From an uncultured Spartobacteria bacterium (GTDB taxonomy: Bacteria; Verrucomicrobiota; Verrucomicrobiia; Chthoniobacterales; JAATET01), in NCBI GenBank assembly GCA_938011325.1, contig CALLUD010000011.1, positions 126,901 to 190,900 on the forward strand: a DNA stretch of 64,000 nt, read 5' to 3'. The position numbers and the translations under genes were made by a program. The notes beneath the pieces are model-generated. The model was not told the origin of the DNA. It worked only from the letters and a program-made list of their open reading frames with translations, and ran no database searches. Positions 1 through 64,000 of the stretch are shown here, in pieces. Positions within the stretch are counted from its first letter, which is position 1, and each line of letters begins with the position of its first letter.

Positions 1-624
1 TATGGCGTGCTGGCGCTCTTCTTTGCCCTCGTGCTCTACGGCGGGGTCTCCGTTTTCCGCTCGCCGGGAGAAGCCGCATCCACGGATACCGTGAGCCTGA
101 TCGTGCACGCGATCTCCGTGCTTGCGATTCCGTTTTTGATCGCCTTCTTCCCGCTCTACGCCGCGCTGCGACGCGTCTCCGTTTACGAGGAGTTTGTCGA
201 GGGCGCCAAGGATGGCTTCCTCACCGCCGTGCGGATCATCCCGTTTCTCGTGGCCATTCTTGTCGCCATTGGAATGTTCCGCTCGGCCGGCGGGATCGAG
301 CTTCTCGCGCAATGGTTTGGAAAGCCGCTTGCCGCGATCGGATTTCCCGTCGAACTGCTCCCGCTCGTGCTCATGCGCCCGCTGAGCGGCTCCGGCGCAA
401 CCGGACTCTTCACCGATCTCGTCAGCAGCGCCGGACCCGACAGCATTCTTTCCATGATGGGCGGCGCGATCATGGGCAGCACCGAAACGACCTTCTACGT
501 GATCGCCGTTTATTTCGGATCGGTGGCCGTTCGTCGCACCCGCCACGCCGTGCCCGCAGGGCTCATTGCGGACCTCACCGGCGTGATTGCCTCGATCGTG
601 ATCTGCCGGATCATGTTCCGTTGA
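1..624 (+). CDS. Nucleoside-recognition / SpmB-like integral membrane protein, possibly 5'-partial because the frame is open to the window edge
   Basis: The ORF is open from nt 1. It is hydrophobic with a SpmB-like core: VYEEFVEGAKDGFLTAVRIIPFLVAILVAIGMFRSAGGIELL, LMRPLSGSGATG, GSTETTFYVIAVYFG. Confidence 0.6.
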   Translation, partial: YGVLALFFALVLYGGVSVFRSPGEAASTDTVSLIVHAISVLAIPFLIAFFPLYAALRRVSVYEEFVEGAKDGFLTAVRIIPFLVAILVAIGMFRSAGGIELLAQWFGKPLAAIGFPVELLPLVLMRPLSGSGATGLFTDLVSSAGPDSILSMMGGAIMGSTETTFYVIAVYFGSVAVRRTRHAVPAGLIADLTGVIASIVICRIMFR

Positions 625-703
625 GCGCCATCCAACGATCTGCCGCCAACTGGTCGATGACGCCGGGCGGAAATTCTGCTATGGCCTGCGCCAACACCCG
701 GTC

Positions 704-1573
704 ATGAGCGAGCCCGCCTATTCCGACGGCCACCCGTTGGACAAAGTCCACTACCGCGAATACAAGATTCTTCTCAAACCGGAGCGCTTTTTCCGGCGGG
801 AGCGTTTCGAGGAATATTGGAAGATCCTCTGCCAGATCGCCGACCACTGCGGGGTCGAGGTCGAGACCAGAAAGCATCCGTTTCACAACCTCGTGCGCGA
901 GGTGCTGTTCTACGACACGGACAATTTCGATCTCTACCGAAACGCGTTCATCCTTCGCAAACGCACGTTCTACAAGGACGGCTGGCCCGAGCCGGATCAC
1001 GAGCTCACGGTGAAGTTTCGCCACCAGAACATGGAGATCGCGGCGCGATCCGACATCCATCCGCGCATCGAGGGCGAGAGCCGCATCAAGTTCAAGGAGG
1101 AGCTGCTTCCGCTGCGCGACAAGATCGGCGGGATGCGCAGTCTCTATTCGCACAACTGCGTTCTCATCACCCCGAAGATCGTCCTCGACCAGGGACTTCG
1201 CGACATCGCGAAGGCGTTTCCCGCCATGGCGGCGATCGACGTCTCACCGGAGACGAAGATCAATCTCGTCAACAACGTCGCCGTGGAGGAAGTCGAGGTC
1301 GAGCCCGGCTATTTCCACTTCGGGCACGGTTACGAGGCGAAGGCGACGATCGCCGTGTGGCGCAATCGCGCCTCGGAGACCTCGCTCGTCGGCGAGTTCG
1401 CCTTTCAGGCGAAGTTCCATCGCATCGACGACATTCATCAAAAGGCAAAGGCACTTTCGGAAAAATTTTACCGGGCCGTGCAAACCCGCGCGCCGGAGTG
1501 GGTGCAGTTGGGCACCACGAAGACGGCCATGGTTTACAAGATGGGCGGCAAGGCGGCGCCGGACCATGAGTGA
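704..1573 (+). CDS. Hypothetical protein, possibly a CYTH-like (triphosphate tunnel) fold
   Basis: 289-aa ORF with GC-rich third codon positions. Beta-strand motifs resemble CYTH (REYKILLKPE, VLFYDTDNFDLYRNAFILRKR, ELTVKFR, RIKFKEE), but the first Glu of ExExK is missing. It overlaps the next gene by 8 nt. Confidence 0.6.
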   Translation: MSEPAYSDGHPLDKVHYREYKILLKPERFFRRERFEEYWKILCQIADHCGVEVETRKHPFHNLVREVLFYDTDNFDLYRNAFILRKRTFYKDGWPEPDHELTVKFRHQNMEIAARSDIHPRIEGESRIKFKEELLPLRDKIGGMRSLYSHNCVLITPKIVLDQGLRDIAKAFPAMAAIDVSPETKINLVNNVAVEEVEVEPGYFHFGHGYEAKATIAVWRNRASETSLVGEFAFQAKFHRIDDIHQKAKALSEKFYRAVQTRAPEWVQLGTTKTAMVYKMGGKAAPDHE

Positions 1574-2207
1574 CGAGCCGCTTCCGCCTCCGTCGGAGAC
1601 CAGCCAGGAGGCGCTGCTCCCGCCGGCAAGGATCACGCTCGCGGAAATTTTTCTGACGTTTCTGGCGATCGGCGCGACGAGCTTCGGCGGCGGCGTGGTG
1701 GCCTATTTGCGCAGCAGTCTCGTCGAGAAAAAGGGCTGGCTGAACGACGACACGTTTCTCGAGGTGCTGGAAATCTCGCAAACCCTTCCCGGCCTGAATG
1801 CAACAAACATGGCCGTGCTCGTGGGCGACAGGCTCCGCGGCTGGCCCGGTGCGCTCGCCGGCTTTCTCGGAATGATGCTCCCCGGCGCACTCATGATTTT
1901 TATTCTCGGCATCGTCTACGCCAGCCATGCGCAGAATGAAAACGTGAACGCCGTTCTCAAGGGCGTCGGCGCGGCGTCCGTCGGCCTGCTGCTTGCGGTG
2001 ACGCTCAAGATCGGGCGCAAGCAGCTCGAAAAGCCGCTCGATATCGCCCTGGTTGTCATCACCCTCGTGCTGGTCAGTTTCATTCACGTGATGCTCCCGA
2101 TCGTTCTGCTCACCGTCGGGCCGGTCGCCATTTTTCTCTACCGTCCCAGAACCCACCTGCCGCACAAGGCGGACGACCACTCGTTCGACAAACGCCCGGC
2201 TGACTGA
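1566..2207 (+). CDS. Chromate transporter family protein (short ChrA, first of a pair)
   Basis: FLAIGATSFGGGVVAYLRSSLVEKKGWLNDDTFLEVLEISQTLPGLNATNMAVLVG is the typical CHR-family N-terminal motif block. Confidence 0.85.
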   Translation: MSDEPLPPPSETSQEALLPPARITLAEIFLTFLAIGATSFGGGVVAYLRSSLVEKKGWLNDDTFLEVLEISQTLPGLNATNMAVLVGDRLRGWPGALAGFLGMMLPGALMIFILGIVYASHAQNENVNAVLKGVGAASVGLLLAVTLKIGRKQLEKPLDIALVVITLVLVSFIHVMLPIVLLTVGPVAIFLYRPRTHLPHKADDHSFDKRPAD

Positions 2208-2752
2208 TGAACCTCGGCTCCCTTTTCTCGCTCCTCTGGGTCTTCTCGCTGCTCTCGATCATGGCGGTCGGCGGCGGCACGTCCGTCCTCCCCGCGATGA
2301 AGGACTTCACCGTGGAAATCCAGGGATGGGTCAACGAAAGCCAGTTTCGCGACATCTACGCGCTCGGCCAGATCGTTCCCGGCCCGAACATGCTCATGGT
2401 GATCGTCATCGGCTATCACGTCGCCGCGATTCCCGGCGCGATCGTTGCATTTCTCGGATTCTTCGTTCCCAGCTCCGTGATCGCCCTCGCCACCGGGCGG
2501 GTGTGGAATCATTTCGAGGGTTCACCGTGGCGCACCGCGATCCAGCGCGCCTTTGCGCCCATCGTCGTCGGCCTCATGCTCGCCGGCACCATCTCCATCG
2601 CCCGCACCGCGATCGTCGGGGACAACGATCACCTCCAGATCTGCCTCGCGCTGGCCGCAATCGTTTTCGTGATTCTTTACTTCGGCAGAAAGATCAACCC
2701 GGCGCTCCTCATCCTCGCAGGCGGCGTGGCGGGTTGGTTCTTCCTGCGCTGA
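2207..2752 (+). CDS. Chromate transporter family protein (short ChrA, second of a pair)
   Basis: MAVGGGTSVLPAMKDFTVEIQGWVNESQFRDIYALGQIVPGPNMLMV. The start overlaps the upstream stop (TGATG). Confidence 0.85.
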   Translation: MNLGSLFSLLWVFSLLSIMAVGGGTSVLPAMKDFTVEIQGWVNESQFRDIYALGQIVPGPNMLMVIVIGYHVAAIPGAIVAFLGFFVPSSVIALATGRVWNHFEGSPWRTAIQRAFAPIVVGLMLAGTISIARTAIVGDNDHLQICLALAAIVFVILYFGRKINPALLILAGGVAGWFFLR

Positions 2753-2801
2753 ATCCGGTTGCGCCGGACCGCGAAAGAGCGCGGCTCCGCACAGGAACGG
2801 C

Positions 2802-4562
2802 TTACGATTGCGACATCTGCTCCCCTTCCGCTTCGGCGGCGGCATTCATCGCCATGCGCTCGGAAGCGATGGCTGCCATCTTCTCGCGAATGTCCGGATA
2901 CCGGCGCAGAAACTCCCGGAAGTCGCGCCGGCTGAGCGTGGCGAACCGGCTGTAATCCGTCGCAGTGACGTCGGCCGAGCGCGGTGCGTCGTTCAACAAC
3001 GCCATTTCGCCGAAATAGTCGCCCGGCCCCAACCGGATGCGCCGTCCCCTGGTCGCGACCTCCGCTTCGCCCGAGGCAATGAAATAGACCTTGTCCGCCT
3101 CGTCGCCCGCGCGAATCACCCGCACACCCGGCTCCGCGGTTTGCGGCTCGAAGTGCAGCACAAGCACCTCCCGCTGCTCCGGTGTCAACCCGGCGAACAA
3201 CGGGAAACGCTCCACCAGCTCCTCGGGCGTGAATGTCTTGCGCTCGGCGGCCTTTGCCTCCGCCCGCTTTTGCGCGGCCTCGAGATCCGCGCGAAGCAGG
3301 TCGTAGCGCGCATGACGGCAATCCTCCAGACGCGCCCGCAGCGCGGGGCGCTGACGCACCTGTTTGCAGAGCCAGTCCGCGCCGGCGAAGACGAGCGGGT
3401 TCAGCGTGATCGAGAGCAGCGCCCCCGCGAGGATGAGGTTCAGCCCCTCCGCGGTCATTAATCCGTAGGCGATGCCCAGGCCGCCGAGGATGAATGAAAA
3501 TTCACCGATCTGGGCAAGCGAGGCCGAGACCATGATCGCCGTGCTGATTGGAAACCCGAGCACCCACACGATTCCCATCGCGGCGAGCGACTTGCCGACG
3601 AGAATCACCAGCATCACGCCCAGCACCATCCACGGCTCGCGCCACAGGATCGACGGGTCGAACAACATGCCCACCGATACGAAAAACAGCACGGCAAACG
3701 CGTCCTGCAGCGGCAGGGAATTTTCCGCCGCCTTGTGGCTCAGCTCGGATTCGTGGAGCACCATTCCCGCAAAAAACGCGCCCAGCGCGAACGACACTCC
3801 AAAAAGCGAGGCGGCGCCGAACGCGATGCCCAGCGCGATCGCGAGCACCGACAGCGTGAAGAGTTCGCGGGAGCCCGTTCGTGCCACCTGCCGCAAAAGC
3901 CAGGGCATGACCCGCGGCCCGAGCCACAGTGAAAGCGCCACGAACACCGCGACCTTCCCGAGCGTGAGCGCGAGCGTGATCCAGAGGTTTCCTCCGGTGT
4001 CGGCACCGTGATGATCATCCGCGGGAGCGGCGCCGCCGAGTGCCCCCGCGAAGGACGGGATCAACACCAGTGCGAGCACCATCGCGAGATCCTCCACGAT
4101 CAACCAGCCCACGGCGACGCGGCCGTTTGGCGTGGACACCGCGTTGCGCTCCTCCAGCGCCTTGAGCATCACCACGGTGCTCGCCACCGAGAGGCTCAGT
4201 CCCAGCACGATCGAGCTGCCGAGACTCCATCCCCATGCCAGCATCATCCCGGCGCCGATCGCCGTCGCGATGCCGATCTGCGCCACTGCACCGGGAATCG
4301 CAATCCGCCGCACCGCCAGCAGGTCCGCCACGGAAAAATGAAGCCCGACGCCAAACATCAGAAGCATCACGCCGATCTCCGCGAGCTGGCCGGCGAGCTT
4401 TTCGTCGGCGACGAACCCCGGCGTGTAAGGTCCCGCCAGAATGCCCGCCACCAGATACCCCACGAGAGGTGGCAGCCTCAACCGGCTCGCGACGAAGCCC
4501 AGCACAAATGCCAGGGCCAACCCGATCGCGATGGTGGAAATCAACGAGATATCATGGGGCAT
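2802..4562 (-). CDS. CPA2-family cation:proton antiporter (Kef/YbaL-like) with a C-terminal cyclic-nucleotide-binding domain
   Basis: N-terminus MPHDISLISTIAIGLALAFVLGFVASRLRLPPLVGYLVAGILAGP followed by about 12 TM segments. The C-terminus, RAGDEADKVYFIASGEAEV...GPGDYFGEMALLNDAPRSADVTA, matches the cNMP-binding pattern. The ORF extends to 4601; I prefer the ATG at 4562. Confidence 0.85.
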   Translation of the reverse strand: MPHDISLISTIAIGLALAFVLGFVASRLRLPPLVGYLVAGILAGPYTPGFVADEKLAGQLAEIGVMLLMFGVGLHFSVADLLAVRRIAIPGAVAQIGIATAIGAGMMLAWGWSLGSSIVLGLSLSVASTVVMLKALEERNAVSTPNGRVAVGWLIVEDLAMVLALVLIPSFAGALGGAAPADDHHGADTGGNLWITLALTLGKVAVFVALSLWLGPRVMPWLLRQVARTGSRELFTLSVLAIALGIAFGAASLFGVSFALGAFFAGMVLHESELSHKAAENSLPLQDAFAVLFFVSVGMLFDPSILWREPWMVLGVMLVILVGKSLAAMGIVWVLGFPISTAIMVSASLAQIGEFSFILGGLGIAYGLMTAEGLNLILAGALLSITLNPLVFAGADWLCKQVRQRPALRARLEDCRHARYDLLRADLEAAQKRAEAKAAERKTFTPEELVERFPLFAGLTPEQREVLVLHFEPQTAEPGVRVIRAGDEADKVYFIASGEAEVATRGRRIRLGPGDYFGEMALLNDAPRSADVTATDYSRFATLSRRDFREFLRRYPDIREKMAAIASERMAMNAAAEAEGEQMSQS

Positions 4563-4700
4563 ACGGCAGCGCATTATGCACAGCTCCTGACAATGCGCCA
4601 CATCAGGCCGCCACAGACGGCGAATTCATGGAGCCCTGTCATATCCCGCCCCGCCGCTTGCATCCGCCCCGGGAGCCGACTACTTTCGGCCCTCCGACAC

Positions 4701-5888
4701 ATGAGCACCATTCTTGATCCGGCCCGTCTCGAGGGCATCGAATTGAGCAACGACGAAGTGGCCCGCTACTCGCGCCACCTCATCATGCCCGAGGTCACGC
4801 TCGAGGGCCAAAAGAAGCTGAAGGCTGCGAAAGTCCTCTGCATCGGCACCGGCGGGCTCGGCTCACCCATTGCCCTTTACCTTGCCGCGGCCGGTATCGG
4901 CACAATCGGCCTCGTCGACGCGGACACGGTCGATTTTTCAAATCTGCAACGCCAGATTCTCCACGGCACCAAGGACGTCGGCCGCAAAAAGATCAACAGC
5001 GCGCGCGATCGCATCAAGGACGTCAATCCCAACGTCCAGGTCGAGCTTCACGACGCTTTCTTCACCAGCGCAAACGCCCGCGAGATCGTCGAGAATTACG
5101 ACATCGTCATTGACGGCACCGACAACTTCCCGACGCGCTATCTCTCGAACGACATCTGCGTTTTTCTCAAGAAGCCCAACGTCTACGGCTCGATCTTCCG
5201 TTTCGACGGCCAGGCCACCGTCTTCGCGCCTTCGCTCGGCGGTCCCTGCTACCGCTGTCTCTATCCGGAACCGCCGCCGCCGGGAATGGTCCCGAGCTGC
5301 GCGGAAGGCGGCGTGCTTGGCGTGCTGCCCGGCGTCGTTGGCGTCATCCAGGCGATCGAAGCGATCAAGCTGATCGTCGGCATCGGCGAACCGTTGATCG
5401 GACGCCTCATTCACTTCGACGCGTTGAAGATGAAGTTCCGCGAGTTCAAGCTGCGCAAGGATCCGAAATGTCCGGTCTGCGGCGAGAATCCCACGGTGAC
5501 CGAGCTCATCGACTACGATCAATTCTGCGGCATTCCGCAGGCCGACGCCGCGGAGGCCGAGGAGGCGCCCGTGCCGACGATCACCGTCGAGCAGTTGAAG
5601 GCCAAGCAGGTGGCCGGCGAAAACTTCGTCCTTCTCGATGTGCGCGAGAAATACGAATACGACATCGCGCGCATTCCCGGTTCGAAGCTCATCCCGCTCG
5701 GCGAGCTGCATTCTCGCATGAGTGAGCTCGATTCCGCGGACGAAATCGTTGTGCACTGCAAGGCAGGCACCCGCAGTGCGCAGGCTGTGCGCGAGCTTCA
5801 GGCCGCCGGCTTCGGCAAACTCTGGAACGTCGAAGGCGGCATCCTCGCCTGGGCCGATCGCATCGACCCCACCGTCGCAAAATACTAG
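4701..5888 (+). CDS. moeB: MoeB/ThiF-family adenylyltransferase fused to a rhodanese domain (MoeZ-like sulfur-carrier activating enzyme)
   Basis: RYSRHLIMPEVTLEGQKKLKAAKVLCIGTGGLGSPIALYLAAAGIG, CYRCLYPEPPP and CPVCG, plus a C-terminal rhodanese (VVHCKAGTRSAQA). The ORF-track start at 4008 is antisense to the antiporter; the ATG at 4701 fits. Confidence 0.9.
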   Translation: MSTILDPARLEGIELSNDEVARYSRHLIMPEVTLEGQKKLKAAKVLCIGTGGLGSPIALYLAAAGIGTIGLVDADTVDFSNLQRQILHGTKDVGRKKINSARDRIKDVNPNVQVELHDAFFTSANAREIVENYDIVIDGTDNFPTRYLSNDICVFLKKPNVYGSIFRFDGQATVFAPSLGGPCYRCLYPEPPPPGMVPSCAEGGVLGVLPGVVGVIQAIEAIKLIVGIGEPLIGRLIHFDALKMKFREFKLRKDPKCPVCGENPTVTELIDYDQFCGIPQADAAEAEEAPVPTITVEQLKAKQVAGENFVLLDVREKYEYDIARIPGSKLIPLGELHSRMSELDSADEIVVHCKAGTRSAQAVRELQAAGFGKLWNVEGGILAWADRIDPTVAKY

Positions 5889-6391
5889 GACGCAATCCGC
5901 GCAACCGGCGGCGTGACACGCAGCACGCCGCTGGTGAGGATTCGGGCGCGCAAACCACCCCGTCCACGCAACGCCTTCATCGCGCCGGGAGCGAACGCCG
6001 TTTCCATCCAGTGGCACGGCGTCGCCTCGCCCGCACCGCGAAACCGCACGCCCTGAATCTCGAACTCGGCGTCCCTCCATTCGTTGAGGTCCACCCCGCG
6101 CGTGATCACGTTGCGGCGAAACGCGTCCGGTCCCTTGTCCGTCACCCCGAACTGACGCGCAACGTCCTCGAACGTCTCCCAGGCAAAGAACGTCACCTGC
6201 CCGGCGTAACCCTCCGGAAAGCGTTCCGGCTTGAAGTCGAAGAACCGGTCACCCACGAGTCCCTTGCCCGCGACGCATTCCACCTCGTCCACGGAAATGC
6301 TCGGATTCGTCCCCGGTGGTCGTCCGTGGTGCCCAAAATAGTTGTGCCCGGCCGATAAAAAGATGCGGACCACCTCGACGGAATTCTCCAT
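5885..6391 (-). CDS. MOSC domain-containing protein
   Basis: VAGKGLVGDRFFD...NVITRGVDLNEW...FEIQGVRFRGAGEATPCHWME is the MOSC beta-barrel with the conserved Cys. Confidence 0.8.
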   Translation of the reverse strand: MENSVEVVRIFLSAGHNYFGHHGRPPGTNPSISVDEVECVAGKGLVGDRFFDFKPERFPEGYAGQVTFFAWETFEDVARQFGVTDKGPDAFRRNVITRGVDLNEWRDAEFEIQGVRFRGAGEATPCHWMETAFAPGAMKALRGRGGLRARILTSGVLRVTPPVARIAS

Positions 6392-6431
6392 GATCCGACT
6401 CTAACCCGCCTCCCCTCCCTCTGTCGCTCCC

Positions 6432-7781
6432 ATGCTGCGCCATTGCGTCTTGTTCCTCGTCGTCCTGATGCTCCCGCTCGATTCGCGGGCAGCGACCGCG
6501 CGGGTTGAGCCGAATGAGGTGCTCGTCGGGTCATTTCGCGGCTGGGGCACCTCGTTGTGCTGGTGGGCAAACGTGATCGGCGGGCTCAAGAATCACGAAG
6601 AGTTCGCGGACGCCATTTTCACGGACCTCGGGCTCACCATCGTTCGCTACAACATCGGCGGCGGCGAGAATCCCGCCCTCCCCACGCTGCCATCCGATCC
6701 GCGCGCCCGCATGGAGGGCTTTCAAGACAAGGACCGAAACTGGAACTTCGAGGCGGATGCGAATCAGCGGCGCATGTTGTGCGCCGCCGTCGCGCGCGGC
6801 GTGGAGCATGTCGATGCCTTCGCGAATTCTCCGCCGTGGTGGATGACTGTCAGCAAAAGCGTGACCGGCAATCTGAATCCCCTCGCGAACAATCTTCGCA
6901 AGGACGCCGAGGAGGATTTCGCAAACTACCTCGTCACGGCTATGGCAGCCCTCGAAAAGCAGGATGGCGTCCGCTTCGACACGATCACGCCGATGAACGA
7001 GCCGCTTTCTCCGTGGTGGCTGGGAAATCGCCAGGAAGGCTGCCATATGAACGCCGAGCAGCAGGTCCGCGTGCTCGATCACCTTCACGCCGCGCTGGAA
7101 AAGGCGAAGCTTTCGGTCGGTCTCGTCGCGCCGGAAACCTTCAGCACGGACGAGGCGATTCGCGCGCTGAATGAATATCCGGAATCCACCCGCAGCCGGC
7201 TCCGCGCCATCGCCACCCACGGCTACGACACCCGCAAGGCCTCCGAGCTTCGCGCCGCAGCGGGAAACACCCCGATCTGGCTCTCCGAGCACGGCGACAG
7301 CGACGCGAGCGGAATGGAGACCGCGCGTGCCATCCTCGAGGATCTTCACGCGCTCCATTTCGAGGAGTGGGTCTACTGGCAGGCCGTGGAGCCCGACAAC
7401 GGCTGGGGGCTCATCGTCAACGCACTCGACGGCAAATCCACGGAATGGAAAACGACGCCGCGATATGACGTCCTGCGTCAGTTCACGAAATTCATCCGCC
7501 CCGGGAGCCGCATTGTTTCCACCGGAGATCCGGATTCCATCGCCGCACTTTCCTCCGACGGCAATTCACTCGCCATCGTCGCGCTGAACGACCGCGAATC
7601 CCCCGAGCCGTTCACCGTGGATCTCTCCAAAACGGATTTTCAAGCCGAAGAGGCGACCGCCGTTCGAACTTCCCCAACCGAACGCTTTGCGAACCAGCCG
7701 TCGTTGCGGATCGAACACGGCAGGCTCGACACCACCCTGCCGCCGAAGTCCGTAACGACCTTCGTGATTTCGAAGCCGTAA
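6432..7781 (+). CDS. Secreted glycoside hydrolase family 30 (O-glycosyl hydrolase, beta-1,6-glycanase/glucosylceramidase-like)
   Basis: Signal peptide, then GWGTSLCWWANVIGG, FANSPPWWMT, TPMNEP (acid/base Glu) and WLSEHGD (nucleophile Glu). Confidence 0.8.
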   Translation: MLRHCVLFLVVLMLPLDSRAATARVEPNEVLVGSFRGWGTSLCWWANVIGGLKNHEEFADAIFTDLGLTIVRYNIGGGENPALPTLPSDPRARMEGFQDKDRNWNFEADANQRRMLCAAVARGVEHVDAFANSPPWWMTVSKSVTGNLNPLANNLRKDAEEDFANYLVTAMAALEKQDGVRFDTITPMNEPLSPWWLGNRQEGCHMNAEQQVRVLDHLHAALEKAKLSVGLVAPETFSTDEAIRALNEYPESTRSRLRAIATHGYDTRKASELRAAAGNTPIWLSEHGDSDASGMETARAILEDLHALHFEEWVYWQAVEPDNGWGLIVNALDGKSTEWKTTPRYDVLRQFTKFIRPGSRIVSTGDPDSIAALSSDGNSLAIVALNDRESPEPFTVDLSKTDFQAEEATAVRTSPTERFANQPSLRIEHGRLDTTLPPKSVTTFVISKP

Positions 7782-7784
7782 CCG

Positions 7785-8501
7785 TCACCCCAAGGCGTCG
7801 CGCAGCCGGGAATGCGCCACCCGCCCCACCCGCAACGGCTCGCCGATTCCGGCAAGGTGCAGCAGCGTATCGTCCCGCGACACGCGCTCGATTTTCGTGA
7901 TGCGGTCCATGTTCACGATTCGCGAGCGATCCACGCGCAGGAACGGTGGGTTGGGCAGCTGACGCTCATACGCCCCAAGGTTCTGGCAGATCATCAGCGC
8001 GGGCTCACCCGCCACGAAAATCCTCGTAAAATCACCGTCCGCCTCGAGCACGGTCAGGGTGTCGAGAGTTGCCACAAGCGTTCGTCCCGGCGTGCGAAGG
8101 CAGATGCGATCCCCGGGCGAATAGGTGCTTTCGGCCGCAGCGTTCAACCCGCACGCCGCGCGCAGGCGTTGCACCGCGATCGCGAGCCTCGTCGCCCGCA
8201 CCGGCTTGAGAAGGTAGTCGACCGCCTCGACTTCGAAGGCGCGCACCGCGTGCTCGGAATGCGCGGTCACAAAAACGACCTTGGGCGGTCGTTCGACCTC
8301 CTTGAGCAGCTCGAAACCATCCGCGCGTGGCATCCGGATGTCGAGAAACACGGCGTCCGGCTTCTTTGCGCTCAACAGGCTCCGCGCAGCGGCCACGCCA
8401 TCCGCCTCCCCGACAATTTCCAGGTCCGGCATGCGCGCCAGCGATTGCCGCAGCGCCTGGCGCGCCAGCCGTTCATCATCGACGAGCGCTACGCGGAGCA
8501 T
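7785..8501 (-). CDS. LytTR-family response regulator
   Basis: Receiver domain (VALVDDERLAR...DAVFLDIRMPRADGFEL) plus a C-terminal LytTR DNA-binding domain. Confidence 0.9.
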   Translation of the reverse strand: MLRVALVDDERLARQALRQSLARMPDLEIVGEADGVAAARSLLSAKKPDAVFLDIRMPRADGFELLKEVERPPKVVFVTAHSEHAVRAFEVEAVDYLLKPVRATRLAIAVQRLRAACGLNAAAESTYSPGDRICLRTPGRTLVATLDTLTVLEADGDFTRIFVAGEPALMICQNLGAYERQLPNPPFLRVDRSRIVNMDRITKIERVSRDDTLLHLAGIGEPLRVGRVAHSRLRDALG

Positions 8502-9634
8502 GGTTCGCCTCGAAGTTGAAGTTCCGCCGTCACGATCCCATCCATCTGGCTCAATTCAAACAACGCCCGACCTGGATAGTGAAACTCCAGTCGCCGTCGC
8601 AGCGTTTCCAATCCGACGCCTTCCACCACCTCGAGGTTCTCCGGCAGGCGTCCCGGGTTGCTCACGGTCACGGTAAGCATATCGCCGTCGCAGCCCGCCC
8701 AGATCCGCAACTCGCACCGTTCCTCCTGCAACCCGTGCTTCACCGCATTCTCGATCAACGGCTGCAGCAGGAAACTCGGCACCATTCGCTGCCGCGCCTC
8801 GACCTCGGCCTCGACGCTCGCCGACATCCGGTCGCCAAAACGCGCCTGCTCGATGCGCAAATACGCCGTCACCGCGTCCAGCTCCGCAGCAAGCGGCGCG
8901 AGCACATGATGACGGTGGTCCAGCGAGTAGCGGAGGTAGTCCGACAGCTCATGCACCATCTCGAGGGCGGCATCGGGATTCGTGCTGATTTCCGACGCGA
9001 TGCCGTTGAGCGAATTGAAAAGGAAATGCGGGTCCAGCTGCGCGCGGAGCAGTTGAAGCTCCATCCGCTGGGCCTCGCTGGCGGCCTGTGCGGCGCGCTG
9101 GTGCTCGATGCGCGCCGCGTCGCGCGTCTTCAAGGCAAAGAACGTCAGGCTCCACGTCAGATACAGCAGCGAAATGAAGATGATCCGAAAGAGCCACTCC
9201 TCGCGCGGGGTCCATCCCGTGGTATGCCAGCCGGCGATTTCCACCACGCCGCGCACGATCGCCGCCTGCAGCAGGCCCGCGGCGACACAAAGAAAGATCA
9301 TCCACGCCGCGCTCTTGACGCGAAACGGATCGCTCAGTGAAGGCCGCCGATACACAAGGTAAAGCCCGCCGGAGATCAAAAAGGCAAGGGGCTCCTGCAA
9401 CAGCGTCAGGCAGAACGCCCGCTGGGCATCCGTGATCGCGGCATACCGGATGAGAAACCCGAAAACCCCGAAGACGCTCCAGATCACGAGGTTCAGCTTC
9501 CAGAACGTAGCCGGATTCGAAACCCACGATGTCAGGCGGTCGCGCACCGGCACATCGTGCGGGTCCGTTCTGGGTGGGTCAACGCTGCGCGCCTTGCTTG
9601 CTGCCGTGTTCATCGAGTTTTTCGCCCGGCTCAC
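8489..9634 (-). CDS. LytS/YehU-type sensor histidine kinase
   Basis: Multi-TM N-terminus. Has the His_kinase motif LLRAQLDPHFLFNSLNGI and the HATPase motif LLQPLIENAVKHG. An alternative ATG lies at 9613. Overlaps the response-regulator gene by 13 nt. Confidence 0.9.
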   Translation of the reverse strand: MSRAKNSMNTAASKARSVDPPRTDPHDVPVRDRLTSWVSNPATFWKLNLVIWSVFGVFGFLIRYAAITDAQRAFCLTLLQEPLAFLISGGLYLVYRRPSLSDPFRVKSAAWMIFLCVAAGLLQAAIVRGVVEIAGWHTTGWTPREEWLFRIIFISLLYLTWSLTFFALKTRDAARIEHQRAAQAASEAQRMELQLLRAQLDPHFLFNSLNGIASEISTNPDAALEMVHELSDYLRYSLDHRHHVLAPLAAELDAVTAYLRIEQARFGDRMSASVEAEVEARQRMVPSFLLQPLIENAVKHGLQEERCELRIWAGCDGDMLTVTVSNPGRLPENLEVVEGVGLETLRRRLEFHYPGRALFELSQMDGIVTAELQLRGEPCSA

Positions 9635-9692
9635 CGAGCGGAGGAGGACAGCCGTTATTTCATGACCAAATTTCGAGGCGCATCAACCCACC

Positions 9693-12600
9693 ATGATGAC
9701 CACACGCCTTTTCCGCGTTTCCCTCCTTCTGTCCACGTTCCTTGGTCTGTTCCGTCCTCTGGACGTGATGGCCCATGGCTCGATGGCGAATCCCATCAGC
9801 CGCTCGTATCTCGGGTATCTCGAGAATCCGCAGAATCCGAAATCCGCAGCAATCAAGGCGGCGGTCGCCGTTGGCGGCACGCAGGCATTCTACGACTGGC
9901 ACGAGGTCAACGGCCTCTTTCCCGCGCGGGACTACCAGGCACGAATCCCCGACGGACAACTCCCCGGCGCCGGCCGCGACAAATACAAGGGCTTGAACCT
10001 CGCCCGCGCCGACTGGCCCGCCACGACCGTCGCACCCGGGCCGTATCAATGCGTCTTCTACGCGCACACGCCGCACGAACCGAGCTACTTCGAGGTCTAT
10101 CTCACGAAGCCCGGTTACGATCCGCTCCAGCCGCTCAAATGGTCGGACCTCGAGCGGCTTCCCAATCCCACCGACACCGTGCTCGACGGGATGAACTACC
10201 GGTTCACGATCAATCTGCCGCAACGCACCGGACGTCACGTCCTCTATGTGATCTGGCAACGCATCGATCCCGCGGGCGAGGCGTTCTTTTCGACAAGCGA
10301 TCTCGTCTTCACCACGGGTGGAGGCGGAAATCCGCTCCCGACACCCACTCCGGTCCCTACGCCTCCGACTCACTCGCATCCGCACGTTCATCTCGACGTC
10401 ACCAGCGACTGGGGCGCCGGATTTGTCGGCAAGGTCACGGTCGAAAACAACACCGGCGCGAACCTCCGTGAGTGGACCGTCCAGTTCGACCTGCCTCGCG
10501 AGATCGTCAACATCTGGGATGCAAAGATCGTCTCCAGGGTCGGCAACACCTACACGATCCGGAACGAAAGCTGGAACGGCACGGTGCCCGCAGGCGGCTC
10601 GTTCACCTTCGGATTCCAGGCCGCCGGCGGAAACGGAAACATCTCGCTGGAGAATTTCACCCTGACCGGCTCCGGTGGTCAGACACCAACGCCCACCCCT
10701 GTTCCCACACCGGTCCCCACCCCGACCCCGGCTCCAACGCCCGTCCCGACTCCAACCCCGAAGCCTACTCCCGCTCCGACTCCGAGCCCCACACCATCCC
10801 CGACCCCGGTCCCAACCCCCACGCCGAATCCGGGTTCACGAAACACCACGGTTCGCATTGGCGACGTCACGGTAACGTTCAGGGTCGTCAACGACTGGAT
10901 TTCGGGATTTCAGAGCGAGGTCACGATCAAGAACGAATCCTCGGCAGTCATTCGCGACTGGCAGCTCGCTTTCCGGCTGAACCGCACGATCAGCTCGATC
11001 TGGAACGCGCGCGTCGCGAGCCAGAGCGGATCCCTGCTCACATTCGACGCGGCAACCTTCGCATGGAACAAGGTTATTCCCGCCAAAGGCAGCGTGAGTT
11101 TCGGCTTCGTCGCGAGCCCGGGTGCATTCACCACTCCTCCGACGGATTTCTCGTTCAAAGGCTCCGCGCCGAATCCCACCCCCACCCCGAAGCCTACTCC
11201 CACGCCCACGCCGTCTCCCACGCCCAAGCCAACACCGAACCCCACACCCGTTCCGACGCCAGGTCCCACACCGGCGCCGACCTCCCCGCAACTCTCGGTG
11301 GCGGACGTCACGGTAACGGAACCGTCATCCGGCACGACCTCCGCAGAGGTCGCGATCACGCTCGACAAGGCTCCGTCGCTGGCGGTCACCATGCTCGTGC
11401 AGACCGCGGATGGCACCGCCACCTCGCCGGCGGATTACTCCTCCGTTTCCCAGACGCTCATCTTCACCGCCGGCCAGACGCGCAAGACGATCAACATTCC
11501 CATTCACGCCGACAACGTGAACGAGCCGGATGAAACGTTCACCGTCCGGATCTCCGGGGCGGTCGGAGCGACCATTCTGGACGGCACCGGCGTCGTCACG
11601 ATCCGCAACTTCACGAAAGGCGGCGGCTTCAACTACGCGGAGGCGCTGCAGAAATCGCTCTTCTTCTACGATGCACAGCGAAGCGGCGATCTGCCGGAGG
11701 ACTTCCGCATCAATTGGCGCGGCGACTCCGCACTCGAGGACGGCGCCGATGTCGGTATCGACCTCAGCGGCGGTTATTACGACGCGGGCGATCACGTGAA
11801 ATTCGGGCTCCCCATGCTCAGCAGCATGACGCTGCTCGCCTGGGGCGCCATCGAGTATCCGCAGGGCTACGCCGCCGCCGGGCAGAAAGCGACCATCCTC
11901 GATGCGATCCGCTGGGGCATGGATTGGGTCATCAAGGCGCATCCGAGCCCGAATGTCTTCTACGGCCAGGTCGGCAAAGGCGGCACGGACCACAGCTACT
12001 GGGGTCCGCCGGAGGTCATGACGATGCCGCGTCCCGCCTACGCGATCACCGCCCAAAAGCCCGGCAGCGAGCTCGCCGGCGAGGGAGCTGCGGCGCTCGC
12101 CGCCGCATCCATCCTCTTCAAGAACGAGGATCCCGCATATGCCGCGACCCTGCTGCGGCACGCACGCGAGCTCTTCGCGTTCGGGGACACCTATCGCGGC
12201 AGCTACGTCAACGCGATTCCCGACGCGAGGGAGTTCTACAACTCCCATTCCGGTTACATCGACGAGCTGATCTGGGGCGCCGTGTGGCTCTACCGCGCGA
12301 CGGGCGAGCAAATCTATCTGCAAAAAGCCGAGTCGCTCTACGCACAGCATTACACCGGCGCCTCGTTGCGCTGGACCCACAATTGGGACGACAAGATCTA
12401 CGGCGCATCCATCCTCCTCGCGCAGCTCACGGGCAAGTCGATCTACACGACGAACGCCGAGAGATTCCTCAACTACTGGACCGTCGGCGACAACGGCGCG
12501 AAAATCACCACGACCCCCGGTGGCCTCGCATGGTTGCAGCAATGGGGATCGCTGCGCTACGCGGCAAACACCGCGCTGCTCGCATTCATCTACGCCGACC

Positions 12601-13460
12601 GGGTGCGCGACTACAACGGCCGCTACCACGACTTCGCGAAACGCCAGGTCGACTACGCGCTTGGCAACAACCCGCTCGGCCGCAGCTACGTCGTCGGCTT
12701 TGGCAACAACCCGCCAGTCAATCCGCATCATCGCGGCGCGCATGGATCCTGGGCCAACAGTATCCAGGAGCCCCGCAACAACCGGCACATCCTCTACGGC
12801 GCCCTTGTCGGGGGCCCCTCCGCACCGAACGACACCGCCTACGAGGACGATCGCAGCAACTACATCACCAACGAAGTCGCGCTCGACTACAACGCGGGCT
12901 TCACCGGCGCACTGGCTAAGCTCGTCGAGGAAAATGGCGGCACGCCGCTCGCCAACTTCCCGCAGCCGGAAACGCCGGACGACGAATTTTTCGTGGAGGC
13001 ATCGATCAACCAGCAGGGCAACGGTTTCACGGAGATTCGCGCCCTGTTGAACAACCGCTCCGCCTTCCCGGCCGGCGCGTCCGAATTTCTCTCCTTCCGC
13101 TACTACGTGGACCTCACCGAGACGATCGCCGCCGGCATCCAGCCCTCGCAGATCAATGTCGTCACCAACTACAGCCAGGGCGCCCGCGTGTCGAAGCTGC
13201 TCCCCCACGACGTCTCGCGAAACATCTACTACGTCGAGGCGGACTTTACCGGCACGCTGATCGCCCCCGGCAGCAGCTCGACCTATCGCAAGGAAGTGCA
13301 GTTCCGCCTGAGCCTACCGGCCAACGCTCCGGCCAGCGCGTGGAACCCGGCCAACGACTTCTCCTACGCGGGCCTGCGAACCGGCAACGCAAACACCGTG
13401 AAGACAGACCGCATCCCCCTCTTCCAGGAAGGTCAATTGCTCGGCGGAAGATTGCCGTAG
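9693..13460 (+). CDS. Secreted multidomain cellulase: AA10 LPMO - CBM2 - CBM2 - Calx-beta - GH9 endoglucanase - CBM3c
   Basis: 1255-aa ORF. The domain motifs are listed in the sub-features below. Confidence 0.9.
9774..10313 (+). other. AA10 (CBM33) lytic polysaccharide monooxygenase domain
   Basis: The signal peptide ends ...LDVMA and is followed by [12 protein letters not shown], so His would be residue 1 after cleavage. Also [21 protein letters not shown] and [25 protein letters not shown]. Confidence 0.75.
10389..10670 (+). other. CBM2-like carbohydrate-binding module 1
   Basis: [45 protein letters not shown]...[18 protein letters not shown]. Confidence 0.7.
10671..10841 (+). repeat. Pro/Thr linker-coding low-complexity repeat
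   Basis: Encodes [57 protein letters not shown], with (CCN-ACN)-type periodicity. Confidence 0.9.
10845..11159 (+). other. CBM2-like carbohydrate-binding module 2
   Basis: [44 protein letters not shown]...[18 protein letters not shown]. Confidence 0.7.
11163..11288 (+). repeat. Pro/Thr linker-coding low-complexity repeat
   Basis: Encodes [42 protein letters not shown]. Confidence 0.9.
11289..11609 (+). other. Calx-beta-like domain
   Basis: [24 protein letters not shown]...[50 protein letters not shown]. Confidence 0.65.
11622..12932 (+). other. GH9 endoglucanase catalytic domain
   Basis: [60 protein letters not shown]. Confidence 0.9.
12975..13457 (+). other. CBM3c-like module following GH9
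   Basis: [30 protein letters not shown]...FRYYVDLTE. The position directly after GH9 matches processive theme-B GH9 enzymes. Confidence 0.65.
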
Positions 13461-13481
13461 TCGCTTTAGTGGCATAGGCGG

Positions 13482-13518
13482 AGGTCGCCCTCATCGTTGG
13501 GGGCGGCCTTCGCTTTTT
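13482..13518 (+). terminator. Candidate intrinsic terminator after the cellulase gene
   Basis: Stem aggtcgccc / gggcggcct (8 of 9 pairs) followed by tcgcttttt. It lies in the convergent gap and overlaps the purU stop. Confidence 0.45.
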
Positions 13519-14377
13519 AATCCCGAAAGACAACCGTCTTGGCGCCGTGGATCAACACGCGGTCCTCGAGGTGGTAGCGCAGGCCACGGGCAAGCGCGAG
13601 CCGTTCGCAGTCCCGGCCGAGTCGGCGCAAGTCCGCGAGGTCGTGAAAGTGCTCCACGCGCACGACCTCCTGATCAATGATCGGCCCCGCGTCGAGCTCC
13701 TCCGTCGCGTAGTGGCACGTGGCGCCAATCAACTTCACCCCGCGTTCGAACGCCTGCCGATACGGGTCGGCGCCGGCAAAAGCGGGCAGGAACGAGTGGT
13801 GGATATTGATGAGAGAGCCGGCGAATTGCTCACAGAACCACGGCGGGAGAATCTGCATGTATCGCGCCAGCACGATCGTGGTTGCCTGCGCTTCCTCGCA
13901 GAGACTGGCGACCCGGCGAAAACTGTCCTCGCGATTTGCAGGGTCCACCGGCACGTGATGGAACGGGATTCCCTCCGCCTCCACGTGCTCCCGGCAGACC
14001 GTGTGATTCGAGATCACGAGCGGGATGTCGGCATTGAGTTCTCCAAACTTCCGCCGCCACAGCAGCTCCGTGAGACAATGCGTTTCCTTGCTCACGAGCA
14101 CCGCGAGCCGCTGCCGTTTCTCGATGCGGCGGAGCGACCAGTCGGCCCGCACCCGGGCCGCGAAATGGGACAGGCCTTCTTCGAGCCGGACGAAATCCCC
14201 CCGGCCCTCCATGGACTCGATGCGAAACCGCGCGAAGAACCACTTCGTCGCGACATCGCTGTAGGTATGCACCTCGGCAAGGTTCAGCCCCTCGCCAGCG
14301 ATCAGGCTCGTCACCTGAGCCACCAACCCGATCGCATCCGGGCAGCTCATTTTGAAAATCAATCCCGTCTGGCTCAT
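13517..14377 (-). CDS. purU: Formyltetrahydrofolate deformylase
   Basis: N-terminal ACT domain (MSQTGLIFKMSCPDAIGLVAQVTSLIAGEGLNLAEV) plus a formyltransferase core (NIHHSFLPAFAGADPYRQA, ATCHYATEELDAGPII). I prefer the ATG at 14377 over the ORF start at 14704. Confidence 0.9.
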   Translation of the reverse strand: MSQTGLIFKMSCPDAIGLVAQVTSLIAGEGLNLAEVHTYSDVATKWFFARFRIESMEGRGDFVRLEEGLSHFAARVRADWSLRRIEKRQRLAVLVSKETHCLTELLWRRKFGELNADIPLVISNHTVCREHVEAEGIPFHHVPVDPANREDSFRRVASLCEEAQATTIVLARYMQILPPWFCEQFAGSLINIHHSFLPAFAGADPYRQAFERGVKLIGATCHYATEELDAGPIIDQEVVRVEHFHDLADLRRLGRDCERLALARGLRYHLEDRVLIHGAKTVVFRD

Positions 14378-14730
14378 CCGCGGTCCGGAATATCGACCCC
14401 GGCCGGCGGAGTCCAGCGAATGCCGGGGCCCCCCAACTATCCGGGGCAAGTCCCCCGCCATTTTATGGAATTTCCTATGACAGGAATTTGCATTGACCAA
14501 TGTATACAAAATTTCCGAAAGACAGCCCAAGCGTGCCACCAGCGCACCGCCAACACATCGCGAGATGACTTCTTTACAGAAGCTTCGACTTTCGGCTGTT
14601 CGCAAGCCGCGGTCTTCTCCGAAGAGCGCTGGGGTCTCCTTTCGCGATTCACTGCTCCCTGCCTGCGGTATGCTGCGCGCCGTTTTCCGATTGTCCGGAT
14701 GCAAGCCGCTTTCCGAACCCCCTCCCTCCT

Positions 14731-16698
14731 ATGAAAACGACACGCACCAAAAGATACCGCCACACAGGCGTTGCCGCCTTGGTGGCCCTCACCGCAGCAC
14801 TCGGCAGCCATACCGCGTCCGCCACTGATATTCAGTGGATTCTATGGGACGACGAGGGCCCGTTTACCACCGCGGCGAACTGGGATACGGATACCGTGCC
14901 CGGAGAAGAAGACCATGCAATCTTCAACGCGGGGGGGATCGCAACGATCTCGGAGGAAGACAACCTCACGGTCAATTTTCTTACCATCAACGAAGGCGGA
15001 CTCCGATTTGAGGGAGGCAGCCTGACATCCGCTGCCACAGGCGGTGATGTCCGTATTGGTGCCGGCGCCGGCACCGCATCCGTGACCATGGAGGGTGGCA
15101 CGCTGAAGGTGAACAGCACCCTGCGCGTCGCGGACAATGGCACCGCCACCTTCGATCTGACGGGTGCCACCCTCGAACACACGAATGGCTTCCTGAGCTT
15201 CGGGGGCGGCAGCTCCGGAAATTTCACCGGGACCTTTTCCGGAGATTCCAAATTGTATCACGTCGGCAGCTGGTTCCTCTTTGGGGACGGAGAGGGAACT
15301 TCCGCGACCGTCACCTTTCAAGACACCACGGAGGTGATCTCCAACGACTGGACGTTCTTCGGCAAGGGCGGCAGGGCGGATGTGACCTTCAAGGACGACT
15401 CCAGTTTCACAAACACCGGCGGCGCCACCATCATCGGAGAGGGAAATCCCGGAGAAGCCCCCGCGAAACTCACGCTCACCGGGAAAGCCACTCTGGAACA
15501 TCAAGGTAGCAGCATGTTCCCGGTGGGACACAATGGAGGCATCGGCGCGCTTGAAATGAGCGGAGAAAGCACGGCTTCCGTTGCCGGCGAAGTCTACATC
15601 GGAAACGCCACCCGTAACGAAGGCTCCATTCTCAGTTACGGCATCGTCGATCTCTCGGGCGATGCCGAGTTCAAGACCGTGGGCAAGAAGTTTGTCATCT
15701 CCCGCTTCAGCGGCACCGGAGATGTATCTGTTTCCGAAAATGCAGTCCTGAATGCCGGAGACGGCATCAGCGTTGGAGGCGTCAACGACGGCATCGTGGT
15801 CGGAGAAAACGGAACGGCAACCCTGACGATTTCGGACTCGGCGATCGTAAAGACCGCCCCCACCGATCACATTTTCATCGGCAGCAGTCCCAACTCGAAC
15901 TCAGCGTTTATCGTCGCAGACGGCACGGTGAACCTCAATGGCGGCAGCCTGACCGCGACCGACGCCAACATCTTCCTCGGACTGAACAACAACAACAACA
16001 CCGGAGGAGCGAACAACAACATCGGCCGTCTCTACCTGAATGGGGGAACGGTCTCCGCGAACCTCTTCGTCAAGGGAACTGGCTCCGCCATCATTAAATT
16101 CAACGGCTCGACGGTGAAAGCGACCGATTCGAGCGATGACTACTTCTCGGGATTCGACAGCGCCGACCTGGAGGTGCAGAGCGGCGGGCTCAAGTTCCAC
16201 ACCAACGGGTTCACCGTAGGAATCAGTCAGAGCCTTGCCGGCGAGGGCGGGCTGCAGAAGCTGGGAACCGGCACGCTCACGGTGGAAGGTGCCAATACCT
16301 ATACCGGCGCCACAACAGTGTCTGAAGGAACCCTGCTGGTCACCGGCTCCCTGGAGGGCAGCACGTGGTTGAGCGTCGCCACCGGCGCGACTCTCGAGAT
16401 CGCAAGCAACTTCTCCCTGAATGACGAGATCGTGCTGGCGCTGGTCACCGGTTCAAACGTCGTGCTTTCTTTCACCGGCACGGAGACCATCGGCGCGCTT
16501 TCCATCAACGGCGAGTATCTCGAGATCGGCGAATACTCACTCGCCGAGCTGCAAGCCATCGCCCCGGAGATCTTCAGCGGTAATTCCAACGCCATGCTCA
16601 ACATCACCTCGGCCGTGCCGGAGCCGGGCGTCGCAATGCTGTTCGGGTTGGGAGCCGCCGTGCTCGTCTTCACCCGTCGGCATCGCCGCAGCGCCTGA
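14731..16698 (+). CDS. Large secreted protein with autotransporter-associated beta-strand repeats and a C-terminal PEP-CTERM sorting domain
   Basis: Signal peptide. Gly/Thr/Asn-rich beta-helix-like body with GGLQKLGTGTLTVEGANTYTGATTVSEGTLLVTGSL. The tail is VPEPGVAMLFGLGAAVLVFTRRHRRSA. Confidence 0.85.
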   Translation: MKTTRTKRYRHTGVAALVALTAALGSHTASATDIQWILWDDEGPFTTAANWDTDTVPGEEDHAIFNAGGIATISEEDNLTVNFLTINEGGLRFEGGSLTSAATGGDVRIGAGAGTASVTMEGGTLKVNSTLRVADNGTATFDLTGATLEHTNGFLSFGGGSSGNFTGTFSGDSKLYHVGSWFLFGDGEGTSATVTFQDTTEVISNDWTFFGKGGRADVTFKDDSSFTNTGGATIIGEGNPGEAPAKLTLTGKATLEHQGSSMFPVGHNGGIGALEMSGESTASVAGEVYIGNATRNEGSILSYGIVDLSGDAEFKTVGKKFVISRFSGTGDVSVSENAVLNAGDGISVGGVNDGIVVGENGTATLTISDSAIVKTAPTDHIFIGSSPNSNSAFIVADGTVNLNGGSLTATDANIFLGLNNNNNTGGANNNIGRLYLNGGTVSANLFVKGTGSAIIKFNGSTVKATDSSDDYFSGFDSADLEVQSGGLKFHTNGFTVGISQSLAGEGGLQKLGTGTLTVEGANTYTGATTVSEGTLLVTGSLEGSTWLSVATGATLEIASNFSLNDEIVLALVTGSNVVLSFTGTETIGALSINGEYLEIGEYSLAELQAIAPEIFSGNSNAMLNITSAVPEPGVAMLFGLGAAVLVFTRRHRRSA

Positions 16699-16755
16699 GC
16701 TGCAGAAGCCAGCCGCAATGGGAAGGCCGCCCCCACCGGGGGGCGGTCAGGCCGC

Positions 16756-16820
16756 CGCCAGCGATCAGGCTCGTCATCCGAGCCACCGGCCTCAATCGCA
16801 TTCCGGGCCCGCTCATTTTG
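16756..16820 (-). pseudogene. Decayed duplicate of the purU 5' coding end (ACT-domain N-terminus)
   Basis: cgccagcgatcaggctcgtca is identical to 14293-14313, and the similarity continues to ...gctcattttg with mismatches and three 1-nt indels. It would read KMSGPGMRLRPVARMTSLIAGGGL, against purU KMSCPDAIGLVAQVTSLIAGEGL. Confidence 0.55.
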
Positions 16821-17044
16821 CTCGACGGCTTTCGCAATGAGGTGCGGGACGGTTCAAAATGGATCCCCCGCCGTTCTCGGCGTGGCCGCGATCTGCGCCG
16901 ACCCGACATGGACGATCTCCCGCATCCATGGCCACTCTCCTGGAACTCGCGCGGGCCGCGAATACCCTGGTGCCATCGATCGCATTCATGGTCGTCGAAA
17001 ATTCGGCCCAATGGAAAATGCTCGAGCGCACGGAGAAAAAAAAC

Positions 17045-17218
17045 ATGAAAGGCCACGGTGCGCTGGCGATGCCCGAAACTGAGTCGGCGCCGAAACCCTC
17101 CACCATCGCCCTGCTTCTCGTGGCGCTTGCCACCATCGCCGTCGTGAATTCCCGGTTCCGCACTTGCCTCCTGCGCTGGATCGCGCAGGCTCGGAGCCGA
17201 TGGATCCCGCATTGCTGA
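17045..17218 (+). CDS. Possible small single-TM protein (57 aa)
   Basis: ATG preceded by ggagaaaaaaaac. Third codon positions are GC-rich. Encodes MKGHGALAMPETESAPKPSTIALLLVALATIAVVNSRF... The 3' end overlaps the trm112-like start. No family recognised. Confidence 0.3.
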   Translation: MKGHGALAMPETESAPKPSTIALLLVALATIAVVNSRFRTCLLRWIAQARSRWIPHC

Positions 17219-17391
17219 GCACCCTGTGCTGCCCCGAGACCGGACAGGCGCTTCGAGAGGCCACCGCCGAGGAACGTTCCCACTTTCGTGACGCCCGCGA
17301 GTTGCTGGTGCGCGAGGACGGGCGCGCGGCCTACCCGGTGCATCACGGCATTCCCCAGCTCATCGTCGAAGAGCAGGTTCGCGCGGAGTAA
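17200..17391 (+). CDS. Trm112/YcaR (UPF0434) family small protein
   Basis: MDPALLSTLCCPETGQAL...YPVHHGIPQLIVEE. Start taken at the ATG at 17200. Confidence 0.8.
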   Translation: MDPALLSTLCCPETGQALREATAEERSHFRDARELLVREDGRAAYPVHHGIPQLIVEEQVRAE

Positions 17392-17552
17392 CCTAGTTGT
17401 TTCACTAGACCACCGCGCGTTCTTCGGCCAAAGTTCAGCCCGTGCGCCTGACCACCGCCACCACACGAACGCGCCGGTAGACTCCATTCGGAGCCTGCCC
17501 CCTTTCTCGTGGTCTCCATGCGCTTCGTGGTAACCTCCTGCGTATTTTCTTC

Positions 17553-19355
17553 ATGACCGAACTCGAAACGATCCGCCACTCCACCGCCCACGTGCTCGCC
17601 ACGGCGATTCTGCGCATCTGGCCCGAGGCCCAATTCGCCGCCGGCCCGCCCGTCGAGCAGGGCTTCTATTACGACGTCGAGCTGCCGCATCGCATCACGC
17701 CCGATGATTTCCCGCGCATCGAGGAGGAGATGCAGAAGGAGATCAAGGCCAACCACAAGTTCGAGCGCATCGAGGTCAGCCGCGAGGAGGCCATCCAGCT
17801 CGCAAAGGAAGGCCGCCTCGCCTCGCTCGGTCCGCGCCCCGAACCCAGCAAATTCAAGCTCGATATCGTCGAGCGCATCCCCGAGGGCGAAACGATCACG
17901 CTGTATCGCAACGGCGACTTCACCGACCTCTGCGCCGGCCCCCACGTCTCGCACACGAGCCGCATCAAGGCCTTCAAGCTCACGCACGTCGCCAGCGCCT
18001 ACTACAAGGGCGACGAAAACAATCCGCAGCTCCAGCGCATCTACGGCACCGCCTTCGCGAACAAGACCGACATGCAGGCGCACTTCGCGATGCTCGAGGA
18101 AGCGAAGAAACGCGACCACCGCAAGATCGGCGCCGAGATGGGCCTCTTCGCGATGGACACCGAATACGTCGGCCCCGGCCTTCCGCTCTGGCTGCCAAAG
18201 GGCACGGTCATCGTCGAGGAACTCGAACGCCTCGCCAAGGAAACCGAATTCGCCGCCGGCTACGTTCGGGTCCGCACCCCGCACCTCGCCCGGGAGAAGA
18301 TGTATAAGACGAGCGGCCACCTGCCCTACTACGAGGAGAGCATGTTCCCGGCGATGGAACTGCAGGATGCTGACGAAAATCCAGACTCGTCGGACAAATA
18401 CTACCTCAAGGCGATGAACTGCCCGCATCACCACCGGGTGTTTGCGGCGGAGCCGAGGAGCTATCGCGACCTGCCGTTGCGGCTCGCGGAATACGGCTGC
18501 TGCTACCGCTACGAGCAGTCGGGCGAGTTGTTCGGCCTCATGCGCGTGCGTTCGCTGAACATGAACGACGCGCACATCTACTGCACCGAGGAGCAGTTCG
18601 CCGAGGAGTTCCGCGCGGTGAACGACATGTATCTGAAGTATTTCCAGATCTTCGGCCTTGAGAAATACGTGATGCGCTTCTCCACGCACGATCCCGGGAA
18701 GCTCGGCCAGAAGTTCGTCAACGAGCCCGAACTGTGGAAAAAGACCGAGGACATGGTGCGCCGCGTCCTCGTCGAGTCGGGCATCAACTTCGTCGAAGTG
18801 CCGAACGAAGCCGCGTTCTACGGACCGAAGATCGACGTGCAGGTCTGGAGCGCAATCGGGCGTGAATTCACCATTGCCACGAACCAGGTCGACTTCGCCG
18901 TGCCAAAGCGCTTCGGCCTCACCTACCGCACGCGCGACAACACCGACGCCACGCCGCTTTGCATTCACCGCGCGCCGCTCGGCACGCACGAGCGATTCAT
19001 CGGATTTCTCATCGAGCACTACGCGGGCAACTTCCCGCTCTGGCTCGCTCCCGAGCAGGTCCGCGTGATCACGATCGGCACCGAGGAGCCCCTTGTCGAA
19101 TACGCGAAGGGCATCCACGCCGAGCTGCGCCGCCATCAGGTCCGCGCCGAACTCGACATCGGCACCGACAACATGAAGGGCAAGATCGCCGACGCCGAGA
19201 AAGCGAAGGTCCACACGATGCTCGTCATCGGCAACCGCGACCTGGAAGCCGGCAACGTCTCCGTGCGTCTCCACGGCAAGGGCAACGTCGGCGCCAAACC
19301 GCGCGACGCCGCCATCGCCGAAATCCTCGAGTCGATCCGCGAGCGGCGGGGATAG
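17553..19355 (+). CDS. thrS: Threonine--tRNA ligase lacking the N-terminal TGS domain
   Basis: Starts at the editing-domain motif IRHSTAHVLATAILRIWPEAQFAAGPPVEQGFYYDVEL. Class II core motifs: KRDHRKIG, MNCPHHH, RVRSLNMNDAHIYC, FYGPKID. Confidence 0.95.
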   Translation: MTELETIRHSTAHVLATAILRIWPEAQFAAGPPVEQGFYYDVELPHRITPDDFPRIEEEMQKEIKANHKFERIEVSREEAIQLAKEGRLASLGPRPEPSKFKLDIVERIPEGETITLYRNGDFTDLCAGPHVSHTSRIKAFKLTHVASAYYKGDENNPQLQRIYGTAFANKTDMQAHFAMLEEAKKRDHRKIGAEMGLFAMDTEYVGPGLPLWLPKGTVIVEELERLAKETEFAAGYVRVRTPHLAREKMYKTSGHLPYYEESMFPAMELQDADENPDSSDKYYLKAMNCPHHHRVFAAEPRSYRDLPLRLAEYGCCYRYEQSGELFGLMRVRSLNMNDAHIYCTEEQFAEEFRAVNDMYLKYFQIFGLEKYVMRFSTHDPGKLGQKFVNEPELWKKTEDMVRRVLVESGINFVEVPNEAAFYGPKIDVQVWSAIGREFTIATNQVDFAVPKRFGLTYRTRDNTDATPLCIHRAPLGTHERFIGFLIEHYAGNFPLWLAPEQVRVITIGTEEPLVEYAKGIHAELRRHQVRAELDIGTDNMKGKIADAEKAKVHTMLVIGNRDLEAGNVSVRLHGKGNVGAKPRDAAIAEILESIRERRG

Positions 19356-19457
19356 GATTCCCCGACAGGCTCCTCACAAGAAGGCGCGCCTCTTACCGCA
19401 CCAAGGCGGAAACCGCCTGCCCGGTATCGAGCGCGCCACTTGACGCAACGGACGCCG

Positions 19458-19952
19458 CTATCCTCCGAAACTCCGCGCGTCGTCGGTTTCGAGGTAATCG
19501 AAGAGCGTGAGGGTCTTCGCGTCGAGGCCAAGGCGTTCGGCTTCCCGCGTGATGAAATCCCTCATTGCGGGAACCTCGTAAGGAACGAGCTTTTCCATCT
19601 GCTCGTTCCACGCCTCCTTTTCCTCGGGCGTCTTGGGACGGCCCACGCCGTCGAGCCAGCGCGCGATTGCCTCATCGTCCGCGCCACTCTCGACCTGCTG
19701 ACGCAGGTCCGGGTATTCGACGCCTTTCCAATCGAGGAGCAAGTGGTCCGTCGGGCAGTCGGTGTGGTAATCGCCGACAGTTCCGGCGATATCCGCGCGG
19801 CACTTGTCAATCGCGCGGCCAAGAATGACGTATCCGCCCACCCGCTCGCGCGGGCTGCGTGGTGGTTGTCGGGTCAGATCGGGAGCTTCCATGGTTATGG
19901 GATTCGAATTCCGCGCGTCCATTGCGCGGAATTTATGGAAATCTCCCTGCAT
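19458..19952 (-). CDS. DUF5069-like protein
   Basis: DLTRQPPRSPRERVGGYVILGRAIDKCRADIAG...DCPTDHLLLDW. Its ATG overlaps the stop of the upstream Rieske gene (TGATG). Confidence 0.7.
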   Translation of the reverse strand: MQGDFHKFRAMDARNSNPITMEAPDLTRQPPRSPRERVGGYVILGRAIDKCRADIAGTVGDYHTDCPTDHLLLDWKGVEYPDLRQQVESGADDEAIARWLDGVGRPKTPEEKEAWNEQMEKLVPYEVPAMRDFITREAERLGLDAKTLTLFDYLETDDARSFGG

Positions 19953-20938
19953 CACGCTGTGCCGAAGGTCAACCCAAGGCGGCGGACGTATTGGCGGTAG
20001 GCAATGGCCAGCCGGTCCGAGGGCAGGTGGAGCTCCTCCGCCAGGTCGAGGGGGAGACGCTCGGGACGCTGCGACGTGACGATGGGGACATCCTGCGCGA
20101 AGATTTGATCCTGAAACGCCGCCATTCCCGCATCATCGGCTGGATCTCCGTAGTTTACGAAGATTGTGAAATAGCCCGTGCTCTCCGCCTCGGCGACCGG
20201 CGCCACCGCAAAAAGCAGCGCGAAGACCTTTCCGTCCGCCATCCGCTTGCGCAGATACGCGGAAAATGGCGAGAGCACCCCGTATTCGTAGGTCACCTCG
20301 CCCGCCTGCCCCGTGCCCTCCGGGTTCGGCTGAAAAATACGAATGTCCCGCGCGAAGGGCCTGCCGTCGATCCACTCCACGTCGTAAGGCGCGATCTCCG
20401 CCTGGCTCGCGACCCCCAGCGCGCCCTCGTGAACGATGGGCAGGTGCGCCACATCGAGAAAGTTCTCAAGCAGCCGCGGCGCACCCGCTTCGGCAGAATA
20501 AGGGCCGCACGGAATCGCGCGAAAAGCCGGATCGGAAAACTCGTCGATCACCGGCAGCGGCGGCGGGTTTTCCGAGAGTGAAGCCCAGAGCAGTCCGCCG
20601 GCCTCCCGCGATGCGAAGGTTTTCACTCGTGCGCGCGGCGGTGGATTCATCGACGGATGCGCCGGCATCCTCACGCAGCGCCCCGACTCGTCGTAGGTCC
20701 ACCCGTGGTAGGGGCATCGCAACGCGCAGCCGCTCTCGACACGTCCGAGCGACAGCTTCACGCCGCGATGAATGCACAGGTCCTGCCAGACGTGCACACC
20801 TCCCGTCCCCTGCCAGACCACGACGTCCTCACCCAGCAGTTTCGCGGCCTTGATCGCACCGGCGGCCAGCTCCGCGCCGTGCGCCACGGGATGCCACGCA
20901 TCGACGACGACAGGATCGCTGGAAAGGAGGTTCGCCAT
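19952..20938 (-). CDS. Rieske [2Fe-2S] non-heme iron oxygenase (PaO/aromatic ring-hydroxylating type)
   Basis: Rieske motif CIHRGVKLSLG...CPYHGW, followed by a catalytic domain. Confidence 0.85.
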   Translation of the reverse strand: MANLLSSDPVVVDAWHPVAHGAELAAGAIKAAKLLGEDVVVWQGTGGVHVWQDLCIHRGVKLSLGRVESGCALRCPYHGWTYDESGRCVRMPAHPSMNPPPRARVKTFASREAGGLLWASLSENPPPLPVIDEFSDPAFRAIPCGPYSAEAGAPRLLENFLDVAHLPIVHEGALGVASQAEIAPYDVEWIDGRPFARDIRIFQPNPEGTGQAGEVTYEYGVLSPFSAYLRKRMADGKVFALLFAVAPVAEAESTGYFTIFVNYGDPADDAGMAAFQDQIFAQDVPIVTSQRPERLPLDLAEELHLPSDRLAIAYRQYVRRLGLTFGTA

Positions 20939-21091
20939 GGGCCGCGCCGATGATAGCGACCCCGGTTATTTTGCTCAAAACTTCCCGGTCCGGAATTCCC
21001 TTCCACAGAGAGAGACGCGACGCCGCCAGTTGCATCGATCCCTGTTTGGGTCGACAGTCTCCTCATCAACGTCCTTCAGACGTCTCCATTA

Positions 21092-21961
21092 ATGCGTAAC
21101 AATTCCATCCTTCATTCCCTCGGCATTTTCCTGTCGTCGGTGGCCTCGATCTTCTCGGGCCACGCGCTCCACGGGTCTGCCATGGACATGAAGGATTTTT
21201 CGAAGAAGAAGTTCCGCCCGGCCAACTCGATCGGCGGAAAGAAACCTTCGGCCATCCCCGGTGAATGGGCGAATCCCAATGGCCGCGACCGTTACCCATG
21301 GCGGACCGGCATTGTCACCACCACATTCTGGATCGGCGAAAAGCCCACGCAGAACAACCCGGTGCCAAATCACAAAAGCTCTTGGGACACGAAGTGGGCC
21401 GAAAACTATGGCGGCACGGACACGCCCGACCGCAGGCGACGCACCGCCGACTACACCCCTGCGGGATTCACGCCAGGGCAGAACCCGTTCTACGTCGCCC
21501 TGCCCTACAACGATCTGACTTCAAAAGGGCACAAGCCCGAGGCGAGAAAGGTCATTCCGTGGTTCGACGAAGCCTACGAGAACGACCACAAGTCCGTGCT
21601 CAAAGGGCGATGGATCGCGATCCGGTTCAAGGACCGCATCTGCTACGCGCAATGGGAGGATGTGGGGCCGTTCCGCACCGATCACTGGGAATACGTCTTC
21701 GGCAACGAACGCCCCAAGCCGAACCTCAATCGCGGCGCCGGCCTCGACGTGTCCCCCGCCGTTCGCGACTACCTCGGCATGGCTGATACGGACGTAACCG
21801 ACTGGAAATTTGTCGAGTTCCACGAGGTGCCGCCCGGCCCTTGGGCGCGCTACGGAGAGAACAACACCTTCGTCATCAATCGTCGCGCCGCGGCCGAGGC
21901 GCATGTGGAAACGGACCACGAATTTCCCGACATCGTCGATGTTGAGGAATTGCGGAAATGA
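21092..21961 (+). CDS. Secreted hypothetical protein with an RlpA-like double-psi beta-barrel-like segment
   Basis: Signal peptide. KGRWIAIRFKDRICYAQWEDVGPF...GAGLDVSPAVRDYLG resembles the DPBB pattern (D-x-GPF ... DLS-x-A). Confidence 0.65.
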   Translation: MRNNSILHSLGIFLSSVASIFSGHALHGSAMDMKDFSKKKFRPANSIGGKKPSAIPGEWANPNGRDRYPWRTGIVTTTFWIGEKPTQNNPVPNHKSSWDTKWAENYGGTDTPDRRRRTADYTPAGFTPGQNPFYVALPYNDLTSKGHKPEARKVIPWFDEAYENDHKSVLKGRWIAIRFKDRICYAQWEDVGPFRTDHWEYVFGNERPKPNLNRGAGLDVSPAVRDYLGMADTDVTDWKFVEFHEVPPGPWARYGENNTFVINRRAAAEAHVETDHEFPDIVDVEELRK

Positions 21962-22242
21962 TGCTGCCACCGGAGGCTTCGAACGCGACTGCAATTTGCA
22001 ACTTTTTCCGCTTGCGCACCGGCCGGCTCTTTTGCACCTTCACCCACGCATCTGAGTATCGATGCACGATTGTTCCGAAGATTGAGCATGCCATTTACCC
22101 TTTGCGAAAACTGATCTCATGCGGTGCATGAGTGTCCATTTTTCGTGCCGATCTTTCGGACCGCGCCCTCACCTTCCATGAGGTATTTCGCGCCCATTCA
22201 CTTTAACCAACCACGTCTATTCCTATTCGAAACAAACGTCCC

Positions 22243-22863
22243 TTGAACCGCCGCGATCGCCGCGAACCCGAACATCGTGTGAATGAGCGGATCCGTGCCC
22301 GCGAAGTCCGCGTCATTCTCGCGTCCACCGGAGAGCAACTCGGCGTCATGCGCACCGATGAAGCGATTCGAACCGCAAAAAGCCACGGTCTCGATCTCGT
22401 CGAAGTTGCGCCGAACGCCCAGCCGCCCGTCTGTCGCATCGTCGACTACGGAAAATTCCGTTACGAGCAGGCCAAGCACGAGAAGGAAAAGAAGCACTCG
22501 GTCAACAAGGTCAAGGAGATCAAATTCCGCGCGAACATCGACGAGCACGACTACCTCACGAAGATCCGTCGCGCGGAGTCGTTCCTCAACAAGGGCAACA
22601 AGCTCAAGGTCGGCCTGCAATTCCGCGGGCGTGAAATGGCGCACCAGGAAATCGGCCGCGCCGTGCTCGAGCGCGTGAAGGAAGACCTCGCCACGATGGC
22701 CCATGTGGACATGGAGCCGAAAATGACCGGCCGCGCGCTCGGAATGACGCTCAGCCCGCTGCCCGCGAACAAGCGCAAGCTCCGTTTCACGGCGCCCGAC
22801 GACCATTTCGACGACGAGGACGATCACGACCACGACCATCACGACGACGACGATGGCGAGTGA
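22243..22863 (+). CDS. infC: Translation initiation factor IF-3 with an Asp/His-rich C-terminal tail
   Basis: NERIRAREVRVI...LDLVEVAPNAQPPVCRIVDYGKFRYEQ...KEIKFRANIDEHDY. The track start is a TTG; in-frame ATT codons at 22219 and 22225 follow a TAA at 22204. Confidence 0.9.
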   Translation: MNRRDRREPEHRVNERIRAREVRVILASTGEQLGVMRTDEAIRTAKSHGLDLVEVAPNAQPPVCRIVDYGKFRYEQAKHEKEKKHSVNKVKEIKFRANIDEHDYLTKIRRAESFLNKGNKLKVGLQFRGREMAHQEIGRAVLERVKEDLATMAHVDMEPKMTGRALGMTLSPLPANKRKLRFTAPDDHFDDEDDHDHDHHDDDDGE

Positions 22864-23548
22864 CGGAGGGCGGCGTCTGCTGCTCTTCGACATTGACGGG
22901 ACGTTGATCACCTCCGGTGGCGCCGGCGAAAGCGCCCTGCGCGAAGCGGTTCGGGAACGCTTCGGCGAGCACGAGGATCTTGAGGGAATTGTCATTGCCG
23001 GCGCAACCGACGCGCTCATCGCGCACCAGCTGCTTACCAAGCACGGCCGGCCGATCACCCCCGAGAATATTTCGGCGATTCTCGACTCGTATCTCAACCA
23101 CCTGCCGAAACGCCTGCCCCAGCACAAGGGCCGCGTGCTGCCCGGAATTCTCGAACTCCTCGAGCGACTGAAAAATCGCAGCGACTGCGTGGTCGCCCTG
23201 CTCACCGGCAACTTGCGACGCGGCGCGGAAATCAAGCTCACCCACTACGGGGTCTGGCATTACTTCGAATTCGGCGCGTTCGCCGACGACCACCACGATC
23301 GCAACGAACTCGGAAAATTCGCCGCGGCCCGCGCGCAGGAGAGGCACGGCGAGGAGTTTCCGCCTGAGCGCATTTACATCATCGGCGACACCCCGCGGGA
23401 CATCGAATGCGGAAAGGCGATCGGCGCGAAGACGGTCGCCATCGCGACCGGGAACTACCCCCTCTCCGTGCTGGAGAGCCATCAGCCGGATTTTCTTTTC
23501 AGCGATCTCAGCGACACCGAGGCCGTGCTCAGCGCACTGCTCGACTGA
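22853..23548 (+). CDS. HAD-superfamily hydrolase (phosphoglycolate phosphatase-like)
   Basis: LLLFDIDGTLI (DxD motif), LTGN, YIIGDTPRDIECG. Confidence 0.85.
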   Translation: MASDGGRRLLLFDIDGTLITSGGAGESALREAVRERFGEHEDLEGIVIAGATDALIAHQLLTKHGRPITPENISAILDSYLNHLPKRLPQHKGRVLPGILELLERLKNRSDCVVALLTGNLRRGAEIKLTHYGVWHYFEFGAFADDHHDRNELGKFAAARAQERHGEEFPPERIYIIGDTPRDIECGKAIGAKTVAIATGNYPLSVLESHQPDFLFSDLSDTEAVLSALLD

Positions 23549-24587
23549 TCACTTCGAGCGTTCGTCTCGTATTTTCGGCGACGGAATACCGGCTCGCCAG
23601 CTCCCGGCAACGGGAACGAGCCTCGGCGGCGCGTTCCCGCCAGAATTCAAGAGCCTGCCGTAAAGCGCCAGCGTCTCCGGGCTCGAAGACCGTTCCATGT
23701 TCGCCGTTGGAAATGATCTCGGAAAACCCGTTCGCCGAAGTCGTCAGCACCGGCAGTCCCGCGGCCAGCGCTTCCAGACACGCATTGGAAAACGGATCGT
23801 AAATCGTCGGCAACACGAACACATCGGCGGCCGCAAAGTCCGGCTGGAGATTCGACTGGGGGCCGAGAAATGTGACACCGACCGGCACCTCCCGGGGCGG
23901 ACGTCCCTTCCCGGCGACGAGCATCTTCACGCCACGCATGCCCTTCACGGCAGCGATCGCCGTCTCGAGCCCTTTCCGCTCCCAACCACTGCCGGCGAAA
24001 AGCGCCACGAAATCCCCATCCGCCAGTCCGAGTTCCGCGCGACGCGCTGCGCGCAGATTCTCCGCAACCAGCGGCGAATCGTATCCGTTGGGAATCACCT
24101 CGATATTCCCGGCCGGATACCCGTAGTGCGCCACGATCTCGTCGCGCACCATGCGGGAATTCGCGATCACGAATCGCGCCGCACGTCTTGCAAACATCTC
24201 CGCCTCCAGCTCGAGCAGCTCGCGATGTTTTCCGTTCGTCCATCGGGTCCAGCGCTTCCACGCCGGCTCGAACTTTGCGCGCCGCTCGAGCCAGGCCCGA
24301 TGCACTCCGTCGCCCGCTCGATAGACATCGCAGGCGGCAATTCGCTCCAGACTGAAGACCACATCACATCCCGTCGCCGCGCGCTGAATTCCCTTCGAAA
24401 ACTGCAGCGGTGAACGCCCGTCGATTCGCACGATGTATTCATTCGGCCACCGATCGGCCGGCCACTCCTTCGAGGTCAAGAGAACAGGAGTGTGTCCCCT
24501 CGCAGCGACGCCATCCGCGAGCCGAAGCAGATACGCTTCCGCGCCCCCGGTGGGCGAATAACCGCGACGGACAAATCCCACTTTCAT
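23529..24587 (-). CDS. Glycosyltransferase family 4 (GT-B, WaaG-like)
   Basis: MKVGFVRRGYSPTGGAEAYLLRLADGV...; C-terminal VFVLPTIYDPFSNACLEALAAGLPVLTT. Start taken at the ATG at 24587. Confidence 0.85.
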   Translation of the reverse strand: MKVGFVRRGYSPTGGAEAYLLRLADGVAARGHTPVLLTSKEWPADRWPNEYIVRIDGRSPLQFSKGIQRAATGCDVVFSLERIAACDVYRAGDGVHRAWLERRAKFEPAWKRWTRWTNGKHRELLELEAEMFARRAARFVIANSRMVRDEIVAHYGYPAGNIEVIPNGYDSPLVAENLRAARRAELGLADGDFVALFAGSGWERKGLETAIAAVKGMRGVKMLVAGKGRPPREVPVGVTFLGPQSNLQPDFAAADVFVLPTIYDPFSNACLEALAAGLPVLTTSANGFSEIISNGEHGTVFEPGDAGALRQALEFWRERAAEARSRCRELASRYSVAENTRRTLEVISRAVR

Positions 24588-25818
24588 GCGCAAAATGGTA
24601 GGGCGCTTCGGCAAAAAGCGCCGTAGAATTCCGCACCTCGTGACCACTTCCCGCAGTCAGCCACGCTCGCTTCTCTACTCGATCGCCGCTGGAATCGGCG
24701 GAAGCGGTCTCGATCAGGTAGCCGGGGAATCCCTGCGCCTTGCCGTCGAGGAAGACTTCCTTGGCAGGGCAATCGCCTATTCCAACAAAAAGCGGATCGT
24801 TCCCGCCGATCGCATCGAGCTGCTCCACCGCCATCCCGTGAAGCTGCTCTCGTTCATGGATCGCGAACACTACGTCGGCGCGAGAAAGCATGCACTCGAT
24901 GCGCGCGCCGCACGGAATCTGGCCACGCGGAAATTCGATCTTCTCCACACGTGGTCCGGCGAATCCGTGCGATCCCTGCGCGTTGCCCGCGAACTCGGAA
25001 TTCCCTCGGTTCTGGAAATTCCCACCTGGCATCGCAACAAGGGAAAAATCAAAAAGGACAAGACATGGAGTGAGATTCAGCGCGACGCCGCGCCGTTCCC
25101 GAGGAGCGTTCTGAACCGATTGCTCGTGACCCGGCAACAGGTCATGGAGGAATACGCCCTCGCCACGCTGATCCTTGTGTTGTCCGAAAAGGCGCGTGAG
25201 ACGTTTCTCATCGCGGGTGTGCCCGGGGAAAAACTCTTCCTCACATCACGCGGCGTCGATGTTGATCGTTTCACGCCCGCGCCGGCACCACCGGAGAAGT
25301 TCCGCGCCATCTTTGTCGGCTCGCTAATCAAGCGAAAAGGCGTGCACCATCTGCTGGATGTCTGGAAGAAACTCGCGCTGCCCGAGTCGGAGCTCGTGCT
25401 CGTGGGCAGCCCCTCGAAGGAAATCGCGCCACACCTCGCCGCAGCCCCTTCGAACGTGGTCGTGCGCGGTTTTGTCGAAGACGTGCCCTCGGCGTTGCGT
25501 GCCGCGGCCGTTCACATTTTTCCAAGCGAGTGCGAGGGCAGTGCCAAGGCCACCTACGAGGCCGCCGCATGCGGCCTGCCGCAGATCACCACGCGCGAAT
25601 CGGGCGATGTCGTCGTCGACGGCGAGAACGGCCTCGTGATCCCGCCAAACGACCCCGACGCGCTGGCCGAAGCAATTCGAAAACTGCACGCCGACCGCGA
25701 TCTGGCGGCGCGAATGGGAGCTGCCGGGCGCAAACGGGTCGTCGAGCAGTTCACGTGGGATCATTTCCGCGAACGCCTGCGCAACGCCTACCACCGGGCC
25801 ATGGAACTTTCCCGATGA
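24586..25818 (+). CDS. Glycosyltransferase family 4
   Basis: FVGSLIKRKGVHHLL...HIFPSECEGSAKATYEAAACGLPQITT...GENGLVIP. The start is uncertain; a GTG at 24640 is an alternative. Confidence 0.85.
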   Translation: MRKMVGRFGKKRRRIPHLVTTSRSQPRSLLYSIAAGIGGSGLDQVAGESLRLAVEEDFLGRAIAYSNKKRIVPADRIELLHRHPVKLLSFMDREHYVGARKHALDARAARNLATRKFDLLHTWSGESVRSLRVARELGIPSVLEIPTWHRNKGKIKKDKTWSEIQRDAAPFPRSVLNRLLVTRQQVMEEYALATLILVLSEKARETFLIAGVPGEKLFLTSRGVDVDRFTPAPAPPEKFRAIFVGSLIKRKGVHHLLDVWKKLALPESELVLVGSPSKEIAPHLAAAPSNVVVRGFVEDVPSALRAAAVHIFPSECEGSAKATYEAAACGLPQITTRESGDVVVDGENGLVIPPNDPDALAEAIRKLHADRDLAARMGAAGRKRVVEQFTWDHFRERLRNAYHRAMELSR

Positions 25819-26798
25819 TGCGTGTGCTCGTGATCCAGTTGAAGCGGATCGGCGACCTTCTGCTCACCACGCCATTGCTTTCCGTATTACGCGAGCAGGT
25901 GCCGGATATCCATCTCACGCTCGCCATCGATGCCGCCACCTCGCCGCTCGCACCCGCCATCGACGCGGACCGTGTGCTGGTCTTCCAACGCGGCCTCGCC
26001 GGCCTCTCCTTTTGGCGCGCCATCGCCGCGGAACGCTTCGACCTCGCCCTGGACGTCACCGGAAATGACCGCTCCGCACTCGTCGCCGCACTTTCGAAAG
26101 CCAGAAAACGCGTGACGTGGCAGCGCTTCCAAAAGCGTCCGTTCCGGAAACTCGTCTACACGGATTTCGTCGATTCCTCCGTTCGTGATCGCCACACCGC
26201 CGACCACCACACGGACCTGCTTCGCGCACTCGACATCCACGTCGAGGGAGTCCCCACGGAGCTTCGACTGCCAGCGAAAGCGGTGGAGGAAGCGGCGTCC
26301 GTGTTGAAGGATCTGCCACCGCGATTTGCGGTCGTGCACCCCGGCACCGCGCGTGCCGAAAAATTCTGGCTGCCGGAGCGCTGGTCGGAGGTCATTCGAT
26401 TTCTCGAGGAGGAAATGGGCCTTCCGGTCGTGGTGACGGGTTCCAACGCACCGATGGAAAGGGAACATATCGCTGCGATCGCTGCGCACCGGCCAATTCG
26501 CTCTCTCGCAGGGAAACTGAGCCTTCTCGGAACGGCGGCGCTGATTCAGCGCGCCACGGTCGTTTGCTCGGTCGATTCCGCGCCGGTTCATCTCGCGGAC
26601 GCGCTGGGCACGCCGGTCGTGGCACTTTTCGGTCCCACGAATCCCTTTCACTGGCGTCCCCGCCGCAGTCGATCAATCGTCGTCCGATCCGCGGGCGCCG
26701 GCCCGATTCGACCAAAGGACCCCGGTTCTCCGATGTCCGAAATTTCCACGGATCTCGTGCGTGACGCGGTGAAACAACTATTGAGCGGGAGCCGCTAG
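25815..26798 (+). CDS. Glycosyltransferase family 9 (heptosyltransferase-like)
   Basis: MMRVLVIQLKRIGDLLLTTPLLSVLRE..., SLLGTAALIQRATVVCSVDSAPVHLADALGTPVVALFGPT. Its ATG overlaps the upstream stop (ATGA). Confidence 0.85.
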   Translation: MMRVLVIQLKRIGDLLLTTPLLSVLREQVPDIHLTLAIDAATSPLAPAIDADRVLVFQRGLAGLSFWRAIAAERFDLALDVTGNDRSALVAALSKARKRVTWQRFQKRPFRKLVYTDFVDSSVRDRHTADHHTDLLRALDIHVEGVPTELRLPAKAVEEAASVLKDLPPRFAVVHPGTARAEKFWLPERWSEVIRFLEEEMGLPVVVTGSNAPMEREHIAAIAAHRPIRSLAGKLSLLGTAALIQRATVVCSVDSAPVHLADALGTPVVALFGPTNPFHWRPRRSRSIVVRSAGAGPIRPKDPGSPMSEISTDLVRDAVKQLLSGSR

Positions 26799-27817
26799 TT
26801 CTCCGGAACGAACTCCGTGGTCGGCTTCCCGCCGTAGGCGGTCACGGTCCGCGGAGCGCCTTTGCCACTCGCATACTTCGCGTATTCGACGATTCCGCGT
26901 GCAATGGCATCCGCCAGCTCATCACGCCAAGCGGCCGACTCGATGCGTTTCGCCTCCGCGGCATTCGTGAGAAATCCGCATTCGATGAGGATGGCCGGAA
27001 CTGTGGCGTAGCGAAGCACCGCAAACCTCGAGCGCTTCAACCCCCGGTCGTAAAAATCCATGCCGCCCAGAATCGAGTGCAGAACGGAGGCCGCCAGCAC
27101 GGCGTTTGTGCGCTCGAGGGCGTGCCCGGGCTCCTTCTCGTTATCGCGGGCCTGCACGCCTTTTTGCCCGGTGGGTGGTGTGCCTCGCGCGCTGATCGCG
27201 TAAACCTCGATGCCGTTCGCCGCACGGTTCCAGTCCGCCGAGTTGAAATGAATGCTGACAAAGATGCTGTTCTTGTATTTGCGAGCGATGCCCGGGCGGC
27301 TCGGCAGCTCGATAAACCGGTCGGAACTTCGCGTGAGCTGCACGTTGAATCCCGCCTTCTCCAGCTTCTTCCGCAAGCGCTGCACGACATCCAGCGTGTA
27401 TTCCTTCTCGTAGCCGTAGGGACTCCGCGCGCCACGGTCGTGGCCTCCGTGACCTGCGTCGAGGACAATCGTCTTCACCGGTGACGCCCCTTCAACTTTG
27501 TCGGGACGAAATGCCGGTTCAAGCGTGTGAACGACATCCACCCGCGAGAGGTAAGGCGCTCCACCACGTTCCTTGACGTCGAAGGCGAGCCAGGTGCGGG
27601 CGCCATTCACAATGGCATCGCGGCTGTCGAGCTTCACCCGGAGCGATCGTCCGTTTCCCGAAGCTCCAAACGCCTTGCGACCGATCGGCTCGGGTTTTCC
27701 CAACCCGTAAAATTCCGCAACCTCATTCAGCGAGACGTAATCACGCCCGCCGATCTCGACGACATTCCAATCGGCGCGCGCCGTCGTCATCAGCAAAGCT
27801 GCGGCCAGGAATGTCAT
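26795..27817 (-). CDS. N-acetylmuramoyl-L-alanine amidase (AmiC-like, N-terminal AMIN-like domain)
   Basis: Signal peptide MTFLAAALLMTTARA. Amidase_3 core IVLDAGHGGHDRGA...FVSIHFNSA...GIEVY...IECGFLTN. Start taken at 27817. Confidence 0.85.
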   Translation of the reverse strand: MTFLAAALLMTTARADWNVVEIGGRDYVSLNEVAEFYGLGKPEPIGRKAFGASGNGRSLRVKLDSRDAIVNGARTWLAFDVKERGGAPYLSRVDVVHTLEPAFRPDKVEGASPVKTIVLDAGHGGHDRGARSPYGYEKEYTLDVVQRLRKKLEKAGFNVQLTRSSDRFIELPSRPGIARKYKNSIFVSIHFNSADWNRAANGIEVYAISARGTPPTGQKGVQARDNEKEPGHALERTNAVLAASVLHSILGGMDFYDRGLKRSRFAVLRYATVPAILIECGFLTNAAEAKRIESAAWRDELADAIARGIVEYAKYASGKGAPRTVTAYGGKPTTEFVPEN

Positions 27818-27918
27818 CCATCGAGTCACGACGTGCAGCCTTCCACAGGGAGCTGATCGATTCAAGACACGGCGGCCACACGGCACATCGGCGCTGGAAA
27901 TCACCCGCGCCGGTTCAC

Positions 27919-29058
27919 TCACGCGGACTTTTGCCGGCGCGCCCTGCGGGCCGACCTCCACACGAAAATTCCCACGCCCGCCGTGGCCAGCAAGACGCCG
28001 GCGCGTGGTTCCGGCACCGGATACAGAAAGGGCTCCAGATAACCCATCTGGGGCGCGTCGACTCCGTCCTGCGGATTGAGATTCAAAAAATAATCGTCCG
28101 GCCACCACGGCCCGCCGGCCCACCACGTCCAGCCCGCCCACACATCGGAGTTGGCCTCCATGTATTCGAGCATTTCGGTAACCGCGGCCTGCTGCACCTC
28201 CCCCACTCCCACGCCGAACTCGCCGAGAAATCCCATGTTCCCGGTGAGTCGCAGCCACTCGGTGAAAGCCTCGAGCACCGCCACGCCATTGTGGGCGATC
28301 ACGGGCGAAGTGCCGCTGTAGTTTTCGTCGAGATACTGGTGGGCCTCGAAATACATTTTCGTTTCAAAGCCCTCGACGCCGGGGTCGACGACGTTTCCCA
28401 TCACCTGCGCATTCGGAGTGCCGTTTCCATTGCCGCTCACCCAGCTCCACGCGCCGCTGTAGTAGTTGCCGGACACGAGGATCGTGTTCGTGGCGCCGAC
28501 ACCTCGGATTGCGTTGATCGCGGCCTGCGCGGCACCCGCCCATTGCTCGGTCGTAATGACCGGGGTGCCGACCGGTTCATTCATCAGCCCGAAAAGCACC
28601 TTCGAATTCGATTTGAACTCGAGCGCGAGGTCCGACCAGAAGCTGGCAAAATCCTCGACCGTGACCTGCGGCGAGCCGATGGCGTAGGCCGTGCCATTCA
28701 TCACGTATTGGGCGTAGTCGTGCACGTCGAGAATCACGTTCGCGCCGGCGGCCGTGACTTGATCGACGAAACTGGAAAGCATCGCCCACTCCTCGCCGTC
28801 GAAACCGCCTCCCAATTCGGGCTGCAACCGCTCCCAGAGGAACGGCAGGCGGATCGTGTTCATGCCCTTCCCGAGGAAATACGAAACTTCGTCGAGCGTC
28901 GGGTAGGTGTAGTCCTTGCCGGGCTGGCCGGGAATCTTCGAGGGATACCCAAATTCCGCGCCGGCGAGATTCACCCCGACGTATTGAAGCGGCTCGGCTC
29001 TCGCGGCCGCCAAACAGCCGGCGATCAATCCGATCAGTATCAACGCGCGGGGGAACAT
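27919..29058 (-). CDS. GH5 endoglucanase (cellulase) with a C-terminal PEP-CTERM sorting tail
   Basis: Signal peptide MFPRALILIGLIAGCLAAARA. GVNLAGAEFG, NTIRLPFLWERLQP, VLFGLMNEP (acid/base Glu), FLGEFG (nucleophile Glu). The tail is VPEPRAGVLLATAGVGIFVWRSARRARR. Confidence 0.85.
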   Translation of the reverse strand: MFPRALILIGLIAGCLAAARAEPLQYVGVNLAGAEFGYPSKIPGQPGKDYTYPTLDEVSYFLGKGMNTIRLPFLWERLQPELGGGFDGEEWAMLSSFVDQVTAAGANVILDVHDYAQYVMNGTAYAIGSPQVTVEDFASFWSDLALEFKSNSKVLFGLMNEPVGTPVITTEQWAGAAQAAINAIRGVGATNTILVSGNYYSGAWSWVSGNGNGTPNAQVMGNVVDPGVEGFETKMYFEAHQYLDENYSGTSPVIAHNGVAVLEAFTEWLRLTGNMGFLGEFGVGVGEVQQAAVTEMLEYMEANSDVWAGWTWWAGGPWWPDDYFLNLNPQDGVDAPQMGYLEPFLYPVPEPRAGVLLATAGVGIFVWRSARRARRQKSA

Positions 29059-29106
29059 GCCTTTCGAGGAGAGCCCGTGCCGGCTCCCAATTTCCATTCG
29101 GAGATC

Positions 29107-30957
29107 CTAGCCCGACTGGTCGGCCTCTCCTTCTTCGATGGGCTCGTCTTTTTCAGGGGCGCTCGGTGCAAACACCTTCTTGAGGACCTTTCCAATCAAC
29201 GGCGCGGCATGCGAGCCGCCGTGCACGCTGTTGTCGCCGGGCGCGCCTTCGTAAACGGCTGCGAAGGCATACCGCGGATTTTCCGCAGGAGCGAATCCCG
29301 TGAACCACGCCGCGGTGCGCGCCTTGCTGCTGTCCCGACCGCCGCCCCATTGCGCGGTGCCCGTCTTCCCGGCAACGTGAATTCCATCCACCTGCGCGCG
29401 ATGCGCGGTGCCGTTGCCATCCTCGGTCACCTTGACCAATGCCTCGCGCAGCTGGTCCATCACCTCGGGCGTCATCGGCAGCTCGTCGCGGATGCGGTCC
29501 GGATAAGCGGCGACGACCTTGTTGTCGAGATTCTGGATCTGCTTCACGAGCCGCGTCTGATGAAACTTGCCACCGCTCGCGATCACGCCCATCGCCTGCG
29601 CCATCTGCACCGGAGTGATGAGGATGTCACCCTGGCCAATGCTCATGTTCGCGATGTCACCGTTGAGGATCTTCCGCTTGTGGACACGCAGCATGTATTC
29701 GTCGGTCGGGATGTTGCCTTTCTCCTCGGCCTTCAGCGGAAGTCCGGTGCGCTGGCCAAGCCCGAGACGATGCGCCCAATCAATGATCGGCTGCGCGCCG
29801 ATCTTCAGGCCAGCCTGATAAAACCACGTGTTGCACGACTGCGTGAGAGCCTCGACGAAGTTCAGCGAGCCGGCGTTGTATTTCTTCCAGTTGTGAAAAA
29901 CGAAATTGCCCACCGACAGCGCGGTCGGGCAGCTGAATTCCGTGTTGGGCTTGATCTTGCCTTCCTCCAGACCGGCCAGTCCCACGAAGGTCTTGAACGT
30001 CGATCCGGGCGGATACGCCGAGCGGAACGCGCGCGGAAGCAGCGGCACGGTGGGATCGCTCTGCACCGCGTCGAACTTCTCCTTGTCGACATAGGGCACG
30101 AAAATGTTCGGGTCGAACGTGGGCCATGAAGCCAGCGCGAGGATTTCCCCCGAGTTCGGGTCGATCACCACGATCGCGCCGCGTTTGCAATTCTCGGCCA
30201 GCACGTCCTCGCAGATCTTCTGCAGGTCGGCGTCAATTGTCGTGATGACGTTGTAGCCTGGCACCGGCGGCTGCGCGATGCGCTCGGAGGTCTTGCGGCC
30301 TTCCGCGTCGAACGTCACGTGAAGCTGGCCCGGAATGCCGCGCAACTCATCGTCGTAAATTTGCTCAAGGCCCTCGCGTCCCTCGTTCTCGGGAAAAATC
30401 ACGTCGCCGTTCTCGATCGGCCGAAGCGAAAGGGGGGCCTTTACGCCGACGTATCCGACGATGTGCGCCGCCAGCGACTTCTCCGGGTAAAACCGCACGT
30501 AGGTCTGGCGAAGAATGAGCGTCGGCGTCACGCCCGCCGCCACCACGGCCAGCTCCTGCGGCTGCAGGTCCTCGACGATGTCGTAGGGCAGCACGGCGCG
30601 GTTCCTGTAATGGTCGACCACCGCCTTTTCGTTCAGCGTGATCTCGCGACCGAGCAGCCCCTTTGCGAGGGTGACCTGCTGCCGCGCAAAGGCGAGAACC
30701 TCGTCGTCCGTGAAGTTCAGCGGCGTCGGAAAGCTGATCGCGAGGTTGTAGCTGAGCCGCGATTGCGCGAGCGGCTTTCCATTCCGGTCGGTAATGAGCC
30801 CGCGAGGCGCGGGAATGCCAAGCTGCCAGGTGCGCGCCTGCTTCTGGGTCTCCCACGTGGGTTTCGGGTTCTCGACCGTGCCCTGCGCCTCCAATATGGG
30901 CTCCTGGGCGAGTGCGGTGGATGCCAGGAAAAGAAAAAGGCGGGACAGCAACTTCAT
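29107..30957 (-). CDS. mrdA: Penicillin-binding protein 2 (elongasome transpeptidase)
   Basis: N-terminal dimerisation domain plus transpeptidase motifs PPGSTFK, SCN and KTGTA. Confidence 0.9.
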   Translation of the reverse strand: MKLLSRLFLFLASTALAQEPILEAQGTVENPKPTWETQKQARTWQLGIPAPRGLITDRNGKPLAQSRLSYNLAISFPTPLNFTDDEVLAFARQQVTLAKGLLGREITLNEKAVVDHYRNRAVLPYDIVEDLQPQELAVVAAGVTPTLILRQTYVRFYPEKSLAAHIVGYVGVKAPLSLRPIENGDVIFPENEGREGLEQIYDDELRGIPGQLHVTFDAEGRKTSERIAQPPVPGYNVITTIDADLQKICEDVLAENCKRGAIVVIDPNSGEILALASWPTFDPNIFVPYVDKEKFDAVQSDPTVPLLPRAFRSAYPPGSTFKTFVGLAGLEEGKIKPNTEFSCPTALSVGNFVFHNWKKYNAGSLNFVEALTQSCNTWFYQAGLKIGAQPIIDWAHRLGLGQRTGLPLKAEEKGNIPTDEYMLRVHKRKILNGDIANMSIGQGDILITPVQMAQAMGVIASGGKFHQTRLVKQIQNLDNKVVAAYPDRIRDELPMTPEVMDQLREALVKVTEDGNGTAHRAQVDGIHVAGKTGTAQWGGGRDSSKARTAAWFTGFAPAENPRYAFAAVYEGAPGDNSVHGGSHAAPLIGKVLKKVFAPSAPEKDEPIEEGEADQSG

Positions 30958-30978
30958 TTCGGGACCGTCATTGCTAAT

Positions 30979-31608
30979 TCACGATCCGCCTCCGCGCAAC
31001 CTCGAGCTGGCACTGTTCTTCGGCGTCGTGATATGCGCCGGTTTCAGATAGAGCGGCTCGAGCGTCCCCTCCACCGGCGAATCCTCCGCCGCAAGTCGCG
31101 CAAGGATCACCGCATCGGGGCAGGCCACCTGAACCTGCGGAAACTGTCGCAACGCAGCCGGCGCAAAGACGGGCAGGTGTTCCTGCACCCGAAATCGCTC
31201 CGCCAAGGCCTCCTCCGGCAGCAGCTCAAAATCCCCCACCAGCTCCCGAGCCGCGATTTCCGCGCAATAAAACACGCCTCCCCGCGCATCGCTCACCGCG
31301 AGATAGCGATCCGCATCACTCGGCAGTGCCCGCACCGACACGATCCCGACCAGCTCCGCGCCGGTGGCGATCCTCAATCCTTCTGCGGCCGCGATCGCGG
31401 TGCGCAGGCCGTTGTAGGAACCCGGGCCGATACCGACGCCGATGCGATCCGGACGCCCGCACTGCGTGACCGCCCGTTGAAGCACTTGAAAAAGTCCCGT
31501 GCCGCGCCCTCGGGGCGACTCGAAGGTCTCTGAAAACATCACCCGCTCCTCATCGAGCACCGCGAGGGATCCGACCGGTGCGGAACAATCGAACGCCAGC
31601 AGCTTCAT
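30979..31608 (-). CDS. tsaB: tRNA t6A37 biosynthesis protein TsaB
   Basis: [18 protein letters not shown]...IGVGIGPGSYNGLRTAIAAAEGL. Start taken at 31608. Confidence 0.85.
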   Translation of the reverse strand: MKLLAFDCSAPVGSLAVLDEERVMFSETFESPRGRGTGLFQVLQRAVTQCGRPDRIGVGIGPGSYNGLRTAIAAAEGLRIATGAELVGIVSVRALPSDADRYLAVSDARGGVFYCAEIAARELVGDFELLPEEALAERFRVQEHLPVFAPAALRQFPQVQVACPDAVILARLAAEDSPVEGTLEPLYLKPAHITTPKNSASSRLRGGGS

Positions 31609-32042
31609 TCTCCCGCCGCCCAGCGAATCCGCCGCGCATTTCCGTCGATTTCCACCACCAGTCGCCGCGCGTCCGGAGGAAGCAGCCCGGGAAAACGGTC
31701 GCCCCATTCCACGAGCACCAGCATGTCATCGCTCAGGTAATCGTCCCACCCCAGTCCCAGCACCTCGTCGGCGCTCTTCAGGCGATACCAGTCGAAATGC
31801 GCAATCGGCACGCGCCCGCCGCAGTATTCATGCACCAGCGTAAAGGTCGGACTGCTCACCTCGCCGTCGTGCCCAAGCGCTTCGGCGATGCCTTTCACGA
31901 GTTGCGTTTTGCCCGCCCCCAGCGGACCTTCCAGCGAAATCACTCCCCCCGGTTCCAGCTGCTCCGCAATGCGGCCTCCGAATGCCCGCGTCTCCTCAGG
32001 ACTTGAGCAGATGGCATCCCATTGCGGTTTTCCGTTTGTCAT
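31605..32042 (-). CDS. tsaE: tRNA t6A37 biosynthesis ATPase TsaE
   Basis: [23 protein letters not shown]...[10 protein letters not shown]...HFDWYRL. Overlaps tsaB by 4 nt. Confidence 0.85.
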
Positions 32043-32071
32043 GCTCCTGCGAATCTAGTTTCTTCGGCTCC

Positions 32072-33652
32072 ATGGACTCAACCTCCCTCTGGTCGCGATT
32101 TCAGAGCACGTTCCTTCGTTACACCGACCTCGGCATCTCGGTCGACATCAGTCGCATGAGTTTCGGCGACGACTTCTTCGACACGATGAAGCCAAAGATC
32201 GAGAAGGCCTTCGCGGACATGGCCGCACTCGAGTCCGGCGCCATCGCGAATCCCGACGAGAACCGGATGGTCGGTCATTACTGGCTGCGCGACGCCTCCC
32301 TCGCGCCGACCCCGGACCTTCGGGCGGACGTCGAGGATACGAAGAACGAGATTCTCGAATTCGCAAGGGCCGTGCATGCGGGCGAAATCACCGCGGCAAA
32401 CGGACAAAAATTCACCGACCTGCTTTCCATCGGCATCGGAGGATCGGCGCTCGGTCCGGAACTCGTCGCCGACGCCCTGTGGAGTCCGGAGAATCCGGTC
32501 CGGCTGCATTTCTTCGACAACACGGACCCGGACGGGTTCGTGAAGGTGTTCGACCAGATTGGCGACCGCCTCGCCACCACGCTCGTCGCGGTGATTTCGA
32601 AATCGGGCGGCACCAAGGAATCGCGCAACGGCATGCTTGTCGCGCAGGACGCCTTCAAAAAGGCGGGCATTCCTTTCGAGAAGCATTTCGTCGCAATCAC
32701 CGGCCGCGGAAGCCAGCTCGACCAGACGGCCGAAGGCGAAGGCTGGCTGCGCCGCTTCCCGATGTTTGACTGGATCGGCGGCCGCACTTCCGTGATGAGC
32801 GCGGTCGGATTGCTGCCCATGGCGATCCAGGGCCTCGATATCGAAGGATTTCTGCGGGGGGCGAAGGACATGGATGCCAAGACGCGCGTCCCGGAACTCG
32901 GCAGGAATGCCGCCATGTGGCTGGCGCTCATGTGGTGGTTCGCCGGCGGCGGCAAAGGCGCGAAGGACATGGTCGTCCTGCCCTACAAGGACCGCCTCCT
33001 CCTGTTCAGCCGCTATCTCCAGCAGCTCGTGATGGAATCGCTCGGCAAGCGGCTCGACCTCGATGGCAAGGTGGTGAACCAGGGCATCGCGGTTTACGGC
33101 AACAAGGGCTCCACCGACCAGCACGCGTATGTGCAGCAGCTCCGCGATGGCGTGAACAATTTCTTCGTCACGTTCATCGAGGTGCGCAAGGCGTCGTCGC
33201 AGCCCGAGATCGAAGTCGAGCCGGGCGTCACCAGCGGCGACTACCTGCACGGCTTCCTGCGCGGCACACGGAGCGCGCTTCACGAAGGCGGCCGCGACAC
33301 GATCACGGTCAGCATTCCCGAGGTGAATGCCTATTACCTCGGCGCCTTGATCGCCCTTTACGAGCGCGCGGTCGGATTCTACGGAACGCTGGTCAACATC
33401 AACGCCTATCACCAGCCCGGCGTGGAGGCCGGCAAGAAGGCCGCCGCGAAGGTTCTCGAAATTCAGGCAAAGGTCATCGCTGAGCTGAAGAAGAGCGGCA
33501 AGGCAAGCACTGCGGACGAGATCGCCGCCGTAATCGGCGAGGATCCGGAAACCATCTTCCACATCGCCACCCATCTCGCGGCAAACAATCCCTCGGTTCG
33601 CGCCACCTCCGGAGCCACACCGGCCGAGGACACCTTCCAATTCGCCGAATGA
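32072..33652 (+). CDS. pgi: Glucose-6-phosphate isomerase
   Basis: [20 protein letters not shown] and [15 protein letters not shown] are the PGI signature blocks. Start taken at the ATG at 32072. Confidence 0.9.
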
Positions 33653-34047
33653 AACGCCTCGGCATGCTCTGCGTGCTCGCTGCCTTTGCACTTGCCGCCT
33701 GCGACAGTCCGCAGCGGACGGTCGAGCAGCTGCGCGCCGAGATTGCCGCCTACAAGGCCACCCCCACCGACGAGGCTCAGGAAAAGATCGAGGCATCGTT
33801 GGAAAAACTCGAAGCCCAGATCGACGAGCTCGAAGCGAAGGGACGCACCGCCGAAGCCGCAAACCTCCGTGCCAGCGAGCAGAATCTCCGCGCGGATTAT
33901 CGCGCGGCGCGCATGATTCGCACGATGAAGGACGCGCAATCAGCGATCGAGGGCATCGGCAACGCATTCAAGGAGGCGGGCCGCTCGATCGGCGAGGCGT
34001 TTCGGGAGCTGAAAGAGCCCGAAGACCCGGATTCCACCTCGGAGTAA
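33649..34047 (+). CDS. Lipoprotein, coiled-coil-rich, function unknown
   Basis: Lipobox in [22 protein letters not shown] overlap with the pgi stop. Confidence 0.65.
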
Positions 34048-34050
34048 TCG

Positions 34051-34242
34051 ATGGACCCGCGGCAACAGCGAGTGAAAGCCCTGGCCGCCGGGACGATCGC
34101 CGTGGGCGCCTTTGCTCTCGGGGCCATTTCGATCGGCGCCATCGCGATCGGCTGCCTCGCAATCGGCAAAGTGAAGATTTCCTCGTTGCGCATCGGCCGC
34201 CTCGAAGTCGACCGACTCGTCGTGCGCAACCCGGGCGACTAG
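34051..34242 (+). CDS. Small glycine-zipper membrane protein (63 aa)
   Basis: ALAAGTIAVGAFALGAISIGAIAIGCLAIGKVKISSLRIGRLEVDRLVV, with GC-rich third codon positions. Confidence 0.5.
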   Translation: MDPRQQRVKALAAGTIAVGAFALGAISIGAIAIGCLAIGKVKISSLRIGRLEVDRLVVRNPGD

Positions 34243-34934
34243 CCGCTCCGGCGCTCCCGACGCGTTGCGGCGCGCGCGCCCTCAATCACGAGGCAGATTT
34301 CACCCTTGGGAGGATGCGCGGTGTAGTGCTCCACCAGCACGCCGGGGAATCCACGCCGGAACTCCTCGAATTTTTTCGTCAGCTCGCGAGCGACGCAGAC
34401 GATCCGCTCCGGCGTCACCTCCGCCAGAGCCGACAGCGTTTTGAGAAGCCGATGCGGCGATTCGTAGAAAATCGTGGTCTCCTCGCGATCGCGCGCCTGT
34501 TCGAGCAATCGCGCCCGCTGTCCCGATTTCACCGGCAGAAATCCCCCGAAAAAGAACGCCTCTGCATCGAGTCCGCTGCCGACCAGCGCGGTGATGGCCG
34601 CACATGGGCCGGGAAGAATGGAATACTCGAGCCCGTTCTCGATGCATGCCGCGACGAGCCGGGCTCCAGGATCCGAAATCGACGGAGTTCCCGCGTCCGT
34701 GATCAACGCGACATGCGCCCCCTCCCGCAGTCGCTCGATCAACTCCGCCGTGCGCATCGCTTCGTTGTGCTCGTGGAAGCTGAGCATCGGCTTCGAAATG
34801 CCATGATGCTGCAGCAGCATCCCGGAGTGCCGGGTATCCTCCGCGGCAACAATGTCGGCCTCGCGCAACACCTCCAGCGCCCGGAGCGTGATGTCCGCAA
34901 GGTTGCCAATGGGCGTCGGAACTACGGTGAGCAT
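34239..34934 (-). CDS. rsmI: 16S rRNA (cytidine1402-2'-O)-methyltransferase
   Basis: LTVVPTPIGNLADITLRALEVLREADIVAAEDTRHSG...ITDAGTPSISDPG. Confidence 0.9.
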   Translation of the reverse strand: MLTVVPTPIGNLADITLRALEVLREADIVAAEDTRHSGMLLQHHGISKPMLSFHEHNEAMRTAELIERLREGAHVALITDAGTPSISDPGARLVAACIENGLEYSILPGPCAAITALVGSGLDAEAFFFGGFLPVKSGQRARLLEQARDREETTIFYESPHRLLKTLSALAEVTPERIVCVARELTKKFEEFRRGFPGVLVEHYTAHPPKGEICLVIEGARAATRRERRSG

Positions 34935-34999
34935 TTTCGAATTCGACTCAACAGCGCTCCCGCGGCGATCGAGACCTGCGCTCCGTGACGCGAGACCGC

Positions 35000-35512
35000 C
35001 TAGAATCCTTCCGCAATCCTGCCAACCAGCTTTTGCGCGAGTTCATTGATCGCGGTAATGATTGCCTGGCGTTCGTCGGTCTGCAGGTCGTTGTTGATGA
35101 AGAACGAGGTGTCGCCGGTGATCGTGCCGCGCTGCAACGTCACGCCGGTGACGCGATCCACGAGCTCGTATTTCAGCTCGAGCTTCAACGTGAACTCGCG
35201 AGTCGCGAGCACATTGTTCAACACCGCGCGGGCCTGCCGTCTCTCGATTGAATCGAGCGTGCAATACAGGATCGCATCGGCGCGATCATCGGAGACGATC
35301 TCGTAGGTTCCATCCTGCTGAAACGCCTTCACCGTCGAATCGGCGAGCAGCACTTCGATACGGGGTTCGAGCGTCTTGTTCTTGAAGGTCGGGATCGCGA
35401 GCTTGGTGACGTTTCGTAGAAGCGCCGGTTTCGCGGAACCCAGTTGATAGCCACACGAGGAGAGAACACCGACCACCGCGCCAATCAGGAGAATGCGAAA
35501 AGGCGTCTTCAT
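35000..35512 (-). CDS. lptE: LptE-like LPS-assembly lipoprotein
   Basis: Lipobox VLSSCGYQLG, about 170 aa, and positioned next to the BamD-like gene with a 4-nt overlap. Confidence 0.65.
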   Translation of the reverse strand: MKTPFRILLIGAVVGVLSSCGYQLGSAKPALLRNVTKLAIPTFKNKTLEPRIEVLLADSTVKAFQQDGTYEIVSDDRADAILYCTLDSIERRQARAVLNNVLATREFTLKLELKYELVDRVTGVTLQRGTITGDTSFFINNDLQTDERQAIITAINELAQKLVGRIAEGF

Positions 35513-36768
35513 TCGGTCGGCAGTTCGGGTTCGACGGCTGGCATTGGACGGACGTCATCGACCGACGTGCGCATCTGCGGCGCACTGATCGGCAGCTCAT
35601 CCGGAACAATCTCACGTTTTGGCGGGCCGTTGTAATCGGCAAGCGCGGAGGTTTCCACCTGGGCCTGGAGGCGGCGCCGCAGCGCCATCTTCTCGCCGGT
35701 TTCCGCCTTCTCGGGACCCGTGCGCAGCGCGTCGTCGCCATACTGGCTGCGGAGCTCCTCGATCCGGGACATGGCGATATCCGCCTGCTTGGTGTTCGGC
35801 TGACGGCGGATCACGTCGTTGTAGTAGATGAAGGCGGCCTTGAGATCCTTGTGAAACTCGTAGAACCGCGCGATGCGGAAAATGTCATCCGACTCCGCGT
35901 CGCCGAGCATGGCGAGATTCTCGCGGGCCTGCGGGGCCTTTTCGCTGTTCGGATATTCGATGAGGAAGTCTTCAAACGTGTTTCTCGCAGCCACGAGCGA
36001 GGAAAGGTCCTGCGATTGCTGGGCAAAGCCAATGCGCAGATACACGTAGGCAATCTGGTAAAGCGCGTCGTCGCAGACGTCGCTGTTCGGGTAGGTGTCG
36101 AGGACCTTCTGGTAGGCCTTGATCGCCTCGAACGGCTGGCTCTGCTTTTCGTAGGAGAGGCCGAGGTTGAACTGTGCAACCGGCGCGTATTTGCTGAAGG
36201 GCGCGTTCGCGAGGATGTCGGCATACATCTCCTGCGCGCGCTTGGCGGAGTTGCCGACGGGAATGCCGAGAAATTTCTGCGGACGTCCCTCGAGATATTT
36301 GTTCGCAATCGCGACCTGCGCGGCGACCGCACGTTCGAAATTCGGCGTGTCGGGATAGCGGGTCAGCAGCGCCTGGTAGGCGTTGAAGGCTCGTGAAAGA
36401 TCTCCACGTGCCTCGAGCAGCTCGGCGAGCCGGTATTGGGCCTTCGCGGCCTCGGGAGCCAGCGGATATTTCTTCAACGCGGCACGATACTGGGCGATCG
36501 CCTCGGTGACATTGCCCGCCTGGTCGTTCGCCTCGGCGGAGGCGTAGAGCTGGGTGGCCGCAGCGACATCTGCGGAGGACGGCACCACCTGCAAATCCGG
36601 CTCCTGGGAAGGCGGCGAAAGCTCGCGGGAATCGCTCAGCTCCTGCGGGCGGATCCGCGACGGTGTAAGCGCCTGCGCGGTCACCTCGGTCAGCGAGGCA
36701 AACAGAAACACGCAGAAGACCCCGGGCCGCACAAGCCGTTCACCCAGAGTGCAAATACCGCCAAGCAT
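35509..36768 (-). CDS. BamD/YfiO-like TPR outer-membrane assembly lipoprotein with a C-terminal extension
   Basis: TPR-like repeats (AIAQYRAALKKYPLAPEAAKAQYRLAELL, AYQALLTRYPDTPNFERA, AYQKVLDTYPNSDVCDDALYQIAYVY). The start is uncertain; the ORF reaches 36873. Confidence 0.7.
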   Translation of the reverse strand: MLGGICTLGERLVRPGVFCVFLFASLTEVTAQALTPSRIRPQELSDSRELSPPSQEPDLQVVPSSADVAAATQLYASAEANDQAGNVTEAIAQYRAALKKYPLAPEAAKAQYRLAELLEARGDLSRAFNAYQALLTRYPDTPNFERAVAAQVAIANKYLEGRPQKFLGIPVGNSAKRAQEMYADILANAPFSKYAPVAQFNLGLSYEKQSQPFEAIKAYQKVLDTYPNSDVCDDALYQIAYVYLRIGFAQQSQDLSSLVAARNTFEDFLIEYPNSEKAPQARENLAMLGDAESDDIFRIARFYEFHKDLKAAFIYYNDVIRRQPNTKQADIAMSRIEELRSQYGDDALRTGPEKAETGEKMALRRRLQAQVETSALADYNGPPKREIVPDELPISAPQMRTSVDDVRPMPAVEPELPTE

Positions 36769-36880
36769 GAGGAGCGTGAAACTATTGGGTGCGTGGTAAA
36801 GCGTCAAGGCCCGGACAGAGTTCGACCGGCGGGCGCAATCCGGAATGGGGACGCGCGACGCCGGTCGATTCAAAGTCCGA

Positions 36881-37405
36881 TTATTCCTCGGAGGCCTTCT
36901 TCCTGGCCGCGGGCTTTTTCTTCGGCTTTTCCTCCGCAGCGGGTTCGGCCGCGGCTTCAGCAGCCGGCTCCTCCTTTGCCTTCGCAGACTTTTTCGGAGC
37001 GGACTTCTTTGCCTTGGTCTCGGCCGGCTCGACCGGCTCAGCCTCGACCGGGGCGTCCACCCACTCGATGAATGCCATCGGAGCGGCGTCGCTCTGGCGC
37101 TGGCCGAGCTTGATGATGCGGGTGTAACCGCCGTTGCGGTTCGCGGCGCGTGGCGCCACCTCCTCGAAGAGCTTCTTCACGGCGTCCTTCTGGCGGAGAT
37201 AGGAAATGGCCAGACGGCGGGCGTGGAGATCGCCACGCTTGCCGAGGGTGAGCATTTTCTCCGCGAACGGACGGACCGCCTTCGCCTTCGCGAGCGTGGT
37301 CTTGATGCGGTTGTGCTGGATCAGGCTCACGACCTGGTTCGCAAGCAGGGCGTCGCGATGGGCCTGGGAACGGCCGAGCTTCACGGTTTTTTTACGATGT
37401 CTCAT
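36881..37405 (-). CDS. rplQ: 50S ribosomal protein L17 with a Lys/Ala/Glu/Pro-rich C-terminal extension
   Basis: [42 protein letters not shown]...[12 protein letters not shown]. Confidence 0.95.
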
Positions 37406-37423
37406 GGGATGATGGGCCCTCGA

Positions 37424-38431
37424 TTACTGCTGATCGGACGGCAGGTCGATGAGGCCGGGTTCGAATTTCATGCCAAGGCCAAGACCGAGCTGCACGAGCT
37501 TGTCCTTGATCTCGTTGAGCGACTTCTTGCCGAAGTTGCGATACTTGAGCATCTCCGCCTCGGTCTTCATCGCCAGCTGGCCAACCGTGGTGATGTTCGC
37601 GTTGTTGAGGCAGTTCGCCGCGCGAACGGAAAGCTCGATCTCGTTTACGCTCATGTTGAGCAGCTTCTTGAGACGGCTGTTCTCCTGGCTGACTTCCTGC
37701 GGCGTTTCGTCAAACTCGACCTGCGAATCGTCGTAGTTGACGAACACGTCGAGATGCTTGCGGAGGATCGCCGAGGCCTGGAGCAGGGCGTCGTCGGGAG
37801 TGAGGCGACCATCGGTCCAGATGTCCAGCACGAGCTTGTCGTAGTCGGTGCGCTGGCCGACGCGGGTCTGCTCGACCGCATACTTCACGCGGGTGACCGG
37901 CGAGAAGATCGAGTCGATCGCGATCACGCCAATCGGCATGTCGGGGCGCTTGTTCTCGTCGCCCGTGGCAAAGCCGCGGCCCACGCGGACCTCAAACTCG
38001 GCCTCGAACTTCTGCTTCTTGTCGAGCGTGCAGATGTGCTGGTCGGGATTGAGCACCTCGACCTGGTTGCTCTCGCTGATGTCGCCGGCCGTGACGGCGC
38101 CGGACTTGTTGACCGAAAGCACGAGATTGCGGATGTCGCCGTTCTCGTGCGCCTTCAGCTTCACCTTCTTGAGGTTGAGAATGATGTCGACCACGTCCTC
38201 GACCACGCCGGGAAGGCTGGTGAACTCGTGGGGTGCACCCTCGATTTTGACGGCGGTGATGGCTGCGCCTTCCAGCGAGGAAAGGAGCACGCGGCGCAGG
38301 GAGTTGCCGAGGGTGTGGCCGTAACCCGCCTCGAACGGCTCCGCGACAAACTTCGCGTAGGTATCCGTGGCGGTGGATTCGTCCTTGACCAAGGACTTCG
38401 GCATTTCAAAACGACCGAGACGAACTGGCAT
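37424..38431 (-). CDS. rpoA: DNA-directed RNA polymerase subunit alpha
   Basis: FVAEPFEAGYGHTLGNSLRRVLLSSLEGAAIT plus the C-terminal domain LSVRAANCLNNANITTVGQL. Confidence 0.95.
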   Translation of the reverse strand: MPVRLGRFEMPKSLVKDESTATDTYAKFVAEPFEAGYGHTLGNSLRRVLLSSLEGAAITAVKIEGAPHEFTSLPGVVEDVVDIILNLKKVKLKAHENGDIRNLVLSVNKSGAVTAGDISESNQVEVLNPDQHICTLDKKQKFEAEFEVRVGRGFATGDENKRPDMPIGVIAIDSIFSPVTRVKYAVEQTRVGQRTDYDKLVLDIWTDGRLTPDDALLQASAILRKHLDVFVNYDDSQVEFDETPQEVSQENSRLKKLLNMSVNEIELSVRAANCLNNANITTVGQLAMKTEAEMLKYRNFGKKSLNEIKDKLVQLGLGLGMKFEPGLIDLPSDQQ

Positions 38432-38671
38432 ATGTATTCTATTTGGCGATTTTCGGATTTCGATTTCGAAGCGCTCGACGCGGCTTGCGCGTCGTCAGAT
38501 TTCAGGAATCGACATTCGAAAATTCACGCACCGGGTTCCCCCTGGCGCGGACGAAGCATTGTCGAAGACAAGCCCCCAGGGACCAACGGCGCTTTCATCT
38601 TTGGGATTTCCGCGCGAGCCCTGACACATGGCACAGGATCGTCAGTCCGTAAAGAAGAATTCCACCCGCGG

Positions 38672-39505
38672 TTAAATTACCTCCACGACGACCGCCGTGG
38701 TGTTGTCGCGACCCGAACGCTGCAGCGACTCGTGGACGAGGGTTTCCGCAAGATTCAGCCCTTCTTCGCGCCGGCCGAGAATCTCCGCAATCTGGGCGTC
38801 GAACAACCCGTCGATCACCCCATCGCTGCATAGAAGAAACCGGTCGCCCGGCTGATAGCCCACCGCACCGACCTGCGGATCGACAAATTGATGGCCGGCG
38901 CCCAGCGCCTTTTGCAACGAATTCTTCGCCGGGTGGGTCCGGGCCTCGCGCTCGTTGATCATCTTGTTCCGATAGAGCCAGCCCACGTGGGTGTCGTCGT
39001 GCGTGAGCTGCTTGATCCCCTCCCCGCTCATCGGGAGGTAGTAAACCCGGCTGTCGCCGATGTGCGCGAAATACATCCAGTTTGGCATGAACCAGCACAG
39101 GCTCAACGTCGCGCCCATGCCACGGCACTCCTCGTAGCTGTCGCCGAGGAACAGCAGCGCCTTGTGAATCTCGCCATACAGCTCCTCCAGCACGTCGGCA
39201 AAGCCCGCCTCCAGGCCGACCGCCGCCTGGCGAAACGAGCGCGGAAGCAGGCGCGTGATTTTTTCCACGGCAATCCGGCTCGCAAATTCCCCCGCCGCCG
39301 CGCCGCCCATTCCGTCGCTGACCGCGAAGAGGTAATCCATCTCCCCGAGCGATGCCTCGCCGATCTTCCCGAGCAGGTTCACCTCCTGCGCGTCGAAGCG
39401 CAGCCCGAGAAACGAGTCCTCGTTGTTTTTGCGCACCGTGCCCGTATGGGAGAGACCAAACCACCGGATGTGGGTGGCCGCGGGTGGATCAATGCGAGGA
39501 TCCAT
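38672..39505 (-). CDS. PP2C-family Ser/Thr protein phosphatase
   Basis: GLSHTGTVRKNNEDSF, FAVSDGMGGAAAGEFAS, HIGDSRVYY, LLCSDGV, DNTTAVVVEV. Start taken at 39505. Confidence 0.9.
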   Translation of the reverse strand: MDPRIDPPAATHIRWFGLSHTGTVRKNNEDSFLGLRFDAQEVNLLGKIGEASLGEMDYLFAVSDGMGGAAAGEFASRIAVEKITRLLPRSFRQAAVGLEAGFADVLEELYGEIHKALLFLGDSYEECRGMGATLSLCWFMPNWMYFAHIGDSRVYYLPMSGEGIKQLTHDDTHVGWLYRNKMINEREARTHPAKNSLQKALGAGHQFVDPQVGAVGYQPGDRFLLCSDGVIDGLFDAQIAEILGRREEGLNLAETLVHESLQRSGRDNTTAVVVEVI

Positions 39506-39887
39506 TTTCAAATCCCGGCAAAATCTCCGCGAACTCGAAATCGACCACGCAAAACCGGCCATCCGTCTGGCGGTAGGTCACGTTCCGGGTCTCCGGGTCA
39601 TCGTGCTTCACTCCATATCGCTGGAGCTCCTCGAAAAGTTCATTCCGGCGTTCGTCGTCCAGATGCTCCACGCGCGACCCGCAGCTGCTGGTGACGATCC
39701 GGAGCTCGTCCGGATAGGTTTCGAGGAGTCTCGGAACGAACGGGCAGTTCTGCCGCTGTAGAAATTCGAGCACCCGCACCTCGTTCTCGTATCGCTCCTG
39801 CGCCTTCGGCCCCCGGAATGTCTTGTGCACCCGGCCGTCATACGTCATTCGCACCGTCGCGCGGAGCGTGTCCTTCAGCTCGTGCAT
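39489..39887 (-). CDS. 132-aa minimal protein-kinase-like (PKL/choline-kinase-like) ORF
   Basis: Candidate beta3 Lys (RVHKTF), alphaC Glu (YENEVRVLEFL), catalytic-loop-like KHDDPETRNV and VVDFEFAE (DFG / IDFEYA-like). Overlaps the PP2C start by 17 nt. Confidence 0.55.
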   Translation of the reverse strand: MHELKDTLRATVRMTYDGRVHKTFRGPKAQERYENEVRVLEFLQRQNCPFVPRLLETYPDELRIVTSSCGSRVEHLDDERRNELFEELQRYGVKHDDPETRNVTYRQTDGRFCVVDFEFAEILPGFENGSSH

Positions 39888-39992
39888 CCCCTATGCTCAT
39901 GGCCCGAACCTGAGGCGCATTCAAGATTTTCCCCGGAAATCGACCGCGAGGGACTGATGGACAAGCATTTGCTGCAGTTACCGCTAGGAATG

Positions 39993-40008
39993 TGGCATTG
40001 ATCCTGCT
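39993..40008 (+). promoter_or_regulatory. Candidate sigma-54 (-24/-12) promoter upstream of glnII
   Basis: tGGcattgatccTGCt has GG and GC separated by exactly 10 nt, close to TGGCAC-N5-TTGCW. It lies about 116 nt upstream of the ATG at 40124. Confidence 0.45.
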
Positions 40009-40123
40009 ACCTAGCCAGATGCCACCCCAACATGCGCGGCAGCGGGGAAAATGGCAAAAAAGCACCCATTTACGGGCGATGCCGTCGCCGCCCGGTCAAA
40101 TTCAGACATCTCAACCCTACATT

Positions 40124-41146
40124 ATGGCGAAGTATAAACTGGAATACATCTGGCTGGACGGATACGAACCCGTCGCCAACCTCCGCAGCAAAACCCAAAT
40201 CAAGGAGTTTGACAGCTTCCCGAAGCTGGAAGACCTCCCGTTGTGGGGTTTCGACGGAAGCTCGACCCGACAGGCTGAAGGCCACAGCTCCGACTGTATC
40301 CTCAAGCCCGTCGCCTGCTTCCCGGACGCCACTCGCAAGAATGGCGTGCTGGTGATGTGCGAAGTTCTGCTCCCCGATGGCAGCCCGCATCCCTCGAACT
40401 CCCGCGCAACCATTCTCGATGACCCCGACGCATGGTTCGGATTCGAGCAGGAATATTTCCTCTACAAGGACGGCCGCCCGCTCGGCTTCCCCGAGGGCGG
40501 TGGATTCCCTTATCCGCAGGGCAAATACTACACCGGCGTCGGCTACGAGGCCGTGGGCGACATCGCCCGCGACATCGTCGAGGAGCACCTCGACCTCTGC
40601 CTCGAGGCAGGCATCAACCACGAAGGCATCAACGCCGAGGTCGCCAAGGGTCAGTGGGAATTCCAGATCTTCGGCAAGGGTTCGCGCACCGCAGCTGACC
40701 AGTTGTGGGTTGCCCGCTACATCCTCATGCGCCTCTGCGAGCGCTACGGTGTCGACGTGAACTGGCACTGCAAGCCGCTCGGCTCGGAGGTCGACTGGAA
40801 CGGCTCCGGCATGCACACGAACTTCTCGACGAAGTATATGCGTGAAGTCGGTGGCAAGGAATACTTCGAGGCTCTCATGGCAGCGTTCGACAAATACAAG
40901 AACGAGCACATCGCCGTGTATGGCCCGGACAACCACATGCGCCTCACCGGCCTCCACGAGACGCAGTCCATCGACAAGTTCAACTACGGCCTGGCGAATC
41001 GCGGCGCTTCGATCCGCGTTCCGCACAGCTTCGTGAACAACGGCTACAAGGGCTATCTCGAGGATCGCCGCCCGAACTCGCAGGGCGACCCCTACAAGAT
41101 CGCCAGCCGTATTCTGCAGACGATCTCGGAAGTGCCCACGCCGTAA
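40124..41146 (+). CDS. glnII: Type II (eukaryote-like) glutamine synthetase
   Basis: MAKYKLEYIWLDG...LWGFDGSSTRQAEG...FGFEQEYFL...NAEVAKGQWEFQI...GSGMHTNFS...NRGASIRVP are the GSII signature blocks, in a protein of about 340 aa. Confidence 0.9.
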   Translation: MAKYKLEYIWLDGYEPVANLRSKTQIKEFDSFPKLEDLPLWGFDGSSTRQAEGHSSDCILKPVACFPDATRKNGVLVMCEVLLPDGSPHPSNSRATILDDPDAWFGFEQEYFLYKDGRPLGFPEGGGFPYPQGKYYTGVGYEAVGDIARDIVEEHLDLCLEAGINHEGINAEVAKGQWEFQIFGKGSRTAADQLWVARYILMRLCERYGVDVNWHCKPLGSEVDWNGSGMHTNFSTKYMREVGGKEYFEALMAAFDKYKNEHIAVYGPDNHMRLTGLHETQSIDKFNYGLANRGASIRVPHSFVNNGYKGYLEDRRPNSQGDPYKIASRILQTISEVPTP

Positions 41147-41195
41147 CCACGGCCGGGCCCACAATTATCGGAATAAGGGAGAGATTCCGAAAGCA

Positions 41196-41230
41196 ACGCC
41201 GCTTCGCTCACGCGAAGCGGCGTCTTTTTT
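41196..41230 (+). terminator. Intrinsic terminator after glnII
   Basis: Perfect 12-bp stem acgccgcttcgc / gcgaagcggcgt with a 4-nt loop, followed by ctttttt. Confidence 0.8.
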
Positions 41231-41272
41231 CCGAAGGCGGATGCCTCCAGCCAAAATGCCGTTGCTCTTCAC

Positions 41273-41295
41273 AAATATGGCCGTAAATATGGCCG
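41273..41295 (+). promoter_or_regulatory. Tandem direct repeat (candidate VapB operator) abutting the vapB start
   Basis: aaatatggccg t aaatatggccg, then c and the ATG (12-nt period). Confidence 0.4.
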
Positions 41296-41296
41296 C

Positions 41297-41527
41297 ATGA
41301 AGACTACGATCGAAATTGATGAGGAGAAACTGGCCCGCATCATGAGGTTGACGGGGCTTCGCACCCGAAAAGAGGCGGTGGATTGGGCGCTCACCGAGGC
41401 GGAAAGAATCGCCAGCATCAACCGGATCGCCGAAGAGCCTTGGGACCCGGCGTTTCTAAAGGACGCAGTCGATCCTTCGTATGACATCCTCGAAATGAGG
41501 CGGCAGTCCGTGACCTACGGCAAATGA
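41297..41527 (+). CDS. vapB: Type II antitoxin, VapB-like (DUF2191-type)
   Basis: MKTTIEIDEEKLARIMRLTGLRTRKEAVDWALTE. 76 aa, with a 4-nt overlap into the PIN gene. Confidence 0.8.
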   Translation: MKTTIEIDEEKLARIMRLTGLRTRKEAVDWALTEAERIASINRIAEEPWDPAFLKDAVDPSYDILEMRRQSVTYGK

Positions 41528-41916
41528 ACCTCCTGGTCGATTCTGCGGCATTCATCGATCTGCTGCGGGCAGGAATCGATTTCCGTCAGCGTCTGCTACC
41601 CTATTTGCGCGCCGGCAGCCTCTACAGTTGCGGGATCGTGCGGGCGGAAGTGCTCCGCGGCATCAAGTCCCCATCCGCCCGCGATGCCATCGAGGCATTT
41701 TTCGACATCATTCCAGAGGTCCCTGCGGATGCACGCCTCTGGCGCTTCGTCTCGCATCTTGGCTGGGAATTGGGGCGACAGGGAAAATGGCCTCCCATCA
41801 CGGATCTCGTCATCGGGGCAAGCGCCCTTCGCACAAATGCCCGGCTCGTCTCCCCAGACGCCCATTTTCGGAACATTCCGAATCTAACCGTGATTTCAGA
41901 AATTCCGGATTACTGA
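41524..41916 (+). CDS. vapC: PIN-domain toxin VapC
   Basis: MNLLVDSAAFIDLLR (first acidic residue), ...PITDLVIGASAL...SPDAHF. 130 aa. Confidence 0.85.
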   Translation: MNLLVDSAAFIDLLRAGIDFRQRLLPYLRAGSLYSCGIVRAEVLRGIKSPSARDAIEAFFDIIPEVPADARLWRFVSHLGWELGRQGKWPPITDLVIGASALRTNARLVSPDAHFRNIPNLTVISEIPDY

Positions 41917-42935
41917 TCCAGGTTCTCCGTCAGCTTCGGCAGCGCCTGCACCGGACTCGCTCCCAGCGGGCGCACGTAGTCGAAGATTCCTGGCGCCACC
42001 TCGACTCCATTTCCATAGCCCTGGAAGATCATTTCGAGGCGGGCGTCGAGGTTGTCGACATAATGCAGCGCGATGGCCTCGGGGGTCTTCGGGACAATCG
42101 GCGAACCGAACTCGAGCGCTCCGTGATGCGACAACACGAGGTGAATGAGATGGAGTCGCACGTCATCCGACGGAGGCGTCAGGTCCACCCAGCCTTCGCG
42201 GTCCAGCTCGCGCCAGAGCGTGTTGATGACCTCCACCCCGATGTTGATGTGTCCCATGAGTTCGCCGCGCACGTCCGGCTTGATCGCAAACCCCTCCTCC
42301 GGCGGGCACGTTTCCCACAGCTTCCCGCAGTCGTGAAACAGCACGCCCGTGATCAGCAGGTCGCGATTGAGCCTTGGATAAACCTCACAGATCGCCGCCG
42401 CCGCGCGCATCATCTGCGCCGTGTGCTGGAGCAATCCGCCACGCCTCGCGTGATGATTGACCCGGGCGGCCGCGGCACGGCGAAACCGCGATCCGCAGGT
42501 TTCCAGAAATTTGACCGACAACGATCGCAGTCGCGGATCGCGGAGCCCCTCCACCGTCCGTTCGATGTAGGCAAAGTCCTCGTCCAGCGCCGCCCGCTGC
42601 GCTTCGGTGCCCCCGTAGAGCGCCTCCTTTTCGTCGGGATACAGACGCCGCAACTCCCAGCGCCGGGCATCCAGGCCAAAACTGCCGTTGAGATAAAACT
42701 CCCCTTCAATCGCGACGCTGTCCGCCTCCCCGAGCGTCTCGCAGACCCGGACATTCGGCGAGTCGGACCATACGCGCAGCGTCAGCGCGTCGCTCGCATC
42801 CCGCAGTCGCAACTCCCAGAACGGCTTGCCATTCGAGCCTTCCTTTTTCAGGCACTGCTCAACCTGGGCATGGAGCTCGGCGACGATCGCCTGCTCCTTC
42901 ACCGCCCGCCGAATCTCCGCGATCGTGGATGCCAT
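41910..42935 (-). CDS. OB-fold + HD-domain phosphohydrolase (YhaM-like 3'-5' exoribonuclease family)
   Basis: N-terminal OB region (WELRLRDASDALTLRVW) and an HD domain (LLQHTAQMMR...GVLFHDCGKLWE...VLSHHG). Confidence 0.75.
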   Translation of the reverse strand: MASTIAEIRRAVKEQAIVAELHAQVEQCLKKEGSNGKPFWELRLRDASDALTLRVWSDSPNVRVCETLGEADSVAIEGEFYLNGSFGLDARRWELRRLYPDEKEALYGGTEAQRAALDEDFAYIERTVEGLRDPRLRSLSVKFLETCGSRFRRAAAARVNHHARRGGLLQHTAQMMRAAAAICEVYPRLNRDLLITGVLFHDCGKLWETCPPEEGFAIKPDVRGELMGHINIGVEVINTLWRELDREGWVDLTPPSDDVRLHLIHLVLSHHGALEFGSPIVPKTPEAIALHYVDNLDARLEMIFQGYGNGVEVAPGIFDYVRPLGASPVQALPKLTENLDQ

Positions 42936-42982
42936 GCTCCCGTTTTCCGCAGATTCGGCGCGGTCTCAAGCCTCAACTGCGC

Positions 42983-44074
42983 TCAGTTGAGCAACTGATA
43001 CCAGTTGTTGCGGCGATGCGGTTCGTAGCCGGCCTCGCGCACCAGCCGTTCGATCTCCTCGGAGTTGAGACGGAACGACGTGCCCGCGCTGCTGACCACG
43101 TTCTCCTCCATCATCACGCTGCCAAAGTCGTTCGCGCCGTAGCTGAGCGCGATCTGCCCGATGCGCGGTCCCTGCGTGACCCACGAGCTTTGGACGTTCT
43201 CGAAATTATCGAGGAAAACCCGGGCCAGCGCCTGCATGCGCAGATACTCCGCCGATCCGACCGGCTCCGCGCGAAGCCGCGTGTTTTCAGGCTGGAACGT
43301 CCAGCAAATGAATGCCGTAAACCCGCCGGTCTCGTCCTGCACGTCGCGCAGCCGCTGCAGGTGCTCGAGGCGGTCTTCCAGCGTCTCAACATGGCCGAAC
43401 ATCATCGTCGCGCTGGAATTCATCCCCATTCCGTGCGCGATGCGCATCACTTCCAGCCAGTGATCGGAATCGCACTTCAGCGGTGCGATGCGATTCCGCA
43501 CCCGATCGACGAGGATTTCTCCACCGCCCCCGGGGATCGACCCGAGACCCGCCTCGCGAAACTTCGCAATCACCTCCGCGACCGGCATTCCAAACACCTC
43601 CGCGAAGTGATTGAACTCGGGCGGGCTGAAACCGTGGATGTTGATGTGCGGATACTTCTCGCGAATGTGCGAGAGCATATCGAGGTAGAAGTCGATCTTC
43701 AGGCCCGGGTGATGCCCGCCCTGCAAAAGCACCTGCACCCCGCCGGCCTCGGTCAATTCATCGAGCTTCTGATCCAGCTCCTCGTGCGTGAGCACGTAAT
43801 GGTCGGCATCCTTCTCCGTGCGGTAGAACGCGCAAAATTTGCAGTAAACGTTGCAGACGTTCGTGTAGTTGATGTTGCGGTCGATGATGTAGGTGACGAT
43901 CTCATTGCCGCGCCCATCGTAGGCGTCCGCCTTCGCCATCTTGCGGCGCGCGTCAGCGAGGGCGCCAAGTTCGTTCAACGGCAGATGATAGAGCGCACGG
44001 GCCTCGTCACGGCTGATGCGTTCTCCATCCAGGACTTTGTCGACGAGCGACTGCGGCTGGGCGAGTGAAACCAT
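42983..44074 (-). CDS. mqnC: Radical SAM menaquinone (futalosine pathway) enzyme, MqnC-like cyclic dehypoxanthinyl futalosine synthase
   Basis: TYIIDRNINYTNVCNVYCKFCAFY (CxxxCxxC), LLQGGHHPGL, GSIPGGGGEIL, TMMFGHVET. Confidence 0.75.
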   Translation of the reverse strand: MVSLAQPQSLVDKVLDGERISRDEARALYHLPLNELGALADARRKMAKADAYDGRGNEIVTYIIDRNINYTNVCNVYCKFCAFYRTEKDADHYVLTHEELDQKLDELTEAGGVQVLLQGGHHPGLKIDFYLDMLSHIREKYPHINIHGFSPPEFNHFAEVFGMPVAEVIAKFREAGLGSIPGGGGEILVDRVRNRIAPLKCDSDHWLEVMRIAHGMGMNSSATMMFGHVETLEDRLEHLQRLRDVQDETGGFTAFICWTFQPENTRLRAEPVGSAEYLRMQALARVFLDNFENVQSSWVTQGPRIGQIALSYGANDFGSVMMEENVVSSAGTSFRLNSEEIERLVREAGYEPHRRNNWYQLLN

Positions 44075-44117
44075 GATTTTCGAAAGTTAAGCGGCGCGGC
44101 GGTTCAGTGCAATCACG

Positions 44118-45218
44118 CTACCCCACGGTGCGGCGGTGAATCCATACGCTCTGCAGCAGCCCGAAGCTGATCATGATGACCATCAAAAACGAGCCGCCGT
44201 AGCTCACCAGCGGCAGCGGCACACCCGTGATCGGCGTCACTTGAATCGTCATGCCGATGTTCATGAAGACATGCGCGAAAAGCAGCATCGTCACACCGGT
44301 CGCGATGAGGCGCCCGAGGTCATCCCCCGCCAGCAGGATGACGTAAATGGCGGTCAGCAGCAGCAGCGCGAAGGTTCCCACGAGAATCGCCCCGCCCAGG
44401 AATCCGTGCTGCTCGCCAATCACCGCGAAGATGAAGTCGTTGTGCACGATCGTGCTGGGCAGGAAGCCCAGCTCGTTGAGGGTATTCGGCGCCTTGAAGC
44501 CTTTGCCCGAAAAACCGCCGGAGCCGATCGCGATCAGCGATTGATTGATCGTCCATCCCGCCCCCTGAGGGTCGCGGCTGGGATCGAGGAACACCAGCAG
44601 GCGCTCCTTCTGGTAGGGCTTGAGCACGAAATTTACCGCCAGCGGCACCGCAGCGAGCCCGAGCAGAAGCAGCGCGGACAGATATCGAAACGGGATGCCT
44701 CCAATGAAGAACATGCCCAGCACGATGGGGATCCAGATCAGCGCAGACCCGAGGTCGGGCTGGATCAGAATAAGAATCCACGGCGCGCCCACGAGCGCTC
44801 CGCACGCCACGATTTTGAAAAACGGATGCAGGTTCTTGAACTGGCTGAGGAACAACGCCAGCACCATCACCCCGGCCAGCACGGCGAGCTGCGACGGCTG
44901 GAAATTCATGAATCCGAGATTCAGCCAGCTTCGGGCACCGTAAACCTTCGTGCCAATGAACATTGTGGCGACCAGCGCCGCGAGACTCACCAGATACACC
45001 GGCAGCGCGCCCCAGCGAATCCACCGATAGTCGATCAGCGAAACCACCACGAACAGCGGAAGACAGACAAAAATCCACTTGAGCTGGTCCCTCCAGAATG
45101 AGTCATCCCGCATCCATGTGGCGCTGTAGATGGCGTAGATCCCGAAGATCATCAGCCCCAGCATCAGGACGAGCAGGATCCAGTTGAACCCTAGAAGTTT
45201 TCGAAGGAGCGGATGCAT
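44118..45218 (-). CDS. rodA: SEDS-family peptidoglycan polymerase RodA
   Basis: Ten TM segments. FQPSQLA, GSGGFSGKGF, FIFAVIGEQHGFLG, PLPLVSYGGS. Confidence 0.9.
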   Translation of the reverse strand: MHPLLRKLLGFNWILLVLMLGLMIFGIYAIYSATWMRDDSFWRDQLKWIFVCLPLFVVVSLIDYRWIRWGALPVYLVSLAALVATMFIGTKVYGARSWLNLGFMNFQPSQLAVLAGVMVLALFLSQFKNLHPFFKIVACGALVGAPWILILIQPDLGSALIWIPIVLGMFFIGGIPFRYLSALLLLGLAAVPLAVNFVLKPYQKERLLVFLDPSRDPQGAGWTINQSLIAIGSGGFSGKGFKAPNTLNELGFLPSTIVHNDFIFAVIGEQHGFLGGAILVGTFALLLLTAIYVILLAGDDLGRLIATGVTMLLFAHVFMNIGMTIQVTPITGVPLPLVSYGGSFLMVIMISFGLLQSVWIHRRTVG

Positions 45219-45269
45219 GCGGTCAGCCGCGTAGCATGGTGCCAGTCGCCACGGCGCGCAAGGTCGACA

Positions 45270-46055
45270 TTAAAGCGAGGGGACGGCCGCCAGAAGCTTC
45301 CGCGTGTATTCGTCCTGCGGATCACTGTAAATCGCCTCCGCGCTCGCGCTCTCCACGACCTTGCCGTGGTGCATCACCAGCACGTGATCGCTGATGTGCT
45401 CCACCACCGCCAGATCGTGGGCAATGAAAAGATAGGCAATCCCCAGTTGCGCCTGCAGGTCCTGCAGCAGATTCACAATCTGCGCCTGCACGCTCACGTC
45501 GAGCGCGCTCACCGGTTCGTCGCAAATGATGAACTTCGGCTCCACTGCGAGCGCCCGTGCAATGCCGATGCGCTGCCTCTGCCCGCCGCTGAACTCGTGC
45601 GGATAGCGGCTCATCATTTCCGGCTTCAAACCGACCTGCTTCAACAACTGGGCGACGCGCTCCCGGCGGTCGCTTGCCGACATCGACTTGAAATGAATCT
45701 CGAGTGCCTCGCCGACGATGCTGCCGATCGTCATGCGCGGATTCAGCGAACCAAACGGGTCCTGAAAAATCATCTGCATCTCACGGCGCAGCGGACGAAA
45801 CTGCCGCTCGGTCATCCCAAGGATTTCGCGTCCATTGAACTTCACCGACCCGCCGGTCGCCGGCACGAGTTTGAGGATCGCACGCCCCACCGTCGTCTTG
45901 CCGCTGCCGCTCTCGCCCACGAGCCCCACGGTCTGCCCTGCTTCGACGGTAAAGCTCACACCATCGACCGCCTTCACCTCCCCGATCTGACGGCGAAGCA
46001 CGCCTCCCAGGACGGGAAACCAGACCTTGAGATCCTGGACCTCGAGCAGCGCCAC
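45270..46055 (-). CDS. ABC transporter ATP-binding protein, OppF/DppF-like
   Basis: Walker [10 protein letters not shown], signature [15 protein letters not shown] and Walker [16 protein letters not shown] start. No permease or binding-protein gene is adjacent. Confidence 0.9.
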
Positions 46056-46267
46056 TACGACTTCGCCCCTTCAGACGTCGTGTCGATTCCGAGCGCCTCG
46101 TAGCACTTGCAGTTGCCGGTGAAGCCTCGATAGATCAGCAGCCCGCCCAGACCCGTTTTGAACGCCCGCCGGGACAACAGGCCTTTCAGAAATAGAAGCG
46201 CACCAACAACAAGGCAGACCGCGCGTTCAACGTCGCCGACATTGGTCTTGAGCGAACTGGATGCCAT
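46055..46267 (-). CDS. DUF2892 (YgaP-like) small membrane protein
   Basis: [23 protein letters not shown]...[20 protein letters not shown]. Start taken at the ATG at 46267. Confidence 0.7.
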
Positions 46268-46308
46268 GCGGAAATAGTGCGCCAGAAAACCGCCCGGGAC
46301 AACTCGAA

Positions 46309-46767
46309 TTAAAGCGCTTCCGTCGCCTGCATCAGCAGCTCGACAAATTCCTGTCCCGTCGACGCCGCCAGCAACTCCGCGAGGCGGTCCGCATCCCGGC
46401 AGATCCGCACGATCGAGCCGACGTGCCGGAGGTATTCCGCATCGAAGGCCGCGGGGATGCCGGCCACGAAGAACAGGCGCGCGGGCTGTTTCGCGTCGTC
46501 GCAGGGGAATCCCTGTTCCGAGCGGCCCACGGCCATCACCAGCCCCTTCACCGCCTTGGTCCGTCCGTGCGCGATGCAGATGGCGCAACCCGCCGCGTCG
46601 ATCGCCGCGGCGTCCCGCTCGATCACGGCATCACGCAGCGCCTCCCAATTCGTGACTCGATCGTCACCGCGCAACTGCGACAGCACTTCCTCGACGACGG
46701 CCGTTTTGTCGTCCCCGCGCAGAGCAAGATTGATGTCGGATGCACGAAGAACTTCGTCGATCCTCAT
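46309..46767 (-). CDS. ptsN: PTS EIIA type-2 domain protein (PtsN / EIIA-Ntr-like)
   Basis: GCAICIAHGRT contains the active-site His context. ATGA overlap with the nadK stop. Confidence 0.75.
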   Translation of the reverse strand: MRIDEVLRASDINLALRGDDKTAVVEEVLSQLRGDDRVTNWEALRDAVIERDAAAIDAAGCAICIAHGRTKAVKGLVMAVGRSEQGFPCDDAKQPARLFFVAGIPAAFDAEYLRHVGSIVRICRDADRLAELLAASTGQEFVELLMQATEAL

Positions 46768-47618
46768 ATGTTGCTTCCGCTCCACTTGAGCTTCTGCCGC
46801 AGCACCTCGGAGAACGGACGTTCCGGCAGCATTGCGAGGGGCAGAACCCGGTCGGACTTCGAGACTCTCAGCACATCCCCAAGCCGCATTTCAACCGATG
46901 CCTGGCCGTCCACGTTGATGAAGACCTCCTGCCCCGGAACGATGAGCCGCGCCTCGACGACGGAGTTGTCGCTCACCACGGTGGAGCGATTCGTGAGCAC
47001 GTGCGGGCAAACGGGGGTGACGACCATTACACCGGAATCCGGCAGCAAAATCGGGCCTCCGGCCGAGAGCGAATAAGCCGTCGAGCCGGTGGGCGTGGAA
47101 AGAATGAGGCCATCCGCGTTGTAGTTGGTGAGCAGATCGCCATCGATCCGCACGTCGATCCGCACGAGTTTCGACCGCTCGCCGCGACTGATCACGACAT
47201 CGTTCAACGCGTAAAACGTCTGCACCGGCGCCTCGCCGGCGAGCAGCTCGACTTTCAACAGATTGCGCGGGCTCTTGCGAAACTCCCCGTTCACGATCGC
47301 GTCAACGGCACGCGTCACCTCGCCTGGGCCCACACACGTGAGAAAGCCGAGCGAGCCGAGATTGATTCCGAAAATCGGCCGCAGTTGATCCTCCAGCCGA
47401 TGCGCCACCCGCAGAATCGTCCCGTCGCCGCCCATCACCACGAGCAGATCGCTCACCGAGGCCACCGCAACCTCGTCCAGATCGGAATCCCGCCCGATGA
47501 GCTTCGCCGTCTCGCGCTCCATCACAAAGTCGATCCCCCGGCTGTCCAGCTCGGCCACCACCTCGCCGACGAGCTGTCGCGCGTCGGCCTTCTCGGAATG
47601 GGCAATGAGCCCGATCAT
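46764..47618 (-). CDS. nadK: NAD(+) kinase
   Basis: LLVVMGGDGTILR, NLGSLGFL, STPTGSTAYSLSAGGPI. Confidence 0.9.
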   Translation of the reverse strand: MIGLIAHSEKADARQLVGEVVAELDSRGIDFVMERETAKLIGRDSDLDEVAVASVSDLLVVMGGDGTILRVAHRLEDQLRPIFGINLGSLGFLTCVGPGEVTRAVDAIVNGEFRKSPRNLLKVELLAGEAPVQTFYALNDVVISRGERSKLVRIDVRIDGDLLTNYNADGLILSTPTGSTAYSLSAGGPILLPDSGVMVVTPVCPHVLTNRSTVVSDNSVVEARLIVPGQEVFINVDGQASVEMRLGDVLRVSKSDRVLPLAMLPERPFSEVLRQKLKWSGSNI

Positions 47619-48358
47619 GGCCGCAAACAGGCGAGAAACTCGCGATTGCCCGTGGCGCCGAGAATCGGCGACTCGATGTGCCCGACCCAACGATGCCGAA
47701 GCTCACCTTCGGTGAAATCACGAATTTTCCGCACCGCCTCCTCGTGCGCGGCCGGATCGGTCACGACTCCGCCGCGTCCCACCGCTTCGCGGGAGAGCTC
47801 AAATTGAGGTTTGATCAGCACCACCATCATCCCGTCGGGTTCGAGCAACTCAAACGCGGGCGGCAGGATCAAAGTCAACGAAATAAAACTCACGTCGGCG
47901 ACCACGAGGCTCACTCGCTCGCCGACATCGTCGAACGACAGATACCGGCAATTGATCCCCTCCTTCGCGATCACCCGCCCGTCATTTCGAATGCGCCAGT
48001 GCAGCTGATTGCGCCCGACATCAAAGGCGTAAACCCGCGCCGCGCCGCGCTGCAGCAGGCAATCGGTGAACCCGCCGGTGGACGCGCCGATGTCCAGACA
48101 CACGCGTCCCGCCGGATCGATCCCGAAGGCATCCAGCGCCGCCTCGAGCTTCAGCGCGCCGCGCCCCACGTATTTCTCCGTGCCTTTCACGGTGATCTCG
48201 ACGTCTTCGCGCACCCGCTGCCCCGGCTTGCCCGCAGGCTGCCCGTCCACCTGGACGAGGCCGGCCATCAATGCCCGCTGCGCCCGCTCCCGCGATTCGA
48301 AAAATCCCCGCGCCACCAGCAACGCATCGAGGCGAAGCTTTTCGGGATTGTGGCTCAT
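47615..48358 (-). CDS. tlyA: TlyA-family rRNA (cytidine-2'-O)-methyltransferase
   Basis: S4 domain (RLDALLVARGFFESRERAQRAL) plus FtsJ-like LDIGASTGGFTDCLLQRGA. Start taken at 48358. Confidence 0.9.
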   Translation of the reverse strand: MSHNPEKLRLDALLVARGFFESRERAQRALMAGLVQVDGQPAGKPGQRVREDVEITVKGTEKYVGRGALKLEAALDAFGIDPAGRVCLDIGASTGGFTDCLLQRGAARVYAFDVGRNQLHWRIRNDGRVIAKEGINCRYLSFDDVGERVSLVVADVSFISLTLILPPAFELLEPDGMMVVLIKPQFELSREAVGRGGVVTDPAAHEEAVRKIRDFTEGELRHRWVGHIESPILGATGNREFLACLRP

Positions 48359-48406
48359 GGGGAACTGATTCAGAGTTCGCGGGCTCACAAGCAAGTTGTT
48401 TCGCCG

Positions 48407-48670
48407 ATGTCCGACGTTGATCTGAATTCCCGCATCAAGGAGATGATGGTTTCCAGCCTGATGCTCAAAATGGATCCTTCCGAAATCGGCGACGACGTGC
48501 CGTTGTTTTCTCCGGAGGGCCTTGGGCTCGATTCCATCGATGCGCTGGAGCTTGCCGTGGCCATCGAGAAAAACTTCGGCGTCGCCACGCAGAATGCCGA
48601 TGTCGCACGTCACGCGTTTCAAAGTGTGAACACGATCGCCGACTACGTCCGGCAGAGTCAGGCGAAGTGA
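48407..48670 (+). CDS. Acyl carrier protein-like (phosphopantetheine attachment site)
   Basis: LGLDSIDALELAVAIEKNFG. 87 aa. Confidence 0.8.
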   Translation: MSDVDLNSRIKEMMVSSLMLKMDPSEIGDDVPLFSPEGLGLDSIDALELAVAIEKNFGVATQNADVARHAFQSVNTIADYVRQSQAK

Positions 48671-48674
48671 CCGC

Positions 48675-49205
48675 CTAGTCGTCGTAGCTCACCAGCGAGA
48701 GCACCGGCGTGGGCGCCAGCGCCGCGCGGCCGTTCAGAAACGCCAGCTCGATGAGAAACTGCGCCTGCACGACCGTCGCCCCGAGGCTCTGGATCAAATG
48801 CACCGCGGCGGTCGCGGTTCCGCCGGTGGCCAGCAGGTCGTCGATCAACGCCACCCGTTCGCCGGCCTCGATGGCATCCGTGTGGATTTCCACCTCCGCC
48901 TCGCCGTATTCCAGCGCATACGCGTAGGAAACCGTCTTGTAGGGCAGCTTCCCCTTCTTGCGGACCGGCACGAACCCGACGCCGAGTTCGTGCGCCACGG
49001 TCGCGCCAAAAAGGAAGCCTCTCGCATCGATCCCCACGATCCTGGTGAGATCCTTGCCCGCGCATTGCTGCACGAAGTGCTGGATCGCAGTCCGGAACAC
49101 CTGCGGGTTGGACAACACCGGTGTGATGTCCTTGAAGACGATGCCGGGCTTTGGAAAGTCCGGCACGTCCCGGATGGACGCTCGCAGGAGATCGAGCGAG
49201 TCCAT
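48675..49205 (-). CDS. apt: Adenine phosphoribosyltransferase
   Basis: PDFPKPGIVFKDITP..., VALIDDLLATGGTA. Confidence 0.95.
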   Translation of the reverse strand: MDSLDLLRASIRDVPDFPKPGIVFKDITPVLSNPQVFRTAIQHFVQQCAGKDLTRIVGIDARGFLFGATVAHELGVGFVPVRKKGKLPYKTVSYAYALEYGEAEVEIHTDAIEAGERVALIDDLLATGGTATAAVHLIQSLGATVVQAQFLIELAFLNGRAALAPTPVLSLVSYDD

Positions 49206-49209
49206 GTTT

Positions 49210-50289
49210 CTAGTCGCCGAAGTAAATCTCCACCGAGCGGGCGGCTTCGATCATCTGGCAATGCGGATCCACGGTGCGCAGACGATGGACCGCCTGGGCG
49301 ATCGGCACCGCGGTGGTTTCGTAATTCTGGTAGCTCACCATCATTCCGAAGCGGCCTTCCTGGATCAGCTTCACGGCCTGAACGCCAAAGCGGGTGCCGA
49401 GAATCCGATCGAATGCGGTCGGAGCGCCGCCACGCTGCAGGTGGCCGAGCACGCACACGCGGGTGTCCTTGCCCGTGCGCTCGCCAATCTCGCGGCCGAC
49501 CATTTCGCCGAGACCCCCGAGACGGTATTCACCGCTCGCGGTCTGCATGCGCATCTGGGTGCCATCCTTCGGGCTCGCGCCCTCCGCGACGACGATCATC
49601 GTGCTCTTGGCTCCGGCGCGATCCCGCGCCATCACCTGCTCGGCGACCTTGTCGAGGTCGAACGGAATTTCGGGAATCAGGATGATGTCCGCACCACCGG
49701 CCACGCCGCCATAGAGCGCGATCCAGCCGGCATGGCGTCCCATCACTTCGAGCACCATCACGCGCTTGTGGCTCGTCGCCGTCGTGTGCAGGCGGTCGAG
49801 CGCATCGGCCACGCAGGCGACGGCCGAGTCGAAGCCGAAGGTCATCGCCGTCGCTTCGAGGTCGTTGTCGATCGTCTTCGGCACGCCAATGACGTTGAAG
49901 CCGTTCTCCATGAGCTGGAGCGAGGTGGTCAGCGATCCATCGCCGCCGATCGTTACGAGCGCCGTGAGGCCGAGCTCATCGTAGGTCTTGCGTGCGCGAT
50001 CAATGACGTCCTGCGGAATGGCCGCCTTCTCGCCGGCACGCACTTTCGCGACGAAATGGCCGCGATTGGTCGTTCCAAGAATTGTTCCCCCAAGGTGCAT
50101 GATGCCCGCCGTCGCACTACGGTCGAGCGTGACATAGTCTCCCGGAGGGAGAAGGCCCTCAAAGCCGTCGCGGAATCCCACGACTTCCCATCCCAGGTCG
50201 CTTGCGGCGCGCACCACACCGCGAATTACTGCATTCAGGCCGGGACAATCCCCGCCACTAGTTAAGACTCCGATTCGTGTTTTAGCCAT
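49210..50289 (-). CDS. pfkA: 6-phosphofructokinase
   Basis: IGVLTSGGDCPGLNAVIRG, TIGGDGSLT, GVPKTIDNDL, VMGRHAGW. Confidence 0.9.
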   Translation of the reverse strand: MAKTRIGVLTSGGDCPGLNAVIRGVVRAASDLGWEVVGFRDGFEGLLPPGDYVTLDRSATAGIMHLGGTILGTTNRGHFVAKVRAGEKAAIPQDVIDRARKTYDELGLTALVTIGGDGSLTTSLQLMENGFNVIGVPKTIDNDLEATAMTFGFDSAVACVADALDRLHTTATSHKRVMVLEVMGRHAGWIALYGGVAGGADIILIPEIPFDLDKVAEQVMARDRAGAKSTMIVVAEGASPKDGTQMRMQTASGEYRLGGLGEMVGREIGERTGKDTRVCVLGHLQRGGAPTAFDRILGTRFGVQAVKLIQEGRFGMMVSYQNYETTAVPIAQAVHRLRTVDPHCQMIEAARSVEIYFGD

Positions 50290-50324
50290 TCGGCTGATAG
50301 TTTTCCCAAGGTTGCGGGCGACGT

Positions 50325-51257
50325 TTACAAGGTGTCGCTCCTCTTCATTTCACGCCCTCCCGCAGCCCACTGGTCATACAATTGCCAGCCCTTCCGAATG
50401 ACACCAAGCCCTTCGGAAGTTCGGTCCTCTACCCCCAGGAGCACGACGATGATTCGCCGTGGAGTGACGTAAACGGTTTCCCCCTCCCGACGCGACTCGG
50501 GCGTGCGATCCGAGGACAGGATGATGCAATCGCCGGCCTTCGCCGTGCGACCGGTCTTCACCCCGTCGATGCCCTCCTGATCGAGGAGCGGGTTCGTGTT
50601 GCGCAGCCAGATGTCGACCGGCTGGCCATTGCGGAAAATGTGAATCTCGCGCGTCTTCTGCGCGACGTAGAAGGGGAATCCGGATTTCGAATACGCGTAG
50701 CGCGTGAGCCGCGCCAGATCCGCGGCGGTCGAGTATGGAAGCGCGCCCTTGACGTTGTCGAGGCCGCTTGGATTCAGGAAGCGCGTGCGCTTCATCTTCA
50801 AATTGCGGGCAAGCGCATTCATGTGCGAGACGAAGTTGCCCTCCGGATCGAGCCCTTCGGGATTCGGCAGCCGCTTGCCGATGTGATACGCGAGCGTATG
50901 CGCCGCGACGTTGTCCGACGCCATCAACGCGCTGTAGAGCAGGTCGCGCAGCGAGACGAGATCGCCCGCCTGGAAGCCCGCGGGGTTCACTCCGCCCACC
51001 TGAATCGCCGACGCGGGCACCGCCACCAGCTCGCCGAGATCCGCATTCGTCACCTTTGCCCAGTCGAGCACCACGAGCCCCGTCGCAATCTTCGTGAGGC
51101 TCGCGATCTGCCTCTTCTCGTCCGCATTTTTCGACGCGAGGATGTAGCCGGTTTGATTGTCGACAATGATCAAACTCTCCACGGCACACACGGACCTCGC
51201 GGTCAGCAGACCGAGGAGCAATGGCAAAACGAGCGAGAGAAAACGCAAACTCCGCAT
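50325..51257 (-). CDS. D-alanyl-D-alanine carboxypeptidase (peptidase S11, low-MW PBP)
   Basis: Signal peptide MRSLRFLSLVLPLLLGLL, then SLTK (SxxK), SDN and KTGRT. Start taken at 51257. Confidence 0.85.
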   Translation of the reverse strand: MRSLRFLSLVLPLLLGLLTARSVCAVESLIIVDNQTGYILASKNADEKRQIASLTKIATGLVVLDWAKVTNADLGELVAVPASAIQVGGVNPAGFQAGDLVSLRDLLYSALMASDNVAAHTLAYHIGKRLPNPEGLDPEGNFVSHMNALARNLKMKRTRFLNPSGLDNVKGALPYSTAADLARLTRYAYSKSGFPFYVAQKTREIHIFRNGQPVDIWLRNTNPLLDQEGIDGVKTGRTAKAGDCIILSSDRTPESRREGETVYVTPRRIIVVLLGVEDRTSEGLGVIRKGWQLYDQWAAGGREMKRSDTL

Positions 51258-51369
51258 AAGAGCAATACCGCCGAAAAATAGGCGGACGCCTCGATTTGGC
51301 AATCTGAATCCCCTGCATTCAAGCGGGATTTCCGCGCACCCGGTCGCAGGCACACAGCCATCAGACAGC

Positions 51370-52122
51370 TTACTTCCGGGGCGCGCGCGGAAGCTCGTGA
51401 TCCGGGAAATCCGCGGCATTCGCGAGACGCAGCACACGTTGCTGACGCTGCAACACGCGCGAACTCGGTTGGCTCGGATTCCACTCCTTCGGGTTCGGCA
51501 GAATCGCGGCGAGCAGCGCCATCTGCGATTTCGTGAGTCGCGACGGCGGCCTGCCAAACCACGTTTCCGCGCCCGCCTTCACCCCGTAGATGCCGTCGCC
51601 GAGTTCGATGACGTTGAGGTAAAGCTCGAGAATCCGCTGTTTCGACAGCAGCAGCTCCATGAGCACCGTGTAGTAGGTCTCGAGCGCCTTGCGAATCCAC
51701 GACCGCCCCTGCCAGAGAAACAGTGAACGCGCGCACTGCATCGTGATCGTTGAGGCGCCGCGCGGCTTTTTCCCGGTTTTCTCCGCCTCCTTCAACGCGA
51801 GTTCGATTTCGTCGAAATCAATTCCGTCGTGCTCGAAAAACCGCTGGTCCTCCGAGGCCCAGATGTAGCGGATTTGATCGCGCGGAATCTCCTCCAGCGG
51901 CATCCACTCGTAGCGGAGACCGCGCTTCCGCGCCGCTTCGTTCTTCCCGAACCATTCGAACCGCAGCATCTCGGGCGTGCGCGGCGGATTGATGAAGCGC
52001 ACGCATCCGACCTCGAGGATCGGAAACACGATGACGAACAGCACGAGAAACAGCGGCCATTTCAACGAGCGGAGGAGCCCGCCGGATCTGCGGCCCTTCT
52101 TCAGTGCGTTTCGACGGGGCAT
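51370..52122 (-). CDS. mtgA: Monofunctional biosynthetic peptidoglycan transglycosylase
   Basis: ASEDQRFFEHDGIDF, GASTITMQCARSLF, RILELYLNVIELGDGIYG. Confidence 0.9.
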   Translation of the reverse strand: MPRRNALKKGRRSGGLLRSLKWPLFLVLFVIVFPILEVGCVRFINPPRTPEMLRFEWFGKNEAARKRGLRYEWMPLEEIPRDQIRYIWASEDQRFFEHDGIDFDEIELALKEAEKTGKKPRGASTITMQCARSLFLWQGRSWIRKALETYYTVLMELLLSKQRILELYLNVIELGDGIYGVKAGAETWFGRPPSRLTKSQMALLAAILPNPKEWNPSQPSSRVLQRQQRVLRLANAADFPDHELPRAPRK

Positions 52123-54104
52123 TTCGGCAATGCCGCCAGAAACCGGCGGCCATAGGGCTTCGTCACGATACGGCTGTCGAGAATGACCACGATGCCGCGA
52201 TCCGAGCGGGAGCGGATCAATCGCCCCACCCCCTGCCGCAGCTTCAACACCGCCTCGGGCAGCGAGTATTGTTGAAACGCGTCACCACCCGCCGCCTCGA
52301 TCGCCTCGAGCTTGGCCTCGATCAACGGATGGTCCGGCATCGCGAAGGGCAGCCGCGTGATGATCACGTTCGACAGCGCCTCGCCCGGCACGTCCACGCC
52401 GCCCCAGAAACTGTCCGTTCCAAAAAGCACCGCGCGTCCCGAGTTTTTGAACTCGATCACCATGCGCGTGCGCGACATTCCCTCGCCCTGCACAAACAGC
52501 GGCCACCCCCGCGCTTCGAAGGCGTCCCGCATCTCCGCCGCCACGCGATGCATGAGCGCGTAGCTTGTGAAGAGCACGAAGGCGCGCCCGTCCGTTTTCT
52601 CGACGAAATGGAGAATCCATTTCTCCAGCGCCTCCTCGTAGCCCTTGGCGCGCGGGTCCGGCATGCGCCGCACGACGTGGAGCGTCATTTGCCTTTCGTA
52701 GTCGAACGGGCTTCCGATGCTCTTCGCCGGCACGTCATCCGCGCCCACCCGCTCGCGGAAATACCGCAGGTCCGGCCCGCCCGTGGAGAGCGTGGCGCTC
52801 GTGAGCACCGAGCACGCGCCCTCGCGGAAAAGCAGCCGGCGCAGGCAGCCGGCGAGATCGATCGGCGCGGCGTGCAGATTGTGCAGCGTTTCGCGGCGGC
52901 CGCTCTGCTCCACCCAGTAAACATGATCGCGATCGACCTGATCCAGAAAGTCGCCCAGCCCGATCTTCGCATCGCGAATGCGCCGCGCGAGGTCCTGCAA
53001 TTCGGCCTTCGTCAGCTCGTCGTCGCCACATTTCGCGATCGCCAGTCCCACGAGTTCGATCAATCGCGTGAGCGCCGTGTTCAGCTCCGAGGCATCCACG
53101 AGCCCTACTTCGCGCACCCGATACTCCCGGCCCTTGCCGAAGTTGCACACCCGCCCGACCTCGTCGAAGAACGCATCGGCCACCGGCAGCACGTCCGCGA
53201 CCGAGCGCACGCCCTCCGCCTGCCGCAGGAGCTGGAAGAGCCCCTTTTTCGTGCGCGGGTTGTAGAGCCGCTGCATCGCGCTGCGCAGGCCGTATTGCGA
53301 AACGGAAAATCCGATGTGCCGCGACGCGACGCCCTCCAGCGTGTGCGCCTCGTCGAAGATCACGAAATCATTCGGGAAGATGAATCCCCGGTCGTTGCGT
53401 CCCTCCAGCTCCTCCTCCGAGCCGAGCAACGTGAAGAAGAGCGTGTGGTTCACCACGACGACGTGCGCGTGGGCGAGCCGCTTGCGCACCGCCTGGTAGA
53501 AACACCGGGAGTTCGTGCCGCACGTGCGTTGCGTGCAGATCGCGCGCTCGCTGCACACCTGCGCCCACACCTCGGGATCCGGCTGCTCGGCGAAATCACT
53601 CAGCGAGCCGTCCTTCGTCATGAGACTCCACTCGCGAATGCGTTCCAGCTCCGCGCGCTGGGTCGTGGTGAACAGGCCGTCCGCCTGCCGCAGCGCCCGG
53701 TCGAGCCGCGTGCCGCAGCAGTAATTCTGCCGCCCCTTCAGCAGCACCGCCTCGAAGTCCTCCGGCAGCAGCGCCTGCAGGGCCGGGATGTCCTTGTAAA
53801 CGAGCTGCTCCTGCAGGTTGATCGTGTGCGTGGAAATCACCGCCTTGCGCTTCGTGCGCACCGCGTGAAGCACCGCCGGCACGAGATACGCGAACGATTT
53901 GCCCACGCCCGTGCCCGCCTCGATCACGAGATGACCGCCCTGCTCGAGCGTCCGCGCCACGGCGCAGGCCATCTCCTGTTGCTCCCGGCGCCACTCGAAG
54001 CCGGGGCGCGCGGAAAGCAGCCCTGTCTCTGAGAAAATCCCCGCAATCTCCCGCTCAAAGGCGCCGGTCACCCCCGCGCCTGCTCCTTCCACCAGTGAAA
54101 TCAC
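52101..54104 (-). CDS. DinG/XPD-like ATP-dependent DNA helicase (DEAD_2 + Helicase_C_2, Fe-S cluster cysteines)
   Basis: IEAGTGVGKSFAYL, FDEAHTLE, a four-Cys cluster region (NYCCG...VCSERAICTQRTCG...CFY), and C-terminal SFWGGVDVPG. The start is uncertain (GTG at 54104 or 54092). The rest of the 1221-aa ORF is antisense to other genes. Confidence 0.8.
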   Translation of the reverse strand: MISLVEGAGAGVTGAFEREIAGIFSETGLLSARPGFEWRREQQEMACAVARTLEQGGHLVIEAGTGVGKSFAYLVPAVLHAVRTKRKAVISTHTINLQEQLVYKDIPALQALLPEDFEAVLLKGRQNYCCGTRLDRALRQADGLFTTTQRAELERIREWSLMTKDGSLSDFAEQPDPEVWAQVCSERAICTQRTCGTNSRCFYQAVRKRLAHAHVVVVNHTLFFTLLGSEEELEGRNDRGFIFPNDFVIFDEAHTLEGVASRHIGFSVSQYGLRSAMQRLYNPRTKKGLFQLLRQAEGVRSVADVLPVADAFFDEVGRVCNFGKGREYRVREVGLVDASELNTALTRLIELVGLAIAKCGDDELTKAELQDLARRIRDAKIGLGDFLDQVDRDHVYWVEQSGRRETLHNLHAAPIDLAGCLRRLLFREGACSVLTSATLSTGGPDLRYFRERVGADDVPAKSIGSPFDYERQMTLHVVRRMPDPRAKGYEEALEKWILHFVEKTDGRAFVLFTSYALMHRVAAEMRDAFEARGWPLFVQGEGMSRTRMVIEFKNSGRAVLFGTDSFWGGVDVPGEALSNVIITRLPFAMPDHPLIEAKLEAIEAAGGDAFQQYSLPEAVLKLRQGVGRLIRSRSDRGIVVILDSRIVTKPYGRRFLAALPKCPVETH

Positions 54105-54185
54105 GAGCTTTGGAGTTGAACGCGGCCTGAAAGACGCGAATATCTGCCGTTCGTGTTTCCGCCGAGGCGGGACATTGGATTGCCC

Positions 54186-55310
54186 ATGACCATTCTTGAC
54201 CGCTACGTCCTGAAGAAGTTTCTCGTTCCGTTCTTCTACTGCTTCTTCGGGTTCATCGCAATCTGGCTTGTCTTCGACCTGAGTGACAACGGCCCCGACT
54301 TCATCGACGGCAAGGCGTCGCTCGGCTTCATCTTCGAGTTCTACATGAGCCAGATTCCCGAGATCGTCGTGATCAGCCTGCCCATCGGCATGCTCCTCGC
54401 CCTGCTCTACTCGCTCACGCAGATGTCGCGGTCGAACGAGATCATCTCGATGCTTGGCTCCGGTCGCAGTGTCGTGCGCGTGCTGCTCCCGCTCTTCGGG
54501 GTCGGCCTGCTTCTTGTCGGCGTCACCACCTATTTCAACTACGAGGGCGCCCCGCACGCCGCGAAGACGAAGAAGGCGATGCTCAAGGAAATCAACAGTG
54601 GCAAGAAGCGCGAGCCGACCATCTCCGGCCACCTCTTCCGCAATCGCGAGGATCGCCGCACCTGGTATATGCGCAAGCTCCGCCCCGAGGAGAACGCCAT
54701 CGACGACGTCCAGATCATCCAGCAAAACAAGAACGGCGCCATCATCCGCCAGTGGTATGCCCGCGACGCCACCTTCAACCCCGGCAACCAAACCTGGACC
54801 CTCGAGGACGTGAAGATCCTCAAGATGGATCGCAACGGCGACATCACCGACACCGAGCTGCACGAGGAATACGTCATCCCGAACTGGAGCGAGACCCCGT
54901 GGCGCATCGCCAGCTCCGTGATGAACCCCGACTACCTCTCCGTGCCCGAGCTGCGCGACTACCTCAAGCACAACTCCGACTTCCCGAAGGCGCGCCTCGC
55001 CCCCTTCCGCACCCACCTCGAGTATCGCTGGGCCCTCCCCTGGGTCTGCCTGCTCGTCGTTTTCCTCGCCGCCCCCATGGGCATCGTTTACTCCCGGCGC
55101 GGCATCCTCGGCGGCGTCGCCGCGGCCATCAGCCTTTTCTTCATGCTCATCTTCGTGAGCAGCCTCTGCATTGCGCTCGGCAAGGGCGACCGCCTCGACC
55201 CGGTCACCGCTGCGTGGGCCCCGCTGGTGATCTTCGTCATCATCGGTCTCGTGCTGCTCTGGTTCCGCTCGACGAACCGCGACATCCCGATCCCCAAGAT
55301 TTTCGGCTGA
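54186..55310 (+). CDS. LptF/LptG-family (YjgP/YjgQ) LPS export permease
   Basis: MTILDRYVLKKFLVPFFYCFFGFIAIWLVFDL with the typical topology. Start taken at the ATG at 54186. Confidence 0.85.
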   Translation: MTILDRYVLKKFLVPFFYCFFGFIAIWLVFDLSDNGPDFIDGKASLGFIFEFYMSQIPEIVVISLPIGMLLALLYSLTQMSRSNEIISMLGSGRSVVRVLLPLFGVGLLLVGVTTYFNYEGAPHAAKTKKAMLKEINSGKKREPTISGHLFRNREDRRTWYMRKLRPEENAIDDVQIIQQNKNGAIIRQWYARDATFNPGNQTWTLEDVKILKMDRNGDITDTELHEEYVIPNWSETPWRIASSVMNPDYLSVPELRDYLKHNSDFPKARLAPFRTHLEYRWALPWVCLLVVFLAAPMGIVYSRRGILGGVAAAISLFFMLIFVSSLCIALGKGDRLDPVTAAWAPLVIFVIIGLVLLWFRSTNRDIPIPKIFG

Positions 55311-55313
55311 CAC

Positions 55314-55814
55314 ATGCAACAGGACTGGGAAATCAAGAGCCGGTCGCACGCGTGCACGCGCACCGGCAAACCCTTCGAGGAAGGCGAATACTTCTACACG
55401 CTCCTCTTCCGCGATGAAGAGGGATTCCGCCGCGAAGACATCTGCGAAACCGCCTGGAACGAGCGCAACGACAACATCGAGCCCTTCTCGTTCTGGCGCA
55501 CCAAATACGAGGCCCCGCCGCCTCCCCCGCCCGAGCCGCTCAAGAAAAACGACGCCGAGAGCCTCCTGCGCGCGCTCGTCGAGGCCAACGACCCCCGCTA
55601 CGAGAAGGTCATCTACATCCTCGCGGTGATGCTCGAGCGCAAACGCACGCTCAAGCCGATGGACTCCCCCGACAACGACACGCTCGTCTACGAGCGCGCC
55701 GGCACGGGCGAGACCTTCATCCTCAAAAACCCGCACCTCGGCATCGAGCAGATCCCCGAGGTGCAAAAGGAAGTCGCCGCCCTCCTCGACGCCTCCCTCC
55801 AGCCCGCGCAGTAA
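55314..55814 (+). CDS. Hypothetical protein (166 aa), co-transcribed with lptF/G by position
   Basis: GC-rich third codon positions and a 3-nt gap after the upstream stop. No family recognised. Confidence 0.65.
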   Translation: MQQDWEIKSRSHACTRTGKPFEEGEYFYTLLFRDEEGFRREDICETAWNERNDNIEPFSFWRTKYEAPPPPPPEPLKKNDAESLLRALVEANDPRYEKVIYILAVMLERKRTLKPMDSPDNDTLVYERAGTGETFILKNPHLGIEQIPEVQKEVAALLDASLQPAQ

Positions 55815-55863
55815 GACGCTGCGCGTTTCGCAGGGCGGGGTTTTGCGCTACAGTGCGCTGCTC

Positions 55864-56919
55864 ATGCACGCCGCGCTTTCAGATTTTCCGCTGTTTCTCG
55901 CGCCGATGGCCGGGGTCACGAACACCGTGTTCCGCCGCATCTGCCGGAATCTCGGCGCGGACGTGCTGACGTCGGAGTTCGTCTCCGCCGAGGGCATCTT
56001 CCATCGCAACGAGCGGACCCGCGAATACCTCGACTTCGAGCCGGATGAACGCCCGGTGGGGGTTCAGCTTTTCGGAGCGAACCCCGACCACCTTGCCGAG
56101 GCCGCGCGTCAGGTTGTGGACTGGGTGAATCCGGACTTCATCGACCTGAACTTCGGATGCCCCGTGAACAAGGTCGTCTGCAAGCAGGGCGGCTCGGCGT
56201 TGTTGAAGGATTGCCCGTTGCTCGAGCGCGTTGCGGGGGCCGTCGTCAAGGCGGTGGCGCCACTGCCGGTCACCGCGAAGATTCGCATCGGCTGGAATGC
56301 CGCCACGATCAACGCCACGACCACGGCGCGCATTCTCGAGAACGTCGGCGTCCAGCGCATCGCCGTTCACGGCCGCACGAAGGAGCAGAGCTATTCCGGG
56401 AAGGCCGACTGGGACGTCATCGACCAGGTGGCGCGCACGGTGTCGATTCCGGTCATCGGCAATGGCGACATCACCTCGGCCGAGGATGCCCTTCGCCGGC
56501 GACACGAAACCGCCGTGGCCGGCTTGATGATTGGCCGCGCGGCGATGACGAACCCGTGGATCTTCACCGAAATCAAGGCCGCGATGGACGGCAGCTCCGG
56601 GCGCTTTCGTCCGCCCACGCTTGCCGATCGATGGACGCTCATCGTGGAGCATTGCCGGCGCGAGGTGATCCGCCGTGGCGACGAGCGCCGGGCAATGCAC
56701 GGCATGCGCGCCCGGCTGATGGCTTACAGCAAGGGAATGCCGAATGGCCGGCACCTTCGCGAGCGGCTCGCGCGCGTCGAATCCGTCGCGCAGGTCGAGG
56801 ACCTCGCCGCCGCCCATCTGGCCGACAGCGAGAGCACCGGCGACGCGGCTATTCTTCGGAATTCCTCGACGACACGCTGTTCAGCAGCGACTGCAGAAAC
56901 GCCTTCTCCTGGTCGGTAA
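55864..56919 (+). CDS. dus: tRNA-dihydrouridine synthase
   Basis: LAPMAGVTNTVFRRICR, DLNFGCPVNKV, VTAKIRIGW, AVHGRT, GNGDI. The 3' end overlaps the convergent next gene by about 70 nt. Confidence 0.9.
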   Translation: MHAALSDFPLFLAPMAGVTNTVFRRICRNLGADVLTSEFVSAEGIFHRNERTREYLDFEPDERPVGVQLFGANPDHLAEAARQVVDWVNPDFIDLNFGCPVNKVVCKQGGSALLKDCPLLERVAGAVVKAVAPLPVTAKIRIGWNAATINATTTARILENVGVQRIAVHGRTKEQSYSGKADWDVIDQVARTVSIPVIGNGDITSAEDALRRRHETAVAGLMIGRAAMTNPWIFTEIKAAMDGSSGRFRPPTLADRWTLIVEHCRREVIRRGDERRAMHGMRARLMAYSKGMPNGRHLRERLARVESVAQVEDLAAAHLADSESTGDAAILRNSSTTRCSAATAETPSPGR

Positions 56920-58372
56920 GCGAAGCGCTTTCGAGCACCTGCCGCGCATTGGCGGGGTCGTTGTCCACCAACCCCGAGAACGCCGACAACATCGCTTCGC
57001 GCCGGATTTCCGGATCCTGCACGCTGATGGCGCGTTCCCACGCCGGCTGCGGGCTGTCGAAGCTCAGCATGTCAACGATCGCGGCATTTGCCTGATCCCG
57101 GTCGCGACCGGCGGGCAGGGTATCCACCCAGCTCTGCGCCGCGTCAGCATTTCCCTCGTCGAGCCATCCACTGACGACACCAATCACCGCGCGCTCGCGA
57201 ACGGCCGGATCGGAAATCGCCTGCGCCTGTTTGGCTGCCTCCTCGGGGGAATTGTAGGCCCACGACTCGAAGATCCATTCCGCTGCCTCGTGATTCTGCG
57301 AATGTTTCGTCTGGAAATACTCGAACGCCGCCTTCGGATCGTTCTCCGCCCACCCGGCCAGCGCTCCGACGATTGCCTCGCTCTGCGCGGGTCCGGCCGG
57401 CAGCGCCTCCGCCCATTGCAGCGCCTGCGAAGGATTCACCAGTGCCAGCTCCTCGGCGATGGTGCTGCCCACGCTCTCGAGCAATGCCGGGTCGTTGATC
57501 TGCTGGATCTCGCGGGCCGCATCGGCCGGCGCGGATTCCGCCATCGCCCAAAGCACCTCCTCGACCGCCGTGCTCTGCTCATTTTTGTCGGTGAGTCCCT
57601 TTGCCCACTGCAGCGCCTCGTGGGGATTCGACTCCCCGAGCGCCGCGCCGATATTTGCGATCGCTTCAAGCTTCGCCGCGGGATCCGTCAATCCGCGCAC
57701 GATCTCCATCGCCTGCGGCAGCGACGAACGGGAAAGCTCGCCGGCAATCGTTGCGAGCGCGGCTTCCTGCGTCTCACCCAGCAGCGTCTGGCGCGCCCAG
57801 TTGAGCGCCTCCGGGGCATTCTGCTCCGCGTAGTAATCCGTCATCCAGAGCACGATCTCCTCGAGATCCTCGTCTTCGCCGGCCTCGGCGGCGAGCTTCG
57901 GCAGCGCCGAGACAAATCCCGGCACCAAAATCGGCCAGGCCTCCGCCCCGCCCGATTCGCTGGCCTCGAGGTCATCCAGATAATCGAGGAAGCTCGACTG
58001 GTCCTCGTTGAGCCACTTCACGAGAATCATCTCCACCACGCCGGCGCGCAGCGAGGCGTCCTGCAACGCGAGGGCCTGATTGAGCAGCGGCCCGAGACCG
58101 TCCACCGATGCCGAGCCAACCTCGGCGTTCCAATCCTCGATCGTGTTCAGCGGCTTCCCGGCGCTTACCGGACCGGATGTCGACTTCGTCTGCGCCGCAG
58201 TCGTCTGCCGGGGCGTGGCACCGGGTGAATCCGTGATCTCCTGCCTGGGCTCGGGGGAACCTCCAAGGAACAGGATGGCGCCTGCGACGACGCCGACGAG
58301 CCCTCCCACGCCGACGATGAGAAGCCAGGAAGGAACGCCGCCGGAAGATGCTGGTTGCTGATCTGCACTCAT
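56849..58372 (-). CDS. Membrane-anchored alpha-helical repeat protein (HEAT-like, about 63-aa period), function unknown
   Basis: N-terminal TM WLLIVGVGGLVGVVAGAILFL. Recurring units PEALNWARQTL..., PHEALQWAKGL..., PSQALQWAEAL..., ADAAQSWVDTL... Confidence 0.75.
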   Translation of the reverse strand: MSADQQPASSGGVPSWLLIVGVGGLVGVVAGAILFLGGSPEPRQEITDSPGATPRQTTAAQTKSTSGPVSAGKPLNTIEDWNAEVGSASVDGLGPLLNQALALQDASLRAGVVEMILVKWLNEDQSSFLDYLDDLEASESGGAEAWPILVPGFVSALPKLAAEAGEDEDLEEIVLWMTDYYAEQNAPEALNWARQTLLGETQEAALATIAGELSRSSLPQAMEIVRGLTDPAAKLEAIANIGAALGESNPHEALQWAKGLTDKNEQSTAVEEVLWAMAESAPADAAREIQQINDPALLESVGSTIAEELALVNPSQALQWAEALPAGPAQSEAIVGALAGWAENDPKAAFEYFQTKHSQNHEAAEWIFESWAYNSPEEAAKQAQAISDPAVRERAVIGVVSGWLDEGNADAAQSWVDTLPAGRDRDQANAAIVDMLSFDSPQPAWERAISVQDPEIRREAMLSAFSGLVDNDPANARQVLESASLTDQEKAFLQSLLNSVSSRNSEE

Positions 58373-58427
58373 GAAAAATTAGCTGGGGGCTTACCATGCC
58401 GCAGTCCCCGAAAATTGCCAACCGCGA

Positions 58428-59510
58428 TCAACGCAGATTCTCGATCACCCGCCGGATGTCCTCGAGCGTGACCGCCTGCGACACGAACGCACTCCCGAGC
58501 GCCTCCAGCAGCACGAAACGAATCTGACCGGCTTCGAATTTCTTGTCCTTCCCCATCGCGGCAATGATCGCGTCGGTCGAAAGATCGTCCGGAAGCCGCA
58601 CCGGCAGATCGAACTTCTCCAGCGCCTCGCGCACCCGCTCCGCGTCAGCCTCCGTGAGGCCCGCCTTCTCGACCGAGAGCGCAAGCGCCGCGCAGAGCCC
58701 GAGGCTGATCGCCTCGCCGTGGAGAAACCGCCCGTAGCCGGCGGACTGCTCGATCGCGTGCCCGATCGTGTGGCCGAAATTCAGGAGCGCCCGCTCGCCG
58801 GTCGTCTCGCGCTCGTCGGCGGCAACCACACGCGCCTTGATTCCCACATTGCGCGCAATCAGCGGGGCGAGATTCGTCCGCTCGCCCGGTCGCAATTCCT
58901 CCAGCATCTCCGGATCACGGATCGCCGCGTGCTTGATGATCTCGGCAAACCCTTCGTTGAACTCCCGGTCCGGCAGCGTCATGAGCGTCGCCGTATCCGC
59001 GATGACGAACTCCGGATGATGAAACGCGCCGATGAGATTTTTTCCGCCCGGCGCATTCACGCCCGTCTTTCCGCCCACCGAGCTGTCCACGAGCGACACG
59101 ACCGTCGTCGGCACCTGCACGTAGGGAATCCCGCGATAGTAAATCGCCGCGACAAACCCCGCGAGATCCCCCACCACGCCGCCGCCCAGCGCAATGAGCA
59201 GCGACTTGCGGTCAAACCCCGCCGCAATCATCCGATTGCACACGTCCGCCACGACCTCCATCCGCTTCGAGTTTTCACCCACCGGCACGGTGAACAGCTC
59301 CGGCTCGCAGCCCGCCTCCCGCAGCTTCTCCAGCAGCGACGTCGCATAAATGCCCGCCACCGTCTCGTCGCTGACCACCGCCACGCGCGGCGACTTCAAA
59401 AACGGGCGCAATCGATCGGCCAGCGTCGACAACAGGCCATCGCCCACCCACACGGTGTAGCCATTCCGCTCCAGCGGCACATCCACGGTCAGCATCCCGG
59501 TTTCGCTCAT
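58428..59510 (-). CDS. aroB: 3-dehydroquinate synthase
   Basis: ALGGGVVGDLAGFVAAIYYRGIPYVQVPTT, DSSVGGKTGVN, LNFGHTIGHAIE. Confidence 0.9.
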   Translation of the reverse strand: MSETGMLTVDVPLERNGYTVWVGDGLLSTLADRLRPFLKSPRVAVVSDETVAGIYATSLLEKLREAGCEPELFTVPVGENSKRMEVVADVCNRMIAAGFDRKSLLIALGGGVVGDLAGFVAAIYYRGIPYVQVPTTVVSLVDSSVGGKTGVNAPGGKNLIGAFHHPEFVIADTATLMTLPDREFNEGFAEIIKHAAIRDPEMLEELRPGERTNLAPLIARNVGIKARVVAADERETTGERALLNFGHTIGHAIEQSAGYGRFLHGEAISLGLCAALALSVEKAGLTEADAERVREALEKFDLPVRLPDDLSTDAIIAAMGKDKKFEAGQIRFVLLEALGSAFVSQAVTLEDIRRVIENLR

Positions 59511-59693
59511 GCGCCCAGCATTCTGACCCGGACCGCCGATGTCCATTCAAAGCCGCCGGAGCCTCCGGAACGGCGCCGGAAACCTCAACCGCTTGAATGC
59601 CTCATCCCCCGCCCTCGCGGAGACACTCACGGATGGCCTCCAGCTCGAGCACGGCGTGACGATCGCGCGGCAGGCCCATTGCCCGCTTCGCGT

Positions 59694-60074
59694 CTACCGC
59701 CCCAGTTGATTCGCGATCGCGGAGCGGTCGATGAGCGAGTGGACTTCGTGAATCTTCCCGTTCCGCAACGTGTAAAACACGTGTTCCGCGAAGGCGACGC
59801 GGCGACCGTTGACTTGCATGCCAAGGAATTCCCCGGTCGGCGTGCAGTCGAAGAAAAGCCGCGCGGCAACGAGATCGTCCGTCGCGGCGAGAAGCTCGAT
59901 CCGGAAAAACAGATCGGGAATCGCCGCGAAGTTCCCGGCGATCATCGCCTCGTAGTCCAGGCGCGAGAGCGCGCGGCCGTTGTAGGTCAGCTCCTCGTTG
60001 ACGAATTCCTCGAGCCCGGTGCGAGCATTCAGCGCATCGATGTAACGACGGTAGAAGGTCTCCTGAGCATTCAT
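59694..60074 (-). CDS. SnoaL-like / ester cyclase (NTF2-fold) protein
   Basis: FYRRYIDALN...DYEAMIAGNFAAIPDLFF...FYTLRNGKIHEVHSLID. Confidence 0.75.
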   Translation of the reverse strand: MNAQETFYRRYIDALNARTGLEEFVNEELTYNGRALSRLDYEAMIAGNFAAIPDLFFRIELLAATDDLVAARLFFDCTPTGEFLGMQVNGRRVAFAEHVFYTLRNGKIHEVHSLIDRSAIANQLGR

Positions 60075-60155
60075 CGCATGCGGTTCGCATCCGACCGCAC
60101 CAACGGCCGCAACGCCCCCGGGTCCGCCTGCTTCATGCCTTCCGTCTCCGGCGCC

Positions 60156-60896
60156 TCACACCTGCGTGACCCCGCCGTCAACCACGAGGTCGATACCGGT
60201 CACGTAGCTGCTGTCGTCGGAGGCGAGGAAGACCGCGGCCCTGGCAATTTCGTCCGGGGTGCCGACGCGGCCCAGCGGAATCTGCGGCAGCACCGCGCCG
60301 ATGACCCCGTCGTCGATTCCGAGCTTGTCGTAGGCCGGCGTGGGAATGAATCCCGGGCTCAGCGAGTTCACGCGAATCCGGCGTTCCTTGAGATCCGTCG
60401 TCCACGTCCGCGCAAACGATCGCACCGCCGCCTTGGACGCCGCGTAAACACTGAAGTTTGCCGGCCCCGTGGACCCCGCGATCGACGCGTTGAGAATAAT
60501 TGAGCCGCCGTCGGGTATCAGCGGCAGCGCCTTCTGCACCGTGAAGACGAGCCCTTTCACGTTGGTGCTGAACGTCCGGTCGAAATGCTCCTCGGTGATC
60601 TGCCCCAGCGGCACAAATTCCCCGCCGCCGGCGTTGGCAAACAACACGTCGACGCGCCCCTTCTCCTCCCGGACACGGTCGTAGAGCCGGTCGAGATCCG
60701 CGAGGTTCGCGACATCACTCTGCACACCGGTTACATTTCGGCCGATCGATTGCACCGCGGCGTTCAGCTCCTTTTCCCGCCGCCCCGTGATGAACACATA
60801 CGCGCCCTCTTCGACGAACCGCTTCGCCGTCGCGAGTCCGATCCCGCTGGTGCCACCGGTCACCACCGCCACCTTGCCTTCGAGTTTATTTCCCAT
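60156..60896 (-). CDS. SDR-family oxidoreductase
   Basis: [18 protein letters not shown], and the catalytic YAASKAA. Confidence 0.9.
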
Positions 60897-61059
60897 GCGT
60901 CACAGCTCGTCCAACTTCCCCGCCGGTCAACGCCGGAGGCTCTGACGCAATTGCATCACGATGCAGAAACGCCGGCTCAACAATCCGCCGACGCGGTGAT
61001 TCCACAGCACGCGAAGGCGCGAAAGCCTCCTCGCCGACGCGGCCCCCGGGCGCACTCAA

Positions 61060-61599
61060 CTAGTTTCCGCCGCGGCTCTGGGAAAAAAGCGAACTGGAAA
61101 AATGGAAGACGTTCGTTTCCTCAAACTCCACGTCGTAGATGCTTCGCGTTTCCGTGCGCGTGATGCGGTTGCGCTTCCACCGGATCACCCCATTGAGGGA
61201 ATAAGTGCCGTTGGCCGAGGTGGCCGAATAGCTGATCGCCCGTGCCTTCACGCGCGCCCGCCCGGTGAGGGTAATCACCCCCGGCGCTCCGCAACCGCAG
61301 ACCGACAGGAACGTCGTCTGCATCGTCAGCTTCCTCCCTTTCCTCACCCGCAGCACATCCCACGACGACACCGCAAAGCCCTCGCTCGAAGCGACCATCA
61401 TCGAAGAGCGAACCGTCCCCCGCGTTCCGGAGCGGAAGTCGTTGATGGTCTGCTGGATCGTCCCAAACATCGGCGGAAACAGCTCCGGACTCGCCTCGCT
61501 GGTCAGCGAGATCCGTCCGAAGGAATTTCCCCGGAATTGTGCCTGCGCTCCCAGGCAGGTGAACCACCCCAGCAAAACGACGAAGGCGAGCGTTTTCAT
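61060..61599 (-). CDS. Secreted hypothetical protein (179 aa)
   Basis: Signal peptide MKTLAFVVLLGWFTCLGAQA and GC-rich third codon positions. The opposite-strand ORF is Arg-rich junk. Confidence 0.65.
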   Translation of the reverse strand: MKTLAFVVLLGWFTCLGAQAQFRGNSFGRISLTSEASPELFPPMFGTIQQTINDFRSGTRGTVRSSMMVASSEGFAVSSWDVLRVRKGRKLTMQTTFLSVCGCGAPGVITLTGRARVKARAISYSATSANGTYSLNGVIRWKRNRITRTETRSIYDVEFEETNVFHFSSSLFSQSRGGN

Positions 61600-61903
61600 T
61601 CCACAAGCAAAGGGAAACCGTCGATTCGTGGCAAACCATATGCACCGAAACGTTGATGCCCCCGGAATCTCCGCGTGAAGACCAGCTGACGCGGCAATCG
61701 CCGGAGCGGCGCGTGTTGGCGAACCCGATCGGACCCGCGCGGGAATGTGGCAACCTTGCTCCCCCCCACACACACGATTCCGCCGCTTTCATTCGCCGAC
61801 GTATCTCCCTGCGTAAGGCAACTTGCAAGGCAGGAAAATTTTCACCACTCCCCCAATCGGCCCATTTACCGTCGGTTTCGGAACTGATACGCCGACGCCC
61901 GTC

Positions 61904-62492
61904 ATGAAGTTGTGCTCCCTGTTTTCCGTCCTGCCCTCCCCATTTTTCCGCCGGCTCGCCATCGTGCCTGCGGTGCTTCTGGGGGTTCTCTCCGCCCCCG
62001 CCAGGGGAGCACTCCTCGGCGACTACCCGCTTCAGGGCAACTTCGACAACGCGGTCCCTGGCCTGGATGCGCTCGTCCCGCATAGCGTCGGATCCGGATC
62101 CTCGTGGTCGTTCACGTCGGAAGGTTGGAGCTTCCAAAATGTCGCCGGCGTGGGGCAAACGGGACTGAGCCTCGAGATCCCCGCGACCCTCTCCACCTAT
62201 TCCGTCGGAATGGTGCTGCAGCTCTCCCACGTCACGGCCTACTCGAAGCTGCTCGATTTCAGCGGCCTCACCAGCGACACGGGCCTCTACGTCTACAACA
62301 ACGCACTCAACCTTTATGTCGGCGGGTCCTCGTCCGGAGGCAACATCGAGTCCAATACCACGTTCCCCGGCGGAAATTCCGAACGCCTTCCCCACGGCGG
62401 TCCCGGAACCCGGCGTCTGCGGTCTGTTGATGGCGACCGTGCTTGGCGGTGTGGCGCTGCGCCGCATCCGCAGGAACACCCGCAAGGCCTGA
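61904..62492 (+). pseudogene. PEP-CTERM protein with an apparent +1 frameshift separating the body from the sorting tail
   Basis: The body frame (signal peptide MKLCSLF...LGVLSAPARG, then YVYNNALNLYVGGSSSGGNIESNTTFPGG) continues to a stop at 62509 with falling GC3. The neighbouring frame from about 62370 reads AEIPNAFPTAVPEPGVCGLLMATVLGGVALRRIRRNTRKA and stops at 62492. Confidence 0.55.
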
Positions 62493-62547
62493 TCACCCGC
62501 AGCTCCTGAAGCAGATCAAGGAGCGCGCTTGCGCTCCTTCGTTTGCA

Positions 62548-63453
62548 CTATTTCGCAGCGAGGCGTGCGTGATCGACCGCGTTGCCCAGTGCATCGAGCA
62601 TCGCGCGCAACGCGGCCGAGGTTCTTCCACGCTGCCACACGACGAGGAAATCCCACTTCGCCGTCTCGTCCGCGAGTTCCACGCACACGATGCCGGGCGA
62701 GGGATGCCGCGGAAAATAGCCGGGCAGGATCGCCACCACGCCCTCGCTGTTGATCATGGAAAATCCCTCCGCGAGCGAATCCGGCGAGGGCACGAAGCGC
62801 GGACGGAATCCCGCGCGCCGGCAGAGCTGCGTCACCCATCGATCGCGGCCCGGCACGTCATGCTCCGGCGCGCTGAGAAATCCTTCGCCGCGCAGTTCCT
62901 TCAAACGAATCCTCCGCTTCCCCGCGAGCGGATGATCATCCGGCAGCGCCGCGACGACACGCAGCGTCGCGAGCTTGCGCGTGTAGAATTCCGACGCCGC
63001 AAAGCCGCCCTCCTGTCCCGTGATCGCGAGGTCGAGCTCTCCCTTGCGCAGTCCGTCGATCTGCTCGCCGGGCGTGAGGTCGAGCAGCTTCACCTTCACG
63101 CCGGGGTGCGACTTGCGCAGCGAGGCCAGCGCGGGATCGAGCAGGATTTGCCCAACGGAGCCGAGATAGCCGACGCGAATGAGATCGCGTTGTCCCCGCG
63201 CCAGACGCCGCGCCTCGGCAAGCGCCGCGTCGAAATCCGCCAGCACCCGCGGCAGCGAGGAGGCCAGCGCGTGGCCGACATCCGTCGGGCGCACGCCGCT
63301 CGTCGTGCGCTCCAGCAGCGGGCCGCCGATTTCGTGCTCCAGCGCCTGCACCTGACGGGAGAGCGCGGACTGCGACATGCGAAGTCGCGACGCCGCGCGG
63401 TTCAGGCTCCCCTCCTCCAGCGCGACCAGAAAGACCCGAAGCTGCGAGAGCAT
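62548..63453 (-). CDS. LysR-family transcriptional regulator
   Basis: N-terminal HTH (LRVFLVALEEGSLNRAASRLRMSQSALSRQVQALE) plus a substrate-binding domain. Confidence 0.9.
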   Translation of the reverse strand: MLSQLRVFLVALEEGSLNRAASRLRMSQSALSRQVQALEHEIGGPLLERTTSGVRPTDVGHALASSLPRVLADFDAALAEARRLARGQRDLIRVGYLGSVGQILLDPALASLRKSHPGVKVKLLDLTPGEQIDGLRKGELDLAITGQEGGFAASEFYTRKLATLRVVAALPDDHPLAGKRRIRLKELRGEGFLSAPEHDVPGRDRWVTQLCRRAGFRPRFVPSPDSLAEGFSMINSEGVVAILPGYFPRHPSPGIVCVELADETAKWDFLVVWQRGRTSAALRAMLDALGNAVDHARLAAK

Positions 63454-63463
63454 TCCCGGATGC

Positions 63464-63480
63464 TATGCACGAAACGCATA
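63464..63480. promoter_or_regulatory. Candidate LysR box (T-N11-A within the dyad TATGC-N7-GCATA)
   Basis: tatgcacgaaacgcata lies in the 99-nt divergent intergenic region between the lysR-family gene and the doxX-like gene. Confidence 0.4.
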
Positions 63481-63552
63481 ACGGCAATCGCAAACCGGCA
63501 TTAGCCGCGCCGCGCCAAAGGCCTAGGCTTTCTCCCAACAAAACGTGAACCA

Positions 63553-64000
63553 ATGAAAGTTCTCACCACACTTCTCAAAACGGATTCCTCCATCACCACG
63601 GCGCTCCTTCGCGTCACGCTCGGCGCCGTGTTCTTCCCGCACGGCGCGCAGAAGGCACTGGGCTGGTTCGGCGGCCATGGCTTCTCCGGCACCATGGGCT
63701 TCTTCACGAGCCAGATGGGCATTCCCGCCCTGTTTGCCTTCCTCGCCATCGCCGCGGAGTTCGCCGGCGCCATCGCGCTGATCCTCGGCGCTGGCACCCG
63801 CATCGCCGCGCTCGGCATCGCCTCCGTGATGGCCGTCGCCATCGCGACCGTCCACGGCCAGTTCGGCTTCTTCATGAACTGGACCGGCACGCAACAGGGC
63901 GAAGGCTTCGAGTATCACCTGCTCGCGCTTGCCATGGCGGTCACACTCGTGCTGCGCGGCGCCGGCGCGCTGTCCGTCGACGAAGTGCTCGCCCGCAAAC
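63553..64000 (+). CDS. DoxX-family membrane protein (3'-partial at the window end)
   Basis: My own translation: MKVLTTLLKTDSSITTALLRVTLGAVFFPHGAQKALGWFGGHGF...LVLRGAGALSVDEV. It is not in the ORF track because no stop falls inside the window. Confidence 0.85.
   Translation, partial: MKVLTTLLKTDSSITTALLRVTLGAVFFPHGAQKALGWFGGHGFSGTMGFFTSQMGIPALFAFLAIAAEFAGAIALILGAGTRIAALGIASVMAVAIATVHGQFGFFMNWTGTQQGEGFEYHLLALAMAVTLVLRGAGALSVDEVLARK

What the first reader, a model, noticed from the sequence alone, without database searches (positions are those of the whole stretch)
9693..13460. A single secreted 1255-aa protein fuses an AA10 LPMO to a GH9-CBM3c endoglucanase through two CBM2s and a Calx-beta module
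Seen in sequence: the signal peptide ends ...VMA and is followed directly by [12 protein letters not shown], so His becomes residue 1 after cleavage, as the LPMO copper histidine brace requires. The AA10 core blocks follow ([21 protein letters not shown] and [25 protein letters not shown]). After that come two CBM2-pattern modules, a Calx-beta-like module, a GH9 with DAGDHVKF / HHRGAHGS / [11 protein letters not shown], and a CBM3c-like tail. Established knowledge: oxidative (AA10) and hydrolytic (GH9) cellulose cleavage normally sit on separate proteins that act in synergy. Covalent AA10-GH fusions are rare, and I know of no characterised AA10-GH9-CBM3c fusion. Calx-beta is also not a usual cellulase module. 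Inference: this could be a self-contained oxidative plus processive-hydrolytic cellulase. It is the most unusual object in the window.
Basis: partly seen in the sequence, partly recalled or inferred. Interest (0 to 1): 0.75.

Follow-up and report, generated by a model that had tools for sequence, protein, structure and literature searches.

The report
Secreted LPMO–GH9 cellulase fusion enzyme
This is a real, intact gene for one secreted protein that joins a copper oxidase for crystalline polysaccharides (AA10 LPMO) to a processive GH9 cellulase; the design is common in Verrucomicrobiota but has never been tested, and the oxidase's own substrate (cellulose or chitin) is still open.

Summary
The ORF at 9693-13460 encodes 1255 aa in the order signal peptide, AA10, CBM2, CBM2, Calx-beta, GH9, CBM3c. 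Every module scores above Pfam's cut-off and all catalytic residues are present.

It is not an assembly chimera. The identical protein occurs on at least 4 independently assembled contigs. The same module order recurs at 55-68% identity in 11 or more other protein clusters and in many species-representative Verrucomicrobiota genomes. The linker DNA has no long exact repeat.

Three parts of the interpretation need correcting:
- The architecture is not a rarity. It is one form of a Verrucomicrobiota-wide family in which an AA10-CBM2 head carries interchangeable tails: GH9, GH9-CBM3c, GH18, GH5...GH18, GH18-GH9, or none.
- The AA10's closest characterised relatives (CbpD, ScLPMO10D, CjLPMO10A) are chitin-specific. 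AA10 heads 72% identical to this one are fused to GH18 chitinases. An all-cellulose enzyme is therefore plausible but unproven.
- Calx-beta is a spacer module reused across this lineage's carbohydrate-active enzymes, joined to GH9 by a flexible hinge.

New here: a divergent LytS-type kinase and LytTR regulator pair lies next to these genes, together with a conserved 9-bp direct repeat (window 9609-9638).

No characterised AA10-GH9 enzyme turned up in the literature. I rate it a new variant of a known kind (bicatalytic LPMO-GH enzymes).

The parts
7785..8501 (-). Response regulator with a receiver domain and a LytTR DNA-binding domain; probable regulator of the AA10-GH9 gene
   Evidence: Pfam Response_reg 1.4e-23 and LytTR 2.5e-12. 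An orthologue (50-67% identity) lies next to the AA10 gene in 28 of 80 related loci.
8489..9553 (-). Membrane histidine kinase of the LytS/YehU type (PF06580), in an operon with the regulator and divergent from the AA10-GH9 gene. The mechanical ORF runs to 9634; the gene call on the identical contig L001 ends at 9553.
   Evidence: Pfam His_kinase 6.5e-25; gene call; conserved adjacency.
9609..9638 (+). Imperfect direct repeat TTCATCGAG-N12-CTCACCGAG (21 bp start to start), 55 nt before the ATG; candidate LytTR binding site
   Evidence: The pattern lies at the same place (-260 to -100 of the His1 codon, + strand) in 22 of 79 related loci, against 0.24 expected. Eleven of those loci were not used to derive the pattern.
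9693..9773 (+). Sec signal peptide, residues 1-27, with predicted cleavage VMA|H
9774..10313 (+). AA10 LPMO domain, residues 28-207. Histidine brace H28 and H128; second sphere R190, E196, F198; L2 motif Y67-D-W-H70-E-V-N; A124-H125-T126-P127-H128.
   Evidence: Pfam; PDB sequence search; alignments; AF2 model with pLDDT 95.1; Foldseek.
10386..10673 (+). First CBM2, residues 232-327, without the usual disulfide
   Evidence: Pfam CBM_2 3.8e-43, two stretches.
10674..10841 (+). Pro/Thr linker 1, residues 328-383
   Evidence: Translation; degenerate DNA repeat family D1.
10854..11159 (+). Second CBM2, residues 388-489, which also hits CBM49
11160..11288 (+). Pro/Thr linker 2, residues 490-532
11289..11606 (+). 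Calx-beta module, residues 533-638, joined to GH9 by a 7-residue hinge (FTKGGG, 639-645)
   Evidence: Pfam Calx-beta 5.8e-16. The AF2 model is all-beta with pLDDT 85-94 and falls below 50 at the hinge.
11628..12938 (+). GH9 catalytic domain, residues 646-1082; catalytic D697, D700 and E1061
   Evidence: Pfam 4.9e-163. These residues are invariant in 35 aligned sequences. PDB and Foldseek matches.
12960..13460 (+). CBM3c, residues 1090-1255, docked on GH9, followed by the stop codon
   Evidence: Pfam CBM_3. It matches the CBM3c chain 2xfg_B at 3e-41. The two-domain superposition on E4 and BlCel9A gives TM 0.96.
13498..13512 (+). Terminator-like hairpin followed by a T-run, 38 nt after the stop codon
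   Evidence: This is a consensus scan only, and the number of hits was no higher than in shuffled sequence.

Best explanation
The gene encodes a genuine secreted bicatalytic enzyme of a Verrucomicrobiota bacterium (Chthoniobacterales/Terrimicrobiaceae-like).

Proposed mechanism (inferred from the known behaviour of these families unless marked otherwise):
- Sec export and cleavage after Ala27 make His28 the first residue. This is shown from sequence only.
- His28 and His128 hold copper in a histidine brace, with Phe198, Glu196 and Arg190 as the second sphere.
- Two CBM2 modules on long Pro/Thr linkers anchor the protein on a crystalline beta-1,4-polysaccharide surface.
- The reduced AA10 makes oxidative, probably C1, chain breaks there.
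- The tethered GH9-CBM3c unit, a Cel9A/E4-type processive endoglucanase, enters at such breaks and amorphous spots and hydrolyses cellulose chains processively.
- The covalent tether gives the kind of intramolecular synergy shown for the AA10-CBM5-GH18 enzyme Jd1381.
- Calx-beta is a hinged spacer.

The gene belongs to a family in which one conserved AA10-CBM2 head has acquired different hydrolase tails. It is probably switched on by the adjacent LytS-type kinase and LytTR regulator through the direct repeat at 9609-9638.

The polymer the AA10 oxidises is not settled. I lean towards cellulose, or cellulose plus chitin.
For: - Modules and catalytic residues.
- AA10 residues: H1, H101, W161, R163, E169 and F171 (mature numbering) are conserved in 126-130 of 130 non-redundant family members.
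- AA10 fold: model pLDDT 95.1, TM 0.92-0.93 to solved LPMOs.
- GH9-CBM3c: 55-56% identical to BlCel9A and T. fusca E4 and superposes on them as a two-domain unit.
- Architecture: the full module order is conserved in P0002-P0012, L021, L026 and L029.
- Contiguity: the identical protein is on several independent contigs.
- Regulation: the two-component system is adjacent in 28 of 80 loci, and the repeat sits at a fixed position in 22 of 79 loci against 0.24 expected.
- Synergy precedent: the tethered AA10-GH18 enzyme Jd1381 outperforms its separated domains (PMC10154629).
- Hints of a shift away from chitin: none of 41 GH9-fused heads has Thr at the 'T' of the TAxH motif, against 22 of 34 GH18-fused heads. 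None has the Asn/Thr pair, against 14 of 34. The second sphere (Arg/Glu/Phe) is the one shared with C1 cellulose-active subclade A1 (PMC10067821). CBM2 is the module attached to cellulose-active AA10s (PMC4144037).
Against: - No activity data exist for any member of this family.
- The nearest characterised AA10s with a demonstrated activity are chitin-only.
- Heads with identical motif residues (His / Pro-Thr) occur with both GH9 (13) and GH18 (10) tails. L020 and L027 (GH9) nest among GH18-fused heads in the tree.
- No GH9-fused head has the Phe/Trp pair typical of cellulose-active AA10s. This protein has His70/His125.
- The motif counts are not phylogenetically independent, and the tree has no support values.
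- The repeat pattern also occurs inside coding regions of the window (8 hits), so only its conserved position counts as evidence.
- No sigma-70-like promoter was found.
- How the protein crosses the outer membrane is unknown.
Confidence: 0.6

Rival explanations
1. The AA10 head is a chitin-only LPMO, like its nearest characterised relatives. The protein would then be a two-substrate enzyme, a chitin oxidase plus a cellulase, made by tail swapping. It would be useful on mixed or alternating substrates, with no oxidative-hydrolytic synergy on cellulose.
For: - CbpD, ScLPMO10D and CjLPMO10A are the best sequence and structure matches and are chitin-specific. Tma12 also ranks among the best matches but the two papers disagree on its activity.
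- The L2 motif YDWHEVN resembles YDWNGVN in CbpD and YEWNEVN in Tma12.
- Heads 72% identical are fused to GH18.
- Cerasicoccus and 'MiH-22' proteins carry a chitinase and a cellulase-family domain behind the same head.
- CBM2 also binds chitin (PMC10154629).
Against: - The chitin-type polar pair (Asn or Gln with Thr or Ser) is missing from all 41 GH9-fused heads.
- A fusion to a processive cellulase conserved in at least 27 clusters argues that the pairing is selected.
- Identity to the chitin-active enzymes is only about 50%, and subclade A also contains cellulose-active members.
Confidence: 0.3
2. The GH9 tail does not mainly act on cellulose. Its substrate would be another beta-1,4 polymer, such as chitosan, mixed-linkage glucan or xyloglucan.
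For: GH9 contains glucosaminidases and xyloglucanases (PDB 5dgq, 6gdt and 6dht appear). In Cerasicoccus, GH9 sits next to GH18 in one protein.
Against: Those enzymes are remote (E 1e-12 or weaker; rmsd 12-14 A). The match to E4/Cel9G/CelR-type processive endoglucanases is 47-56% identity over both GH9 and CBM3c. The catalytic and subsite motifs are invariant.
Confidence: 0.07
3. The ORF is an assembly chimera that joins an AA10-CBM2 gene to a CBM2-GH9 gene inside the Pro/Thr-linker repeats.
For: Many carbohydrate-active enzymes of these genomes carry similar PT linkers. An unfused CBM2-CBM2-GH9-CBM3c protein with its own signal peptide exists (P0018, 79% identity in the GH9 domain).
Against: - The identical 1255-aa protein is on at least 4 contigs from different assemblers, up to 349 kb.
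- The same order is found in 11 or more diverged clusters with different linker sequences.
- AA10-GH9 fusions are present in isolate genomes (Cerasicoccus) and on contigs of 359-775 kb.
- The longest exact repeat in the gene is 15 nt.
- G+C content is uniform across the gene.
Confidence: 0.02
4. The AA10 module is a non-catalytic binding or adhesion domain.
For: Some AA10 proteins act mainly as adhesins or virulence factors. The otherwise conserved active-site Ala is Thr here (T126).
Against: Both brace histidines, the gatekeeper Glu, the Arg and the axial Phe are invariant in about 130 family members. His always directly follows the signal-peptide cleavage site.
Confidence: 0.03

Closest known systems
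Jd1381 of Jonesia denitrificans (JdLPMO10A-CBM5-GH18), described in a 2023 review as the only characterised bicatalytic LPMO (PMC10154629)
   Same: N-terminal AA10, then CBM(s), then a glycoside hydrolase in one secreted polypeptide. It is the precedent for intramolecular oxidative-hydrolytic synergy.
   Different: The partner there is a GH18 chitinase and the AA10 is a typical chitin-active type. Here the partner is a GH9-CBM3c processive endoglucanase, with two CBM2 modules, a Calx-beta spacer and an AA10 from a different clade.
Theme-B processive endoglucanases: T. fusca Cel9A/E4 (1JS4, 1TF4), B. licheniformis BlCel9A (8U49), C. cellulolyticum Cel9G (1G87), CelR and CelQ
   Same: GH9 fused without a linker to CBM3c; 47-56% identity; TM 0.94-0.96 over both domains; catalytic Asp-Asp and Glu conserved.
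   Different: Those enzymes carry Fn3/CBM2, CBM3b or dockerin modules C-terminally and have no LPMO. Here everything else is N-terminal, and a Calx-beta module directly precedes GH9.
AA10 subclade A2: ScLPMO10D (7ZJB), CbpD (8C5N, 7SQX), Tma12 (6IF7)
   Same: Best sequence matches (E 1e-49 to 1e-55; Foldseek reports 49-52% identity) and best structural matches (TM 0.92-0.93). Same Arg/Glu/Phe second sphere and a similar YDW-x-E/G-V-N L2 motif.
   Different: - ScLPMO10D and CbpD are chitin-active. The two papers disagree on Tma12: the CbpD paper calls it strictly chitin-active, while the ScLPMO10D paper says no oxidative activity has been shown.
- They carry the polar pair Asn/Thr or Asn/Ser, two disulfides and Ala in the TAxH motif.
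- This protein has His70/His125, no disulfide and Thr126, plus one extra residue in [12 protein letters not shown].
- It has no cell-wall sorting signal and no GbpA2 or CBM73 modules.
AA10 subclade A1: ScLPMO10C/CelS2 (4OY7), C1-oxidising, cellulose-active, AA10-CBM2
   Same: AA10 followed by CBM2; the same Arg/Glu/Phe second sphere (PMC10067821).
   Different: Much weaker similarity (E 2.8e-22, 32-33% identity, TM 0.85-0.87). The Phe/Trp pair typical of cellulose-active AA10s is absent.
LytS/LytTR-type two-component systems (AgrA, ComE, AlgR class of regulators)
   Same: PF06580 kinase with a LytTR regulator. The target gene is preceded by two 9-bp direct repeats with a 12-bp spacer. That this repeat geometry is typical of LytTR sites comes from my own knowledge.
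   Different: The repeat consensus TTCRnCGAS is not one I can match to a described LytTR box. Binding has not been tested, and the signal sensed is unknown.

Membership tests
AA10 lytic polysaccharide monooxygenase | Significant match to the family profile and the LPMO fold | tested here: met
   PF03067 E 1.4e-43, full profile 1-183. AF2 model pLDDT 95.1; TM 0.92-0.93 to 7ZJB, 8C5N and 6IF7.
AA10 lytic polysaccharide monooxygenase | His as residue 1 of the mature protein (histidine brace, part 1) | tested here: met
   The sequence reads ...DVMA|HGS. In 94 of 94 distinct relatives, Gly or Ala sits at -1 directly before His, after a hydrophobic core. The cleavage itself was not tested (no SignalP, no N-terminal sequencing).
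AA10 lytic polysaccharide monooxygenase | Second brace His, axial Phe or Tyr, and gatekeeper Glu or Gln | tested here: met
   H128, F198 and E196 (plus R190) are conserved in 129-130 of 130 family members.
AA10 lytic polysaccharide monooxygenase | Copper binding and oxidative cleavage of a polysaccharide | not testable with these tools
   Needs purified protein, EPR, and HPAEC or mass spectrometry of the products.
Chitin-active AA10 subclade A2 (ScLPMO10D/CbpD type) | Polar residue pair bridging L2 and the TAxH motif (Asn76/Thr131 in ScLPMO10D; Asn43/Ser101 in CbpD) | tested here: not met
   His70/His125 here. None of 41 GH9-fused heads has Thr or Ser with Asn. The definition comes from PMC10067821 and PMC9344471.
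Chitin-active AA10 subclade A2 (ScLPMO10D/CbpD type) | Closest sequence and structure neighbours | tested here: met
Cellulose-active C1 AA10 subclade A1 (ScLPMO10C type) | Large hydrophobic Phe/Trp pair at the same two positions | tested here: not met
   His/His here; His with Ala, Pro, Asp or Ser in the other GH9-fused heads. Trp at the second position occurs only in some CBM-only marine members and in the Caldilineaceae protein P0033.
Cellulose-active C1 AA10 subclade A1 (ScLPMO10C type) | Arg/Glu/Phe second coordination sphere and an appended CBM2 | tested here: met
   R190, E196, F198 and two CBM2 modules. The second sphere is shared with A2, so it does not discriminate.
GH9 theme B (processive endoglucanase, GH9-CBM3c) | GH9 profile match with the catalytic Asp-x-x-Asp base pair and the Glu acid | tested here: met
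   PF00759 E 4.9e-163. D697, D700 and E1061 are invariant in 35 sequences.
GH9 theme B (processive endoglucanase, GH9-CBM3c) | A CBM3c fused directly to GH9 and docked in line with the catalytic cleft | tested here: met
   2xfg_B (a CBM3c chain) matches at 3e-41. The model superposes on 8U4A, 1TF4 and 1G87 over about 620 columns spanning both domains, with TM 0.95-0.96 and rmsd 1.7-1.9 A.
GH9 theme B (processive endoglucanase, GH9-CBM3c) | Processive endo-cellulase activity | not testable with these tools
   Needs the soluble-to-insoluble reducing-sugar ratio on filter paper or BMCC.
GH9 themes C/D (Ig-like domain packed on GH9, as in CelD and AaCel9A) | An N-terminal beta-sandwich rigidly packed against the catalytic domain | tested here: inconclusive
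   pLDDT falls below 50 at the Calx-GH9 junction (model residues 122-124). Superposition on 1CLC and 3GZK gives rmsd 11-12 A. No coordinates or PAE were available to measure contacts. Calx-beta is absent from close orthologues.
Calx-beta domain | Profile match above the curated threshold; beta-sandwich | tested here: met
   59 bits against a cut-off of 27. All-beta model with pLDDT 85-94. Ca2+ binding was not tested.
CBM2 | Profile match | tested here: met
   E 3.8e-43, two stretches. Binding specificity (cellulose or chitin) was not tested. The usual disulfide is absent (one Cys in the whole protein).
Bicatalytic LPMO-GH enzymes (Jd1381 type) | An N-terminal LPMO and a glycoside hydrolase in one polypeptide | tested here: met
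Bicatalytic LPMO-GH enzymes (Jd1381 type) | The full-length enzyme outperforms its separated domains | not testable with these tools
   Needs truncation and synergy assays.
LytS/LytTR regulon | Kinase and LytTR regulator next to the target gene, with direct repeats in the promoter region | tested here: met
   Binding and regulation were not tested.

The most novel reading that the evidence does not exclude
The verrucomicrobial AA10-CBM2 head could be a general cassette for attacking crystalline beta-1,4 polymers, with broad or easily retuned specificity for cellulose and chitin. On this reading it sits under a dedicated LytS/LytTR sensor, and lineages have repeatedly bolted different hydrolases onto it: GH9-CBM3c, GH18, GH5, and even GH18 plus GH9. 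The natural series of heads differs mainly at two positions (70 and 125 here: Asn/Thr, His/Thr, His/Pro, His/His, His/Trp). That series would then be a ready-made map of how AA10 substrate specificity is set.
Probability: 0.25. Interest if true: 0.75.

Novelty: new variant of a known kind. Interest (0 to 1): 0.58.

Why it matters
LPMO-cellulase synergy is central to biomass conversion, and engineered LPMO-cellulase fusions are built for that purpose. This is a natural, widely conserved fusion of an LPMO to a processive GH9 cellulase, and it appears never to have been tested.

The same head occurs with cellulase, chitinase and mixed tails, and it sits between the chitin-active A2 and cellulose-active A1 AA10 clades. 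The family therefore makes an open question directly testable: which residues decide chitin versus cellulose specificity in AA10s. Cultured Cerasicoccus strains carry a tri-catalytic relative and could serve as an experimental system.

It also suggests that Chthoniobacterales/Terrimicrobiaceae-type Verrucomicrobiota attack crystalline polysaccharides directly. One soil stable-isotope study classed Chthoniobacterales as non-cellulolytic secondary consumers (PMC8545098).

Tried and rejected
1. Chimeric assembly. Rejected on independent contigs, conserved architecture and the lack of long exact repeats.
2. Calx-beta as the rigid Ig-like N-domain of theme C/D GH9s. Not supported: low-confidence hinge, rmsd 11-12 A to CelD and AaCel9A, and the module is optional in orthologues.
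3. Assigning AA10 specificity from published motifs. Inconclusive. The head has neither the chitin-type polar pair nor the cellulose-type Phe/Trp pair, and His/Pro-Thr heads occur with both GH9 and GH18 tails.
4. Ile191 (WQR-I-DP) tracks GH9 tails, and Asp, Asn, Glu or Ser tracks GH18 tails. I did not use this as a cellulose signature, because as far as I recall ScLPMO10C has Ser there (from memory, not checked).
5. The AA10 tree was meant to show one fusion event. It shows GH9-fused heads in at least four places, but it is neighbour-joining without support values.
6. The sigma-70 promoter scan found nothing.
7. The repeat pattern alone is not specific: 8 hits in the window, mostly inside genes. 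Only its positional conservation is used.
8. Literal searches for 'AA10-GH9', 'LPMO-GH9' and similar strings gave no papers. Broader searches gave only a one-off count of LPMO_10 with GH9 (1 in 3,619 GH9 proteins, PMC6626019).
9. No other AA10, GH9 or GH18 gene lies in the window. The neighbourhood is mostly housekeeping genes plus one GH30.

Full report
**1. What is there**

The window holds an uninterrupted ORF at 9693-13460 (+) of 1255 aa. Pfam finds, in order:
- LPMO_10 at 28-204 (E 1.4e-43)
- two CBM_2 modules (best 232-327; the second at about 388-489 also hits CBM49)
- Calx-beta at 536-622 (59 bits, cut-off 27)
- Glyco_hydro_9 at 648-1074 (E 4.9e-163)
- CBM_3 at 1101-1182 (E 9e-10)

The two Pro/Thr linkers are residues 328-383 and 490-532. 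G+C content is even across the gene and its neighbours.

**2. Is it real and contiguous?**

- The identical 1255-aa sequence is recorded from NCBI, JGI, ENA and Logan assemblies, on contigs from 6 kb to 349 kb. One independent 9.5-kb Logan contig (SRR5251487) carries the gene with the same neighbours.
- A BLAST domain map shows exactly the same order, AA10-CBM2-CBM2-Calx-GH9-CBM3c, in P0002-P0012. These are 55-68% identical and have different linker sequences.
- Within the gene the linker DNA repeats are only 60-70% alike. The longest exact direct repeat is 15 nt, too short to seed a false join.

I consider a chimera excluded for practical purposes.

**3. The cellulase half**

Residues 646-1255 match solved GH9-CBM3c processive endoglucanases over both domains: BlCel9A 8U49 (E 4e-222), T. 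fusca E4/Cel9A 1JS4 (2e-217) and Cel9G 1G87 (4e-188). The isolated CBM3c chain 2XFG_B matches at 3e-41.

D697, D700 and E1061 lie in motifs that are invariant in 35 aligned relatives.

An AlphaFold2 model of residues 521-1255 (pLDDT 88.9, pTM 0.76) superposes on 8U4A, 1TF4 and 1G87 with TM 0.95-0.96 and rmsd 1.7-1.9 A over about 620 columns. The CBM3c is therefore docked as in those enzymes.

**4. Calx-beta**

The module is a confident beta-sandwich in the model, but pLDDT drops below 50 at the 7-residue junction to GH9. GH9 enzymes with a packed Ig-like N-domain (CelD, AaCel9A) superpose only at rmsd 11-12 A.

The module is optional. Close orthologues L003, L005 and L007 lack it, and others have Calx but no CBM3c. 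It also occurs in GH5, GH8, GH18 and CBM-only proteins of the same lineages, and in cyanobacterial CBM2-Calx-GH9 proteins.

I read it as this lineage's counterpart of the Fn3 or X1 spacer, not as a special feature of this enzyme.

**5. The LPMO half**

His28 follows a canonical signal peptide. In 94 distinct relatives the residue before His is always Gly or Ala, after a hydrophobic core.

Across 130 non-redundant family members these positions are essentially invariant:
- the brace histidines (H28, H128)
- W188
- R190
- the gatekeeper E196
- the axial F198

The domain model has pLDDT 95.1. By sequence the domain looks like a competent LPMO.

Its nearest solved relatives are as follows:

| Protein | phmmer E-value | Foldseek TM |
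|---|---|---|
| CbpD | 2.6e-55 | 0.92-0.93 |
| ScLPMO10D | 1.7e-52 | 0.92-0.93 |
| Tma12 | 3e-49 | 0.93 |
| CjLPMO10A | 8e-30 | 0.89-0.91 |
| ScLPMO10C (cellulose-active) | 2.8e-22 | 0.85-0.87 |

ScLPMO10D is 'only active on chitin' although its second sphere resembles that of cellulose-active enzymes. It defines subclade A2, next to the cellulose-active A1 (PMC10067821). CbpD and CjLPMO10A are described as strictly chitin-active (PMC9344471). [quoted passage not shown]

Both papers point to one discriminating pair of positions. It is polar (Asn or Gln with Thr or Ser) in chitin-active AA10s and Phe/Trp in cellulose-active ones. This protein has His70/His125, which is neither.

**6. The family and its tails**

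A scan of species-representative genomes with an alignment of this AA10 type gave at least 575 confirmed stretches. Nearly all of the best 80 are Verrucomicrobiota: Chthoniobacterales, Terrimicrobiaceae, 'Spartobacteria', freshwater 'Methylacidiphilales' MAGs, Puniceicoccales including cultured Cerasicoccus, and Roseibacillus. A few are Phycisphaerales.

Reading the ORF behind each AA10 (spot-checked with Pfam) gives these tails:
- CBM2-CBM2-Calx-GH9-CBM3c (L021, L026, L029 and the window)
- the same without Calx (L003, L005, L007)
- the same without CBM3c (L004, L011, L014, L016, L018)
- plain GH9 (L020, L063, L064, L075)
- CBM2-CBM2-GH18 (about 20 loci)
- CBM2x3-GH18-GH9 in three cultured Cerasicoccus species
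- GH5-Calx-He_PIG-CBM2-GH18 (L033, L035, L045)
- CBM2 only (about 20 loci)

AA10 heads on GH18 tails are as close to this one (72% identity) as heads on GH9 tails are (65-85%). In a neighbour-joining tree the GH9-fused heads fall in at least four places (no support values).

There is also an unfused CBM2-CBM2-GH9-CBM3c with its own signal peptide (P0018, 79% identity in GH9). An independent AA10-CBM2-GH9-CBM3c-CBM2 exists in a Caldilineaceae (Chloroflexota) genome (P0033).

The fusion is thus one recurrent outcome of module shuffling around a conserved head.

**7. Does the head differ with the tail?**

| Feature | GH18-fused heads | GH9-fused heads |
|---|---|---|
| Thr at the 'T' of TAxH | 22 of 34 | 0 of 41 |
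| Canonical Asn/Thr pair | 14 of 34 | 0 of 41 |
| His / Pro-Thr combination | 10 | 13 |

These counts hint that GH9-fused heads have moved away from the chitin type. However, lineages are not independent, and L020 and L027 (GH9) are identical at these positions to their GH18-fused neighbours. No GH9-fused head has acquired Phe/Trp.

My estimate is about 55% that the AA10 oxidises cellulose (alone or with chitin), 35% chitin only, and 10% other or inactive.

**8. Regulation (not in the original finding)**

Directly upstream and divergent lie a PF06580 (LytS/YehU-type) histidine kinase (8489-9553) and a receiver-LytTR regulator (7785-8501). Orthologues of this pair lie next to the AA10 gene in 28 of 80 loci, whatever the tail (GH9, GH18 or GH5-GH18).

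The intergenic regions share an imperfect direct repeat, TTCRnCGAS-N12-TTCRnCGAS. In the window it is TTCATCGAG...CTCACCGAG at 9609-9638, 55 nt before the ATG.

A strict pattern derived from it occurs on the coding strand 100-260 nt before the His1 codon in 22 of 79 loci, where 0.24 are expected from the background rate. Eleven of these loci were not used to derive the pattern. The pattern also hits coding DNA elsewhere, so the evidence is its fixed position.

Two 9-bp direct repeats with a 12-bp spacer is the geometry LytTR regulators bind; this is established knowledge and was not tested here. I infer that the two-component system controls the gene. The signal it senses is unknown.

**9. Literature**

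- A 2023 review states that some LPMOs are part of bicatalytic enzymes and that only one, Jd1381 (AA10-CBM5-GH18), has been characterised. Its full-length form outperforms any mix of its domains (PMC10154629).
- Book et al. found a GH domain in 2 of 374 AA10 sequences (PMC4144037).
- A 2019 survey saw LPMO_10 with GH9 once among 3,619 GH9 proteins (PMC6626019).
- Searches for AA10-GH9 fusions, Verrucomicrobia LPMOs and Calx-beta cellulases found no description of this architecture.
- The proteins in public records are named at most 'glycoside hydrolase family 9 protein'.

**10. Verdict**

The protein is a new variant of a known kind (bicatalytic LPMO-GH enzymes). It is abundant in nature but unstudied. 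The interesting open point is not that the fusion exists. It is that a head whose nearest relatives of proven activity are chitin-specific serves cellulase, chitinase and mixed tails under one conserved regulatory cassette.

Noticed in passing
window 7785-9692; L002-L080 upstream of the AA10 genes: A divergent LytS-type kinase and LytTR regulator pair lies next to AA10-fusion genes in 28 of 80 loci. A conserved direct repeat TTCRnCGAS-N12-TTCRnCGAS (window 9609-9638) lies before the AA10 gene in 22 of 79 loci, whatever the hydrolase tail.
   Followed up: yes
L041, L044, L061 (Cerasicoccus frondis, C. maritimus, C. arenae); L033, L035, L045: Tri-catalytic relatives exist. AA10-CBM2x3-GH18-GH9 occurs in three cultured Cerasicoccus species. 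AA10-CBM2-GH5-Calx-He_PIG(x6)-CBM2-GH18 occurs in freshwater MAGs, including the 2.05-Mb chromosome OZ239145.1. Proteins that combine cellulase-family and chitinase domains were reported as very rare (6 of 217 multi-activity GHs, PMC4928363).
   Followed up: partly
window 9693-13460 (whole protein); family alignment: The 1255-aa secreted protein has a single Cys (C120). The two AA10 disulfides of CbpD and ScLPMO10D and the usual CBM2 disulfide are absent across the verrucomicrobial family (0-5 Cys per protein; P0027 has none in 1564 aa). The Chloroflexota analogue P0033 has 15. The reason is unknown.
   Followed up: partly
window 10062-10076 (A124-H125-T126-P127-H128): The active-site Ala of the AA10 'TAxH' motif, which normally shapes the copper site, is Thr here. 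It is Thr in 92 of 130 family members, Val in 23 and Ala in only 11. This might affect access to the copper or regioselectivity.
   Followed up: partly
window 10254-10289 ([12 protein letters not shown]): The residue after the conserved Arg is Ile in all GH9-fused heads but Asp, Asn, Glu or Ser in most GH18-fused heads. The family also has a one-residue insertion here relative to CbpD and ScLPMO10D.
   Followed up: partly
window 6432-7781 (+): A GH30-family glycosidase gene lies just upstream of the two-component system. The same GH30-regulator-kinase-AA10 order is kept in L002 (62-69% aa identity). No other carbohydrate-active enzyme gene lies nearby.
   Followed up: partly
P0033 (Caldilineaceae MAG, 1211 aa): An independent AA10-CBM2-GH9-CBM3c-CBM2 fusion occurs in Chloroflexota. 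Its AA10 is CbpD-like, contains Cys, and has Trp at the 'T' position of TAxH (Ser/Trp pair).
   Followed up: no
P0018 (921 aa): An unfused CBM2-CBM2-GH9-CBM3c with its own signal peptide is 79% identical in GH9 to this protein. This suggests the AA10 head has been gained or lost at the N-terminus.
   Followed up: no
window 14731-16698 (+): A 655-aa protein with a PATR autotransporter-type repeat and a C-terminal ...VPEPG...RRHRRSA tail that looks like a PEP-CTERM sorting signal.
   Followed up: no
L078, L074, L059, L081, L069, L066 (marine Verrucomicrobiales, Roseibacillus): AA10-CBM2-only members carry His/Trp at the two specificity positions. That places Trp where cellulose-active AA10s have it.
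   Followed up: no
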